This document shows positions 1 to 64,000 of a stretch of DNA of 64,000 nt, piece after piece. Under the pieces are notes generated by a model, which did not search any database, was not told where the DNA came from, and saw only the letters and a list, made by a program, of their open reading frames with translations. Position 1 is the first letter of the stretch. Every line of letters begins with the position of its first letter. The position numbers and the translations under genes are program-made. Location: NCBI RefSeq assembly GCF_000143415.4, contig NW_003314331.1, positions 666,114 through 730,113 on the forward strand, read 5' to 3'. Source of the stretch: Selaginella moellendorffii (lineage: Eukaryota > Plantae > Lycopodiophyta).

Positions 1-2
1 TC

Positions 3-113
<111 letters not shown>

Positions 114-1599
114 AACCGCAATGAGAAAGTATTTCTAAACGGCATGAGCGGCAGCAGTTTGATGCGTCTTCTCTAAACATCAAGGAGGCCTTCTAAAACC
201 AAAAGAGGACGATCGTATTACCTTGTTGATAGCGAATTTTGGAAGGTCTGTCGCCTTCCAGCAGCTTTTTTTTTCCATGCCTAGTATGCCTTACGCGTGT
301 TGATTTGGCTATGTAGTCGTGGTTGCACTTGCACAGAAGAAGCACTGGCATGTCAATCACATATATAGTGAGTGCGATAATATAAAACATGGAGAATGAG
401 AAAGATACCTTCGGTTGGAATAGTTGGCTAGCTCTCGCTTGCGGAATCTGTGGAGACAGTCCATATCCTTTGCAACGGATAAGGTTCCACCTCCGTGGTA
501 GTGCCGACAAAAGCTTCATCAAGTTACGTTTCTCCCAATCATTGGAGTGCTTCCCTGAAGCATCACCTAGTAGTGCCAGAATTGCTGCTCTGGGATTATA
601 GTGGACGTGAAAGCAATCATCACAATGGCCGTGAGCGATGGCGACGAAGAACAGCGAGCAAAGGCTGAAGGAGTTGCGAAACTTTGACCTGTTTAAACGG
701 AGCTCTGTCCTCACTAGCCAACCTCCTCTGGAGAAAAGATGATCAGGATTGATCCTCGGGAAGTTCAAGCCTGGATGAATCCACGTCGAGAGGACGTCAG
801 CGCCAAGTGAGAGTTTTGACACCTTGACGAGACGACAACACTCTTTTAACCACCTTTTCTTCCGCTGGCTTCTTCTGAGCACCCAGTAGCTGTCTTTCAT
901 CCTGCCAAGACTAGAAGGCCCAGCCCACGAAGCACTGCCCATGTTTTAGAAACCATAAGAGAAAGCTCCCCCTTCTTCTTCCTGGTTTCTCCACCACTTT
1001 CTTAATCTTTTCTTCTCGCTCGTACGTCAGCTAAGTAGCTTAGAGTGATTCCCACGGAGCAGCGCTCTGGCTCGAAGCTGGCAATGGGAAGAATTCTAAA
1101 AAATCTGGCCACTGCCCGACCTGTGCCCTGCCCTCTTTCTTCCCTTCTCCTTAAATTTCCTTCTGGGACGATGGAGATGGAGAGCGACCCCACAGCTGCC
1201 CCGTCTGTCACTGAAGTCTTTTCTTCCACATTTCCAATGCTTCTCGCTCCTTAGATGAATGCGCGAAAGAAAGAGGGTACCACTGCCGGATCCCCTGAGA
1301 TATCGAGAGCTGAGCGAGAGAGAGCCTGGCGTCATACCTCGAGGACGAAGCCCTCCTCCGCAATAAGAACCCTAAACACTTTACAATTTCCCGCCAAATT
1401 TTGGAAAAGCAAAGAGCCCTATTTAGTGATGGAGCATGACATTTTTGAAGAGAAAAGCATCAAAACTACGAGTGTGTGCTCTTGCGTGTTTTTCACTCTA
1501 TTGATACCTTTCCTGGAATGTTTCTAACTTTTTGATTTGCTTAAGTGGTGGATATAATGCTTGGATATTCTAAAATATTCTACCATCTAATTCTTTTAG

Positions 1600-4500
1600 A
1601 TTAATGTTGGCCCAAGAACAGATTGTGCCCTGCACTTAAAATGTGTTAGTGAGAGAGAAGCTAAAGAAGAATTAAGGTTCTAGGGAAAAATCCATTTGAT
1701 GGCACTTATGTTTATGGTTAAACTTTAAGCCACACTTTCAAATAAAACTACTCAAAAATCTGGGGTTCTGCCAGGTATTTCTTGCAGAAAACATCATTAG
1801 AAGCCTTGAGTTGTTTTTTTTCCAGGTCATGGGAGACGAATCAAATTTAAAAATGTGGAAGACAAAAATGCAGCCCTTGAGTCCCTTGTAGCTAAGGAGG
1901 AAAAACTTCTAGTCTAATTAGTTTTGAAAGATTTGTGTAAATTTTTTAGTTTTATTGATAGAATATAAATGTATAGCATACTTCGATAATCATTGCTTAA
2001 CTAAGCTATCAACAATTATATCATGCTTAAAATGATCACAATATAATTACTATAATTTATTTGATTATTATTATATAGTTACTCAAAGAGTTCATTGTAG
2101 AGTATAATACCAAGTCATTAATCTAAAATAATCTTGGAACTCTCACCAAAAACCTAATTCTCTTCTAATAAAAGCTTTTAGAATTCTTAATTATATCATA
2201 TATTGATCAATTGAACTAATAAGTGAATAATTTTTTAAGGTTAGGTTTTTAGATATAATATTTTAAATATGAAAGTTCATTGATGAATTTCTATATTATA
2301 AATCTATGTAATGCTCTATTGGATTAATTACTTCAATGCCATAGGACATGGATTTGTGAGTGCATAGAATATATATCAAAATCTTACTATGTTAATATTA
2401 ATATATGCCATCATAACCATATATTTGAACCTTACATCATCTCTTTTTCTCATAAGGATGGAATGTAATTAAGGTTTTTTGGTTGATAAATTAGAATCTA
2501 GAAGAACTTCAGGAGGAGGTATCAGTGGATCTGTATATGGTGTAATTTATTCCTAATCCCTTTGTATGAAGCACTTCAACCATTATATATATGCATAATT
2601 TCTAAAGGATTGATTTATTGAATATCATGCCAAACTTCATAAACTTGCAATCTAATTTATCACCACACTCAATATGGTCACTTTAACTAAGTAAAGAGCC
2701 TTTTAGACAAATCACGTATTATATGATTGAGAAAACAAACTAATAGTAAGTCATTTATTTTGTACTTTACAGGTGGATGCCAATAAGAGTTATAGCACCA
2801 TTGTTATCTCACTTGTATGCAACCAAAGTGTTTTAACAAACTCTATTCAAACAAGTAAAAGAATGCTCATCAAATATTTTTCCCAATATCTAAGCTCATG
2901 ATAATTGTGAAGGTAAACTCAACTCCATTAAAAGTATTACATCATGATTATATAAAAGTTTATATAGTGAAGTATTAATGAAACTTTGAACTCTTGTAAC
3001 ATACACATCCTGAAGAAATCATCTTAATCTAAATGTTTAAAGTTTAAATATTTTGTGATCATTCATTTGAAGATCCAAATAAGCCATTCCACTAAACCAT
3101 CCATCTAAGCACTCTTGATAGTGTGGCATATCTCTAGCCTAGATATTAAGATGTGAATGCGTCAACCATGAATGCAAGATCATTATCCGAAAGAATCTAA
3201 TTAAGGAAGAAATATCCAATAGTAGTCACTGATGCATTAGCAAGACCACTAACTTTCACCTAGCGAGTCAAGTAATTGGAAGCAATAATGATATATTCTT
3301 TGTGAACAATTGAACATGGAAAAGGCCCCATTAAATTCAAATGCCATTAAATTCAATAAGAGGAAGTAAATTTTACTCTACACTTTGTGGATATTGAACA
3401 TTAACTATAATAATTACTAACAATATAGAATCCTCGTCTAGAAATGACACTAATGCTGGAATAACAGATTTGTAAAGAACATGAAAAGAGAGCAAAATAA
3501 AAAGTAGAACTTGGAAAAGGGCATTAGCATTAACTATACAACTCCCTTAATGATGAATAACCTCAAAATTATATATCTAAAACTTAAAAGTCCATTAAAC
3601 CAACCATATGAAGTACCATAGCATGATTATCTTTTAGTAATGTCTGAGAACCATGCAAATATCCATGAAACAAATTGTTACTAAATATTCATTCTTTATT
3701 ATAAAGTAATTTATTTCCACTGATTATAATGTATTACTCATATATACAATAAGATAACACTGAACAAATATATTTGTGCTTTTTTACATCAACACATCTC
3801 TTAAACTAATATCAAAAACATCCACATACAAAGTAAAAGGACAAAGTGTAATTAGGATACACTAAAATTAAAAGAGTTATCAATAGCTCTTTCAGATTTA
3901 AAAGTGCTATTTTGCAATCTTTAAACTTGATGAAAGATGATATTGATGGCTTTACCAATACTTATAATTGTGCAGTATGATATAAAAAATGATCAATAAA
4001 ATAATTGAGATATTACATTTTACCTAAAAAGTATTGCATATTATTCATACACTTTAAGTAGAGAACTTTATAACAATTAAAAGTTTGTCAGAATTAACTT
4101 TCAAATTTTCACAAGAAATATAATACCTAAAATAAATTATATCTTTAGATCCAAATATACACTTTGATTGCTTTAGCTTTAAACTAAATTCGCACAATCT
4201 ATTTAACACCTTGCAAACATTACAAATGTGCCCTTCTTACATCCCCTATGAGTGCATTAAGACATCATCAATAAATTCACTAATCACTTTTGGCATGTCG
4301 CAAAAACCCTCATTCGCTGGAAAATTTGCCAAAACATTGTTCAAATTTAAAAGCATCACTAACTTCTACAAATCAAATGATGTACAAAAAACAATTTTAG
4401 GAACATTTGTTTTAGCCATTGACATTTACTAACACTTTAAAAAAAAAATTAATTTGATGAACCAACTACTTTTCTAAAAACAATCTAGAAAATTAGTAAT

Positions 4501-4860
4501 GTGAGGAAGAGGGTACACATTCAAGATAATCACTTTATTTAACTGACAATAGTTGATATAGAATCAAATACTCCATAGGCTTTGTTATAAAATAATATTT
4601 ATATGTTTAAAGATTTTAAGACTTTTGGATAATACCCTTCTTTAGCATCTCCTTGACATTTGCAAAAAAAATCTTTATCTCCTTTAATGATTGATGTTGA
4701 ATAAGAATTTTGATTGAACAAGCTTACTTATAATGTTACTTCATTGATAATCAAGCCATTGTGATTTTTATATATTATTCTAGTGATTGTGAGCAATGTG
4801 TTTACGAAATTAATTACTTAAATGATAATTAACCCCAAAGTGCTTAATAGTGATGCTAAT
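1600..4860 (-). mobile_element. Heavily decayed Ty3/Gypsy pol (RT-RNaseH-integrase order)
   Basis: Minus-strand remnants include RT K(T/I)(A/V)FCT-like sequence near 4390, integrase WHLNLMGPF near 3335 and DGLVEW near 3090. Many stops; very AT-rich. Boundaries approximate. Confidence 0.7.
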
Positions 4861-4889
4861 TAGTATCTGTGCCAATGACAAAAGCACAG

Positions 4890-6135
4890 TTTCCAACAGT
4901 ATACTATAAGCTTGTCTTCTTCAAAGCCAGCTCAAAAGAAGATGTCATCACAGATGATATCAGAGTACTAAGAACCACACCTTCTTGACCACACGCATGA
5001 GCCTGGCAGTTGAGAATGATCTTGCCTAGCCGTGGCTCCACTCTAACCTTGGCCAGTTTTAATACGAAGTTCATGAGCCTCTAGTTCTTCACTTCATCAT
5101 CCTTAGCTATGGCTTCCAACCACTACAAACTCATCATTGCGTGACTGATAGCACTGACGCTGGGAGGCTCCACAAAGATGAAGTTTTCCACATTAGTGCC
5201 AGAAGCTTGAGAACTACTATCCCCATGTGCAAACGGGAAATTTCAGAAGTCCCTAGCAGCAGACACTAGAACTAGCGTGCCTTGCATGACCAGCTCTTTG
5301 AGTCACAGAATTGCCATAAGCTCCAACATTATCATCCCAGTCTGTGAATCAAAGATGGCTTGCTTTGACAATCCTGGATCCACCTAGTAGCCGAAAAAGT
5401 CAACTACATGGTTCAAGGAAGATCATTGTAAAAGTACCTGATTCCTGGTATCGTCAAAGACATCTCGGCGATATTTGTTGCAAAGACTATCTTTCTCGTA
5501 CCAGCTGGTGCTGCCTCGAATACCAGTTGCTGATCCTCTTGACGAAGCCTTCCATGAAAAGGCACCACAAGCGTACATGGCATATTTGCCAGTCGCCCAT
5601 TCGATATCCGTTTGGGACTTGAAAAAAGCTATATCCCCGTCATCAGCGTCCCTATGGAGCTCACAAACTCTTGTCCTTGTTACATGGTTGTCGATGTTGG
5701 CATTCCTGCGCAGTTCGTAGTGGATCTCAACTGGGTACTTCCTTCCAGGAACGACAAGTGTTCGATGCGAAAGTAGTCGCTGAAAAGTTCCGCATTGGCT
5801 GTAGCTGGCATGATGATGAGTCTCAAGTCCGACCATGCACGCATACATTCCTTCAGTACTGCTAGGAGTAAATCGATGCTCAGGCTTCGCTCGTGTGCTT
5901 CATCCACCACAATGCAGCTGAACCAGTCGAGATTTCTAGTCGAGAGATAAAGTTGAAGCAGTACGTGATCCGTGGTGTAGACCATTTTGGCAAGGTCCTG
6001 TTGATCCCTGTATAACAAGGTGCCAATGGAATTTATCTTCTCGTAACAGCCGTGGCATCCTTTGGCAACCCGTCGAGTAAGAGCAAAAGCTGCTACTTTC
6101 CTTGGCTGTGTACAAAGGATGGACTTGAGAAACAA
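4890..6135 (-). pseudogene. DEAH11/12-like RNA helicase fragment (frameshifted)
   Basis: CTQPRKVAA, VVDEAHERSL, ATANAELFSDYF, GRKYPVEIHY and FVEPPS motifs are spread over several frames with stops. Confidence 0.8.
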
Positions 6136-6427
6136 CCATCACATAAATATTGAACGAGTTGAGTGCTCTTCCCAGACTAATCAACACAGTAACCTATAGA
6201 TTAATGCAAAGAAACTAGATGATAAAAACTTCTGGAGGTTCAGGCCAGAAATCAGTCTTGCTTCTTGCGGGGACGATCGCTTCCAGCTCCAGCGAACCCT
6301 AAAACCCTGGGAGAAAAACGTTTGAGCGGGAACATTATAGCCTCTAGTGTCACGATGGTTTAATTTCCAAGGTCTAGATGCCTTCTATTATTAAACCTTT
6401 CCACTCCTATCTATTTTTACTTTATTT

Positions 6428-7374
6428 TCATTCATTCATTCGTATACTGTTTAGCAGAGAAGCATACTCAAACTCATCCAGTTCTCCTTTGCTCTTCAAT
6501 TCTTCAATCAATGCTTCATCTGCAGCTGCATACCGGTTATACCCTGGAGGCATTTCTTCCTTGGATTTGTATAACTCGAAGCCTAGGCCTGCGTTGAGAA
6601 ATCCATCGAGTCCCTGAAAAGCTTCCCAGATTTGAGATGCAAGAGGGCAGGGTGGCCGAGGCACAATGAAGATTCCCAAGTCTGGATGTTTTTTGCAGAT
6701 CCGTTTGAGGTTTTCGTATTCAATCCGTTGGACGCAGAAACGAGGATGGTATTGCGGGAAGTCTGCTACCTGAACGATATAACCCACCTGAAAACGTACA
6801 CAAGTAAACATACAAAGAAACAGAGAATAGAAACTGATACAAACATCAAGAAGAAGTCTCTTCATTGGTCCAGTGTAAGTCCTCTCTGCCCAGTCCTCAT
6901 TTCGCAGGGGATCTCTTGAACAGTGATACGTATCGTGTCCCTTCGCTAGGCAGAGGTAGCATTTCTTTTGTTCATGAGCAAAAGGATCCACTCCAGGCTA
7001 AAACAAAAAACAAAGAGTCAAAAATTCAATAAGTGAGTTTTCTTACCCCCTTGCAGTGTCTTTCCCAATGACCTCTCTGCTTACATTTTCTGCATTGGTC
7101 GACGAGTAATCCCTCCTTCTCACCGGGACGATGAGTTCCTATGATCTCATACCTGTTACAAACAAAAGCAAGTAAACATCAAACCATATAAGCTTGCTTA
7201 CCTTGCTTGCATACGATCGTAATCGTCCTCGATTGCAAAAGTGTCCACCTCCTTCGGCTTTTCCTTTGCGAACTTCCTGTTGCTGCTGCCGCCGTCGTAA
7301 GCCTTCTTGTGCTGCCCGTTGCTGCTGTTGCCGTCATAAGCCTTCTTGTACTGCCCGTTGCTGTAAGCCTTCAT
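6428..7374 (-). CDS. Four-exon protein with two CCHC zinc knuckles and an N-terminal KKAYDGxSSNG repeat (copy 1)
   Basis: GT-AG splicing joins MKAY...MQAR / YEIIG...CRKCKQRGHWERHCKG / PGVDPF...CYLCLAKGHDTYHC / VGYIVQVADF...RMNE* in frame. TATATATA lies upstream at ~7470. Confidence 0.65.
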
Positions 7375-7506
7375 TGTCGGAAAGAAAATGTCCAGAACCA
7401 ACAGGGAGCTATACCAGATCGATAAGAGAGCCAGAGGCTAGGGCGCTAGGGCGAGAGGATATAAAGCCCTATATATAGCCTTGTATTGGTTTAATCAATA
7501 AAAGCT

Positions 7507-10500
7507 TCAGGCTTCCGGCCTGGGTACGTAGCCGAGCGTTTCAAGCGCAAAGAAAATGAGCTCTTGAGGCAGTCGACAAAACCTGTAGCTCCCCCCGCTC
7601 AAGGCCCGAAAACTCCCACGGAAGCTTTGCACAGCTCGTCCATCTACTGCGCTGTGAGCAAGGCCGCGAAGTCGACAACCCTGGCAGCCTTCGCAAGTCC
7701 ATCCCTGTTCCTGATGCTCGATCCAAGCTGGTTGGCAATGCTGTCGCGGCAAAAGCTGTGGCCTCGAGCCCCTTCGGGCATAAACACACCGAACAATCCT
7801 TTTGCTGCGTCTATTGCCACTGCTACTGCTGGATTGCTTCCTTCTTCCAGACGCTGACGATCTGTGCTTTGCTTGCTCCAAGCACTCATCCCCGTGCACG
7901 CCACCGGTGGTTCATGCTCACTGCAGCTCCCACTGATTTTTCCAGCCCGGCTAAGTCGACCCCGTATTTTCCCAAACACAGCTCTCATCATCCCAAGAGG
8001 AGCTCCCGTCGCCTCGCAGTGAGATCTTCTGGTTGCATCTAACCATGGCCGGTTTCCTCTTCAATCTTCTTTGCCAGGCGAAGCCCCTCTCTCGTCTTCA
8101 TTGCAGCTTTATCCAGCAGGCCCTTCGAGAGGAGAGTCTTCCACCAGTTGTCCTGCCTTGCACCGAGCCACACCTTTCTCGTACGCCTTCGGAGATACCT
8201 TCACACAGTGGTTTCCGAGTGGAAAACGAAAATTGAATAAGAGTAGCATACCTTCAAAGTCGCACCTAGTGTGTTATCCGCCTTGAGCTGCTCCATTCCC
8301 TTGGCAGAGTAAAGTGTAGACGGGAAGAGAAACTCCGCTTTGCATGTAACTTTCTGCCACGCCTTCCCCACGCCTCAGACATCCACTTTCCTGTGCATGA
8401 AAGTATCACGGCATCGATGCAGCAAACGCGCCAGCTTTGAAAGTGTCGAGTTTCACCGCAAGTTGGGGAGAAGCTGTGCGTCAAAAGGCGACCAAACCCC
8501 ACTTTGTCTGAGGTGACGCTCCAAAATCTGGAGATGCCTTCACCTCACTCATCAAACACTATCTCTTTCACCATCCAGACACGATCAGAGTCACGGGCGT
8601 TCGGAATCTCAGCTGCTTCTCGATGCACTCGTTCTGAAGCCAGCACTTCTGTCTCGCCACTGTTGCCATGACAGTATACGTGCAGCTCGTTCATGCGGCT
8701 CTCGATCCTGGACCTTGTTTGGCTGACACCTTTGGCCTCGAGCTGCTTTTGTAGCAAAGCTAGTCCGCTCTGTTCTTTGCCGCGAACTCTAGCCATGAGA
8801 GTGTTCCCCAAGTTCGATATGACCGCTCTGTGACTCCAAATCATACCCGAACGATCGGCCACCCATTCGGGATCCACGACGGTCACGCAGCTCAAAAACT
8901 CCCTCGACGAGCAGAAAAATACCAGCCCCAGTGGACAGTCTCTGGATGAATGTGAGCCTCTCGACCCAGTCGTATCCGATTCGCCCGTTGCCAGAAAACT
9001 GCCAGCTTCTCCATAAAAGCCGACGTGACGATCTTCCTGATTGTCTCGTCCTTCAGGCCTCTTATCTGTTCCTGGAAGCTCCTCAGTGACTTTGCGTTGA
9101 TGCTGTACACGTCCAAGAGGTTGAACAGGTCTCCATGCCAATGAGATGGTCGTCGAACTTCGACGGTCGAAGATGATATCAAAGGAATGAGAACCAGACC
9201 ACAACTGTCGAGAATGTTCTTGGTGTTAATCCGAAGTTCCCAGTTCTTTACTTCATCATCCAGCCGCTGCAAACTCGTCATTGCATGCCTGATAGCGCTG
9301 ATGCTGGGAGGCTCCACGAAGTCAAAGTTTTCCACGTCCTATATGCCTAGTGCCAGAAGCTTGAGAACTACTATCCCCATGTGAGAACAGCAACGCCATG
9401 TCGTCAAAGTCTTCATCGTTGTACAATCTGTAGCTGATACCAGAACTCGTGCGACCTCTTTGAGTTGCGGAGCTTTGACTGATTGCATTAAGCTCCAGCG
9501 TTGTCATCCCAGTCTGTGGATCAAAGATAGCTTGCTTTGACAATCCTGGATCCACCAAGTGCCTAGAAGCCGAGAAAGCGACATGGTTCAAGGAAGATCA
9601 TCGTAAAAGAACTTAAGTACCTGATTCCTAGTATCGTCAAAGACGTCTCGGCGATATTTGTTGCAGAAACTATCTTTCTAGTACCAGCTGTTGCTGATCC
9701 TCTTCACGAAGCCTTCCATGAAGAAGCAGCACAAACAGCGTATTTGCCAATCGTTTACAGACCCATTCGACATCCGCCTGGGACATGAGGAAAGCCCATC
9801 GGCCTCCCTGTGGAGCTCGCAAACTCTTTCCATTGTCCTTGTTACGTGGTTATCGATGTTGGCATTCCCGCGCAGTTCATAGTGGATCTCAACCTAGTAC
9901 TTCCAGGAACGACAAGTGGTTTCGATGCCAAAGTAGTCGCTGAAGAGTTCCGCATCGGCTGTAGCTAACATGACAATGACTCTCAACATTCCCTCAGTAC
10001 TGCTAGGAGTACTGAAGGCTTAGGCTTAGTTCCTGTTCTTCGTCCACCACAATGCAGCTGAAACCGGTCGAGATTTCTAGTCGAGAGATAAAGTTGAAGC
10101 AGTACCAAGGTGCCAATGGAATTTATCTTCCCGTAACAGCCGTGACAGCAGTTCCCACTGAGCGACCGATTCTTGCATCCTCCTGGACTATTTCTCACAG
10201 TTCTAGTGAAAAGTTCTTAACTTTGTTGTTCCTCCTTCGTGCTATCGTCTTTAGGATACCCTTTACCGTGTTGCAGCTCCTCAAGCGACCAATTTAGGCA
10301 GTGAAGACAAACCTTTCCAAGGATCTCGCCGTTTTCTTGTTCGGACCACTGCTCGGATGAGCTACCCTGGGGATCCCTCAAGCGAAGACCCAAAACTCAT
10401 CCAAGGGCTCTTCCCTCAAGCGAAGACCCAAAACTCCACCAGGGAGGCCGCAGCCTTGTCGAGGTAGCAAAGCTTTGAACCGCGGCTGGAATGATGGCGC

Positions 10501-10700
10501 CACACCGGCACCAACGCCTCATCCGGCGGCTGCGGTCCGTGAGTAGCAGCACCGCGTTGCGATCTCTCCAGCTCGATGAAAGCGTAGGCCCATGGATCGC
10601 TGCGCTGCCTGGGCACACACACGAAAGCGTTAGATTCCTACCAGGGAAGCGGCAAGCAAAAACTTCGACGATTCTACTGCCGCGATGATTCTAACGCCAA
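7507..10700 (-). pseudogene. Near full-length decayed DEAH11/12-type helicase-RBR (RRM-like N-terminus, helicase, HA2, RING-IBR)
   Basis: In order: WAYAFIEL, helicase remnants, ISQSSATQRGRTSSGISYRLY, ENFDFVEPPS, GDLFNLLDVY, HIHPETV, GHSFCRDSIANQLGSSIRNRDG and SGGSYRFC. Multiple frameshifts. Confidence 0.75.
10374..10437. repeat. Direct repeat, 2 x ~25 bp (TCCCTCAAGCGAAGACCCAAAACTC)
   Basis: Seen directly at ~10374 and ~10412. Confidence 0.8.
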
Positions 10701-13700
10701 GATTCAGGCCAGAAATTTCTCATAAAATGCAGTCTTGCCTCTTGATCCATGGCGCCGATCGCCCGCCGCTAGCGCCAATGCGAACCCTAAAATCCTGGAA
10801 CAAAAACGTTCGAGCGGGAAGGAGCTCTACCTTCCCAAAAAAGCAAGCTTCCATATCTTCTAGTGTAGGTTTTTTCCATAGCCATGATGAGTACATTGTT
10901 TAATTTCTCGTCTCTAGCTATAGATCTATAGATTACTAGACCAGTTTTAAATTAATGCGATAAACATGGAACAAAAACTAGTATTAGATTAGATTAACCC
11001 GCCCCAAACAAAACCCCCCAACCGAGCTGCTACTGGCTTGCTCTAGAGCGTATGCTATCTCGATGAGTGTTTTTCACTCTATTAATACCTTTCCTGGAAT
11101 GTTTCTAACTTTTTGATTTGCTTAAGTGCTTGGATATTCTAAAATATTCTACCATCTAATTCTTATATTATTATTATAATTTATCTGATTGCTAGTATAT
11201 AGTTACTCAAAGAGTTCATTGTAGAGTATAATACCAAGTCATTAATCTAAAATAATCATGGAACTCTCACCAAAAAACCTAATTCTCTTCTAGTAAAAAC
11301 TTTTAGAATTCTTTCAATTGAACTAATAAGTAAAACTGAACAGGAATAACACTACTATTTAACAAAATAATAGTATTTTTTTAAGGTTAGGTTTTTAGAT
11401 ATAATATTTTAAATATAAAAGTTTCATTGATGAATTTCTATATTATAAATCTATAATATTATATTTGTAATTCTCTAGTGGATTAATTACTTCAATGCCA
11501 TAGGATATGGATTGGATTAATTACTTCAATGCCATAGAACATGGATTTGTGAGTGCATAGAATATAAAAATGTGTATATTCAAATAGCCTAAAAACCTTA
11601 ATTTATATATAGAAGTGACTGTTATAAGAAACCAATCTAATAGATATCAAAATCATATTACGCTAATATCAATATATGGCATCAAAGCTATACACTTGGA
11701 CCTTACATTATCTCTTTTTCTCGGAAGGATGGAACGTACTTAAGATTCTTTGGTTAATAAAAAAGAATATGGAAAAACTTCACGAGAAGGTATCTAGATG
11801 GTGCAACTTATTCCTGATCCTTTTGTATGAAGCACTTTAACCACTATATATATATATATACATAATTTTTAAAGGATCGATCTATTAAATATCATGCCAA
11901 ACTTCATAAACTTGCAATCCAATTTATCACAACACTCAATATGGTCATTTCCACTAAGTAAAGATCTTTTTAGACAAATGATTGAGAAAACAAACTAATA
12001 CTAGGTCATCCACTTTGTACTTTGTAGGTGGATGATAATGAAAGTTGTAGCACCATTATTATCTCATTTGTATGCAACCCAAGTATTCAATAAACTTCAC
12101 TCAAACCAGTAAAAGAATGCTTATTAAATATTGCTTCTAGTACCTAGCTCATGACAATTGTGAATGTAAATTCAACTCCTTTGGAAGTATTAAATCATGA
12201 TTATATAAGAGTTTATATGGTGAAGCACTAATGAAACTTTGAACCTTGTGACATACACATACCAAAGAAATTATCCCAATCTAAATGTTTAAAGTTTATA
12301 TATTTTGCAATCATTCATCTAAAGGTCTGAACAAGCTGTTCCACTAAACCATTTATCTAAGCATTCTTGACAGTGTGGGATATCTTTAGCTTAGACATTA
12401 AAACATGAATGCATCAATTATAAATTCAAGACCATTATTCGGAAGAATATACTCTGAACAAAAATGCTAAAACACTATTCAATTGAGGAGGAAATATCCA
12501 ATAGTAGTTGCAAATGCACTAGCAACAACACCAATTTTCACCTAGTGAATCATATAATTGAAAACAATAATGACATATTCTTTGTGAATAATTGATCGTG
12601 GAAAAGTCCCCATTAAATCAAATGCCATCAACTCAAATGGACTCAAATTTACAATTGACTCAAACCATCTTTCTGCATCATGAGTCGGAGTATTATTAAC
12701 TTAATATCAAACATAACTATGCATATACTAGATAATATCATGTTGCATCTTCAACCAATACAAAAATATATATAACTTTTCAGTCACACATTAATGTTCT
12801 ATATGCCTACCTAGAATAGAAGAGTCATTGTAGGTGTGGAGAAAATATAGAATAAAGATTGAAGGCACCACCAATTATAAATAATCAGTCTCTATAAAAT
12901 AATAAGGTTGTCCTTAATATGATATTAATATTGTAAATGCTGAAATGATAAGTTATTAACAAGTGATTTAAGATTCTCAAACCCATCATGAAGCAGTTGG
13001 AACCACAATTCAATCTTTTGAGCTTTATGAACCTAGATAAATTTTACTCTACACCTTGTGGATATTGAACATCAACTATAGTAACCATTGACCACACAAA
13101 ATTTTTGTTTAGAAAATGACACTAATGCTAGAATAACAGGCTTGTAAGGAACATGGAAAGAGAGCAAAAAGATAAGCAAAACTTGAAAAAGGGCATTAGC
13201 ATCAACCATACAACTCCCTCAGTGATGAACAACCTCAAAATTATATATCTAAAACTTCAAAGTCCACTAAGTCAACCATATGAAGTACCATAGCATGATC
13301 ACCTTTTAGTAATGTCTAAGAACCATGTAAATATACATGAAGCAAACTGTTACTAAATATTCATTCTTTATCATAAAGTAATTTATCTCTACTAATTGTA
13401 ATATATGACTCATATATGCAATAAAATAACACTAGCCAAACAATCAAACCATACAACTCCCTCAGTGATGAACAACGTCAAAATTATATATCTAAAACTT
13501 CAAAGTCCACTAAGTCAACCATATGAACAAACTATTACTAAATATTCATTCTTTATCATAAAGTAATTTATCTCTACTAATTGTAATGTATGACTCATAT
13601 ATGCAATAAGATAACACTAGCCAAACAATCAATACATCAATATAAAAAATATCCATATACAAAATGAAAAGTCAAAATGTAGTTAAGATACACTACACTT

Positions 13701-14195
13701 AGAAGAGTTATCAATAATGTAAGCAATCAAAGGGAACAACTCGAGAGATAATCCATAGAAATTCAAATATAAAGGGAAAGAGCCCATAAATAAAAGTGTA
13801 CTTTTTTTTCCTAATTGGTTAAAGGTTTTGGGATATTTGGGGTTAAACATTCTTGGGTTTGAATAGTACTAGGTTGAATGACCTTTCGAGAAGTCCAAAT
13901 TCAAGAGCTTACATTTGGTATACCTTTTTTTCCAATCGGTTAAAGGTCTTGGGATATTTGAGGTTAAACATTGTAGCGCATCCTATCTCTCTCCCCTTAA
14001 GCCAACTGGAAAAAAAGCAATTGCTTGATAAAAGAGCCTTTAGTGGCTATTTTATCCCCATTTATCCCCCAAGGTTCCAAGGATCCACGGTGACAATATA
14101 TCCAAATCTCATCCCATGATCTCATGCGCTACACTCACCCCCTCTTCAGAAATGTCAATGTCTTCATTGACTATTGACTAACAACCCCTACTGAG

Positions 14196-15455
14196 TGTTA
14201 GGATCCTATCCCTTACACCCTAAGCCAACTGGCTAAAGTGGTGATCACTTGATTGCAAGGCCCTTTCTTTATCCTATTATCCTGATCTAGTGCCTAACAA
14301 TCCTCCCCTCATCAGGGAGTGATCATCTGCAATCATAGTTAGGCCACCCTCTGTAAGCAACCAAAGGGAACGACTTGAAAGACGATCCATGGGGTTCAAA
14401 TATAGAGGGAAAGGGCCCATGAACAAGAGTGCACCCCCTTTTCTAATTGGTTAAGGGTCTTGGGATATTTGGGGTTAAGCGTCCTTGGGTTTGAATAGTA
14501 CTGGGCTGGGTGACCTCCCGGGAAGTCCAAACCCAGGAGCTTACATTTGGTATCGGAGCGGTCTCGGGTCTGACTCTGTTGGTTGGCTTAGGGGAATCGC
14601 ACGGGAATCGCACCACGTGTTGATTGACATCTGGCTGGTCCAGTTTGCTCCTGCTGGGCTCGACCCGAGGGGTAGGGTGTCAAGAGAGCAGGGCTCTCGG
14701 GAGAGCTGCGGCTCTCAACTTCTGTTCACGAGGGCGTGAACTTGCAGGGAAGCATGGTGGATTGTAAGCAACCAAAGGGAACGATTCGAAAGACGATCCA
14801 TGGGGTTCAAATATAGAGGGAAAGGGCTCATGAACAAGAGTGCACCCCCTTTTCCAATTGGTTAAGGGTCTTGGGATATTTGGGGTTAAGCGTCCTTGGG
14901 TTTGAATAGTACTGAGCTGGGTGACCTCCCGGGAAGTCCAAACCCAGGAGCTTACACCCTCCCCTCGTCAGGGAATGATCGTCTGCAATCATAGTTAGGC
15001 CACCCTCCGGTCACCATGGTCCTTCTTTTAGGGTCTACCAAACCTTGGTTCTCCCCCTAGATTCACCATGTTGAATATTCCTTCAGAATATTCTTGCCCC
15101 ACTCGTCAGCCATGAGAATCAAACTAGGCTCCAATACCAATAGTAGGATCCTATCCCTTACACCCTAAGCCAACTGGCTAAAAGGGTGATCACTTGATTG
15201 CAGAGACCTTTCTTTATCCTATTATCCTGACCTAGTGCTTAACAATCCTATCTTTCAAAGATGTCAATGTCCTCATTGACTATTGACTAACAACCCCTAT
15301 TGAGCCAAGGGGAACCAACACTTCCATTTCCACACTAGGCTCCAATACCAATAGTAGGATCCTATCCCTTACACCCTAAGCCAACTGGCTAAAAGGGTGA
15401 TCACTTAATTGCAGAGACCTTTCTTTATCCTATTATCCTGACCTAGTGCTTAACA
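14196..15455 (-). mobile_element. TRIM family C (three 104-bp LTRs) nested in family B
   Basis: LTRs at 14196-14299, 15141-15244 and 15352-15455. Minus-strand PBS TGGTATTGGAGCC and purine tract GAGGGGAGGAT. Confidence 0.8.
14352..14956 (+). mobile_element. Intact 605-bp Cassandra-type TRIM with 5S rRNA-derived segment in both LTRs
   Basis: 194-bp LTRs at 14352-14545 and 14763-14956, differing by about 5 transitions. PBS TGGTATCGGAGC (tRNA-iMet type), purine-rich tract before the 3' LTR, TSD CCCTC. The LTR contains GTTAAGCGTCCTTGGGTTTGAATAGTACTGGGCTGGGTGACCTCCCGGGAAGTCC, matching the plant 5S rRNA internal control region. Confidence 0.92.
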
Positions 15456-15601
15456 ATCCTATTTTTCAAAGATGTCAATGTCCTCATTGACTATTGACTA
15501 ACAACCCCTACTGAGCCAAGGGGAACTAGCACCTCCATTTCCGCACTCAATCTATCAATCCTTCCATTGTGTAGATTAGCTATTCCATGTGAGATAACTA
15601 A

Positions 15602-15644
15602 TCATCCACCCGTACCGTAGTCATCATCCACCCGTACCGTAGTC
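15602..15644. repeat. Tandem duplication of ~22 bp (TCATCCACCCGTACCGTAGTC) inside the TRIM B internal region
   Basis: Two adjacent copies seen directly. Confidence 0.85.
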
Positions 15645-17329
15645 CCATGGTGGATAGATACTCCACACAAGAGGAAGGACGTACGCATGGATGCCCAATA
15701 CGTACGATTTCAAATTTAGGGGTAGGAATATATCTTGCTCAAGGGTATATTATACTTTTAAGTAGCCACTAATAAATGGGAATCAAACCCGTGCCATTTG
15801 CTCCGATACCAACTGTAGCGCACCTTATCTCTCTCCCCTTAAGCCAACTGGAAAAAGGGCAATTGCTTGATGAGAGAGCCCTTAGTGGCTATTTTATCCC
15901 CATTTATCCCCCAAGGTTCCAAGGATCCATGGTGACAGTATATCCAAATCTCATCCCATAATCACATGCGCTACAACATGGATGTCCAATACATATGATT
16001 TCAAATTTAGGGGTAGGAATATACCTTGCTCAAGGGTATATTATATTTTTAAGTAGCCATTAATCAATGGGAATTGAACTTGTGCCATTTTCTCTGATAC
16101 CAACTGTAGCGTACCCTATCTCTCTCCCCTTAAGCTAACTGGAAAAGAGGCAATTGTTTGATGAGAGAGCCCTTAGTGGCTATTTTATCCCTATTTATCC
16201 CCCAAGGTTCTAAGGATCCACGATGACAGTATATCCAAATTTCATCCCATAATCACATGTGCTACAAACATCCTTGGGTTTGAATAATACTAGGCTGGGT
16301 GACCTCTTGGGAAGTTCAAATTTAGAAACTTATAAATAGTTCTTTCAAATTTACAAGTGCCCTTTTGCAATCTTTAAACTAAATAAAAAATGATGTTAAT
16401 AACTTCAGTAATGCTTACAACTGTGCAGTATGATCAGAAAGATAATCAATAAAATGACTGAAATATTACACCTTATCTAGAAAGTATTGCACATCATTTA
16501 TACACTTTGGAGTATAGAACTTTATAACAACCACAAGTTTGTTATGATCAACTTTCAAATCTTCACAAAAAATATAGTATCTAAAATAAGTTATATCTTT
16601 AAACCCAAACACGCACTTTGACCTCTTTAGTTTCAAACTAAATTCCCACAACTTATTTAACACCTTGTAAACATCACAAATGTGCTCTTTTTACATCCCT
16701 TATGAGTGGATTAAGATATTATTGATGAAGTCACCAATCACTTTTAACATATTGTAAAGAATCTTATTTGCTAGAAAATTGCTAAAACATTGTTCAAATT
16801 GAATAACATCACCATGAACTTGTATAAATCAAATAGTACAAAAAACAATTTTAGGAACATCCTCTTTAGCCATTAGCATTTGCTAACATCTAAAATCAAA
16901 ATTTAATTTGATGAACCAATTATTTCTCTAAAAACAGTCTAAAGTGTGAGGAAGAAGGGATATATTCAAGATAATCACATTGTTTAACTGACAATAGTTG
17001 ATGTAAAATCAAATACTCCCTAGGCTTTATCATAAAATAATGTTCATATATTCTGAGACTTTTCAATAATACCTTTTTCTAATATCTTTTTGACATTTGC
17101 ATATATAATCTTTATCTCTTTTAATAATTGATGCTAAATAGGAACCTTGATTGGACAAGCAATTATAATGTTGCTTAATTGATAATCAAGCCATTGTGAT
17201 TTTTATATAATATTCTAGTGATTGTGAGCAATGTGTTTACGAAATTACTTACATAAATGATAATTAACCCCAAAGTGGTTAATAATGATCTTGCAAAAAG
17301 CATCTATGCCAATGATAAAAGCACAGTAT

Positions 17330-18533
17330 ACTATAAGCTTGTCTTCTTCAAAGCCATCTCAAAAGAAGATGTCATCACAGATGATATCAGAGTACTAGGA
17401 ACCACACCTTCTTGACCACATGCATGAGCCTGGCAGTCAAGAATGATCTTGCCTAGCCATGGCTCCACTCTAACCTTGGCCAGTTTTAATCCGAAGTTCA
17501 TGAGCCTCCAGTTCTTCACTTCATCATCCTTAGCTATGGCTTCCAACCACTACAAACTCATCATTGCGTGACTGATAGCACTGATGCTGGGAGGCTCCAC
17601 AAAGATGAAGTTTTCCACATTAGTGCCAGAAGCTTGAGAACTACTATCCCCATGTGCAAACGGGAAATTTCAGAAGTCCCCAGCAGCAGACACTAGAACT
17701 AGTGTGCCCTGCATGACCAGCCTTTTGAGTGGTAGAGCTTTAACTGATTGCCATAAGCTCCAGAGTTATCATCCCAGTCTGTGGATCAAAGATGGCTTGC
17801 TTTGACAATCCTAGATCCACCACGTACCTAGTAGCTGAGAAAGTGAGTATCAACTACATGGTTCAAGGAAGATCATCATAATCGTTAAAGATGTCTCAGT
17901 GATATTTGTTGCAAAGACTATCTTTCTTGTACCAGCTGATGCTGCCTCGAATACCAGTTGCTGATCCTCTTGACGAAGCCTTCCATGAAACAAGCGCGCA
18001 TGGCATATCCGTCTGGGATGTGAAAAAAAGCTATATCTCCATCCTCAACGTCCCTATGGAGCTCACAAACTCTTTCCATTGTCCTTGTTACATGGTTGTC
18101 GATGTTGGCATTCCTGCGCAGATCTCAACTGGGTACTTCCTTCCAGGAACGACAAGTGTTCGATGCAAAAGTAGTCGCTGAAAAGTTCTGCATTGGCTGT
18201 AGCTGGCATGATGATGAGTCTCAAGTCCGACCATGCACGCATACATTCCTTCAGTACTGCTAGGAGTAAATCGATGCTCAGGCTTCGCTCGTGTGCTTCA
18301 TCCACCACAATGCAGCTGAACCAGTTGAGATTTCTAGTCGAGAGATAAAGTTGAAGCAGTACGTGATCCATGGTGTAGACCATTTTGGCAAGGTCCTGTT
18401 GATCCCTGTATAACAAGGTGCCAATGGAATTTATCTTCTCGTAACAGCCGTGGCATTCTTTGGCAACCCGTCGAGTAAGAGCAAAAGCTGCTACTTTCCT
18501 TGGCTGTGTACAAAGGATGGACTTGAGAAACAA
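17330..18533 (-). pseudogene. DEAH11/12-like helicase fragment (duplicate of 4890-6135)
   Basis: CTQPRKVAA, DEAHERSL and LKLAKVRVEPWLGKIIL motifs; frameshifts. Confidence 0.8.
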
Positions 18534-18809
18534 CCATCACATAAATATTGAACGAGTTGAGTGCTCTTCCCAGACTAATCAACACAGTAACCTATAGATT
18601 AATGCAAAGAAACTAGATGATAAAAACTTCTGGAGGTTCAGGCCAGAAATCATGCGGGGACGATCGCTTCCACCTAAAACCCTGGGAGAAAAACGTTTGA
18701 GCGGGAACACGCCAAAAACAGTAACCTTTATAGCTCTCTAGTGTCACCCCGATGGTTTAATCTCCAAGGTCTAGATGCCTTTCCACTCCTATCTATTTTT
18801 ACTTTATTT

Positions 18810-19767
18810 TCATTCATTCATTCGTATACTGTTTAGCAGAGAAGCATACTCAAACTCATCCAGTTCTCCTTTGCTCTTCAATTCTTCAATCAATGCTTCA
18901 TCTGCAGCTGCATACCGGTTATACCCTGGAGGCATTTCTTCCTTGGATTTGTATAACTCGAAGCCTAGGCCTGCGTTGAGAAATCCATCGAGTCCCTGAA
19001 AAGCTTCCCAGATTTGAGATGCAAGAGGGCGGGGTGGCTCAGGCACAATGAAGATTCCCAAGGCTGGATGTTTTTTGCAGATCCGTTTGAGGTTTTCGTA
19101 TTCAATCCGTTGGACGCAGAAACGAGGATGGTATTGCGGGAAGTCTGCTACCTGAACGATATAACCCACCTGAAAACGTACACAAATAAACATACAAAGA
19201 AACAGAGAATAGAAACTGATACAAACTCCAAGATGAATTCTCTTCATTGGTCCAGTGTAAGTCCTCTCTGCCCAGTCCTCATTTCGCAGGGGATCTCTTG
19301 AACAGTGATAAGTATCGTGTCCCTTCGCTAGGCAGAGGTAGCATTTCTTTTGTTCATGAGCAAAAGGATCCACTCCAGGCTAAAACAAAAAAAAAACAAA
19401 AAACAAAGAGTCAAAAATTCAATAAGTGAGCTTTCTTACCCCCTTGCAGTGTCTTTCCCAATGACCTCTCTGCTTACATCTTCTGCATTGGTCGACGAGT
19501 AATCCCTCCTTCTCACCGGGACGATGAGTTCCTATGATCTCGTACCTGTTACAAACAAAAGCAAGTAAACATCAAACCATATAACCTTGCTTACCTTGCT
19601 TGCATACGATCGTAATCGTCCTCGATTGCAAAAATGTCCACCTCCTTCGGCTTTTCCTTTGTGAACTTCCTGTTGCTGCTGCCGCCGTCGTAAGCCTTCT
19701 TGTGCTGCCCGTTGCTGCTGTTGCCGTCATAAGCCTTCTTGTACTGCCCGTTGCTGTAAGCCTTCAT
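18810..19767 (-). CDS. Two-zinc-knuckle protein (copy 2)
   Basis: Same exon structure as 6428-7374 with a few substitutions; frames remain open. Confidence 0.6.
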
Positions 19768-20222
19768 TTTCGGAAAGAAAATGTCCAGAACCAACAGGGA
19801 GCTATAAGAGTCCGTTCTTGTCCTGCGGTATTGAAAACCAGCTTTAATTCATCATGTGTATCGAGGATCCCTTACCTGGACAATACTATCAAAGATAGCC
19901 TTGAGGAGAGCTTTGGAACGCGATGTAGGTACCAGATCGGCAAGAATTCCTGTAGCAGCCTGCTGCATTGAAAAGATACGATGGAAGACCGTATCACGGA
20001 GGGCCTTGAGGAGCGATGTAGCTCCGTGCAACACGATCACAGGCGACGGCAATCGGAGACGAGATTCTGGCGATTACTCACTCTTAGCTAATGTGGACCG
20101 CCAAACCCTAAACTTTATACCAAGTATATTTTTAAGTATCGACAGTGTAAAATCAAACGAACGGCCACTGCTGTTCCCGCTGCTGTGGAACGAAAACTAG
20201 TTAAGTCAGTTATATGTTATTC

Positions 20223-22567
20223 TTATAAAGGTGGTGGATGTCTAATGTTACTGGCTTGCTCTAGAGCGTATGCTATCTCGATAAGAACACCCTCGGAGCC
20301 TTTGTTTCCCAGGAAGCAAATCCCAAATGGAAAACCGGTGGGAGGAGCGTAGCCTGCGGGGATCGAAATGGCAGGATATCCGGCGATGGCTGCTGTGAGC
20401 GAGATTGCCGACACCGCAGTTGGAGCCACCAGCGCGTGGAGATCGTGCGTCTGGAGCAAGTAATCGATCCCATTCTCCGTGAGGAACTTGTTCCTTGCGA
20501 GAGCATCTTTGTATGCTTGCGACTGTTGATCCTCTTGCCGAGCTTGAGCTTCGATGAATACATCTTGGCCAAAACGATCTAGTTTCTGCACAGTTTTGTG
20601 TAAATTTTAGAGTTTTTTCAGCGGTTCCTACCTCGTCTGTGTGTTCCTCGTTGAATCTAATCACGTCCTCGAGGCTGCGAACTTTGCTTGTGGTGAGCTC
20701 GGACAGATACTTCTGAAGATCATGCTTGAAATCGATTTGTAGCACCAGATCCTCGTTCTTTGTGCTCACGATCTCTTCAGCGTTAGGCAGCTCCAGATCC
20801 TTGACAATCACTGCTCCTCTAGCTCTGTCCCAAAGAAAGAAAAGAAAAAAAGAGCAAAGATTTCAAAGCATGAACGAGGATACTTAAAACCCAGTCACTC
20901 ACATTGCCAGAGAAAAGAGTTTCTCCATATCACCAGAAATCTCGTCGATGACAAAGTATTTTCCAGCAAGCACGCCCAGCCTCTTCCCGCGAAGACCATC
21001 CCTTTTCAGAAACTGCTTGTATCCTCCTCTGGGAATGTATGCAGCCGCGGCAGTAGTAGCACTGTCGAGATCATCTACACCAACGATCACGTCAAGAACT
21101 TCGACCGCATCTTTCATGGTTCTGCAAATCGGCCTGCGATAATCCAAGCGTTAAAAGCTGTAAGCTTTCGTGATCATAACTTCTTGATTACCCGACTGAG
21201 TCCATATTATGCGAGAGCGGGATCACTCCCGCTCGGCTCGTGAGTCCAACCGTGGGCTTGATCCCGACGACTGCAGCAAAACTGGCCGGGTTGATTATCG
21301 ATCCATCGGTCTCCGTCCCGAGAGTGACTGTAGCCATGTTTGCAGAAACTCCGACTGCGGAGCCGCTGCTGGAACCGAAAGTTGTTTGGACTGGATCATA
21401 TGGATTCTGTTTTCAACAACAATCGCAAGATCAGAAATGAAAAAAAGAATCAGCTTATACATACCATGGTTTGTCCACCACGGGGACTCCACCCATGCGG
21501 AGCTTCTGTAGATCTGAAATACATCCACTCGCTAAGGTTGGCTTTGCCGAAGATGATCGCACCGGCGTCACGTAACTTCTTCACAACGCCAGCGTCTCTT
21601 GGAACAATGGAATCGACCAGAGCCAGAGATCCAGCCGTGGTCTGGAGCTTGTCCTTCGTGGCGATATTGTCCTTGAGAAGAATTGGAATGCCGCGCAAGC
21701 CTACGACAGAACAGAAAAAAAACACACAGAAAAATATCACAAAATTATATAAACTGAAATGCAAACCTTTGCAACTCTCGGCTCCGTGTTGTTTCCTGTA
21801 AGTATCGGCTTCATTGGCGAGCTCCAATGCGTCGGGAGACACCTCGATCACGGCTTTGAGCTGGGGATTCAGCCGCGTGATCCGAGCAATGTAAAACTCC
21901 ACCAGCTGTTTTGATGTTAGAGTTCCTGCTTTCAGTGCTTCTTGAATGTCTTCCACAGTGGCTTCTTCGATTGGGAATTGTGGAGTTGGAACAATACCGT
22001 CGGGCTCAAAGCTTCCAACCATTGTAAGCAGCACACGATCTTCACCATCTTTTCCTTGGATCTTTTGCAAGTCACACTTGAAGTCACCTTCTAGCATGCT
22101 GTACATTTGCGGAAGCCATCAAATATCAATCACACACTTCTTTGAAGCGAGCACTTACACTCTGGTCCCAAACTCCTCCTGGATAATGGCCCTCAAAGTT
22201 TCAGCATAATGCACAATAACCTCTCGAAACCTTCGGAAAAACAGAGATAAGAAACAGAAAGGAAAATGTTTTCGGAAGTGAAAACCATGTACCTGTAGAT
22301 TGTTGGGTCTTGAATGATCCCAGGAGCCAGTGAGCGAAATGGGATGACTTCCATGGCCCGAATGAGCTCGTCAGAGAGTGTAGGAACCGCCATTTGCAAA
22401 CGCTGGGCTTGCGCTCTACAAAGCGGTGCCTGGCGGTGAAACAATTGAGCAGCATATAAATTCGTGACACCCATCTCTTGGGCAATCTGGTTGAAGCTCT
22501 TCCCTGCATTTTGCTTGGCTTCCAGAAGCTGCAGCACAAGCTCCTCTTTTCTCACATCTGTAGCCAT
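20223..22567 (-). CDS. Cyanase-like domain fused in frame to an amidase-signature enzyme (8 exons, 638 aa predicted)
   Basis: Exons 22567-22293, 22230-22159, 22098-21767, 21700-21465, 21406-21192, 21133-20903, 20824-20632 and 20585-20223, all GT-AG and phase-consistent (1917 nt). The N-terminus aligns by eye to plant cyanase (GKSFNQIA.E.G.TNLY.AQL..RQA; DPTIYRF.E; EEFG; DF.C...KI.G.DG.DRV). The amidase motifs LLKDNI, GKANLSEW, GSSSGSA, GTETDGSI and GIKPTVG are intact. Confidence 0.88.
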
Positions 22568-22738
22568 AGCCCCTAAGTATTGAGTGTCTAGGGCTCGTCA
22601 AGTTATCCAGGGAGTAGTATATAAGATAGTTTAGGACAAATACCCTGGTTAAAAACTTTAATCATAAAAGGCTAAATTACAAACTACTAAATTAATAAAG
22701 GGTAAAGGACTTATGTCTTGAAAAATGACAGACAGAGC

Positions 22739-23609
22739 TTAATCCTCAGCTTCGGTAAACTGAGCTTCTATGTAGATCGACTCAGTGTTCTCTTCTCCTT
22801 TCTCAATCATGGAAACCTTAAATTGAGCTAAATGCTCATCACCTGCAGCAAAACAGTATATGCATAAGATAAAAATTACTATTTAGTATCATCATGTACC
22901 AAATGTGATTGAGCTGCCTGGGGGAACCGGAGTGACAGCTCCAGGTCTCACTCTCCTGTTATTAACGAAGGTCCCGTTGGTACTGTCTAAATCAGTTACC
23001 ATAAGCATCGAATCTCTCTTCTCAAGCCGGGCATGTAATCCAGAAACTAAAACAAAATTGAGACGAAGAAATTACACAATATGAGAAACAATTACCTGTT
23101 CCAACTGGAATTACAATGTCTGCCTTGTCAGCCACACGTCCCACCGTGGCAGCATCCTATTAGCAAGATCAAACTCTAGATTATCAATCTAAAGTAGACC
23201 TCATCAAATAAAAAAAGTAGAGAGGTCATGGTTTTTAACTTACAGTAGAGAGCTCAAATGCACTTGGCAGAGGAACTTCTTCGCCTATGTGGCGGCAATC
23301 ACCATCTCCTACACCCATTAAAATCTCATCAAAGAAAAGAAGAAGAAAGTCATGAGAAACACTGCTATTCTTCACACCTATGGGCTCGAGAAGCCATTTC
23401 GTGTCCACAGCAGCGGCAGCCAAAAGCCTCGCAAAACTGGAGCTTCGTTGCCAAATCCGCGTTTCCCTAGAATGTGTTTGCACCAAATTTACATTCAATC
23501 CAATCGCTCCACCTCCACAGTGATTCCAAAGCGCGCGCGAGGAAGGCCACGACGAGGGCGCCACTGGCGGCCACGCCCGTGCATTTAGCTGCTGCATCAA
23601 AGCCGGCAT
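22739..23609 (-). CDS. FHA-domain protein with probable plastid transit peptide
   Basis: Spliced WLLEPIG/DGDCRHIG, TVGRVADKADIVIP, VSGLHARLE, VTDLDSTNGTF and GDEHLA, typical of the plant small FHA protein family. Confidence 0.85.
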
Positions 23610-23999
23610 TGTTCCAATCTACAGATTTTCACCTTATCTTCAGGCATCAAATACACGCCTACATGGCAAAACACGTGGCAGATATAGAATCCGAGCGTCG
23701 ACCGGAGGTTATCACTGAGCTGTGGAGGTCACAAAGCGGCTCATAAGCTGTCCTCTGTAGAGGGCTCCCGTTTTCCTGCTTAGATGCGAGCAAACTTAAG
23801 AAGCCATAGAACTAAAGTTTAAGATTATAGTCTGAACGTTGCGACAGCATTTATGTCTATGTTGGTCACTCTCTGGTGAAAGTAGAGATCTGTTAGTATG
23901 AGAAGCACATAGCTTGATGTGCAGGAAAACAAAGCGTCAAATCAAATCACAGTAAGAACTAGCTAGACCGGAGATCCTGACCGGGAAGAATTCGCAGGT

Positions 24000-26150
24000 A
24001 CAACAGCAAACACACGAAATCCTGCTTTCAGGGCGTCCCTGTAGATAGGAGCTAGTGGGAATATAAAAACTCACTTGCTGGTGAGTTCAGATAATTGTTC
24101 GACTCTTTTCCAAAGACTCTGACGTCTCCACTTCTCCTCAGAGGCCATTACGAGAGCAGCTACAAAGAGAACGAACTACAAAATTTAAGTTCTTATCGTG
24201 TACGCAGCGATCGACCTCCAGATTGCATTTGTCTGAGCCAGAGATTATCAGGAGCCCGGCCAGCTCCTGGTGGGATGAGGATTGTGCCTGCACGCACAAA
24301 AGATATGCCTATGCCCGTTGGCAGAAAGCCCAGCCACTAGAAGTGGCTCAGTTGAGAAAAGCCTTTCAGCGTACAAGCGCCACAATCCCAAATAGGCATA
24401 TAGGATATTCAAAAAGCCCACCTGCAAGACAAAAAGATTTGGGAGCATCAACAAACCAAATCTGGAAAACTTCCCTGGAACAAGAATCTAGACTTCATCC
24501 CGCTGGAGTCGGGATGACAGCAATGGGTGTCAGATGCCCTCACACCAATCATCAATCGCCTCTGGAACACAGGCCTGGACAGTTAACAGAGTCGTGCCCA
24601 TACACAAAAGGGGAGATGTAATGCTGCTGACCAACTATTGAACCGTTGCAGTCTCCAGCATCTTCACGAAAATCTTTGTGAAACAAGTTGGAAAAAAGTA
24701 TCAGCATGGGCTGAGGAAAATCAGATCCTGCAAGAGGACAAGCAAGCTTCCGTACGCGTAACATCACGATCACGTGTTAATGGAACACACCAGACTGGGG
24801 TGGAGCAAGGTGCTCATCTTAGGCTTTGTAGATTTTGCTCAGTCATTTGACTTGGTCCCGCAAAACTTCGGAATTGATCAGCTCCTCCAATTGGAGGCAC
24901 CCACTCCACTTGTTGCGGTGATTGTGGAGTTGTACAGGATAGTGAAACTCTAGATGTTTGCAGGGGATACAGTCCCTTCAACTATGGGAGTTTGACAAGG
25001 CTGTCCCTTGTCACCAACCCTCTTCTTAATCTAAATTGGCGCACTAGAGACAATGATCCAGGGAGAGAATTTCACAATATACCAACTTTCTGGGATGTAT
25101 CTCTTTCTGCTATGCTGATGACTTCTTTTTAGCGGCACTAAATATCACAACCATACAACACTTGTTTGACACACTTGCACATTTTTGCATGCAAGCGGGC
25201 ACTCTCCAAAACACAGATTATGATCTTTGGCAATCCCCCACTCACACATGTCTCTACAATGGCAAACCAGTGCGAGCATACAAATACCTTGGCTACACTT
25301 TACATCGCCAGGGACCTGGACACATGGGGTCAAAGAGAGTGAAAGCCGCACAATTTGTCTATTATAGTCTCTAATTGGATTGCACAATAATGTTGTGACT
25401 AGCTAGAAGGCAAAACGAGCATTCTATTTTGCCAAGGTTTGAGCCATATGGGATACCTCAACATCCAATTCATCAACCACGAGTTCCAGGTGTGGCTGCA
25501 ATCTTGGTCCGAGAAAGTGGTTTACTGCCACTAGAGATCTTGGCATCGAAGAGGACCATTGTTCTTGTGAAAGCCTCTGGAAGAGATCGTTGGCCTCTCA
25601 AGCAATGGAAGATTCCATCAGCCTCATGTATAAGTGAGTTGGTGGCTGGTGGCACAAGTTAAAGGCATGGACCGAATCTCTGGTTTGGATCTAGAACTGA
25701 TTGTTTCCGATCCATTTGACGATTATCCAGTATGGATGAACCAGGCCATACAACATTGGTTAGCATGTATAACTGAGGGCACCACAAAATATGCCATATA
25801 CTGGGTGACACTTGGATCTCCCTGTGGCTCCATGGATATGCACAATCCTTGCTACCTACAGCTGTGGAGCACACGGTTTACAAGTGGAGTTTCGATGACA
25901 CACTAGGCCACATATCTCTTGAGAGCACTGTCTATGCCAGCAATGTGACCCTGGTCAGGTGGAGGTGTTCTCTATCAATGCCTAACATCTACAGGACCAG
26001 ACACCCCTCCCCTGGCAGCAGTGGGATCAAGCATCCATACTTAGTGATGGCCATTTGCAGCAAATCACATGGTACCTCCAGGACCAGACAACCAAGACTA
26101 AAGAGACTAAAGGGAAGGAGCAATGCATTGCATTCATGTAGATAGAGTCC
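24000..26150 (+). mobile_element. Decayed LINE (non-LTR) reverse transcriptase region
   Basis: Remnants FVDFAQSFDLVP (~24825), GV*QGCPLSPTLF (~24990), LCYADD (~25110) and YKYLG (~25280). Boundaries approximate. Confidence 0.8.
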
Positions 26151-26339
26151 TATATTTTCTAGTTGGGCAAAAGTACACTATAAACAATTCTATATATTGC
26201 TACTGCCGCTGTAAGCCTTCTTGTGGTGCCCATTGCTGCTGCTGCTGCCATAAGCCAAGGACATGTCCAAAATAAGGTCTTAAGCTTTTTAAGAATCCCT
26301 TACCATAGACCAAGCCTTGAGTATACCATATCGACAATA

Positions 26340-29135
26340 GCTTCCACGAGCTTTAATCGTTTGTAATGCACAAGATGAATTCAAGACTTTGGCAAACACA
26401 AACACAAAAAAGTCTCATGATCTGTGATGCAACAGACTGGAGATTTATTCGCTGGCATGCCCAAACACACCAACAGCCGTTTGTAGAGTTCTGAGATTGG
26501 GAACAGTAATTTCAAGGAGGAAACTAGCAAGAATTGCAAATAAGTGGAGAAACTAGTAGCCTGGGCAAAATGAATGCCTCAATCAAGCAGTGGATCTGAT
26601 GTATGTTGTGTTGTGGAATATGCATATTGATCCAATAGCTTATGTTTCAAACATTTATGTCTTTATTAGACATATATAACATCCCAAACAGATCTTGTTT
26701 GGGATCTCATTTAGACATCATGTATGTCCTAGCTAATTGATGTCACACAATAATTTGTTGTGGATATGAATAGCATCATAATTATGTGAGCACATATAAT
26801 GGCAAGACATTCAGGATAGGAGAGTACCATTGACACAATAACACCCCAAAAATATTTGGAGCAGAAGATGATGTACTAAAAATTGAACTTCCAACCTTGA
26901 TAAAATGTGCTATGATAGAGAAAGGGAGTGCAATGAGGATCAAAGAAGAATAGATCTGAGCAATAGATTTGATAAAAATTAAAGTCAATCTAAAGTACCA
27001 AGACAAATAAAATTTACCGGTTTACCCATTTCCTCTATTGCTATATGTGATATACAAGTGGATCAATCAGCATATGCAAGATTATCATAAATAGTCCGCC
27101 TAATTAATTAAAACATAAGATTGAACATTCAAGTAAAATAATAGATGAATTATTCTTTTAAAATAAAATATACTAGTATTTAGAATATAAAATAAAATAA
27201 TATATTCTTTTAGAATGTTTAGATATTTTTTATGGACAGTTTATAAAAGCTATACAATATTTTGTTTTTGAGATAGGAATTTTATGTGAGAGATTTCTCA
27301 AAAACTCATAAACTATGTACTTGCCTAGTGTACTTCAATTTTTCTTTTATTTTATTTTATTTTATGCTGATGAAATTCATTACAGAGAAAAAGATTTACT
27401 TGTTTTAAATCAAAATTTTACAGATGTTATTATATTTGCGATACTTCGTCTAATTAATCAAAATATTCCTCTTAATACTCCAATACCCATGGGACAAAGA
27501 ATGTCTTCTAATCAAACTTATAATAATCCAAATCTTGGCTTTTTAGATTTTAATGTACAAATATGGATGTTTAGTCGAGAAAGAGGGAGAAACTTTAGAT
27601 GCAGACCAAATTTTGGAGACATTCAAAACAGTGATGATATTAGGCGTGATCTTGCTGATATAATATTACAATATCGTCCTGCTTTTTTGCGTTTAGGATC
27701 TAGATTAATAGCATTAACAGTTGGAAATTATGGCATTTATTATTTTGTTAGAAATATTCCTCCTCGACAACTATTTGAAGAAGACTCTAAAATATTTATA
27801 ATACCTTTTGGCTATAATGATTGTCACATCTATCTTAATACATTAATTGGTAACACTTTATTTAACAAACTATTACCTAAAACATTTTTACAATCCTCAA
27901 ATCAAAAGGCACATCTCTATTTAAATCATAAATGTGAATTAGTTTTATATGTTGGTCAGGTAAATAAATGGTCAATTCTAAGAAATGGTAATAATTGTTA
28001 TCTTGTAGTTCAACAGGATGGCAATTTAGTTTTCTATTCTGAAAATAAAATAGCTTTATGGTCACCAAATAAGTATTGTCATATATCTAATAATTGTTTA
28101 ATGAATACCTACCTTACTTTACAAGATAATTGCATTCTAGCTTTTTATAAGAATATACAAGACTCATTTTCAAGGACTCCAAAAGTTAAATTACTTTGGA
28201 AAAGTGAAAATACCATATGTGAGTGACTTATATCATTATAAATATTTTTTTCCAATCTTCCAAACCATATGTCTATTATTTAGGTAAATATTAAATAAAT
28301 CAAGTACTTAAATTGAAAAAAGTTAAACTCACTAATCAGATACAAGAGATAATAATATTTCTTTAAAATTTTTACTTAATATTAATTTGTTAGATAGAAT
28401 ATTTATCTTTGTTGTTTATTAAAATTAAATCTGATGAATTCTATAAGGTTCACTCCAAAAAATAGTCATATTTATAGCTATCATTAGCTATTCATTTCAA
28501 TTTAAATAAATAAATACAAATTGTTTAACTATAATACTCTAATATTTAAAATTCTCTTTTAAAATCATTCTTAAATGGGTACAATTGAAATAATTAATAA
28601 AATTAATGTCAAATTTTAATATTTAGAAATGTAATCCACTGTGCACAACAATCCTCAAGAACCTCCTGGGCAGCTGGATTGTCCACCATGTGTGGAATTT
28701 GTGGCTGCTGGAGCGGCAGATCCTCATGGACAATCTCATTAGGAAGACAAACTTGAAAACAATTATAACTTTTCATGAATGTACCACTAAAATATATGAA
28801 CAAAAATAATATACATACATATACAATGAGGCATTTATAGTTTGGTCTCACTCTGGTCTCCTTGTTCTTCTAGCCAACATTACATTACAGGCTCTTTATA
28901 GGGCGTAATTTATCTAAGCAGGGGATGTCCTCTGTTGGTTGGGAGTTTAGGGTGCTGAAATAAATTAAAAAACAAAAAAAAATGTTTTGTATTGTTTACA
29001 AAAAATTACTGTCATGAGCGTACAATGAACCATTCCTTGTGTAATAATCACAGACAATGCAGTGTTGTAGGTAAAAACTACCACGTCTAGTGGCAAAACA
29101 CGTGGCAGTTATGGAAGTGCAACCTCCGAGATCAG
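26340..29135. repeat. Second local duplication, pairs with ~31370-34860 (phosphatase fragment + lectin gene + APM1 3' tail)
   Basis: Colinear blocks from CACGAGCTTTAATCGTTTG through the lectin gene to GGCAAAACACGTGGCAGTTATGGAAGTGCAA. Confidence 0.8.
27315..28226 (+). CDS. Secreted protein: unknown N-terminal domain + C-terminal bulb-type (GNA/B-lectin) domain; intronless, very AT-rich
   Basis: 303-aa ORF with a hydrophobic N-terminus and YLVVQQDGNLVFY (QxDxNxVxY mannose-binding motif), plus degenerate repeats LNHKCELVLY and LQDNCILAFY. Confidence 0.7.
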   Translation: MYLPSVLQFFFYFILFYADEIHYREKDLLVLNQNFTDVIIFAILRLINQNIPLNTPIPMGQRMSSNQTYNNPNLGFLDFNVQIWMFSRERGRNFRCRPNFGDIQNSDDIRRDLADIILQYRPAFLRLGSRLIALTVGNYGIYYFVRNIPPRQLFEEDSKIFIIPFGYNDCHIYLNTLIGNTLFNKLLPKTFLQSSNQKAHLYLNHKCELVLYVGQVNKWSILRNGNNCYLVVQQDGNLVFYSENKIALWSPNKYCHISNNCLMNTYLTLQDNCILAFYKNIQDSFSRTPKVKLLWKSENTICE

Positions 29136-29269
29136 CAAGAAAATGATGGGCAAGATTATCTATAATAGAAACCTGATACGTTTTGCAGTTTTATAATTAT
29201 GCTTTAAAAGAATCACATGCATGGTTATGAGCTACTTAAAAACTGCAATAGAAAGTGATACAGACTCGA

Positions 29270-29460
29270 AGATGAATTCTCTTCTCTCTGCCAAGTCCTC
29301 ATTTCGCAGGGGATCTCTTGAACAATGATAAGTATTGCGTCCCTTTGCTAGGCAGAGATAGCATTTCAGGATAAGTGATTTTTCTTACCCTTGCAGTGTC
29401 TTTCCCAATGACTTCTCTGCTTACATGTTCTGCATTGGTTGACGAGTAATCCCTCCTTAA
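29270..29460 (-). pseudogene. Zinc-knuckle family fragment (exons 2-3)
   Basis: Matches 6880-7120 with deletions. Confidence 0.7.
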
Positions 29461-30060
29461 AACGAGCAAAAAACAGTCGTAAGAGTTTGACTTACCATTG
29501 CAAGAAAGATCTCTCCGTACGTCGAAGGATTCTCGGTTGGGTTTCCACAGCACGTCCTCATCATCCTCAATATGTGAAAAGTAAATCACAATGTACAACA
29601 CGAAAGGAAAAAAAATGGCCACCTGCGAAAAATCCACCTAGGGAAATTGAAACTTTCTTTCGCTGATGGACCTTCTAGCAATCTGGCAAACACAAAAACA
29701 CAAAACTTTCAGTGATGCATGAACTGAGAAGCAAATCTTACGTACCATGAGCTCCCTGCACAGTTCCAAGGCAACAAGAGGCGGTGGATTGGAGATTCAT
29801 TCGCTGCCATGCCACACTAACAGCCATTTGTAATGCCTGAAAGCACAAGTACATATACGTTTATGCGTTGGTGATCACAACTAGCTTAACTTCACGCATC
29901 AAGCCCGTCGCTCAAATATGCTTCCCTAAGAAGAATTATAATGGTGGTCCTGTTATATTTTCTATTTATCTTACTTAGGAGCGGATCGAAGACACGGTTT
30001 CAGTATGCCGTACCTATATACAATCCTCGTCAAGAATTCAATCCAAGAGTCATTCGGATG
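29460..30060 (-). pseudogene. Decayed copy of the histidine phosphatase gene at 55844-56788
   Basis: IEDDEDVLWKPNRES and LVALELCRELM exons plus matching introns. Confidence 0.75.
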
Positions 30061-30115
30061 TCATCGCTTTGCAAAGAGTCAAATTTCAGCCTAAAACCTA
30101 AAACGAAAAGGAAGC

Positions 30116-30894
30116 ATGACGACATTGGCAGTAACGGGTGTTGCTTCCGGCTCCTGGATCGAGGCTCGAGCCGCCGTGCGCGATCCCTGCGAGCTCGCGC
30201 ATCTAAAGCAGCTTCCGCATTGTCAAGCTTCCTGCGGCCAGTCTTACCCGCGATCCCCCGCCCAGCCCATCGTCGATGGCGAACCTGATGCGGGCTTACT
30301 CCAGCGCGGGGGTGGCGAGAGTGGTGCTCACTTCCACGATTACCTGGATCCCTCCCGCGGCGATAGCGCCCCGATCGACGAGCAGTGCTGGAGCAGCCTC
30401 GAGTACCGGCGAGTGCTAGCGGAGAGTGCTGCTTGGCAGATCTCTAGGAAGAGTGAGCTGGACTTGGTGGTGACAAATCCATGCGTTACGCTCGGCCCGG
30501 TGTTGCAGCCATAGCAAAACGCGAGCAGCTCTCACATCCTTCGTTTGATCAACACGAAGTTTGAGCGATACTTGAACCGATTCCAGATGTAAGGGACGTT
30601 GCTTGGCTCATGTCGAGGCTTTCGAGCGGGAGGGAGCTCGCGGACGATACTTGCAGCGAGATCTAGCGGCGCTGATCGATGCGCTGTGGGAGGTTGTGCC
30701 GCCAGAGGTGGCGGCGCGGTTACCTTCCAAGATGGTCACTGGCGGCGAGAGGGCGAGTTTTGTCATCTCTACCGAGAAGGTCCGCCAAGAGCTAGTTCCG
30801 GGCGCTCAAGAAGTGCTTGAAGACTCCGTGGAGCGTTAAAGAGAGGCTTGCTGGCGATCTGGCCTTCCCTCAAGCATCGCCAGACTCTGGCATA
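30116..30894 (+). pseudogene. Deleted and frameshifted copy of the CCR-like gene at 54794-55792
   Basis: LAVTG, YLDPSRGDSAPIDEQCWSSLE, LAESAAWQISRKSELDLVV and EVVPPEVAARLPSKMVTGGE are shared with the intact copy; premature stop at 30514. Confidence 0.9.
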
Positions 30895-31059
30895 AGCGAG
30901 ATCAGAGCATATATCCATTATTTTTATGCTTTTTATTCAAGTTTCAGAAAGATAGCCCTTACAATCCCCACATGAAAACTGCATTGGCGCACATAAAACC
31001 AGCTCCAAAGATTTCTGTTGCAGCTATAACATCCCCTGGCTTGACTCAAGTGATATCCA

Positions 31060-31330
31060 AGGATAAGTGAGTTTTCTTAACCCCTTGCAGTGTCTTTCCC
31101 AATGACCTTATTTTCTGCATTCATCGATGAGTAACCTCTCCTTCCACCGGGAAGTTCCTATGATCTCGTACCTACATACAAAAGCAAGTAAATATCAACC
31201 TCAATCTTGCTTACCTTGCTCGCATGCGTTCGCTCTCAATTGCAAAAGTGTCCACCTCCGGCTTTTACTTTTGTGGTGTTCATTGCTGCTGCCGCCGTGA
31301 GCCTTATTGTAGTGCCCACCGCTGCTACTG
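31060..31330 (-). pseudogene. Zinc-knuckle family fragment (exons 1-2)
   Basis: Matches 7030-7330 (CTTGCAGTGTCTTTCCCAATGACC; TTGCAAAAGTGTCCACCTCC). Confidence 0.7.
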
Positions 31331-31659
31331 CTTGCGTAAGTAGACCGGGCCTTCAGTACCAGATCGACAATAGCAGCTTACACGAGCTTTAATCGTTTGC
31401 AACGCGATGTGACGGCACAAATAACTAGGTTCTGAATTCAAGACTGGCAAACAGTAACTGATCATGACCCTGCACAGTTCCAAGGCAACAGGAGGCTATG
31501 GACTGGAGATTCGTTTGCTGCCATGCCCAAACACACCAACAGCCGTTTGTAGAGTTCTGAGATTGGGAGCAGGAGAAAACCATGACTAACTCAACTTCAC
31601 GCATCAAGCCATTGCTCCACCTATTTGCAATTCTTGCTCGTTTTGGTGGTAGCTTTCAC

Positions 31660-32240
31660 ACTCCTCAATCAAGAAGTGTATGTTGTGTTGTGGAACATGA
31701 TCATCATGGCAATTGATTGAGCAAGGATGTGTTTGATCGCATGTCTGGATGGAACTGGGTATACCACAACTCCATATGGCCATCTTTCTTTTGCCAAGAA
31801 GATCTTTGAGACAAATACCCACACACTATGCTTTCTTGTGGAACATGATCATTGCCTAATTATTATGCTTAATTGTTAACACTGAATTTGCCTTCCATAC
31901 AATGCTTGATAATGCTTGGATGGCTACTGGGAGAATGGTTGTGGGTGACAAGCTATGGATCAGTTCAACTCACTCCAGCTTGAGATAATGATCCCAATGA
32001 GATCTTAGTTTTAATCACCTTTAGTCACATCAGTGAGTTCATGAAGCTTGGGAGAAGTTCACAGAAGCTTATGATTTAACTATGGCTTGCAACCTATGAG
32101 AGAACATGCGTTGTTGACAGCCTTGGGAGATCGAGATAGTTGCAGAGGAATTGATAAGGAATATGATGTTTTTGCCAGATATAGCAATCTAAAACTGCTT
32201 GCTCAATGCAAAGCTGTACCATGGTGGGATCTTGTTTGGG
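31660..32240 (+). pseudogene. PLS-class PPR / E-domain remnant
   Basis: Mixed-frame remnants such as ARDVFDRM, SHI, YGLQPMREH, VDSLGRS and AEELIRNMMFLPDIAI. Confidence 0.5.
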
Positions 32241-32957
32241 ATCTTTTAGACTCCTAGTATATCTTGTATGTGCTAGCTAATTGATGTCATACAGTAATAT
32301 ATTGTGGATATAAATAACATCATAATTATGTGATCATATATAATGGCAAGACATTGAGGATAAGAGAGCACCATTGACAAAATCACACCCTGCTAGGAGC
32401 TGGCCACAATCCACGTCGAGAAGCTCTGATCTTGCATCTGGGACGATCAATTTTACAAACAAGATTGGAAGGAGCAAGAGTAACATTGCTATGTGAAAGA
32501 CAATGTACCAAAAATTGAATTTCCAACCTTGATCAAGAATAACAATGTGCTATGACAGAGAAAGAGAGTGCAATGAGGATCAAAAGTGAATAGATCTGAA
32601 CATAACTATAGCCTAGATTTGCTAAGAAATTTAATTTTATCTAAAGTACTGAAATAAAGAACAATAGAAATGTTTTCAACTCTTTCCTCTACTATGCATT
32701 GATACATCCAGTGTGCATAATAAATTAGAAGCATAAGATTGAACCCATAACCTCATGATAAATTTGAGTAAAATAGTAGATGAATTGCCGTTTTACTATA
32801 AAATATACGCACAAAGGAATACTTAGAAAAATAGAATAAAATAATATATTCCTTTAGAATGTTTAGTTAGTTTTGATGGAGAATTTATATATGCTATACA
32901 TTTTTTGTTTTTGATGTAAGATTTTTATGTGAGAGATTTCTTAAAAATTCATAAAAT

Positions 32958-33690
32958 ATGTATTTGTATACTGTACTTAAATTTTTCTTTTATTTTAGTT
33001 TATTTTATGCTGATAAAATTCTTTACAGAGAAAAATATTTACTTGTTATAAATCAAAATTTTACAGATGTTATTATATTTGTCTAATTAATCAAAATATT
33101 CCTTGTAATACAATACCCATGGGACAAGGACTGTCTTTTAATCAAACTTACAATAATCCAAATCTTGGCTTTCTAGTTTTTAATGTACAAATATGGATGT
33201 TTAGTCAAGAAAAAGGGAGACATTTTAGCTGCAAACCAGATTTTGGACAGTTTCAAAACAATGATGATATTAGGCATGATCTTGCTGATATAATATTACA
33301 ATATCATCCTACATTTTTTATTTTAGGATCCAGATTAATAGCATTAACAGTTATGGCATTTATTATTTTTTTAGATATATTCCTCCTTGGCAACTATTTG
33401 AAGAAGGCTCTAAAATATTCATAAAACCTTTTGGCTATAATGATTGTCACATCTATCTTAATGCATTAATTGGTAACACTTTATTTAAAAAACTATTACC
33501 TAAAACAGGATTGTATTACCTACAATCCTACATCTCTATTTAAATCATAAATGTATAATGAATACCTACCTTACTTTACAAGATTGCATTCTAGCTTTTT
33601 ATAAAAATACACAGGACTCATTTTCAAGGACTCCAAAAGTTGAATTATTTTGGAAAAGTGAAAATACCATGTGTGAGTGATTTATATCAT
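32958..33690 (+). pseudogene. Frameshifted duplicate of the lectin gene at 27315, with most of the lectin domain deleted
   Basis: NQTYNNPNLGFL.FNVQIWMFS is shared. Deletions near 33080, 33350 and 33555 break the frame and remove the QQDGNLV motif. Confidence 0.8.
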
Positions 33691-34831
33691 TATAATTTTT
33701 TCCAATGGTGGACATAGTGCTATACTTTTTAATCATAAGTATAAATAAAAAGGTAAATATTAAATAAATAAAAGTACTTAAATTGAAAATATTTAATTTA
33801 CTAATCAAATACAAGAGATATTATTGTTTCTTTTAAAGTTATACTTAACATCAATTTTGTTTTCAGATAGAATATTTATCTTTGGATGGTTATTAAAATA
33901 AAATCTTAAGGGCCAAGATAGATTTTATATTGTTTATAAACTGTTTTACTCTTTAAAGCTATCTTTTTACCAAAACTTTACCATTTGCAAGTTAAGATAC
34001 ATAAGTAAGTAATGTATTACATCCAGATTCTACCACAATTAAGTACTTATTGATTCCCCCTTAGCATTTACTTATTTATTATTTTAATTATTTTACATTA
34101 TAAAAAAAAAATTAACAATTTACATTATATCTATAAATTTATATATTTAACATATTGCTATAAAATGCAGTTATATGGTACAATTCTTAATTAATTAAAT
34201 AAAAACTAGATAATTTCATGAAAGGATTATTTATCCTAAATTCTATAATTTAAAAAAAAATTCCAATCCTATTTGTCCTTTTCATTCTTATAATTTGATG
34301 ATAAATCCTTGTGCTTAACAAAATCCTTCTTTGAATTATTGCAACTACTTTGTTGAAAAATGTCATTTGAGTTTCATTATTTAGTATTCCAAAAATAGTC
34401 ACATTTATAGCTAAACATTAGCTATCAAACTCAAATTTAAAAACTGATTAAATAATATTCTATAATCTAGAAAAATCAAATTTAAAATATAAAATAATAA
34501 TAAAATGGTTAATAAAACTAATGTTAAATGTTTAGAACTAATGTTAAACTACGATCCGCAAAACCTGGTTGTCGATGCGCGGACTTTGGGGCTGCTGGAA
34601 TCCAGGTTAAATCATAGCTTTTCATGTACAAAATATCATATACAACGTGGCATTTATAGTTTGGTCCCTAAAGAGCGTCGGTTGGGAGTTTAGGGAGTTT
34701 AGGCGGTGCTGTTGCTTTGGATCGTTTATGAAAATTATGAATCACAGGTCTGCAAAGCGACTTGCAGTGTTGTTGGTACAAGAACTAACACGTCAGGCAC
34801 TACACGCCTACGTGGCAAAAACACGTGGCAG

Positions 34832-37800
34832 TTATGGAAGTGCAAGCTCCGAGATGAGCTCTTTGAAACCTTCCTCCTCGCGAATGAATTCCACCCAGCG
34901 AGCGTTGATCCGGACTCTCTCCACGCACTGGCTCACTGTTCGCTCGATCGCCAGCATCCCATGCTGGCGGAAAAACTCTTCAATCTCGTCGGCCTTTTCC
35001 TGGCTCGAAAACTGGGCAAAGAAAGAAGAACGAGAATTTTCACAACGAAGTTCGAGATCACTGAGATTACCGAAGTTGTGGTGGTCACGAAGCGACTGAT
35101 GAGAAATCCGCTGTCACCCCATCGACTGCGGAGAAGGCTCCAGTTTTCCTGCTTACACGGTTATGGTCTAGCAAGCATGTAGCGTTTGTACCTTTAGCCA
35201 AGACCAGGCAGTCTCGCGGCCTTCCCTGCGAACTCCACCGAGTACGAAAAACGCATCCTGGTTACGAACCTGCGTGCAAAAATGCGAGTTTGCTTGTGAA
35301 GCGAACAATGAAAACTGGTATCTAGCTTACTTCGTCCGTAAGTATCAAGTTCAATGCTTCCCGAACGACTTCAGTATCACTTGACGCTGCAAGGCATGCT
35401 GCAAACGGGAGATGTTAGTAAAACCGGAGTCGTGCCAGAGAAAAACAGTACATAGAATCCGTGTTCGTTCCTGGCCCAGGTCTGTTTCCCTGTAGATCTG
35501 GAGCAATGCATCATATCCAGATTTGTCGGCAGCGGTTACGCTTCGCATTACAGCCGAGTATGCAGCCTGCAACGCAACAGAGGATTAAAAAACGCCAGTA
35601 AAAGTCGGCAACACTTACCTTTCTTATGTCTGCAGGTAGCCTCGAAGTATTTCTATCCTTCAAAAACTCGTAAAAACGCTCTTTGGCTTCGATGACAGTT
35701 GGTTCATGGCCAAAAAGCACAAGAGCCAACATAAGATCCCCTCGGAGCATAGAGACGAGGTCACTTTCTCCGGGAACAGCGTCCCATCCAACGTTTCTGA
35801 GCAAAATAAGCACAGGTATAGAATATTATTTTTGAAAGCGGCTCGTTACTTGGCTGGAGCGAGAAGCAGTCTTGAGAGGAAGCCTTTTGTATCTTCAGCA
35901 ACAGCAGGAATAGCATCGGCCAAAATCCATGACACACCTCTCGACACCTGTGACGATTATTTTCAGTTCCAGACAATAAACAACGATCCCTTACTGTAAT
36001 AAGGTGGCCCAGGACAGCTGGATCAGCCTCAGCGCTGTAAGCTTCCATCAAAGACAGTAACACTCGCATTGGCTCTCGACAAGCTTTACACAAAGCGTAA
36101 ATGTCATCCAGAACACCTGAAAGAGAGAATTTCAGCACACAATCCGAAGCAATAAGCAAAATTTACCAAATCTATCGTCAGGCTGGAGATATCCTCCAGA
36201 TATTGCAGACCGAAGACTTGCAGCTAGATGATCGTCATACTGGACTCTGTAGAAGCCTGTTTGGCCGACGTTGAGTTTTATCCACTTCCCTTTGGATTTT
36301 GTGTCCACTTCATGAGATATCGGAATTCGAGCGGATGTGCCTCGGACCAACGAAGTTTTGTACGAATCATATGAGTTGCAACACAAGGTAAGGGGTATGA
36401 CCCATTCACCAAAGCCTGGTTGTCCGGTTGATAGAAACTGGGACTGCGCACGAAAAAGATTAATATTGGAAAGGGAGAGCTGACTTTACCTGATGAAGCT
36501 CAAGAGCATCGCCAACTAGCTTGACAGCCAAAACAGGGTAACCCTTCTGTTTTGTCCAGGAATTCATCAGCTCTTTAACCGGTTGTCCTGACTCTGATGA
36601 AAGAGAATCCCACAGATCCTCTGTTGCAGCATTCCTATAAGCAAACTTTTTGATATACGATGCAAGCCCTTTCTGAAAGAAAAATTCAGTATTTTAAGCA
36701 ATCTGGTAAACCACTCTACCTGAAAAGTCTTAGCACCAAGGTAAGTTTGCAGCATACGAATGATAGATGCACCCTTTTTGTAGCTGATAGCGTCAAAAAT
36801 CTCGTCGATCTCACGAACGTGACCAACTTCAACCTCAATTGGATGGGATTCAACAAGGCCGTCCAGTCTATAAGCGTCAACAGTCAGCTCGTTGAATTGA
36901 GTCCAGACTTTCCATTCCGGAAATAAGTAATCTGCTGCCAAGTAACTAACCTGCAAAACATTTCCCATTCTAGAAGTTAAATTTATTCTCTAAGCAACCA
37001 GCTTACCCAGGTTGCAAAACCTTCATTTAGCCAAAGATGCGTCCACCATTCCATTGTAACAAGATTTCCGAACCACTGATGAGCAAGCTCGTGAGTGACA
37101 ACAACAGCAACCTGAAAATGCACAACACTCGGTAAAAACACCAAACAATGAACTAGCATGTAATACTCGTTGCTTGTTCGCGGCAGCCGAATGCTTCTCA
37201 TCAAAGAGAAGAGCAGTCTCACGGTAAGTAACAAGGCCATAGTTTTCCATTGCTCCAGCTGCGAAGTCAGGAATAGCCACCATATCCATTTTAGGAAGGG
37301 GATACGGAGTCTCGAAGTATCTGAAGTAAAATCAAGATCAACGAACATATACAATTTGTTTTGAGCGTACTCCGTATAAAAAGGAAGTGTTTCCACAGCC
37401 ACACCGAGCGCAAATTTCCCTAGTTCAGCTTTTCCTGGCAAAGTATAAACACGAACACTCGTGCCTGGAAGACCGAGTTAAATGCATGCTAACAACATAC
37501 GAAAAGGCATACCATCTCTAGTAGTCCCTTCTAGATAGCTCAGCTCTCCAACGACAACAGCTACCAAGTAAGTAGACATAATCGGAGTTACTTGAAACTC
37601 TACAACTTTAGAATCCCCCGACACTTTCTCGCTTTCGACGGGCATGTTTGACAACACCACGCGATCTGCCGGAGCTTCAATAACAATCTTGAAAGTAGCC
37701 TATGAAACAAAGACGAAAACTAAAAAACATAAGCACCAGAGCTGAAAAAAAATCTACCTTGAAAGACGGCTCGTCCCAGGACGGGAAACACCTACGAGCG

Positions 37801-38531
37801 TCAGCAGGCTCGAACTGTGTCACAGCCATGTTTCTCTTCTCGTCACCAACACTGTACGAGCTGCGATAGAAACCTTTCATCTGATCGTTCAAGGTTCCTT
37901 CGAAGCTCATGGACAACGTTCCCTGTCCAACGGGTAAGGCTTCCTTGAATTTCATAACCAGGATCTCATGGTCGGTTACTAGATCAAGCGTTGCCGGTTT
38001 CAACACCTGAAAGGCAACGAGAAACCCAGTCAAAACCACGAACAAAATCGAAAAGAAAGAACCAAGGAACCAAACGATAATCATACACATCGTCGAGGTT
38101 TCAAGGTCCAAGCGATCGAAAACAAGAAGCCAGGCCAGAAGTTTATTCTTGTAAGAAATACAAGGCACAAGACAAGCCACCAGAGCTGGACGGGGGTTTA
38201 ACCACCATCACCATCCTCATAGTACCTGACTGGAACCAGTTGGCCGGAACGAGACCGATCCATCGCGAACCTTCAAATCGGCAGCATTGATGATGATCTC
38301 GTCCACACCCTCCACAACCTCCACATCCACCGAGAGATCCCCATCAAAGACGCACGCCTGGAGGTCGGGCTTGAGGCGGAGATTGTAGTGACGAGGAAGA
38401 ACACTCGTTGGGAGCCTGGGAGACCCCTTGACAGCACCACCACTTTCGTCGTTATCCCTCATTCTAGCGAAGAAGATCGCGGTTGCGAGCACCAGAGCCG
38501 CAGACGCAGCGGCAGCGAATCTAAATGCCAT
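34832..38531 (-). CDS. APM1: Aminopeptidase M1 (puromycin-sensitive type), multi-exon
   Basis: KG.PRLP...[58 protein letters not shown] and ISYKKG; C-terminus ...[11 protein letters not shown]. Alternative start at 38462. Confidence 0.93.
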
Positions 38532-38914
38532 GCATACACACACTATTAGCAAGAAATCTCGAAAGCTAATCGAAGGCACAGGAAGCAAAAGAACCTCAAA
38601 AGCCGCGGCGGCGTGACAAAATCGAGATTTCCCGATCAGTGGACAAGCCTCACCGCGAAATGCAAGAACTTGACGCACAGGCAGGTACAGATGATGAAGA
38701 ACATTGAGTAGAAGAGACGAAGAGACATCGCTCCCGAGAAAGATTTCCAGAATTTCACCCAGAGACCACAGGGAAACAGCAGAGACGACGAAGAGCAAGA
38801 CGATCTAGCAGAATCCTAGCTTACACGGCAACGGGCAAGCTCCGCACGGATCAATCCAGCCAAGACCTAGGAGAAAACCCGCAAGAACCCTAAATCCCTC
38901 GTTAGCTGTTACCC

Positions 38915-38970
38915 GTTTATATATACGCCGGCCGGTGACACGTGGATGGCATCCACTGCTACACGTGGCA
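38915..38970. promoter_or_regulatory. TATA-like box and two G-box/ABRE elements between the divergent APM1 and methyltransferase genes
   Basis: TATATA at ~38918, GACACGTGG at ~38937 and TACACGTGGC at ~38960. Confidence 0.4.
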
Positions 38971-39290
38971 GGGCCTCGTTTGTGGATAAACTCCATGGTT
39001 GTTCGAAATGCTGCCACTGGTGCCTGGGAATAGAAAGCGCGCATTAAAAGTTATCGGTTTGAGATTCCCGCGCTCACTCAAAGCTTAAGATAGAGGGAGG
39101 CGATAGATAGGGTTGAGAAAATTCTTCCATAAATCCCGAAGAACCGGGAGCGATCGATCGATCTACTGCTGCAACTGGCAGGTAAGAAAATCTCGTCAAA
39201 GATCGGTACGTTTATTAAATTCTATACCCTTCGTTTGGTAGCTGCTTGCCTTGCCGGTTTGCTTGCTCCAATCGATTGAGTAGCGCGGCT

Positions 39291-40963
39291 ATGGCGCCGA
39301 ATGCTCGATCGAGCAAGGGATTTCTCTATGAATCTGTGTTGAGGGCGGGGTTGTCCGCCATGGAGGCCAATCTCGTGCCCGACTTTGTGCTGCGCAGGGT
39401 GACGAGAATGCTGCTCGCGTCGCGCTTGCGGGAATTGCGACGGCATAGCGTAGAGGAGGAGTTAGACGAGCTCATGAATTTCGCCAAGTGTACGTAACTT
39501 TTTTTTTTTCTTTGTTTATTTTTTCGAAATTTCAAGCTCGGTGGTTTCTTCGCATTTTTGTTCTTTCTTGAGCTTCTAGGAGTTCTAAAAGTTTTTTCTT
39601 GCAGCTCTCAAACAGATGCCAATCGCCATCCACACCGACGCTGCGAATTCTCAGCACTATCAAGTTCCCACCGAGTTTTACAAGCTAGTGCTTGGAAAGC
39701 ACCTCAAATACAGGTTGAGATTTTTGTCTTTGTTTTTTCTTTCTTCCTTGTTCTTTTCAGTCATGACAAGTTTTCTTTCGGTTTTAGCTGCGCGTACTTT
39801 TGCGAAGATTCGTACACGCTCGATCAAGCTGAGGAGGGCATGTTGGAGCTTTACTGTGAAAGAGCACAACTTAAGGACGGGCAAGTGGTGTTGGACCTTG
39901 GATGTGGATGGGGATCGCTATCCTTATACATCGCTGAAAAATATCCTGCCAGTCGAATCACCAGCGTTTCGAATTCTGCGACACAGAGAGAGTTCATTGA
40001 AGGAGAATGCAGGTAAGTGAAAGCAAACCTTGTGACTTTCGTGTAACTCTCCCTTATCTCAAAACAGCAAGCGAGGACTGTCTAACGTGAAGGTTATCGT
40101 TTCGGATATAAACGACTTCCAGGCGCCAGAGAAATTCGACCGGATCCTCTCGATAGAAATGTTTGAGGTCTGACACTTTAACTCCTTATGCTACTTTTCT
40201 CTGACGTTTCTCCTCTGTCTGTATGGATCAGCACATGAAGAATTATCAAAAGCTTCTCAAAAACATCGCATCATGGATGAAGCCAGATTGTCTTCTCTTC
40301 GTTCACATTTTTTGCCACAAGAACCACGCTTACCATTTCGAGGTAGAAACACTGTTTTGTTTTCTTCTTTGAATTATTTCTAACGTCATTCAAATGAAGG
40401 ACACTGGAGACGACGACTGGATGGCAAGGTCCTTCTTCACAGGTGGAACCATGCCCGCAGATCCATTGCTCCTTTACTTTCAAGTAAAACAAAAGCAAAA
40501 GCTCTCGCATTTGCAAAAACAGTCTCCAAAACTCAATTCTTCTGTCTTCCATGTTTTGCTACTCCAGGAGGATGTCTCGATTCTACATCATTGGCGCCTC
40601 AGCGGAACTCATTATGCTCGAACCAGGCACGGTTTTCTCGCTCTCCTTTCCTTTTACTTTTCCTCTCCTGCGTGTTTTATGTTCTCATAGCTACCTCCAA
40701 GGAAGCTACTAACTTCGAGCTCTCACTCATTCCAATGCAGTGAGGCCTGGCTAAAGCGAATGGACCAGAACCTGAGCTCGATTCGCCCCATCTTTGCTAA
40801 AGCCTATGGCGAAAGCGACGCCACCACTAAGTGGCTCGCCTTCTGGAGAACATTCTTCATAGCAGTAGCGGAGCTGTTTGCCTTCGACAATGGCCAACAA
40901 TGGATCGTCTCGCACTACCTTTACAAGCTCAAGGCCAGCGACATGGACGCCAATGCTACATGA
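39291..40963 (+). CDS. SAM-dependent methyltransferase, coclaurine N-methyltransferase-like / CFA-synthase family
   Basis: QHYQVPTEFYKLVLGKHLKYS, VLDLGCGWGS, SVSNSATQ, FDRILSIEMFE/HMKNY, FFTGGTMP and WRTFFIAVAELF; multi-exon. Confidence 0.9.
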
Positions 40964-41733
40964 TATCAAAGAATCACGGCAATCAGGTGCGTACCACTGC
41001 TGATCATACTAGTTTTTCTTTTTTCCTCTTTTTTTTTGCGTAGATTCTCCCAAGGTGCAGGCACCAATATCTCTCTTTTTCGTGGTTTCTTTAGTTCGTC
41101 CATCGCTCAGGCTGGCTACAAGGTCCCTTTAAATTTTCTTCCATTCGGTCAGGTATCAACTCTAAAGGCAACGATCGGCTCTTTGTTTACCACTATATTA
41201 AATATTTTTCTATTCGTTTCGTCGCAGGAGCTACGACATTGTGATGTCATTCGCGATCCAACGGTGCCCGCCCAAATAGAAAATAACAAGCAAAACATAA
41301 GCTTCCACAGCCCAAATAGAAAACAACAAACAAAAACGTAAGCTTCCACACACCCCCGCACTGTGCATGTGAAGCTCATGGTTTTAATAAACTAATCACC
41401 ACTCCATCATTGAAGGAACCATGGTCTGATATAATGGAAGGGACAATGAATACCCTTCGGGTTCTATAGTCGAATATCCAAAGATCTTCGAAGTCTTCAT
41501 GTTTTCTTAGAACTTGGCTGTACAGAGAAACCGAGCCTGGAGATCTTCCGTACGGACGCGAGATCTTCCAGTTTTTCTTTCCTTGTTTTTCCTTTTCCGC
41601 CAGCATCATGAAACATGAATTACGGGGAAAAAGAAATCGCGCCAACGAACGAAAGAAGTTTTCTTCAAAGAGTTTTTGTTTTTCCCTCTGCTTTTCACCT
41701 GGCCGTAATGGAAGAGGTGGCGGCGAAGAAGAT

Positions 41734-43807
41734 TTACCTCGCGATTCCGATTCCTCCTCCGCCTCCTCCCAATCCCCAGCACTCCGAAAGCTCTCCAGAC
41801 GACTGCCGATCAATCAGCAGGCCCTCATCATCTTCCAGAAGAGCATCAACCTGGAACAAAATCCGCCACACCCAAGTTTCAGTCCAACACGGAAGGAAGG
41901 CGAGGAAGCCCGTTCCTAGGAATAAAGTTTCCAAAAGCGGGGAACAAAGATAAAACAAAAAGAAGCAAACATGAACACTTGGATTCTCTCCCTCTCAGAG
42001 CTGGGAGCTTTAGAACTTTAGAGAGGAAGAAAAAGAGAAGAAAAAGAGAGCTTGGAATGGAATTGGAATTGCTTACCTCATCTTCATATTCGCCGCCAGC
42101 TCTCATCTTGCTTGCCCTGGCTGAGCCCGACGCCCCCGACGACGCGACGGATGAATCAACCACGTCTTCGTTTTTGGCAAACCGGCCGCGGACACGAGGG
42201 CGGCTGTCCGCAAGCGTCTTTCGGCACGCATACTGCCACAGTGAAGACAAACCACGTATTAAATATCGAGGCCCGGCAGCACGAAAGCGAGCGAATTATG
42301 CGTGAATGGAAACTCCACTGACCTTGATTTTCTTGTTAAAGTTCCGCTCGGATCGCTTCTGGCGGTATCTGTGAATCCGCTCCCTGCGCTCGGCGAGACT
42401 GTATCGTCCAATTTTAAAACCGCATTCGTCCTGGCCTTCGGATTGCAAGGAAGTGTTCATTCTCTGATGCAGGAGGAAGCAGTCGCATTAGCCACCTAGC
42501 CTATTTTAACTCGGCAAAGTAAGGACAGACGACGAAAGAAAACGAAAGAGCATACGGAAAGACGATGCAATATTATATGTCCACATAATCAGCAGAGAAT
42601 CAGGCCGATAAAGACACCCATCAGACGAAAAAGAATGCGAAATGCAGCATCACAGTGCAAGGACTGTTTGAAAAAACTTTTCTAGATTGGCCTGCTAAGT
42701 TAAAATCACTCGAAAGCTGCAACGAGCAAACAGAAAAACAAGCAACAAAAGAAGAAGAAAAAAAAAACGAGAAACAAAAGCCCAAGAGACTGGTAATGAA
42801 AATTTCGTACCTGGATGTCACCGGTGCTGCAAACTCTCCTCATGCTGTTACTGCAAGGCGAGAAGCAGCCGGAGCTGGGGCTCCTCCTCATCACATCGAT
42901 CTCAATTCCATCCCCTTCCTTGACTTCGAGGAGCTGCGAAAGAGATGGAACAATGGAGCCCGAGCAAGCGTGGAGGCCTTGCATGGTCGAGTCCAAAGCG
43001 GAAGTTCCATTAGTCGCTGCGCCTGGCGTCGCTGAGGAAATCTAGAACAAAGAAGAAAGAAAAAAGTCTCGTGAGCAAAGGAAAGCTATATCGTGAAAGA
43101 TTTTACGCTGGGAAGTTGTCCAAGAGCGTGGCTGCTATAGCTCCTTTGCATCACATAAGGCCGCCTGGAAACGTCGCCGCCATGGCCGCCAATTCCCCCA
43201 TAGACGAGAGAGCCCCCCAATGGCGACTCGTAGAGGCCGGCTTTGCCACTTCCACTGTTCCTGAGGATGCCATCCTTGGAATCCACCACCACCGGAGGCA
43301 ATTCCTTGCCAATCTGATGCTGCTTCTTGGGCGAGGCCAGCGGCGACGAGGAGATCCTCTTGTTGGAGAGCGGCGTCGCCGCAATCAGCTGGTCCAGCGA
43401 GAGCGAATTGAGCTCCTCGGAGACGGCAGAGAAGGAAGGCTTCCGGGTGGGCGATGAGGAGGAGATTGCCTGCTTACTCTCGTCTTGGATGTGGGCGCCA
43501 TTGTAATGCTGTGGCAACGCGCCCAGGATGTCGGTGCCTTGGAAATTTGTGCCCGCAATGCCGTCAAGATCGTTGTCGAGATCGTTCTCCTGCGAGCAAG
43601 CCGGCACAGAGATCGTCAAGAACGGGGAGGAAGAAAGAGGGCATGCATGCACGAAGAAGCCTAGACTAAAAATCCGAAAGGATTTCCTACCAGGAAGACG
43701 AGATCGTCCAATTCGATCATGGAGTGATTGTTGTCTAAAAATGTGAGCGGCTCCAGCGCGTACTGGCTGCTTAGCATCGACAATTCGCTTTCGGTCATTG
43801 CAGCCAT
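41734..43807 (-). CDS. CCT-motif family protein (no B-box seen)
   Basis: MQRSYSSH, MRRVCSTGD, IGRYSLAERRERIHRYRQKRSERNFNKKIK/YACRKTLADSRPRVRGRFAKNE. First and last exons are inferred. Confidence 0.85.
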
Positions 43808-44625
43808 GGCGCTCAATGGAGAGAACTAACAAAGAGGAGAAGGAAAAGATTCAAGGAAGGATTCTAGAGAGGAGAAAGAAAGAAGAGGCCAGAGAAAGCT
43901 TTTCAGCGATTGAATCGATTCAACAAAGACGAGCTCTTGGCGAGAATTTGCTATCCCGCTGCTCCATTCTCGTCGAATTCCGGATTCTAGCTAGGGCTGA
44001 ATGATCCATGCACAAGGCCGCGCCGGCAATCCACGAAATCTGGAGCACGTCGAGAATTCCAGCGCCTAGAGGAAGGATTCGTGGAATGCAGGCGATTGGA
44101 ATTCACGAAGAACCCTAAGAGCAAGAGCGCTGGCACATTGAGAGAGATATATTGTCGCTGGCTATATTGTAGGAGAGCTGGCTGTATTTGGCTAGAGGAG
44201 GTTTTGGAGGGAGTTTTAGCGGAAAGTTGCCACGTGTGCGGCTGGCCAATCTGGCGGACAGCTTGGCAAGGCTAGGTTATCTATCTCTCCCATGCATTTG
44301 GCCAGATTACAAGGACTCTTCGTATTCTAGGGTTCTTGGGCTCTAGAGTGGAGGACAATCTAGCGCTACCGAGCTAGAGTTTGCCGAGCTAGCCGAGGTA
44401 AGAGAGCTCTAAGATCTCCTTTGCTAGAGCAATTCCGTACGCAAGTTTTTTCTCTGAGTAATTTCTTGGATGACAATGGGCTTGGATCTCTAGTGGCCGC
44501 ATTTTCACGAATGAGAGGTAAATCGCTATATAATCTCCCCCTGCTGATAGATTTCTCTTGCAGGGCGTGAGTTTCTTTTGAGCAGGAACTTCGAAGGAAT
44601 ACAAAAGAAGAAAAATTCTTTGCGA

Positions 44626-46629
44626 TCAACAGAGAAGCCGCCTAGTTCTCCTGGAAGACATGTCCGACCTCATCCTCTTGCAAAGCTTCTCCAGCTCCGA
44701 CACCTTGGCCTGCATCTTGTTGATATCCGACTTGAGCTCTTCGTTTTGGCGGATGATCAGTCCAAACTCGGGCGATGGCTGATCGACAGCGCTAGGAGCG
44801 GCGGAAGGATGATTCACCGCAGGTACTGGTGCTTCTTTGTATCTCGAGCTGTCACTCACTCTCAGTCCTTCCTTGAAGAAGCAGTGATCGATGGTGTCTC
44901 TGAGCTTGGCTTGCTGGAGAAGAAGAATCTGGAGTGCCAGTCGTGCTGGGAACCGTGGGTTTTGCGCAGCATGCTTGCATCCCTCGAACGACAGCTTCTG
45001 GTAATTCACCACCTTGCAAAGTTCCATGGTTTCGGACTCCGAGACTGCTGGATGTGCCTGATCCATGCAACAAACGTTCCATGGATGAGCGAGCTTTTAG
45101 TTGCAAAGTCTCTTCTTCTAACGTGAGTTTGCAACAGGAAAGAAGAACACTTACCTGCAGATACAAATCCAAAGCTCGGTAGAGCCCGTCGTGCATGAGC
45201 CTGGCCGAGTCCGGCAGTGCTTTGGCCACTGACTTGAACTTGAAAGGCTTAAGCTGTGGATCCGCTGCGATCTCCACCAGGTATTTATCAATCAGATCCG
45301 CAACTTTTGTCAGCGAGTGCTCGAACTTTGTCAGGGCCCTACGGAAGGACGTTCCTGACGGTGGCTGAGAAGCCATGATGGGACCGTTGATTGGAGTTGG
45401 GAAAGTCATCTCCGAGAAGATGTCTTGATCGCTCAGGAACCTGTCAATCAGCCTCAGGACGAGATCAACGTCGTAGAGAGAGCCACTTCCAGTCGGCCGC
45501 AGTGGAATGACGATGTCGTCCAGGGAAGCTTTGTCCAGCTGGTGGCCGATCATCTTCTCCAGCTGCTTCCGGCACGAACGTCCCGAGTTGAGAGCCGAAG
45601 TAACTCGTAGCAATCCAAACAGAGAAGAGCAGGGAGCCGAGCCGTGATCTAAGTGTCCCAGCAGTGCGATGACCGTCTCCAGAAGCTCACGCTGGACCTT
45701 TTGCGTGTACTTTTGGAGGATGTGCTCGTCCCTGGTGGTGGAAGCGGTCGACCTCTGGTGGTGGGAATGGTAGCCGAGCGTTGGGAGCGCGGTCTGGACG
45801 TAGTGAACCAAGAACCTGGCCAGGATCCGGTTGTCCATGTTGTTGGAGATCATCGCCTTGACAATTCTCTCCATGAGATACATGGAGAGCGAGCAGACGT
45901 CGTCGAACCACCAAGTTCTCGAGAGGCGTTTGTTGTTGGCGCTGCTGCTCTGGTTTGAAGATGAATCCGGAGAGGTGGAGCTCGTCGGACTCTGGCAAGT
46001 GGAGCTGATGGTGGAGGCTTTCCAGGCCAGGGACTCGACGCACCTGTGGACGATGTGCGTCTTCTCCGCGTAAGGCAGCACGGGCTCGCAGCTCCGGAGG
46101 ATGAGCAGCACCTCGTTCCAGCTCCAGAACACCAAATTCTGTAAGAAGTTCTCGGTTTCTTTGATCAGATTCCTGGGACTAAACTCCTCTGTCATTTCCA
46201 TGTACTCGGCGATGCAGCGGAGGAGAGAGACGTTGGCAGCCGTGATGTGGAAGCCTCCACCGCGTGGAGATCCGCTCGAGTGCCAGTAGCAAAACCGAGC
46301 TGCGAGCTCGAAAGCCTGCGGGCCTCCTGGAAGATCGTGAAAGGCAACACGCAAGGCATTGACGCGACAAGCTGTGAGAATCGTTGTTCCTCGGATGATC
46401 TTGGCGAGGCGTCCACATCTATTGACCAGAGGATCCTAGAGCAAAGAGAGATCAAAGTAAGTCAAAGTTTTCTATCGCTCGTTTGTTCACGCTAGGATGT
46501 TTGATGGATTCTATCTAACTGGTGTCTACTCACTTGTGCCAGGACGAAAGTGTGCTCTCCGTTCACTTCGACCTCCAGGAGCCTGTGCATTGGATCTTCG
46601 AGGAAGAGCTCCTGCTGCTTGTTCTTCAT
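44626..46629 (-). CDS. BTB/POZ-NPH3 family protein
   Basis: LEVEVNGEHTF, DLPGGPQAFELAARFCY, WWFDD, LYDVDLVLR, HDGLYRALDLYLQ/AHP, KLSFEGCKHAAQNPRFP and a C-terminal coiled coil. Confidence 0.92.
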
Positions 46630-46863
46630 CGTCCCCGTGTCGCCCTCTACCTCGATCGATCCATCCCAGCTCGCTGCCGTTGTTGCTAGCTTCTTAAATC
46701 TCCAGCGAGTTCCCGGAGGAAATCAAGGGGAGGGACGAGAAAACGGTGGAGCAAATCGTGTTGCGTAAAATCGATCTCCTTTGGGAAGTTTCAAACACTA
46801 GTTGGTGGGAAAAATATTATTAAACCGAACTTAACAAAAGGTTACTTAAAGCCAGAAATTATT

Positions 46864-46935
46864 TGCTCTCAGTGAGGATCGAACTCACGACCTTTCGCTT
46901 ACGAAGCGAACGCACTACCACTATGCTATGAAAGC
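46864..46935 (-). tRNA. trnT-CGU: tRNA-Thr (anticodon CGT)
   Basis: Reverse complement GCTTTCATAGCATAGTGGTAGTGCGTTCGCTTCGTAAGCGAAAGGTCGTGAGTTCGATCCTCACTGAGAGCA folds as a cloverleaf, with anticodon arm TTCGC-TTCGTAA-GCGAA and T-loop TTCGATC. Confidence 0.93.
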
Positions 46936-47023
46936 ATGACAATGCGTTACTTGTCCTTGATCTGCCAGCTAATCGAATGCTAAACCAGCTATTTATCATC
47001 GATTTTGGGGAAGAGCTTAGCCT

Positions 47024-48582
47024 ATGGCGATGGCGATCTCTCGATGCTGCTGCTCGTACAAGAAGGCGACGGTGATCGTTTGCATCTTCAATGTGGCCGC
47101 CGCGTTCTATGTCCTGGATGTGCTCCTCAGCTCCTCGTCGAGGTCTTCGTCCGGGATTCCATGGCGTAGGCGCCACGGTAAGCTCTCGGATCGTTGCTCT
47201 AGCCCCGACATTCTCGACTTGTCACTGAGATCGCCCGATTCTGGCGCCTGGACCGCATAATCCTGGGTCTGGGACGATATTTCGCATTCCGGTCGCGATT
47301 TTTGCCCGAATTCCTCGCGTGATTCGTGCCTGTCGATGCTTGATCCGTGAACCGAGAGTTTCGATTCTCTTTTTTTCTTTTGTTCCTCTCTTTCTTACGC
47401 GATCGCTTGTCTGCGTGGCAGTGCTGGGCTTCTCCGCGCAGGAGGCTCTTCGAATTCAAGAGGCGCACGAGATTCGCCGAAAGGTTGAGCCTCACGAGCT
47501 TATTGACAGGGTAACGTATGAGAACGAACGATTGCTTTCCTTTCTTCCTTTCTTGGCTACCCAGATTTTAATTCCGGTCTCTCTTTATCTTTGTAAAGGT
47601 GAAAGAGATCCAGCTTGAGTCGGATCAAGAGAGCAGCGGTCCCGGCGCTATCAGAAGGAAAGCCGCCATGGACATCGTCCAAAGATTGCGAGATATACAA
47701 TCAACAAACAATCAAACTGCCAGTCAAGGTGTGAAGCTCGACAAAAATAAAATAAGAAACTATGCTAGACAACTCAAGCTGGATTTGGCAGCTCTAAGTG
47801 AATGGCGGCGCAAGAGACTCGAAGCGGCTCGTGCGCGAGAGGCCAAGCAGCCTGCTGAGACTAATGCTACAAGTGACATGAATCAGGAGTTGGCACAAGG
47901 TAGGCACGAATTTCTAACTTCGTGTTCTCTCATTTTCTTTTCAATTTTAGAAGAGGTGTCCAAGCTGGTGGAGCTGGGTTGGCTACACACTCACACCGAA
48001 CCCCCGAGTTTACCAGTGTCCGACAGTGACACCGGCGAAATCCTTCCAACAGTCACTGGAGCCGAAGTTGGTAAGAGCAAAAACCGCAAAGCGAAGCGCT
48101 GTAGATCTCACGTTTTCTCCTCGGTTTTTTTTTTGTAGAGGACGGGATCATCCCTGGAAGGATTGTTCCACCCGAGTGTCACGCCGAGGCACACACGGAT
48201 TACGATGGTGTTGCTGTCCGGTGGGGACTGACTCATCATACGGAGAGCGCCGCCGATTGCTGTCAAGCGTGTTTCAACCAGGCCAAAGCCGCAAAGCCGG
48301 GCGAGATGAAGTGCAACGTTTGGGTGTTTTGCGCTGCCGAGAACGGCTGCTACTCGCCTGATATCTACGAGCACAAACACCAGGAATGCTGGCTCAAACA
48401 GGTAGCGATCAGCTTTTCTTTCTTGTTTTTTTTTTCCTTTCAATCGATCGCTCAAACGATTATCTTGACAGGCTGATGAACCAAAGCTAAACTTCAAGGG
48501 CCACTACCACGAAGAGTACAGGCAAACTCATCAAAACGCCCCGGTCGTAGTTCCCTGGGTCTCTGGAGTTATTCGCGAATGA
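47024..48582 (+). CDS. Membrane-anchored protein with C-terminal PAN/Apple-like Cys-rich domain
   Basis: N-terminal hydrophobic span ATVIVCIFNVAAAFYVL, then CHAEAHTDYDGVAVRWGLTHH.ESAADCCQAC...CNVWVFC...ECWLKQ...PWVSGV. Confidence 0.85.
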
Positions 48583-48792
48583 CCTCCAGGTTCTTTTATA
48601 CTTTTTCTTTTTTCTATACGATCCAGTGTACAGATTTTGGTAATTCTTCGTAGTACTATTCTTTAGTACTATTCTTTAGAACAATGTGCAAAGCTTAATT
48701 TTTTTTTCTTGTTTTTGCAAGATATACGCAAGCACCACTTACAAATGGCTGATGATTTACTGTACATTGTGTGAGAGCCTCGCTTCTTCGAC

Positions 48793-50553
48793 TTAGCTGG
48801 CACACGAGATCGCATCAGTCGGCTTGATCCTCGAGAACAACGCTGGCTCTAGCCCCAAGTCACGCACTGAAGAGGTCGCCTCCTCCACAGCCTTTTGGAG
48901 CTCAAACTTTCTCGAGCTTAGCTGCTGGCACAGCGAGCAAATCGCCTTCTTCTCTTCGCTCGAGACGCTCGAGACGCTCCCGTTGCAATTGGTGGAGAGC
49001 AAGCCCCGTGGAGCAGTGCCGCCCGAGCTCTCCTCTTGGATGGATATGACGTTCTTGCTCGGGTTCTCTGGCGAGCTCTCGGTTTTGGCTTTGCTATAAA
49101 CTTTGCCCGTTTTCTTCTTCTCCATCTGCCTGGGCATCACGTCAAACAGCCACTTCCCTCCGTTCCAGACGGCCACCGCGGCCTTGAAGAGCTCGAAGAG
49201 TACGTGCAAGCGGTACGACTTGAACATCGGTACCGTGAGCGCCATGGTTGCCACCGTGAACGCCGCTTGGATCGCCGCGTACATGACAACCCGGTTGCGT
49301 TCTCCCAGCAATCCACTGAGCCACCACCATATGTTGTTTGCTCTCGCGGCCTTTCGAGATAGCTCCCTGTCAAGATCATCTATATAACTTGAAAGAGATT
49401 AAAAGCTTGTGAAGTACCTGAAAGATGTCATGACTTCTGGATCTCTGAGCAGCCTTTGCTTGCGCAGCACGTTGACGATGAGGAGGTAGAGTGCTTGCCA
49501 GACGCTGTACGCGATGAGTGGGACGAAGAAGAGCCAAGTCCACAAGGCGCGGTTGTCGTGAACGAGTGGCCAAGCCGGCCAAGGCCCCGTTGCGTCCAAG
49601 GAATGGTGAGGATACGTAATTGGATCCCACCAGCGAATTATGAAGAACACGGTGCCTGCTCGTATAGTCGCAAGTTAGCTTGTTTCTGTGGAAAAAGAAG
49701 GAGAACACTGTGAAACTTGCCGGGAAGCAAATGAATTAGAACGCTGATGATCTTGTCAATAGAGCTGAACACCAGGCTACACCTCCATACAATCAATGCC
49801 CAAGCTAGGGGCCCCTGAAAAGATCGATGCAATGAACGTTCTTTGAAAACGAGCATGAAGTGAAAGACCACTTACTTCAGAGAAAGAAAAGCAGACCATG
49901 AAGAGCTTCTCGTTGTTTGGAAAGACGAGAAGCATAGCCATGAAGATAACATTCGCGTAGTAGCAGAAGTCCTGCAAATCCATGAACGAAGTTTTGTAAA
50001 CATGATTTACTCGAGCACCAAGAAGATTTACTCTACCAGAAGATAGTAGTGCCACTTCCTCGTTCTGTAGTAAATCCATCTCAGTGGAGCGATCCCAAGG
50101 AAGAACAGGCAGTACAGGTAGGGAATCTCGTGCGGCCCTGATCCACCAATCATGCCAAAGAGTTATATACTAAACTTTTTCTCCCAAAGAATAGGAACAC
50201 TCACTTGATCCCATCACGTAGCACACAGTGCCAAAGCAAAACACTCCAATACAGTAAGTCACCTAGAGGAATCAAACACGCAAACGCTTAAGTGTCGAAA
50301 ATTTTATTTCTTTCTATTTTCTTTTAAAGTAAAAAAAAAAAGCCAAACACGCACCTTATTGAGGAGCTGCTCGTGTTCATCAGCCCTCCTGGAAATTATA
50401 GAGGCTCGCTCGGACAAGAATCGCGCAGCGACCTGCATTACACAAAGCCTCTTCACAATCCGCGCGATCGCAGCACCGTGAGAATGGAAAACCTACCTCG
50501 GATCGCCTCGCCGCAGCCAATTTGGGAGAGCCGGCGTCGTCGTCGGGCGCCAT
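48793..50553 (-). CDS. GPC1: Glycerophosphocholine acyltransferase (GPCAT / DUF2838)
   Basis: [78 protein letters not shown] and WNGG. Confidence 0.9.
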
Positions 50554-51100
50554 TGCGCCGGCCGCGGCGATGAATCGAGAGCGCGCCAGCGAGCGAGCGG
50601 CGTTCAGCTCCCAGCGAGGCGCTCAGGAGATTCTCGCAGCAGCGATGGCGCCCAAGATCCAAGAACCCACACGGACAGCGCGAATGATGAAATCCAACGG
50701 CCACCAATGAAACCTATGGTTGTCGTGTTGATACAAGGATGGCATATTCGCGAGATCTACCTGCGGATATCCCTGTTTTGTGCTCATATACCTTTTTACT
50801 TCAAATTTAAAATTAAAGGACTCCTTTTGGCGGGGCCCTAGATATTTTGGCGGGAATGCTCTCTTTATACTTTAACCTTGTTTTTCATTTGATTAAGAGA
50901 CATCGCGAAGAGTTTGCCGAGATTCCAGCACCAGACAACAGCGTTTTTATCCATCTTCTCCAAGTCCTTTAGTTTAACACATTGAAATTTAGCAGGTCTC
51001 TCCAACAATGATGCGGCCATTGCTGAGGCTCTATCAGACTATTCACACCCCCAAATTGAGATCAATCATAGGTATAAGGTGCTAGTTGACTTGACAATAT

Positions 51101-52942
51101 TTATGTTTTGATGCTTTGGAACAGATGTTTGAAGCGTGCTAGCAAAGGCTCGTAGAGGTGACCACTCTTTTCTGCCACCAAGACCGGTAAGCACTTTCGT
51201 CTAAGTTCGAGAACCTTGTCATCGCTCCCACTCTCCGCGGCCTTGCTCCACGGCAGCGAGTTCTCGTTAAGAATTTTCAGGCAGCAATACAGCAGGCTCT
51301 CCAAGTCGCTGATGATATCATCTGCCCTCGTACCTATGAAGTACCAGTGGGAAGAAAACTCCCAGCTCGGAATCCCAGTCATCGCAGTCTTGACACCCAG
51401 AGAAGGCCATGCACTGTCAACTGCTTCAACGAACTTTGAAAATGCCGTGCCGTATGCAAGGCCCCAGTCTATCAAGCTGTAGGTGCCATCCTTGCAGCAG
51501 ATGTTCTGTAGAGAAACATCCCCGTGGTAGACACCCTTTTGAGCGCAGCATTGCAGCACTTCATAAAGCTGCTTGCTCATCTCGTAAACTTGTGGGGGAG
51601 TCATGGAGGAGGAGGACAGAAGTTTTTCCAGCGGCACCCCTGCATCCCTGACAAGCATCGCTGGCCTGTTTTGCAAGCCTTGAGCCTCCACCGTCACAGG
51701 ACAAGCACCTGTGTCTCCGAGTTGAGCCCTGAAAAACATATCCCTCTCCGTTTGAAACCATCTCTCCCACGCCCATTCCGGCTCTAAGGTCGAGAGCGCC
51801 TCCGCCCGACGTTGCACGTCTGGCCCAACCTTGAGCCACCACACCCGGCTTCCCCACGAAACTCTGAAAACCAGATTAGTCTCTGTGTATAGTGCAATTC
51901 CTGGGATGACAACCGTCACCTTCTGATCCATTCGGCTTTGCACCGGAATTTCCAAAAAGTGTTCGCCTATAGAGTAACCCCTGCTGTCTTTCAGCTCGAG
52001 CTTTATGCGAGAAAAAGGATCCCTGGAAACGCTAGCTTTGAATCCTGATTCTTCCAGTATTTGCCTGTCAAGCATTGCTCCTATCCATTGGACGCAGGGC
52101 AAGTCCATGTCGATAGTGAAAAGCTGGCCAGGAGAGTAGTTGCCGTTCGCCAATGGAAGCAAAGGTCCGTCTACTGTCTGAGGTAGATTCTCGTACTCGT
52201 GTGCTTGATACACACACTGCACCCTGAGTCCCGTCCCAACGAAACCACACACCTCGCTCTTTCCATCAAGTCCGTGGTACTTGGTTCGCTCCAGATACAA
52301 CGCATTGCCTGTGACCACCAGCTGCCCTCGAGCCCCTTCCACTTTCAAAAGATATCCTGGCTCCTCAGTTTTCTGATCCACGACGTTCGATCTGGAAGTA
52401 CCTATACGGAAGAAACCGTCAAGCGACAGCCTCCCTGCGCTTGCAGAATCCCGACTGACTTGTATGGGCACATTCCGTGCGCGTGCAATTGCCTCGGCAT
52501 AGCTGACCAGAAAGTGGACCTGTCGCTTGTATGAGTCCTTTTTCATGCTGCCCACCATCTCGTTGGTTACTCGCTGCTCCAATGCCCCGGCCGCTGTCAA
52601 ATGTCTCACAAAAGCTTCCTTGTTCTCGGAAAAGAGACGAGAGAAAGGAAGACCCGGAATGTCCTGCATGCGGTCAAGTTCCTCGATGCGTTCCAGCTGC
52701 TTCCTGTCCACCCTCGTTGAGCTTACGCGGCCGAGGCTAGACTTGTTGTCCTCAAGCGGGAGCCAGATATAGAGATTCGACAGATCCAAAAGTTGTATTC
52801 GTTCGTTTCGATTGATTATCCTTTTGTCTAGATCCTCCAGGAACTTTGGAACAGCCAGATCATCTAATGGATACACATACCACCTGAAGAACAGCCATTT
52901 ATCATCACCGGCTTTTGCGACCGTTTGTTGAGCGAGTTCCAC
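51101..52942 (-). CDS. Intronless protein with C-terminal fungal-type (FunK1-like) kinase domain; true start uncertain
   Basis: 613-aa open frame with WLKVG, GVYHGDVSLQNI, LIDWGLA, MTG and SDLESLLY. The frame begins at GTG. Confidence 0.7.
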   Translation of the reverse strand: MELAQQTVAKAGDDKWLFFRWYVYPLDDLAVPKFLEDLDKRIINRNERIQLLDLSNLYIWLPLEDNKSSLGRVSSTRVDRKQLERIEELDRMQDIPGLPFSRLFSENKEAFVRHLTAAGALEQRVTNEMVGSMKKDSYKRQVHFLVSYAEAIARARNVPIQVSRDSASAGRLSLDGFFRIGTSRSNVVDQKTEEPGYLLKVEGARGQLVVTGNALYLERTKYHGLDGKSEVCGFVGTGLRVQCVYQAHEYENLPQTVDGPLLPLANGNYSPGQLFTIDMDLPCVQWIGAMLDRQILEESGFKASVSRDPFSRIKLELKDSRGYSIGEHFLEIPVQSRMDQKVTVVIPGIALYTETNLVFRVSWGSRVWWLKVGPDVQRRAEALSTLEPEWAWERWFQTERDMFFRAQLGDTGACPVTVEAQGLQNRPAMLVRDAGVPLEKLLSSSSMTPPQVYEMSKQLYEVLQCCAQKGVYHGDVSLQNICCKDGTYSLIDWGLAYGTAFSKFVEAVDSAWPSLGVKTAMTGIPSWEFSSHWYFIGTRADDIISDLESLLYCCLKILNENSLPWSKAAESGSDDKVLELRRKCLPVLVAEKSGHLYEPLLARFKHLFQSIKT

Positions 52943-53489
52943 GTCCTCAACAGTAGTTTTAACGTTTCATTTAATCTTGTGCTTCTCGCTCGGAAAAAAT
53001 ACTTGCAACTCATCCACTATACCCTTCCAATTCATCTGTGTTACAAAATGGGTTTATATTCACTACCTTAACCCAAAAGTGATCTATGGATGAATTTGCT
53101 GCACCAGCTTTTTGAAAGGGTGAAAATTCAATTTTGAGAAAACAAATGCTACAATGGCATGAGGAAATTGGCAAAGCTTCTGCTCGACTGCTACGTCAAA
53201 GAAGGCTATATGCTTTCTTCGCCTTGTTGATCACTGTGTCCATGGTCAATTGGTCAATCTTCTGGGACGAGCTGAAAACCTGCCTGGATGGAGCTTGGCA
53301 TGGCATCTTGTGGGCACTAAAGTGATGTAGAGAAATGAGTGGCTGTCCAGATTACAGCCAACATGGGGTGATATAAAGCTGCTGGTGAAGGAGCGAGATG
53401 TAAGCTTGAAAGCTAGATTCATATTGTTCTTCACTGCTGGAGATCGAACTCATCCCAGATATATGGAACAGCTCTGCGGTGATCTCGAT

Positions 53490-54720
53490 CACCGCAGACA
53501 TCTCGGACAGTGTTTTTGTTCCTTAGCTTTCCTCAAATCTAGGGTTATGGTTTGTAGTTTGCTGCTCGTTGGACGTGGAGACCTCTGAAAAATGGATCCA
53601 AGGCAGAACCGGCATTCTCTCGCGCCAGGAATCTAACATGCGATTCATGCTTTTCCGCAGCCAAAGAATCCCTGGTCAGTTTGGCTTTGGAAGCGTTGAT
53701 CATGGCCAATGTTGACCCTAAAGACATTGACTTCGTTAAGCTATGCACGTCCACACCACGAGCACTCCGATGGTATTCTGTCTAGAGAAAACGAAATATT
53801 CTGATAACAATGGCCATGTTTTCGGGGCTATAGGTGGCAAATCAACTGTGATGCCATAACTCGGTTGCCTCTTGACACTGTAGCAGCACGCAGCGGCTTT
53901 ATGATCGGTCTAATAGAGCCATCCATGCTTATGAGAGGTGATTTTCTTATTAGAATTGGGCACTGTTTCCACATACACGAATGTGTGCATCTCCAGGAGG
54001 GAGATTCAAGACGGTTCTCGTAGTTGGGGCCCATGTTCTATCCAGATATGTGGACTGGACAGATAGGTAGACGTGTATTTTGTTTGGGGATGCGACTGGA
54101 GTTGTGGTACTCAAGGTGAGCAAAGCAAAGACATCACTACTGAAGCTTGCTACAATTATAATTTTCAGGCTAGCACCAGCAAAGACAATCTACTTGGCTA
54201 TCAGATGCCAACGTATCTAGCGGAGATAAGTACGTTGCTTTGACATATCCATTGTCACGATTGATCTTGCTTGCAAGTACTTACATCTTTCACCCAAAGA
54301 AAATGCTACTGACGAGACGGTGCAGGGGCGCAATGGCCCATAGAGCTGTTGGAGAAGCCATCTTATTCATTCCTTGACATGGAAGGACAAGAAGTGTGCT
54401 GTTGAAACCGTGCCTGCAGCTGTCCAAGACGCTCTTGAAGATGCCAATCTTGGAATTCAGGAGATTGATTGGAGCTTCATCAAAAAGCAGAGGCAAACCA
54501 GCAAATTTTGGACAAAGTTACTGAGAAACTAAAGGTCCTAAGGGGTTGGCAAACCTCGCGTCCTATGGGAACACCAGTGTTGCATCCATTTCTCTTGTGT
54601 TGTATGAGCAAGTTCGAAGTGGTCGAGTCAAGCCAGGGGATGTTATAGCTACAGCAGGATTTGGAACTGGTTTTACGTGCGCCGGTGCAGTTTTTAAGTG
54701 GATTGCAAGGGCTGTCGTCC
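53490..54720 (+). pseudogene. Beta-ketoacyl-ACP synthase III (FabH/KAS III) pseudogene
   Basis: AARSGF (normally AACSGF; catalytic Cys lost), VDWTDR*TCILFGDA (in-frame stop), YGNTSVASI and ATAGFGTG. Confidence 0.8.
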
Positions 54721-54793
54721 TGAAACTTGACATCTCCAGAAGTATAAAAATTATGAATATATGCTATGACATAAACTAGTGTATTCAATCTTC

Positions 54794-55792
54794 TTAAGCC
54801 AGAGCTGGCGATGCTCGAGGGAACACTAGCAAGCCTTTGTCTCTATAACTCTCCACAGAGTCTTTCAAGCACTCCTTGAGCGGCCGGAACTTCAACCCAA
54901 GCTCTCGGCGGATCTTCTCAGTGGAGATGACAAAACGCGCCGCCCTCTCGCCGCCAGTGACCATCTTGGACGGCAACCGCGCCGCCACCTCTGGCGGCAC
55001 AACCTCCCGCAGCACATCGATCAGCTCCGCCCTGTGGAGCGAGCTCTCGGCACACAAGTATCGTCCGCGAGCTCCCTGCCTCTCGAACGCCTCAACATGA
55101 GCCAGAGCAACGTCCCTTACATCGACGTAGGCCTGGGATCGGTTCAAGTATCGCTCAAACTTCGTGTTGATCAAACGAAGGATGTGAGAGCTGCTCGCGT
55201 TTTGCCATGGCTGCAACACCGGGCCGAGAGTAACGCATGGATTTATCACCACCAAGTCCAGCTCACTCTTCCTGGAGATCTGCCAAGCAGCACTCTCCGC
55301 CAGCGTCTTTCCCAGGCAGTACCACTCGCCGGTCTCTTCCATAAACTCCAGGCTGCTCCAGCACTGCTCGTCGATCGGGGCGCTATCGCCGCGGGAGGGA
55401 TCCAGGTACATGGTCCCAATCGTGGAAGTGAGCACCACTCTCGTCACCCCCGCGCTGGAGCAAGCCCGCATCAGATTCACGGTGCCATCGACGATGGGCT
55501 GGACGATCTCAGCGTGGGGATCGCGGGTAAGCTTGGCCGCCATGGCGCAGGCAACGTGGAAGACCCCGTCGCAGCCCTGGACGCTGGCCTCGATGGCGCT
55601 GCTGCTGCTGAGATCGAGCTTGACAGTGGTGAGGCGATCCGGAGCGCCCGGAAGCTGCTTGAGATGCGCGAGCTTGAGCTCGTCGTGGGGATCGCGCACG
55701 GCGGCTCGAACCTGGTAGCCTCGATCCAGGAGAATGCGGACGATCCAGGAGCCAATGAAGCCGCCAGCACCCGTTACCGCCACTGTCGACAT
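54794..55792 (-). CDS. Cinnamoyl-CoA reductase / DFR-like extended SDR, single exon
   Basis: VTGAGGFIGSW, GCDGVFHVA, WYCLGKTLAE (YxxxK), YVDVRDVALAH and GRYLC. The start is taken at MSTVAV. Confidence 0.9.
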   Translation of the reverse strand: MSTVAVTGAGGFIGSWIVRILLDRGYQVRAAVRDPHDELKLAHLKQLPGAPDRLTTVKLDLSSSSAIEASVQGCDGVFHVACAMAAKLTRDPHAEIVQPIVDGTVNLMRACSSAGVTRVVLTSTIGTMYLDPSRGDSAPIDEQCWSSLEFMEETGEWYCLGKTLAESAAWQISRKSELDLVVINPCVTLGPVLQPWQNASSSHILRLINTKFERYLNRSQAYVDVRDVALAHVEAFERQGARGRYLCAESSLHRAELIDVLREVVPPEVAARLPSKMVTGGERAARFVISTEKIRRELGLKFRPLKECLKDSVESYRDKGLLVFPRASPALA

Positions 55793-55843
55793 GCTTGCTT
55801 TTCGTTTTAGGTTTTTCTGTTTTGCAAAGCAAAAGGAGACACG

Positions 55844-56788
55844 ATGACCTCGGAAGCTCTGAAGATGATCCACCTCGTAGTGACTCTTGGATTGAATTCT
55901 TGACGAGGATTATATATAGGTGCGGCATGCTGAGGCTGAACACAATGGTTTCCATTCGCCGCGCCATGTCTTCGATCCGGTCCTCAAGCCCGCTGGCTGG
56001 AAGCAAGTAAGACAAATAGAAAATATAACAGGATTTTACAGTCGGGTCTTAGGTGGAGCAACTCCGGAAGCATATTGTAGCCACGGGCTTGATGCGTGAA
56101 GTTAAGCTAGTTGTGGTTTCTCCTTTGACGCGGTAAGCACAGGACCAGCGCACAAACATATACAAACTTGTGCTTTTAGGACATTGCAAACGGCTGTAGG
56201 TTTGTTTGGGGTGCGGCATGGCAGCGAACGAATCTCCAGTCCATCGCCTCTTGTTGCCTTGGACCTGTGCAGGGAACTCATGGTACGTTCAGTTCATGCA
56301 TCACTGAGATCTTTTGTGTTTTTGTGTTTGCCAGATTCCTTCTGGAGCCACCAAGAGGAGGCCCATTAGTGAAAGCAAGTTTCAATTTCCCGAGGTGGAT
56401 TTTTCGCAGGTGGCCATTTTTTTTATCTTTCGTATTGGAAATTGTGATTTACTTTTCATAGATCGAGGATGATGAAGACGTGCTGTGGAAACCCAACCGA
56501 GAATCAAGGGAGTCCTTTGATGCACGACGGACATCTTTCTTGCAATGGTAAATCAAACTCTTATGACTGTTTTTTGCTCGTGCTAGCAGTTGCCTTTTGA
56601 GCAGGTTGACGTTTCGTGAAGAGAAGAACATCGCGGTTGTTTCCCATGGCGCCTTTCTCAAAAACCTGGTGAATAGTCGTGATGATGATGGGTCAAGTTT
56701 TTGTGGTGACCAGAAAACCTCAAACTTTTCAAATTGTGAGCTTTTCTCCATCGCTCTTCATCTCAAGCCAAGTTCGTCGCTGTGCTGA
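55844..56788 (+). CDS. Phosphoglycerate-mutase-like histidine phosphatase, 7 short exons
   Basis: MTSEALKMIHL/VRHAEAEHN, VVVSPLTR/TLQTAVGLFG, LCRE, FPEVDFSQ/IEDDEDVLWKP, IAVVSHGAFL and FSNCEL, joined by GT-AG introns. The first intron is only 43 nt. Confidence 0.8.
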
Positions 56789-57319
56789 TTAGGTTCCAGA
56801 CATTTCAAGGCAGTAATAATAGTATTCAATTTCCTGGAATATCGTAAGTCATCTAGCCGCGCCCGTGTTAAGTGCTACGTTTTTGGTGGTAAGTTCTGCT
56901 TCTTCATTCTATAATTTCTCAGAGAAAAACAAATACAACCATGGAGTTTATGAAGTGGACCATAGTGTGTGCTGAACCTCGTTTGAAGCAAGTTTCACTT
57001 GTTTCTCCAAAAGGTAACATGTAGAGCCTCTTGGTGCACGCGAGAATCAACGGTTGAGGCGCTGTAGTTACTCTACTCAAAATTAAGAAGTCGGTAGACG
57101 GGTCTCTTTGACATTAGTGGCTGTCATGGTGAGAGCCTGCTTTCCTCTGGAACATGGCGATGTCATCTTACTAGGCATTTTCTAGTAGGTAATCAATCGC
57201 ATCCGATAACCAATTAAAAAACTCGTAGTTTTTCCTCAGGGTTCTCTATGATCCAGGTAAGACCTCTCTTTGATCCAGGTCCCGAACAAGAAGCAGTGGA
57301 AGCTGCTCTATGGACTCTT

Positions 57320-58130
57320 TTCGATCTGGTATAGCCACCTGTTAGGTTTCGAGGATGAAGGCCTACGGCAGCAGCAGCAACAACACCACAAGAAGGCTTG
57401 TGGCGGCAGCAGCAATGGACACCAAAAGAAGGCTTACGGCACTGGCATCATAATAAGTTCACAAAGCAAAAGCCGAGGAGGTGGACATTTTTGCAATCGC
57501 GAACGCTGGCGAACGCATGCGAGCAAGGTAAGCAAGATTGAGTTTGATCTTTGCAAGGGGGTAAGAAAGCTCACTTATTCTGGATTTTCCAGTTTTTGTT
57601 TTCTTTTGCTAGCCTGGAGTGGATCTTTTTGCTCATGAACAAAAGCAATGCTACCTCTGCCTAGCGAAGGGACACTATACTTATCAATGTTCAAGAAATC
57701 CCCTGCGAAATGAGCACTGGGCAGAGAGGACTTACACTGGACCAATGAAGAGAATTCGTCTTCAGGTTTGTATCACCTGTTTCTTTATATGTTTATTTGT
57801 GTACGTTTTCAGGTTCAGGTAGCAGACTTCCTGCAATAACATCCTCGTCTCTGCGTCCAACGGATTGAATACGAAAACCTCAAACGGATCTGCAAAATAC
57901 ATCCAAACTTGGGAATCTTTATCGTGCCTGAGCCACCCACCCTTTTGCATCTCAACTTTGGGACGCTTTCCAGCATCTGGATGGACACATCAACGCAGGC
58001 CTAGGCTTCGGGCTATACAAATCCGATGAAGAAATGCCTCCAGGGTATAACCAGTTTGCAGCTGCAGATGAAGCATTGATTGAAGAACTCAAAAAGGAAG
58101 CGAACCATCAAAAAAGCTATGCGCTTTAAG
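57320..58130 (+). pseudogene. Zinc-knuckle family copy with exon 2 largely deleted and further frameshifts
   Basis: KKAYG repeats, CYLCLAKGHYTYQC, QRIEYENLKRICK and EEMPPGYNQFAAADEALIEELK. Confidence 0.75.
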
Positions 58131-58999
58131 AAAGTAATAGAAGTGGAAAGGTGTAGTCAAAGTATACTGTATCGCTCGTGCCTCTAGAAGACAAGAAATA
58201 GTCGTCAGCCTATTGTGGTCTTGGGACGCACTAGAAAAGCTTGTAGCGAGGAAGTTAAACACAAACCAACAAAACTAAATTATCAGTCCCTGAGCCATTG
58301 TGATCGAGTTTCCACGCATAATCGAGATCATTGGTTGTGAAAGGCTCGGGAATGGAAGATCCTCGCTGCTTACATCCAGCCCCTTAATGTTTTTTTCTCT
58401 CTGGAGAAAAAGAAAAGTACCGGCCCGTTCGCATTCTTTCAAACTCGCAGGTGTAAATGATTCCTGGAAAGAAAAGTGCGAAGATTTCCATGCCAATGCT
58501 AACAATCAAAGGTACTACAGGCAGAAGTGGGAAAAAACAAAGCACATCTATCGGTATCCTTTTGCCATAGAATGGTCTGAAGAAATCGGTCTGCTTAAAG
58601 TCGTTGCATCCTAGACAAAAGCAATTTATCAAGCATAAGCATCGCTCCAATCCTTAGTTCCTGACGAATGTCAAGACAAACAGCTCCCCAGGCTGTAGTG
58701 GCTGGATGTTAGGTTTCCATTGTTTTCACATAGTTTATGAAAGCTATATATCAATTTATCTCCACCAAATATCCTGTATCATGTTGGCATTGGATCCCTT
58801 GCATGGTCATGAGAAAAATTCTCTTGATGTTAATTTTGGCCAATGGGATTGGAGGGCGAGAACTAAATACAATTGATGCTCTCTAGCCTTATGCTGCAAT
58901 GATCTTCTTGTGTTTCTGTCCAAGAGGCCAATAGAGCTCAACACCTATATCCCATATAATATTCACTTTTTGCAGATATCATGTAAAGGTTGTCAAGTG

Positions 59000-60450
59000 A
59001 TGAGCCCCTTGCAGCCATGTCTTAAATGCTTTTTCCATCCATAGCATTCAGATATAAACTATATTTTCCAGAGGGAGATCACTAAGCTCCATCTCTAGTG
59101 ACCATGTCTAGGCCTGAAGTTTGTGCCACCACCCAAGTTGATGTTGATTGCCAAGGTTGATAGAGTCCAAAACAACAAACTTCACGAGGTTGCCTTCATC
59201 CAGGTGTGAGTAGACATAGAACATATTGCATGGTGTTCTTCCCAACTTGGAGCTGCATTGGATACCAGATTCCATATATATAATCCTGTGAAATCTATGA
59301 GGATGTCCAATGAATCTTTTGAACTTTCCTCCAAAGATCCTTGGTCAGACCAGGTCCCCATACCTCTCCACTATACGTTAAGACTATTGTGACCTTTGCC
59401 GTGAATTACTGATGCTTAGCATCCCAACAGTAGATCCCTATGGTATGGAAATCACTTTGGAGGGCATGTGATACTAATATGGTCAGTTATCTCATTGATG
59501 TACTATATAGCCAAGGTATTTGTATGCCTTAACCTCTACCACTATCTTGCCTTGATACATATTCTAAGCATTATCTCCCCTCCTGAAGGTCACAATCTAT
59601 GTTTTGGTAAGATTTATAGCTAAGCTTCTGTTTTCACAAAACATGGCAAGGACCTCTAGTTGTCTCTGAAGCAGGAGGCAAGTAGTAGTAAGTCATCTAT
59701 GTAGAGAAGTAGATACAAGTACAGTCCTGCCATTTGGATCTCTGATAGATGGTGATCAACAAAGAGAGCCTTAATCACATTGATATATAAACTAAAGAGA
59801 TTTGGAGAAGGTGGGCTGTTCTATGCCAATGGTGTTGGTGAGCAATTCTTGATCGGTAAAGTCAATAAAAATAACTTTATATAAAGCCGAAGCAACCTAG
59901 ATTGTCACTGTGGATGTTCTAAATACTTTTAGCTGATCTAATAAGCCTTATCTCAGAACTATATTGAAGGCTTTCTTAAAATTAATGAAGTAACATATTA
60001 AGTGTTTGGCTAAGTGAACATAAAGAAGCAATCTATATAGTTAAGTATATTTGGCTAAGTTTGTTAGTTCTCTTTTGGTTTATCTTGCACTGGTTTAGCA
60101 AGAACCCCCATGATATAGAATCTAATCCCTCAATATTGTTATATAATAGCTTATTGTATCTACCAAACATCTTTGCTATCATGTCTTATATATTGGTTTT
60201 AACGTTTTAAACCCTATGGTGTTGTTCTTTCTCCCTAATTTGCAATGTAACGCCATTCCATATTTAGTAAGTTTTATATTTATCCCAAAGACTCTCTCCT
60301 CACTATCCAACATTTTCCACACCAGAACAAAATGGCCTTTGACTTGCAGAAGGTATGTTGGAACTCCATAAACACCAAGATAAATAAGCACGGAGAAACT
60401 ATAGCTAGCTAGGGACTTGAGCCTCCTCATACTCTAGTGCTAATAGTCAT
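59000..60450 (-). mobile_element. Decayed LINE reverse transcriptase
   Basis: FINFKKAF (~59975), PSPNLF (~59800) and YLLLYIDDL (~59700) on the minus strand. Boundaries approximate. Confidence 0.65.
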
Positions 60451-61678
60451 TATAGCTGTCTGAAAGTTTTTCCTCCTCAACACTGGCCTTTTCGGCAGTG
60501 CCATTATTATTCTTCATTACACCACCCATTTACTCTTCACTTTTTATCAAACTTTATTTTGTATTTTATCTCCCATAACTGATATAAGGACCCCTCACAA
60601 TGGATATACAGCCCTAAGATTATTGCTAATCCCCTATTAATTAATCATCTTTAGTCTAAAATAAAGAGAAATCCATGATCTTGACTTTGTCTCGGTCACG
60701 AGCACACTCTAGCTCCTTAATAAATCTCAATATTAATCACCCTAATTAGAAATCTTGACCCATTATTCTTTATTAGGGTTGATTGTAGCTATCATTAGAA
60801 TCACTAGAGTTGATGACATGGCCTCATTCAAGAGGACCCTAAGGGAGCCAATGATGATCACTTGGATCATGTATAGCTAGTTGCAATGTTTGATAAATGT
60901 GGCAAGAGCATTATTGGCCATATGCAAGGACAATCTCCCAATTTTTCATATTACAAACTTGTTGAGTTAGAGTGAGGTTGGATGTCCTTGGTCCCAACAA
61001 TTGGCTGTAAACTTGATCATGCATAGGTCCACTTGAAGGAATATAGCCAATCTAGTCTTATGCTTCATAGATCTCATGGGCTCTATAGGTAGTCTAGCAG
61101 CTCGGAGACATTGAACATGGGACTTGGCTTTGAGGCTCTTACATATGGCAACAATGTAAAGCTATTACTTGATTTCATTTTATCCATGAGCATTGAGTTG
61201 GTGTAATGAGAGCACATTCTTTCTGCATTGGAGGAAAGCAATATAGCTCCTAAGTGATGACAATGTGGTCTTCCTTTTGATCCATGTGTGGATGTATTTG
61301 TTATACTCTATTTGCTACAACAAGTGAGTTGATTGTCAATGAGTGTGATGATCCTTCTGCTCTTTGTCTAGACATTGCAGTTTTGTGTTGAAACACTCTT
61401 CTATTCTAGACTACAAATAGATGCTATTATATCAATGAGTATTTGGGTTTGGACATTTATCTATCATGTTGTATCTTGCAAACTATCTAGAATCAACTAA
61501 TTATTGTAAGGTTTAGCACTTTTCGAAAAGTGGCTAGCATTCATGAGAGCTATGAAGAGAAGATCACCTACGATAAGGTATCGATGCTGCTGAGATATGT
61601 CTTGGTTTGAGTGTTCAAAATATCTTAGATGGTGCCTTGAAAGCTTTTATCGAACCTTATAAACTTTGTCATTGCCGT

Positions 61679-61985
61679 ATATAAACAACCAAAGAAAATA
61701 ACTTAAGAAATAATCTATAAAGGTTTAAATATAAAAGGAAAAGGCCTATGAACAAAAGTACATTCTTTTTTCCAATTGATTAAAAAATTTGGGATACTTA
61801 CAAGTGTTCTTGGGTTTGGATAATATTGAGCTAGGTAACCTCTTGAGAAATCCAAAGTTAGAAATTTACACTTTAGTCCATATTCTTCCGTGATAAAGAA
61901 TGGAATATCCAACACTTCCCTCTTTTGGGTTTAAATAGTATTAGATTGAGTGACATCCCAAGAAGTCTAAAGTAAAAAATTTACA
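61679..61985 (+). mobile_element. Very decayed Cassandra-type LTR plus a partial repeat of its 3' end
   Basis: Colinear with 14352-14545 (AACAACCAAAG...ATGAACAAAAGT...TTCCAATTG...TTGGGTTTG...TTACA). A second 3' part lies at ~61921-61985. Confidence 0.7.
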
Positions 61986-62249
61986 CCCTTGTCCTTGTTC
62001 TTCCATGATAAAGAATGGGATATCTAGCACCTCCCTCTCTTACATGGCTTTCCATACCCACTCCTCACTCCTTGCATCACACCCAAATTAGTAATGTTAA
62101 ACTTTAAGTCATATTAAGCTATACAATCAGAATAATGCTATTATAGTAGAATAAAAAATATATTTTATTTTATAACTTTAGATACTAGAACAAATTTAAG
62201 TAATTGATAATTGACTCAAGCTGACTTAAAAGGTGGCAATAAAAAAGGG

Positions 62250-62520
62250 GGAAGTGGAGGCCATTAAACCCCAAAGAATGTTCTCCTTCATAGTTCTCTT
62301 AGTATCTCATCATCAAAGGAGTTCACACAATAACACTATGATCTCTCATCCTGTCTAAAGCTTTGTGAGCATCTAACATGCTCCCACACTTTCAATGTAT
62401 AAATCAAGATATTCCTTGAACAAGAACACAGCCCTTTGGAGTTTAGGGTTCCTTCTCTAGGGATTTTAGTACACCACAATTATGTTTAATCACTAGAAAT
62501 GAGTGAGAATCTCTAAGAAA
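62250..62520 (-). pseudogene. PPR motif remnant
   Basis: Minus frame reads KCGSMLDAHKALDRMRDHSVIV*TPLMM.Y, resembling KCGS..DA..VFD.M....V.SW. Confidence 0.5.
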
Positions 62521-63532
62521 TTGTTTTAGATTTATCCAATTTATTCCCATGTACTTTTTACCCTAAGTTTGAATTCACACCAAATAGGTTATTTCATTTC
62601 ATTTATCAAACATAACTTCCTCCTTAGCAAGTATCCCTTGACTTCATGATGTATTAAGAGGCATATATCATTAGCTGTCTCTAGTTATTGGCACTAACAT
62701 AAGCTCATATTCATACTCATAACAACCTTAAACATGCTGATGCAGAAACAAATCTAGGCCTTGAACATACTAATGCAGAAATTAATTAATTATAGTGAGT
62801 TTAACCTACTTTACTTGGCTTAAGATTTGAGCCTCCCTAAGAACAAAAGCCATTTCATTAGCACCAACCTAGATCCAAGGCAATAGTGATGTAGAGTTCT
62901 GCCTTAGTCCACAAGGTACACTACAAATAGCTATTGGTGTGTATGACATGTTGGATGGCAGTGAATGAATCACCATTGTTGCTTTGGAATTATGGAGGGA
63001 GTATCAATTTGAGCAAATCATGTTTCATTTCAATTTTTAGAGATATAATGAATGAATTTCTACTCTCTTGATGATTTTCTTATATCATGTTGATGAATCA
63101 ATTTCTACTCTCTTAATGATTTTTTTTGTGTGTCAAGTTCATGTCTTGTAAATTGCTATGTAGAAACCTTGGTTATTAAGCTGTGATAAAGTGTTGGAAA
63201 GCCTGAAATATTTTGAACTATATAGCATTTCTCTATATATAAATCAATAGATAAATAATTTTATAGCATATGGGACTAGCTCAGAGAGCCATGCAAATGT
63301 TTATGCATCTAACTATGGGTTGGTGGCCAAATTATCTGTATCTTGCCTGATGGGTTCTTTATAAAGTCCAATTGGGTTTAGAATATTAGTGATGACACTG
63401 TAGTTAAGCATAGTAAATTTGAAAACATTTTAATTTATTTAACACAAGTGTCATTAAGGTAAAAAGCCTCTATGTTACTTACAATATTGCAAAAAAATAA
63501 TAAATAAATAGAAACCTCTTACAATCATCTCA

Positions 63533-63982
63533 ATGGCTTCCCAAAGTGTATTACTAATAATTATGTTCTTTTCTTTTATTGCTGTTTATTATGCACAACC
63601 ACCTCAAACTAGATGGGTTGGAGGTTTAGGCCACTTTGGAAATAGACATATATTAAGAATTATACGTCAAATTGGGCATTTAATAGAAGATAGAAGTACT
63701 GAACCAATCAGACCTCCTGAGGAAGGGTTTTATATAGAAAACACTATTACAGTTGGTTTTCAAGAAGTTTATATTCGACTTTATATGTTTCCATATGCTT
63801 TAAAAAATTTCTATTGTGATCCACTTTCTGAAAATGTTTCATTTACTGTACAATATTTAAAAGATACATTTAAGGAGATGTTAAGACTTGTTGACTATCA
63901 TGCACGTCTTTATGCTTTAAAAAGTATTGGTACAGTTTATAAATATTTTATTATAGGTTATATTGGTACTGGAAATGTGTAA
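63533..63982 (+). CDS. Small secreted AT-rich protein of unknown function
   Basis: 149-aa stop-free ORF in very AT-rich DNA with a signal-peptide-like N-terminus (MASQSVLLIIMFFSFIAVYYA). Confidence 0.5.
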   Translation: MASQSVLLIIMFFSFIAVYYAQPPQTRWVGGLGHFGNRHILRIIRQIGHLIEDRSTEPIRPPEEGFYIENTITVGFQEVYIRLYMFPYALKNFYCDPLSENVSFTVQYLKDTFKEMLRLVDYHARLYALKSIGTVYKYFIIGYIGTGNV

Positions 63983-64000
63983 GAGAAGCTAATGAAATTT

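Follow-up and report, generated by a model that had tools for sequence, protein, structure and literature searches.

A transcribed cyanase-amidase gene fusion in Selaginella moellendorffii with a cyanase half predicted to be non-catalytic

Background

Cyanase is a homodecamer, a pentamer of intertwined dimers, and this assembly is needed to form the active site. In Tl-Cyn, the active site is located between dimers of the decamer; the substitution S127T leaves no activity, and A128V removes 77% of it (PMC7801690). The S117A variant of AtCYN has 0.040 versus 2.286 U/mg and no longer forms the decamer (PMC3070753).

For the plant At4g34880 family of amidases, the nearest solved relative is the peptide amidase Pam of Stenotrophomonas maltophilia (PDB 1m21/1m22, 5ac3). 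The catalytic triad of Pam is Lys123, Ser202, and Ser226 (numbering of Labahn et al. 2002). The plant family itself is without an established substrate (PMC8393822).

Here, we describe a gene of the lycophyte Selaginella moellendorffii that joins a cyanase-like domain to an amidase of the At4g34880 type. It was found in a window of 64,000 nucleotides (contig NW_003314331.1), and all coordinates below refer to this window. A cyanase domain within a longer protein also occurs in the SPRY-cyanase protein P0007 (371 aa), which differs from the fusion in three features: (i) its cyanase domain is C-terminal, (ii) the catalytic serine is kept, and (iii) the domain joined to it is non-enzymatic. None of the other multi-domain cyanase proteins in public collections has an amidase domain.

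Structure of the fused gene

The gene occupies positions 22567-20223 of the minus strand (Table 1). The model rebuilt by script has eight exons and a CDS of 1917 nt encoding 638 aa; all seven introns are of the GT-AG type, 46-78 nt in length, and the exon phases are consistent. It is letter-identical to the RefSeq protein XP_002985952.2 (P0270 in our set), named 'probable amidase At4g34880', and agrees with the eight phase-consistent exons and 638 residues of the initial annotation. In Pfam scans of the whole protein, Cyanate_lyase (PF02560) was matched at residues 84-146 with 65 bits, the cut-off being 25, and Amidase (PF01425) at residues 181-577 with 260 bits.

The two homologies meet within exon 3, which runs from the C-terminal strands of the cyanase into the N-terminus of the amidase with neither a stop codon nor an intron in between, as had been noted before: TMVGSFEPDGIVPTPQ is followed directly by FPIEEAT. 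The short linker noticed at this junction exists, although it is shorter than first described: the stretch SFEPDGIV is homologous to the cyanase end KFLPHIVQ and thus belongs to the cyanase homology, so that the actual linker is only about PTPQ. The initial annotation had also proposed a complete cyanase-like domain. This holds through the end of the third CYN exon; all that is absent is the short tail that CYN exon 4 encodes.

Table 1. Features of the cyanase-amidase gene, in coordinates of the window
Feature	Coordinates	Strand	Content or basis
5' UTR, extent of transcript contigs	22568..22584	-	transcript contigs
Exon 1, aa 1-91 + 2 nt	22293..22567	-	cyanase N-terminal helical domain and start of catalytic domain
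Exon 2, 72 nt (the length of CYN exon 2)	22159..22230	-	helix H6
Arg92, kept	22294, 22293, 22230	-	helix H6, codon across exons 1/2
Glu95, kept	22223-22221	-	helix H6, exon 2
Exon 3, first part: end of cyanase-like domain, two beta strands	21978..22098	-	sequence, alignment, AF2 model
Leu118 at invariant catalytic Ser position	22094-22092	-	exon 3, first part
Linker PTPQ, 4 residues	21989-21978	-	follows degenerate C-terminal motif VGSFEPDGIV
Exon 3, remainder: amidase homology from F157 (FPIEEAT)	21767..21977	-	amidase alignments
Exon 4: amidase signature domain, catalytic Lys236 in LLKDNI at 21674-21672	21465..21700	-	alignment
Exon 5: GSSSGS motif, cis-Ser Ser317 at 21373-21371	21192..21406	-	assigned by spacing to Pam
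Nucleophile Ser341 in TETDGSI	21301-21299	-	exon 5
Exon 6: variable amidase middle; four haplotype differences clustered at 20941-20961	20903..21133	-	haplotype comparison
Exon 7 (amidase)	20632..20824	-	gene model, transcript contigs
Exon 8: amidase C-terminus; stop TAA at 20225-20223	20223..20585	-	gene model
3' UTR, extent of transcript contigs	20142..20222	-	transcript contigs

Transcription and translation start

Transcript contigs from runs of four studies cover positions 20142-22584, and each run contains both the cyanase and the amidase exons, 1 through 8. Three runs yielded single contigs of 1941-2028 nt, and the fourth yielded two abutting contigs. Six introns appear as contig joints at the modelled boundaries, whereas intron 6 (20825-20902) lies inside a skipped repeat region and is visible only as a gap between contig pieces. 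In runs X5 and X8, what looks like alternative splicing at the joint 20588/20635 is really a haplotype difference, GAG>CAG (E518Q), at 20634. The fused mRNA was recovered in four independent studies, and it is confirmed that the gene proposed in the initial annotation is real and is transcribed as one cyanase-amidase mRNA. The fusion is also present on the second haplotype, where it is flanked by the same genes. Since the two haplotype scaffolds, 0.9% diverged, and the transcript contigs of four studies agree, an artefact of assembly or annotation, such as a chimeric join, is ruled out and retains a negligible probability.

The X1 contig stops at 22584 and continues into an Illumina adapter; thus, transcription likely starts near this position. 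The transcript would then begin about 17 nt upstream of the first AUG, and translation of the single mRNA from that codon should yield a 638-aa protein of ~70 kDa. The older JGI/UniProt models show two proteins here, a partial EFJ13130.1 of 146 aa and EFJ13129.1, which has 497 aa and begins at Met142, and a 5' UTR of only ~17 nt could weaken initiation at the first AUG. Both points would fit a locus with two products, in which the amidase has an internal promoter of its own or is translated from Met142, and the cyanase reading frame is a leader or encodes a separate truncated protein. We consider this arrangement quite improbable. The assembled transcript spans exons 1-8 in all four runs, although a minor isoform with an internal start could escape assemblies of this kind; the cyanase reading frame has no stop of its own; the first AUG has G at both -3 and +4; and ten AUGs lie ahead of Met142, of which five are in frame and several have a good context.

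The amidase half

The match between residues 156-636 and Pam (1m21/5ac3) extends from end to end (E 1e-101), and these residues are 50-59% identical to plant proteins of the At4g34880 type. The triad motifs LLK236DNI, GS317SSGS, and TETDGS341I align with identical motifs of Pam, and this half presumably hydrolyses amides. Allophanate hydrolase, biuret hydrolase, and the urethanases share the amidase-signature superfamily and the triad with the fusion; however, their structures match it in the core only, with E-values of 1e-20 to 1e-27 compared with 1e-101 and full coverage for Pam. The kinship to allophanate, biuret, and carbamate hydrolases that had been suggested for this protein is therefore not supported; these enzymes match far more weakly than Pam and do not form its nearest clade.

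An alignment combining the fusion, cyanases, and amidases was discarded because short cyanases were misplaced over the amidase region. In the amidase tree, the fusion is nested in the plant clade, and its sister is a non-fused S. moellendorffii paralog with a signal peptide, SELMODRAFT_172412 (P0179; support 99/98). The branch lengths are 0.77 for the amidase half of the fusion and 0.61 for this paralog, and the two evolve at the same pace.

A hydrophobic presequence with a median length of 30 aa stands immediately before the F.IEEAT motif in 60 of the 73 non-fused relatives; it was scored by a heuristic hydropathy scan, not by SignalP, and is typical of the clade rather than strictly defining. 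The fusion has no such presequence (maximal 10-aa hydropathy of 0.72 in the first 35 residues), and its 156-aa cyanase module is found precisely at the place of the signal-like segment, in agreement with the earlier observation. Because the module occupies the presequence position, it is reasonable to infer that the amidase would have been relocated to the cytosol.

The cyanase half: a retained fold

The fusion shares the full two-domain fold of the CynS and plant CYN cyanases (PF21291 and PF02560; PDB 1dw9, 6tv0, 6xgt), and it is 47-56% identical to the cyanases found, including fern and S. moellendorffii sequences. A phmmer comparison with 6tv0 aligned residues 8-148 to positions 11-151 of 155 (E 1.5e-18). 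The AF2 monomer model, which covers residues 1-160 only, has a pLDDT of 87 and a pTM of 0.77, and the top 18 PDB matches in its fold search are all cyanases (TM 0.70-0.74). Per-exon Pfam scans gave only sub-threshold cyanase matches, since the domain is spread over three exons; the full-length copy (P0001/P0270) was located by a search with exon 1.

Of the 30 cyanase columns conserved to 90% or more, 25 have the consensus residue in the fusion, and four of the five deviations cluster within residues 114-119. Overall, substitutions in the fusion avoid conserved cyanase columns (Mann-Whitney p = 1.8e-7), a signal that could in part be older than the fusion event or than the inactivation.

Polymorphism between haplotypes and accessions was also counted, in numbers too small to separate relaxed from maintained constraint. 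The 158 codons of the cyanase part contain 8 non-synonymous and 1 synonymous changes, compared with 7 changed codons and 3 synonymous changes in the 480 codons of the amidase part, that is, an amino-acid polymorphism density about three times that of the amidase. The cyanase stem branch of the fusion is also long, 0.86 versus 0.45 for the stand-alone S. moellendorffii CYN (SmCYN). Together, the dense polymorphism and the long stem branch could mean that the module is drifting now, without constraint. Accordingly, the cyanase part may be neutral baggage: a relic of the rearrangement, with its frame held open because the amidase needs an upstream AUG, and with loss of the signal peptide as its sole effect. 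The weak per-exon Pfam scores and the occurrence of the fusion in only one species of the collections searched are also consistent with such a relic. We regard this explanation as unlikely, though worth keeping in view, because the highly conserved columns are largely kept at ~50% divergence, changes avoid conserved positions, and the fold is modelled with confidence. Moreover, only one of the eight polymorphic residues is outside the variable columns (conservation 0.21-0.70), and this one is in the loop that had already been rewritten.

The cyanase half: a lost active site

The active-site loop GDGIMSA of cyanases reads GTRVMLE in the fusion, so that the catalytic serine is replaced by leucine. 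The rewritten part begins in exon 2, where G113-T114-R115 replaces the invariant G-D-G (the second haplotype reads GNR), and the alanine adjacent to the serine is glutamate. Judged by the catalytic trio Arg96/Glu99/Ser122 (E. coli numbering), the fusion retains arginine and glutamate, and has Leu118 at the serine position in both haplotypes, whereas SmCYN of the same genome keeps all three residues. Leucine at this position was found only in the two fusion alleles; serine is kept in 38 of 38 genuine cyanases covering the motif, two further rows having been set aside as probable intron read-through artefacts.

Given the loss of the serine and the inactivity of published serine mutants from a plant and a fungus, the cyanase half should be inactive on cyanate. 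Formation of a decamer by the fusion is likewise unlikely, since AtCYN S117A fails to form one. Both decamer and activity are further put in doubt by the absent C-terminal tail and by the C-terminus being joined to a 480-aa enzyme.

These data bear on the bifunctional salvage enzyme for cyanate and carbamoyl compounds that was proposed in the initial annotation, in which the cyanase domain would still hydrate cyanate, or act as some related carbamate or cyanate enzyme, and pass product or substrate on to the amidase. A complete cyanase fold with Arg92 and Glu95 would suit this role, and a functional link is conceivable because both enzymes release ammonia. The rewritten loop speaks against it: the substitutions S117A of AtCYN and S127T of Tl-Cyn alone abolish activity, and the A128V change next to the serine costs most of it (PMC3070753, PMC7801690). 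In addition, the active site requires a decamer, which S117A disrupts, and the same genome has an intact stand-alone CYN gene. Bifunctionality is therefore very improbable, although altered chemistry or residual binding of anions through the retained Arg92 and Glu95 may persist.

Origin of the fusion

The fusion and SmCYN have the same CYN-type intron positions and phases; for instance, exon 1 ends after DPTIY(R), and the position and phase of the following intron match those of the stand-alone gene. Traces of an ancestral tandem pair were sought at the non-fused relatives, and neither a cyanase gene adjoining the non-fused amidase paralog nor an amidase adjoining the stand-alone CYN was found.

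The explanation that we consider moderately probable is a fusion specific to the Selaginella lineage, in which joined CYN and amidase duplicates would have given an amidase that is cytosolic and carries a pseudo-cyanase as its scaffold. Exons 1-3 of a CYN duplicate would have been linked in frame to a duplicated gene of the At4g34880 type, the breakpoints being the end of CYN exon 3 on one side and a site within the first amidase exon on the other. The joining would have deleted the signal peptide of the amidase, and the pseudo-cyanase module standing in its place would keep the enzyme in the cytosol. There, the module would serve as a structured N-terminal scaffold, probably still forming the intertwined cyanase dimer, and genuine cyanate detoxification would fall to the intact CYN gene elsewhere in the genome.

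As to the function of the module, a putative non-catalytic role in oligomerisation or sensing, the second option of the initial annotation, is favoured. A specific sensing role, in which cyanate, bicarbonate, or a carbamoyl compound is still bound in the retained Arg/Glu pocket and the pseudo-cyanase acts as a ligand sensor or delivers substrate to the amidase, appears rather improbable.

Precedents in databases and literature

The initial annotation knew of no described cyanase-amidase fusion. This stands as far as the literature is concerned: among papers on cyanase-amidase fusions, Selaginella cyanase, and cyanase pseudoenzymes, no description of the fusion was found, and a proteome paper on S. 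bryopteris mentions only the omega-amidase NIT2. The sequence itself is not new, since RefSeq already lists it, named generically as an amidase, together with precomputed matches to the two Pfam domains; the protein is thus catalogued yet undescribed.

Precedents were also sought by comparing the cyanase region with long proteins, the full-length sequence, the cyanase part with short proteins, and representatives without a length limit. No second protein with both domains was found in the searched collections beyond the two S. moellendorffii alleles, within a reach set by shared words, 50% clustering, and the Selaginella species represented. A feature search of the ESM Atlas returned nothing beyond sub-threshold amidase fragments.

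Implications

The fusion is a modest evolutionary curiosity, confined to a single species as far as seen and with no phenotype attached. For the databases, it calls for a correction, as UniProt holds split models and the RefSeq name refers to the amidase only. If the preferred explanation is true, the protein would be a clean natural example of a cyanase turned pseudoenzyme, altered in nothing but its active-site loop while the fold persists, and attached through gene fusion to a member of a plant amidase family without a known substrate. It would offer a tractable system for studying non-catalytic uses of the cyanase scaffold and the relocation of an enzyme by a folded domain that replaces a signal peptide, and the fusion partner may hint at the substrate of the amidase. 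Should the sensing role be true, it would point to carbamoylated or ureido amides as the kind of substrate on which plant amidases of the At4g34880 type act, and the module would be the first cyanase-derived regulatory pseudoenzyme.

Structure and transcription of the fusion gene

Assembly of the exons by script from the minus strand of region 19800-23200 reproduced the cyanase-amidase fusion proposed in the initial annotation: eight phase-consistent exons, separated by seven GT-AG introns of 46-78 nt, form a 1917-nt coding sequence for a 638-aa protein. The full-length product contains both Pfam domains, Cyanate_lyase at residues 84-146 (65 bits) and Amidase at residues 181-577 (260 bits), whereas individual exons yield only weak cyanase matches because the cyanase domain is spread across three exons. 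As noted initially, exon 3 has neither stop nor intron between the two parts; it is a single open frame running from the last cyanase strands through ..VGSFEPDGIVPTPQ into FPIEEAT, where the amidase homology begins.

Exons of the cyanase-amidase fusion gene (window positions)
Feature	Position	Strand	Source
Exon 1	22567-22293	minus	script assembly
Exon 2	22230-22159	minus	script assembly
Exon 3	22098-21767	minus	script assembly
Exon 4	21700-21465	minus	script assembly
Exon 5	21406-21192	minus	script assembly
Exon 6	21133-20903	minus	script assembly
Exon 7	20824-20632	minus	script assembly
Exon 8	20585-20223	minus	script assembly

The fused mRNA is real. Public S. moellendorffii RNA runs contain 55-68% of the sampled locus words, and transcript contigs from four runs of four different studies, aligned to 19700-23300, span both the cyanase and the amidase exons. 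Three runs yield one contig each (2028, 1941, and 1962 nt) and the fourth yields two abutting contigs, jointly extending from the 3' UTR (20142-20206) to 22529-22584; being assemblies, they could miss minor isoforms. Six of the seven introns appear as contig joints exactly at the modelled boundaries, and intron 6 (20825-20902), inside a skipped repeat region, is visible only as a gap between contig pieces. A 46-nt joint at 20588/20635 in runs X5 and X8, considered as a second splice form, is instead the alignment equivalent of GAG>CAG (E518Q) at 20634. The assembled mRNA has ten AUGs upstream of Met142, the amidase start in the old gene models; of these, five share the reading frame and several have a favorable context, the first AUG having G at both -3 and +4.

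The contig of run X1 stops at 22584 and is followed by Illumina adapter, which suggests an mRNA 5' end ~17 nt upstream of the start codon. Separate contigs, which end at ~22641-22652, represent the FHA-domain gene upstream; therefore, the fusion mRNA is not a read-through product of that gene. Only ~57-68 nt (22584-22652) lie between the 3' end of this same-strand gene and the start of the fusion mRNA; overlap between the 3' UTR of the FHA gene and any fusion-gene promoter is unavoidable.

Database status and haplotypes

A search of exon 1 against 1.84 billion representative proteins returned one 638-aa match at 97% identity (P0001); the remaining matches are ordinary cyanases or cyanase exon-1 fragments with at most 56% identity. 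The cluster listing identifies P0001 as XP_002984896.2 and a second fusion protein, P0270, as XP_002985952.2; the latter is letter-identical to our rebuilt model. RefSeq names both 'probable amidase At4g34880 [Selaginella moellendorffii]', and this name hides the cyanase part of a protein for which both Pfam domains are precomputed. The gene for P0001 lies on another scaffold, where it has the same neighbors as the window gene (an FHA gene on the upstream side, a zf-CCHC gene on the downstream side), and differs from the window gene at 22 of 2345 aligned positions; we interpret it as the other haplotype of this assembly, which carries two. Four haplotype differences fall within 21 nt at 20941-20961 (K435E, D440K, E441D) in a gene that is otherwise 99% identical, and such clustering suggests a single complex change or a short conversion tract rather than independent point mutations.

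In the original JGI annotation, each allele appears as two models, a 'partial' cyanase fragment (141 or 146 aa) and an amidase starting from Met142 (486 or 497 aa), and UniProt holds the split models only. The initial claim of novelty holds for the literature, as full-text searches found no paper mentioning a cyanase-amidase fusion, but not for the databases, since the fused sequence with both Pfam domains is already in RefSeq.

Origin of the cyanase and amidase halves

The stand-alone cyanase gene of S. moellendorffii, SmCYN (L002:4001-4647, scaffold GL377705.1), has four GT-AG exons of 278, 72, 109, and 21 nt that encode 159 aa and retain YRLNEA...GDGIMSAVGF. Its RefSeq model XP_024522171.1 ('cyanate hydratase-like', 132 aa) skips exon 2, and thereby 24 codons that contain the catalytic Glu and also the GDG motif; in the genome sequence this 72-nt exon is intact and bordered by GT-AG, and the four-exon model is a complete cyanase. 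Introns 1 and 2 occupy identical codon positions and phases in SmCYN and the fusion gene, which also share an exon 2 length of 72 nt. The cyanase homology of the fusion reaches ..SFEPDGIV, matching ..KFLPHIVQ at the end of CYN exon 3, which places the predicted breakpoint at the boundary of CYN exon 3 and intron 3; about four residues (PTPQ) at the junction are assigned to neither half.

A tree of 25 plant homologs pairs the amidase half with the non-fused paralog SELMODRAFT_172412 as its sister (support 99/98) and places Diphasiastrum and seed plants outside; the amidase duplication is therefore specific to the Selaginella lineage. The two branches are similar in length (0.77 vs 0.61), and thus the amidase half shows no exceptionally high rate of evolution. 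Inspection of both neighborhoods for an ancestral tandem pair revealed no amidase adjoining SmCYN and no cyanase adjoining SELMODRAFT_172412.

State of the cyanase domain

The cyanase half shares 50% identity with SmCYN and 47-56% with fern and other cyanases, which themselves share 59-65% with SmCYN. Its stem branch is long (0.86 vs 0.45 for SmCYN), and its tree position among fern, Selaginella, and other cyanases is not resolved. The active-site loop GDGIMSA(I) is changed to GTRVMLE(G) in the window haplotype and to GNRVMLEG in the other. We aligned 150 representatives and the named cyanases to the cyanase profile; among the 42 sequences covering the motif, the catalytic Ser is present in all 38 genuine cyanases and replaced by Leu in both fusion alleles, and the remaining two sequences, with Ile, look like intron read-through artefacts. 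In the plant enzyme AtCYN, S117A lowers activity from 2.286 to 0.040 U/mg and the decamer is no longer formed (PMC3070753); in the fungal Tl-Cyn, S127T abolishes activity and A128V costs 77% of it, the active site being located between adjacent dimers within the decamer (PMC7801690). With the Ser replaced by Leu, the following Ala by Glu, and the published Ser mutants inactive, cyanase activity of the fusion is very unlikely, and so the bifunctional cyanate-detoxifying enzyme considered in the initial annotation is unlikely.

The rest of the domain appears not to be decaying at random. With 33 genuine cyanases as the reference, 30 columns reach at least 90% conservation, and the fusion matches the consensus in 25 of them (28-30 in control cyanases); four of the five deviations (D114T, G115R, S118L, A119E) are within the active-site loop, and the substitutions are concentrated in variable columns (Mann-Whitney p = 1.8e-7). 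The AlphaFold2 model of residues 1-160 has a mean pLDDT of 87 and a pTM of 0.77, with pLDDT below 50 only at residues 153-160, the linker at the end of the construct, and cyanases account for all of its top 18 PDB matches (TM 0.70-0.74). This combination of an intact scaffold and a rewritten catalytic loop is what would be expected of a domain retained as a pseudoenzyme with a non-catalytic function. Counts from the two haplotypes and RNA-derived variants, too few to decide between constraint and drift, give eight non-synonymous and one synonymous polymorphisms in 158 cyanase codons, and nine non-synonymous (in seven codons) and three synonymous in 480 amidase codons. Amino-acid polymorphism is thus ~3-fold denser in the cyanase part; seven of its eight sites are at variable columns (conservation 0.21-0.70), and the eighth is position 114 in the defunct loop.

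State and predicted localization of the amidase domain

Residues 156-636 align end to end with Pam, the peptide amidase of Stenotrophomonas maltophilia (5ac3, 1m21; E about 1e-101), and LLKDNI, GSSSGS, and GTETDGSI are identical in both proteins. Alignment and spacing assign the triad to Lys236, Ser317 (cis-Ser), and Ser341 (nucleophile), corresponding to the catalytic residues of Pam. Allophanate hydrolase, biuret hydrolase, and urethanases are much weaker matches (1e-20 to 1e-27), which does not support kinship with allophanate- and carbamate-type hydrolases. For the plant At4g34880 family, no substrate has been established (PMC8393822).

In the aligned N-termini of non-fused relatives, a short hydrophobic presequence directly precedes F.IEEAT. 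A simple hydropathy scan detected this segment in 60 of 73 relatives (median presequence 30 aa) and no such segment in the fusion, whose first 35 residues peak at 0.72 (10-residue hydropathy). Its presence in the relatives and absence from the fusion make the relocation proposed initially, with a cyanase module replacing the signal peptide and the amidase presumably moved to the cytosol, well founded at the sequence level.

Distribution and proposed role of the fusion

When candidates of 350-1116 aa were selected by words shared with the cyanase region, P0001 was the sole match; it was also the only one of the best 120 full-length relatives to contain PF02560. Among 80-255-aa proteins, the cyanase part has its closest relatives in ordinary fern cyanases (at most 59% identity), with no relative between 60% and 97%. 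By this absence of evidence, and within reach of the collections searched, the fusion appears confined to S. moellendorffii.

The representative search also returned other long cyanase-domain proteins: P0007 (371 aa) has an N-terminal SPRY domain and a C-terminal cyanase that keeps the Ser, and P0016 (307 aa) and P0061 (349 aa) have C-terminal extensions beyond the cyanase domain; all three may be gene-model mergers. Many angiosperm matches of ~900-1070 aa (P0151-P0166) each contain two At4g34880-type amidase units, probably tandem duplicates merged by automatic annotation.

Most likely, the fusion product would be a cytosolic, catalytically competent Pam-type amidase whose N-terminus is a structurally maintained, catalytically dead cyanase domain, probably serving for dimerisation or as a scaffold and possibly binding a ligand. 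The fusion combines two well-known families, and its sequence was already deposited; within the range of these searches, the architecture itself has no published description and occurs in a single species.

Follow-up and report, generated by a model that had tools for sequence, protein, structure and literature searches.

The question raised by this locus is whether the cyanase-like domain that its gene joins to an amidase still works as a cyanase, has taken on another role, or is carried along without any function. The gene lies in a 64-kb stretch of Selaginella moellendorffii DNA (the window, to which all positions refer unless another sequence is named). A preliminary description of the window had called the domain a pseudo-enzyme, or an anion-binding domain of altered specificity, retained under selection.

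Gene Structure and Transcripts

The gene is coded on the minus strand at 22567..20223 in eight exons, which sum to 1917 nt (638 codons and a stop) with the splice sites read from the strand. Its seven introns are 46-66 nt long and have GT..AG borders. The translated 638-aa gene model is identical to RefSeq protein XP_002985952.2 (P0151), annotated as 'probable amidase At4g34880', and XP_002984896.2 is encoded by the allele of the second haplotype (locus L001), where the fusion gene has the same structure. When exon 1 was compared with 1.84 billion representatives, the cluster with these two proteins was found to contain older split gene models as well.

Exon 1 (22293..22567, minus strand like all the others) encodes the N-terminal helical domain of a cyanase, aa 1-91, and the first 2 nt of the Arg92 codon; Pfam CYNS_N matches it at 2-69/69, and PDB cyanases align over 8-91. 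Exon 2 (22159..22230) has 72 nt, encodes aa 92-116 with R92, E95, and FGTRV where FGDGI is expected, and is matched by Pfam Cyanate_lyase at 12-32/69. Exon 3 (21767..22098) encodes the remainder of the cyanase C-domain and, after a linker of eight residues, the first part of the amidase, with MLEGDF (Leu118 at 22094-22092), GSFE at 22016-22005, and FPIEEAT from 21977 as landmarks. Cyanate_lyase at 5-30 and Amidase at 65-102 were both found by Pfam in this one exon translation. Exons 4 (21465..21700) and 5 (21192..21406) encode the amidase signature domain with the catalytic Lys236 at 21674-21672 (Pfam Amidase E 1e-20) and, respectively, GSSSGS (Ser317/318) and the nucleophile Ser341 in TETDGSI at 21301-21299 (E 1e-21). 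Exons 6-8 (21133-20903, 20824-20632, and 20585-20223), with joints taken from the contigs, complete the C-terminal part of the amidase and end with the stop. The codon of Arg92 in YRFREV is split over intron 1 (22294, 22293 / 22230) and that of Val116, between FGTRV and MLEGDF, over intron 2 (22160, 22159 / 22098); YRFREV and FGTRVMLEGDF are motifs of the spliced peptide and are not contiguous in the DNA.

All seven introns are matched exactly by spliced contigs from four public runs of four studies, for which the run type RNA was guessed. The contigs of these runs lack every intron and show processing, not transcript starts or expression levels. A single spliced contig of 2028 nt covers 20142-22584 and both halves of the gene, and one mRNA thus joins the cyanase-like domain to the amidase. 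In two runs the joint at intron 7 seems to be shifted because of a G/C difference (E518Q), which also distinguishes the haplotypes. That two adjacent genes were wrongly merged in annotation or assembly is very improbable. The v1 genome annotation does have two models here, EFJ13130 and EFJ13129, and contigs alone are no proof of a single transcript, as an internal start giving the amidase alone is compatible with them. However, a single exon contains both the end of the cyanase and the beginning of the amidase, separated by about eight linker codons and no stop, the structure is identical on both haplotypes, and spliced contigs from the four studies run across the junction. The fusion is independent of the splice calls, because both domain matches share the exon 3 translation.

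Upstream, the minus strand at 22740-24575 carries an FHA-domain gene, whose counterpart on the other haplotype (L001 3993-5828) encodes 354 aa. On the downstream side, a region with a small zf-CCHC-type gene is present in two copies of the same orientation, at 3864-7364 and 16273-19757. Identity to the haplotype counterpart is about 88% for the distal copy and 97.6% for the proximal one, and the arrangement resembles a local segmental duplication. Between the haplotypes, the exons of the fusion gene differ by 0.8% and its flanks by 2-8%.

Amidase Part

Residues 156-636 align end to end with the peptide amidase Pam of Stenotrophomonas maltophilia (PF01425; 5AC3 and 1M21, also 1M22) with E about 1e-101, reaching 3e-102 with 5AC3, and share its triad and GSSSGS. 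The motifs of amidases are present (the lysine of LLKDNI, GSSSGS, and the serine of TETDGSI), and the Lys-cisSer-Ser triad K236, S317/S318, and S341, already noticed as intact, is conserved with seven plant relatives. Identity to land-plant amidases of the At4g34880 type is 53-59%; the unfused Selaginella paralogue P0323 is in the same range. The rate of the amidase half is not accelerated. The Arabidopsis member of this amidase family is uncharacterized (PMC8393822).

Among the best amidase relatives listed, PF02560 is absent. Inspected by eye, 10 of 12 relatives have a hydrophobic signal-like leader ahead of FxIxEAT. Where plant At4g34880-type amidases carry this short leader, the fusion protein has instead a polar, cyanase-derived domain of 150 aa; from this replacement, the protein would be expected to stay in the cytosol.

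Cyanase Fold and Remodeled Catalytic Site

Residues 1-148 of the fusion protein represent the full cyanase fold, with both subdomains over their full length, as in CynS and plant CYN (EC 4.2.1.104; PF21291 and PF02560). A cyanase ends after about 160 aa, whereas this domain is joined to a 480-aa amidase. In HMMER, residues 8-148 were aligned to Serratia and E. coli CynS chains including 6TV0 with E 1.4e-19, so the resemblance is not a matter of chance; the alignment has a single gap, which is compensated and precedes the catalytic region. The N-terminal five-helix CYNS_N domain was recognized at PF21291 2-69/69 with 16.9 bits, which is below the cutoff for exon 1 alone, and the C-terminal Cyanate_lyase PF02560 is present both in precomputed matches on the whole protein and in exon-wise matches. 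The AlphaFold2 model, computed for the cyanase-like domain alone as a monomer from 88 sequences, has pLDDT 90.3 and pTM 0.82, with helices H2-H86 at pLDDT >90. The best 18 PDB matches of this model in Foldseek are all cyanases, with TM 0.74-0.76 over 143-151 columns.

According to the HMMER alignment, R92 and E95 correspond to R96 and E99 of E. coli CynS, L118 to S122, E119 to A123, S145 to K149, and E147 to L151. A set of 121 canonical cyanases (120 listed matches and Selaginella CYN) was used for comparison. The catalytic pair R92 and E95, both in columns 100% conserved in this set, is kept, as are G113, M117, G131, G134, R137, and G144; the reading of YRFREV as retaining Arg and Glu was therefore right. 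The catalytic Ser of GDGIMSAI is absent, with Leu118 in the place of S122 as previously described, and the change is wider than this one residue. In GTRVMLEG, six of the eight loop residues are replaced (D114T, G115R, I116V, S118L, A119E, and I120G). The change of the terminal GKYL to GSFE is also real, although it lies at 22016-22005, just outside the interval 22030-22300 first assigned to the domain; the motif GKxLP reads GSFEP here, with K145S and L147E. Positions D114, G115, I116, S118, A119, K145, and L147 are 100% invariant in the 121 cyanases and I120 is 99% conserved, and the residues that replace these eight were seen in none of the 121 proteins. Position 114 is Thr in the haplotype of the window and Asn on the other. 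L151 is among the residues targeted in E. coli mutant structures, and 2IVG reads GKYGP.

Single-residue changes are known to be destructive in plant and fungal cyanases. Activity was lost in AtCYN S117A and E94L (0.04 vs 2.29 U/mg), which formed no decamers (PMC3070753), S127T and R101K of the Thermomyces lanuginosus cyanase TlCyn were dead, and its A128V lost 77% of activity (PMC7801690). By analogy with these single-residue mutants, canonical cyanase activity of the fusion domain has very probably been lost, which favors the pseudo-enzyme of the preliminary description. A still-working cyanase would find support in the retained fold, R92, and E95, but it is hardly credible when conservative exchanges of Ser to Ala in AtCYN or to Thr in TlCyn already abolish activity and Ala to Val costs most of it, while this domain has Leu for Ser, Glu for Ala, and changes at four more residues of GDGIMSAI as well as at K and L of GKxL.

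Stand-Alone CYN and Origin of the Fusion

A canonical CYN gene, expected elsewhere in the genome by the preliminary description, was found on GL377705.1 (locus L002) with exons 4001-4278, 4335-4406, and 4463-4571. It encodes YRLNEAV, FGDGIMSAVGFF with FGDGIMSA intact, and NGKFLP, and the Arg, Glu, and Ser are thus all present. The RefSeq protein XP_024522171.1 (132 aa, 'cyanate hydratase-like') omits the 72-nt exon 2 (L002 4335-4406) of this gene (L002 4001-4686). Bordered by canonical GT..AG sites, the omitted exon codes for 23 residues, among them the catalytic Glu. The full CYN gene looks like that of a normal cyanase, and the shortened RefSeq model probably reflects either an error of annotation or a minor isoform.

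Introns 1 and 2 are at the same codons and in the same phases in the fusion gene and the stand-alone CYN, and exon 2 is 72 nt long in both. These shared features point to a duplication of CYN at the DNA level. In the maximum-likelihood tree, the two fusion alleles are placed within the land-plant CYN clade, in a polytomy with the CYN of Selaginella, Marchantia, and Adiantum; a sister relation of the duplicate to Selaginella CYN is not resolved by this tree. The fusion stem is 2.19 substitutions per site long, against 0.46-0.58 for its neighbors. Between the fusion domain and CYN, pS is 0.75 and saturated while pN is 0.33, which argues that the duplicate is old and did not drift freely for most of its history. 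A pairwise dN/dS against the stand-alone CYN was unusable because dS is saturated.

No other cyanase-amidase fusion was found when residues 1-150 were compared with proteins 351-1116 aa long from 5.8 billion clusters, nor when exon 1 was compared with the 1.84 billion representatives at any length, where the two Selaginella alleles were the only ones; other Selaginella species are poorly represented in these databases. The next nearest matches of exon 1 and of residues 1-150 are ordinary cyanases with at most 56% identity. A transcript of Acetabularia acetabulum (P0007, 371 aa) has a cyanase domain at the C-terminal end of a longer protein (residues 216-371). The loop of this domain is altered to FGDGNLSSADFF, NGKFLP is changed to NAKFEP, and Gln takes the place of the invariant Tyr ahead of Arg. 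The domain might represent a further degenerate cyanase module of independent origin. RefSeq already contains the Selaginella fusion protein, and Pfam matches are recorded for it; the literature search for a cyanase-amidase fusion or a Selaginella cyanase found nothing relevant, and no paper describing the protein was found.

Evolutionary Rates and Polymorphism

The two halves of the cyanase-like domain differ in their rates. Mean identity of the fusion to canonical cyanases is 0.458 in the N-half and 0.429 in the C-half, while genuine cyanases have 0.48-0.53 and 0.59-0.70 to the same set. At positions conserved in at least 90% of cyanases, the N-half keeps 22/24 and the C-half 11/24 (Fisher p = 0.0013). 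In Tajima relative-rate tests with three outgroups, changes on the fusion and CYN branches were 19:3, 17:2, and 13:4 for the C-half (p 0.0006-0.03), and 12:6, 8:11, and 10:8 for the N-half (not significant). The catalytic half evolves 4-8 times faster, and the N-terminal helical half at the normal cyanase rate. Judged from these comparisons, constraint has been released or shifted only in the catalytic and oligomerization half.

The haplotypes differ at 16 exonic and six intronic positions of the fusion gene. Nonsynonymous and synonymous differences (Nei-Gojobori, two haplotypes) are 12:4 for the whole gene (omega 0.93), 6:1 for the cyanase-like domain (omega 1.73), and 5:3 for the amidase (omega 0.53). 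Three of the five nonsynonymous changes of the amidase fall in one two-codon cluster, which inflates their count. This cluster at 20941-20946 (codons 440-441) has three substitutions in six bases, DE to KD, and looks like a single multi-nucleotide event. Variants in further accessions are exclusively nonsynonymous (A39V, Q246K, T404V, and D566N), and with a further accession the count for the cyanase-like domain becomes 7N:1S. With 6-7 of 7-8 changes nonsynonymous, omega <= 0.2 was rejected (p 0.01-0.02) and omega = 1 was not, but the omega of this domain rests on seven changes, too few to prove neutral decay, and polymorphism inflates it. Present-day purifying selection on the cyanase-like module is not demonstrated by the seven changes between the haplotypes. 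As its polymorphism is nearly all nonsynonymous (7:1) and includes the formerly invariant D114, constraint on the module may be weak at present.

The claim of retention under selection stands in part. For the long term it holds for the fold and the N-half (pN 0.33 vs pS 0.75, 22/24 positions kept, normal rate); it is not borne out for the remodeled site, in the 4-8 times accelerated C-half, nor for the present day (6:1, omega 1.7). A dN/dS near 1 had been proposed as the mark of neutral decay, and the haplotype omega of 1.7 nominally agrees with it, but on seven changes.

These data are also those by which a pure passenger has to be judged, that is, a functionless stretch of cyanase origin whose residues drift neutrally and whose frame survives solely because any stop or frameshift in it would destroy the amidase encoded behind it as well. 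The haplotype dN/dS of 1.7 (6N:1S, or 7N:1S with the further accession), for which omega <= 0.2 but not omega = 1 is rejected, the Thr or Asn polymorphism at D114, and the occurrence of the fusion in one species are all compatible with such a passenger. However, a long neutral history would have erased the signals of constraint and fold, while pN is 0.33 despite saturated dS to CYN, the N-domain keeps 22/24 conserved positions and is no faster than true CYN, and the predicted fold still has pLDDT 90; in addition, the polymorphism data overstate omega. We consider the passenger rather unlikely.

Probable Role of the Cyanase-Derived Module

The best explanation overall, and a probable one, is that a live amidase carries a pseudo-enzyme module derived from a cyanase. 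In the Selaginella lineage, an old DNA-level duplicate of plant CYN would have become the 5' part of a gene for a Pam/At4g34880-type amidase. The third exon of the duplicate would then read directly into the mature N-terminus of the amidase and displace the hydrophobic leader. In the 638-aa product, the amidase is presumed to be the working enzyme, and the cyanase-derived module would have kept its fold, with the N-terminal helical half under normal constraint. Because the substrate-binding loop (GDGIMSAI to GTRVMLEG) and GKxL are rewritten, cyanate should not be hydrated by the module and a decamer is probably not formed. The role of the module is most likely that of a non-catalytic N-terminal part, serving for example in dimerization, solubility, or cytosolic retention of the amidase, and cyanate detoxification would fall to the separate intact CYN gene.

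A neofunctionalized module, in which the rewritten loop binds some other small anion or carbamoyl compound and forms a two-step or regulated enzyme with the amidase, is improbable. Such a site could be made up of R92 and E95, which are retained, together with the new Arg115 and Glu119, the substitutions are clustered in the substrate loop while the fold is kept, the acceleration is limited to the C-domain, and the PDB relatives with the amidase signature include allophanate and biuret hydrolases. However, a dead site under relaxed constraint would be expected to show the same clustering of changes, polymorphism persists in the loop (T114N), and conserved orthologues are missing. Among solved structures, the nearest relatives of the amidase are peptide amidases and not enzymes of the carbamate pathway, and a cyanase site needs several subunits of the decamer, which the Ser and Glu mutants do not form (PMC3070753). 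The specific proposal that R92, E95, R115, and E119 make the module a new binding domain for small anions or carbamoyl compounds that regulates or feeds the amidase is equally to be met with strong doubt; if it were true, the protein would be a cytosolic two-domain nitrogen- or cyanate-related enzyme unique to spikemosses.

For the preferred reading of a pseudo-enzyme module on a live amidase, Toc64/OM64 is a comparable case, as its amidase domain is most probably without enzymatic activity (PMC8393822). In both, an apparently non-catalytic domain derived from an enzyme is kept in a larger protein for a non-catalytic role, which for the fusion is a likely rather than an observed one. In contrast to Toc64/OM64, the dead part of the fusion would be the cyanase and the live part the amidase.

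As far as the searches show, this is the sole cyanase-amidase fusion among billions of predicted proteins. Being limited to one species so far, it is a species-limited curiosity rather than a new enzyme, and no cyanase activity should be credited to the gene by automatic annotation. It would be a clear case of a cyanase that has become a pseudo-enzyme and persists as a dead domain within a fusion. As a natural experiment, it suggests what can be retained of the cyanase fold without catalysis, with the helical N-domain constrained and the catalytic half released, and it offers a handle on the uncharacterized At4g34880 amidase family.
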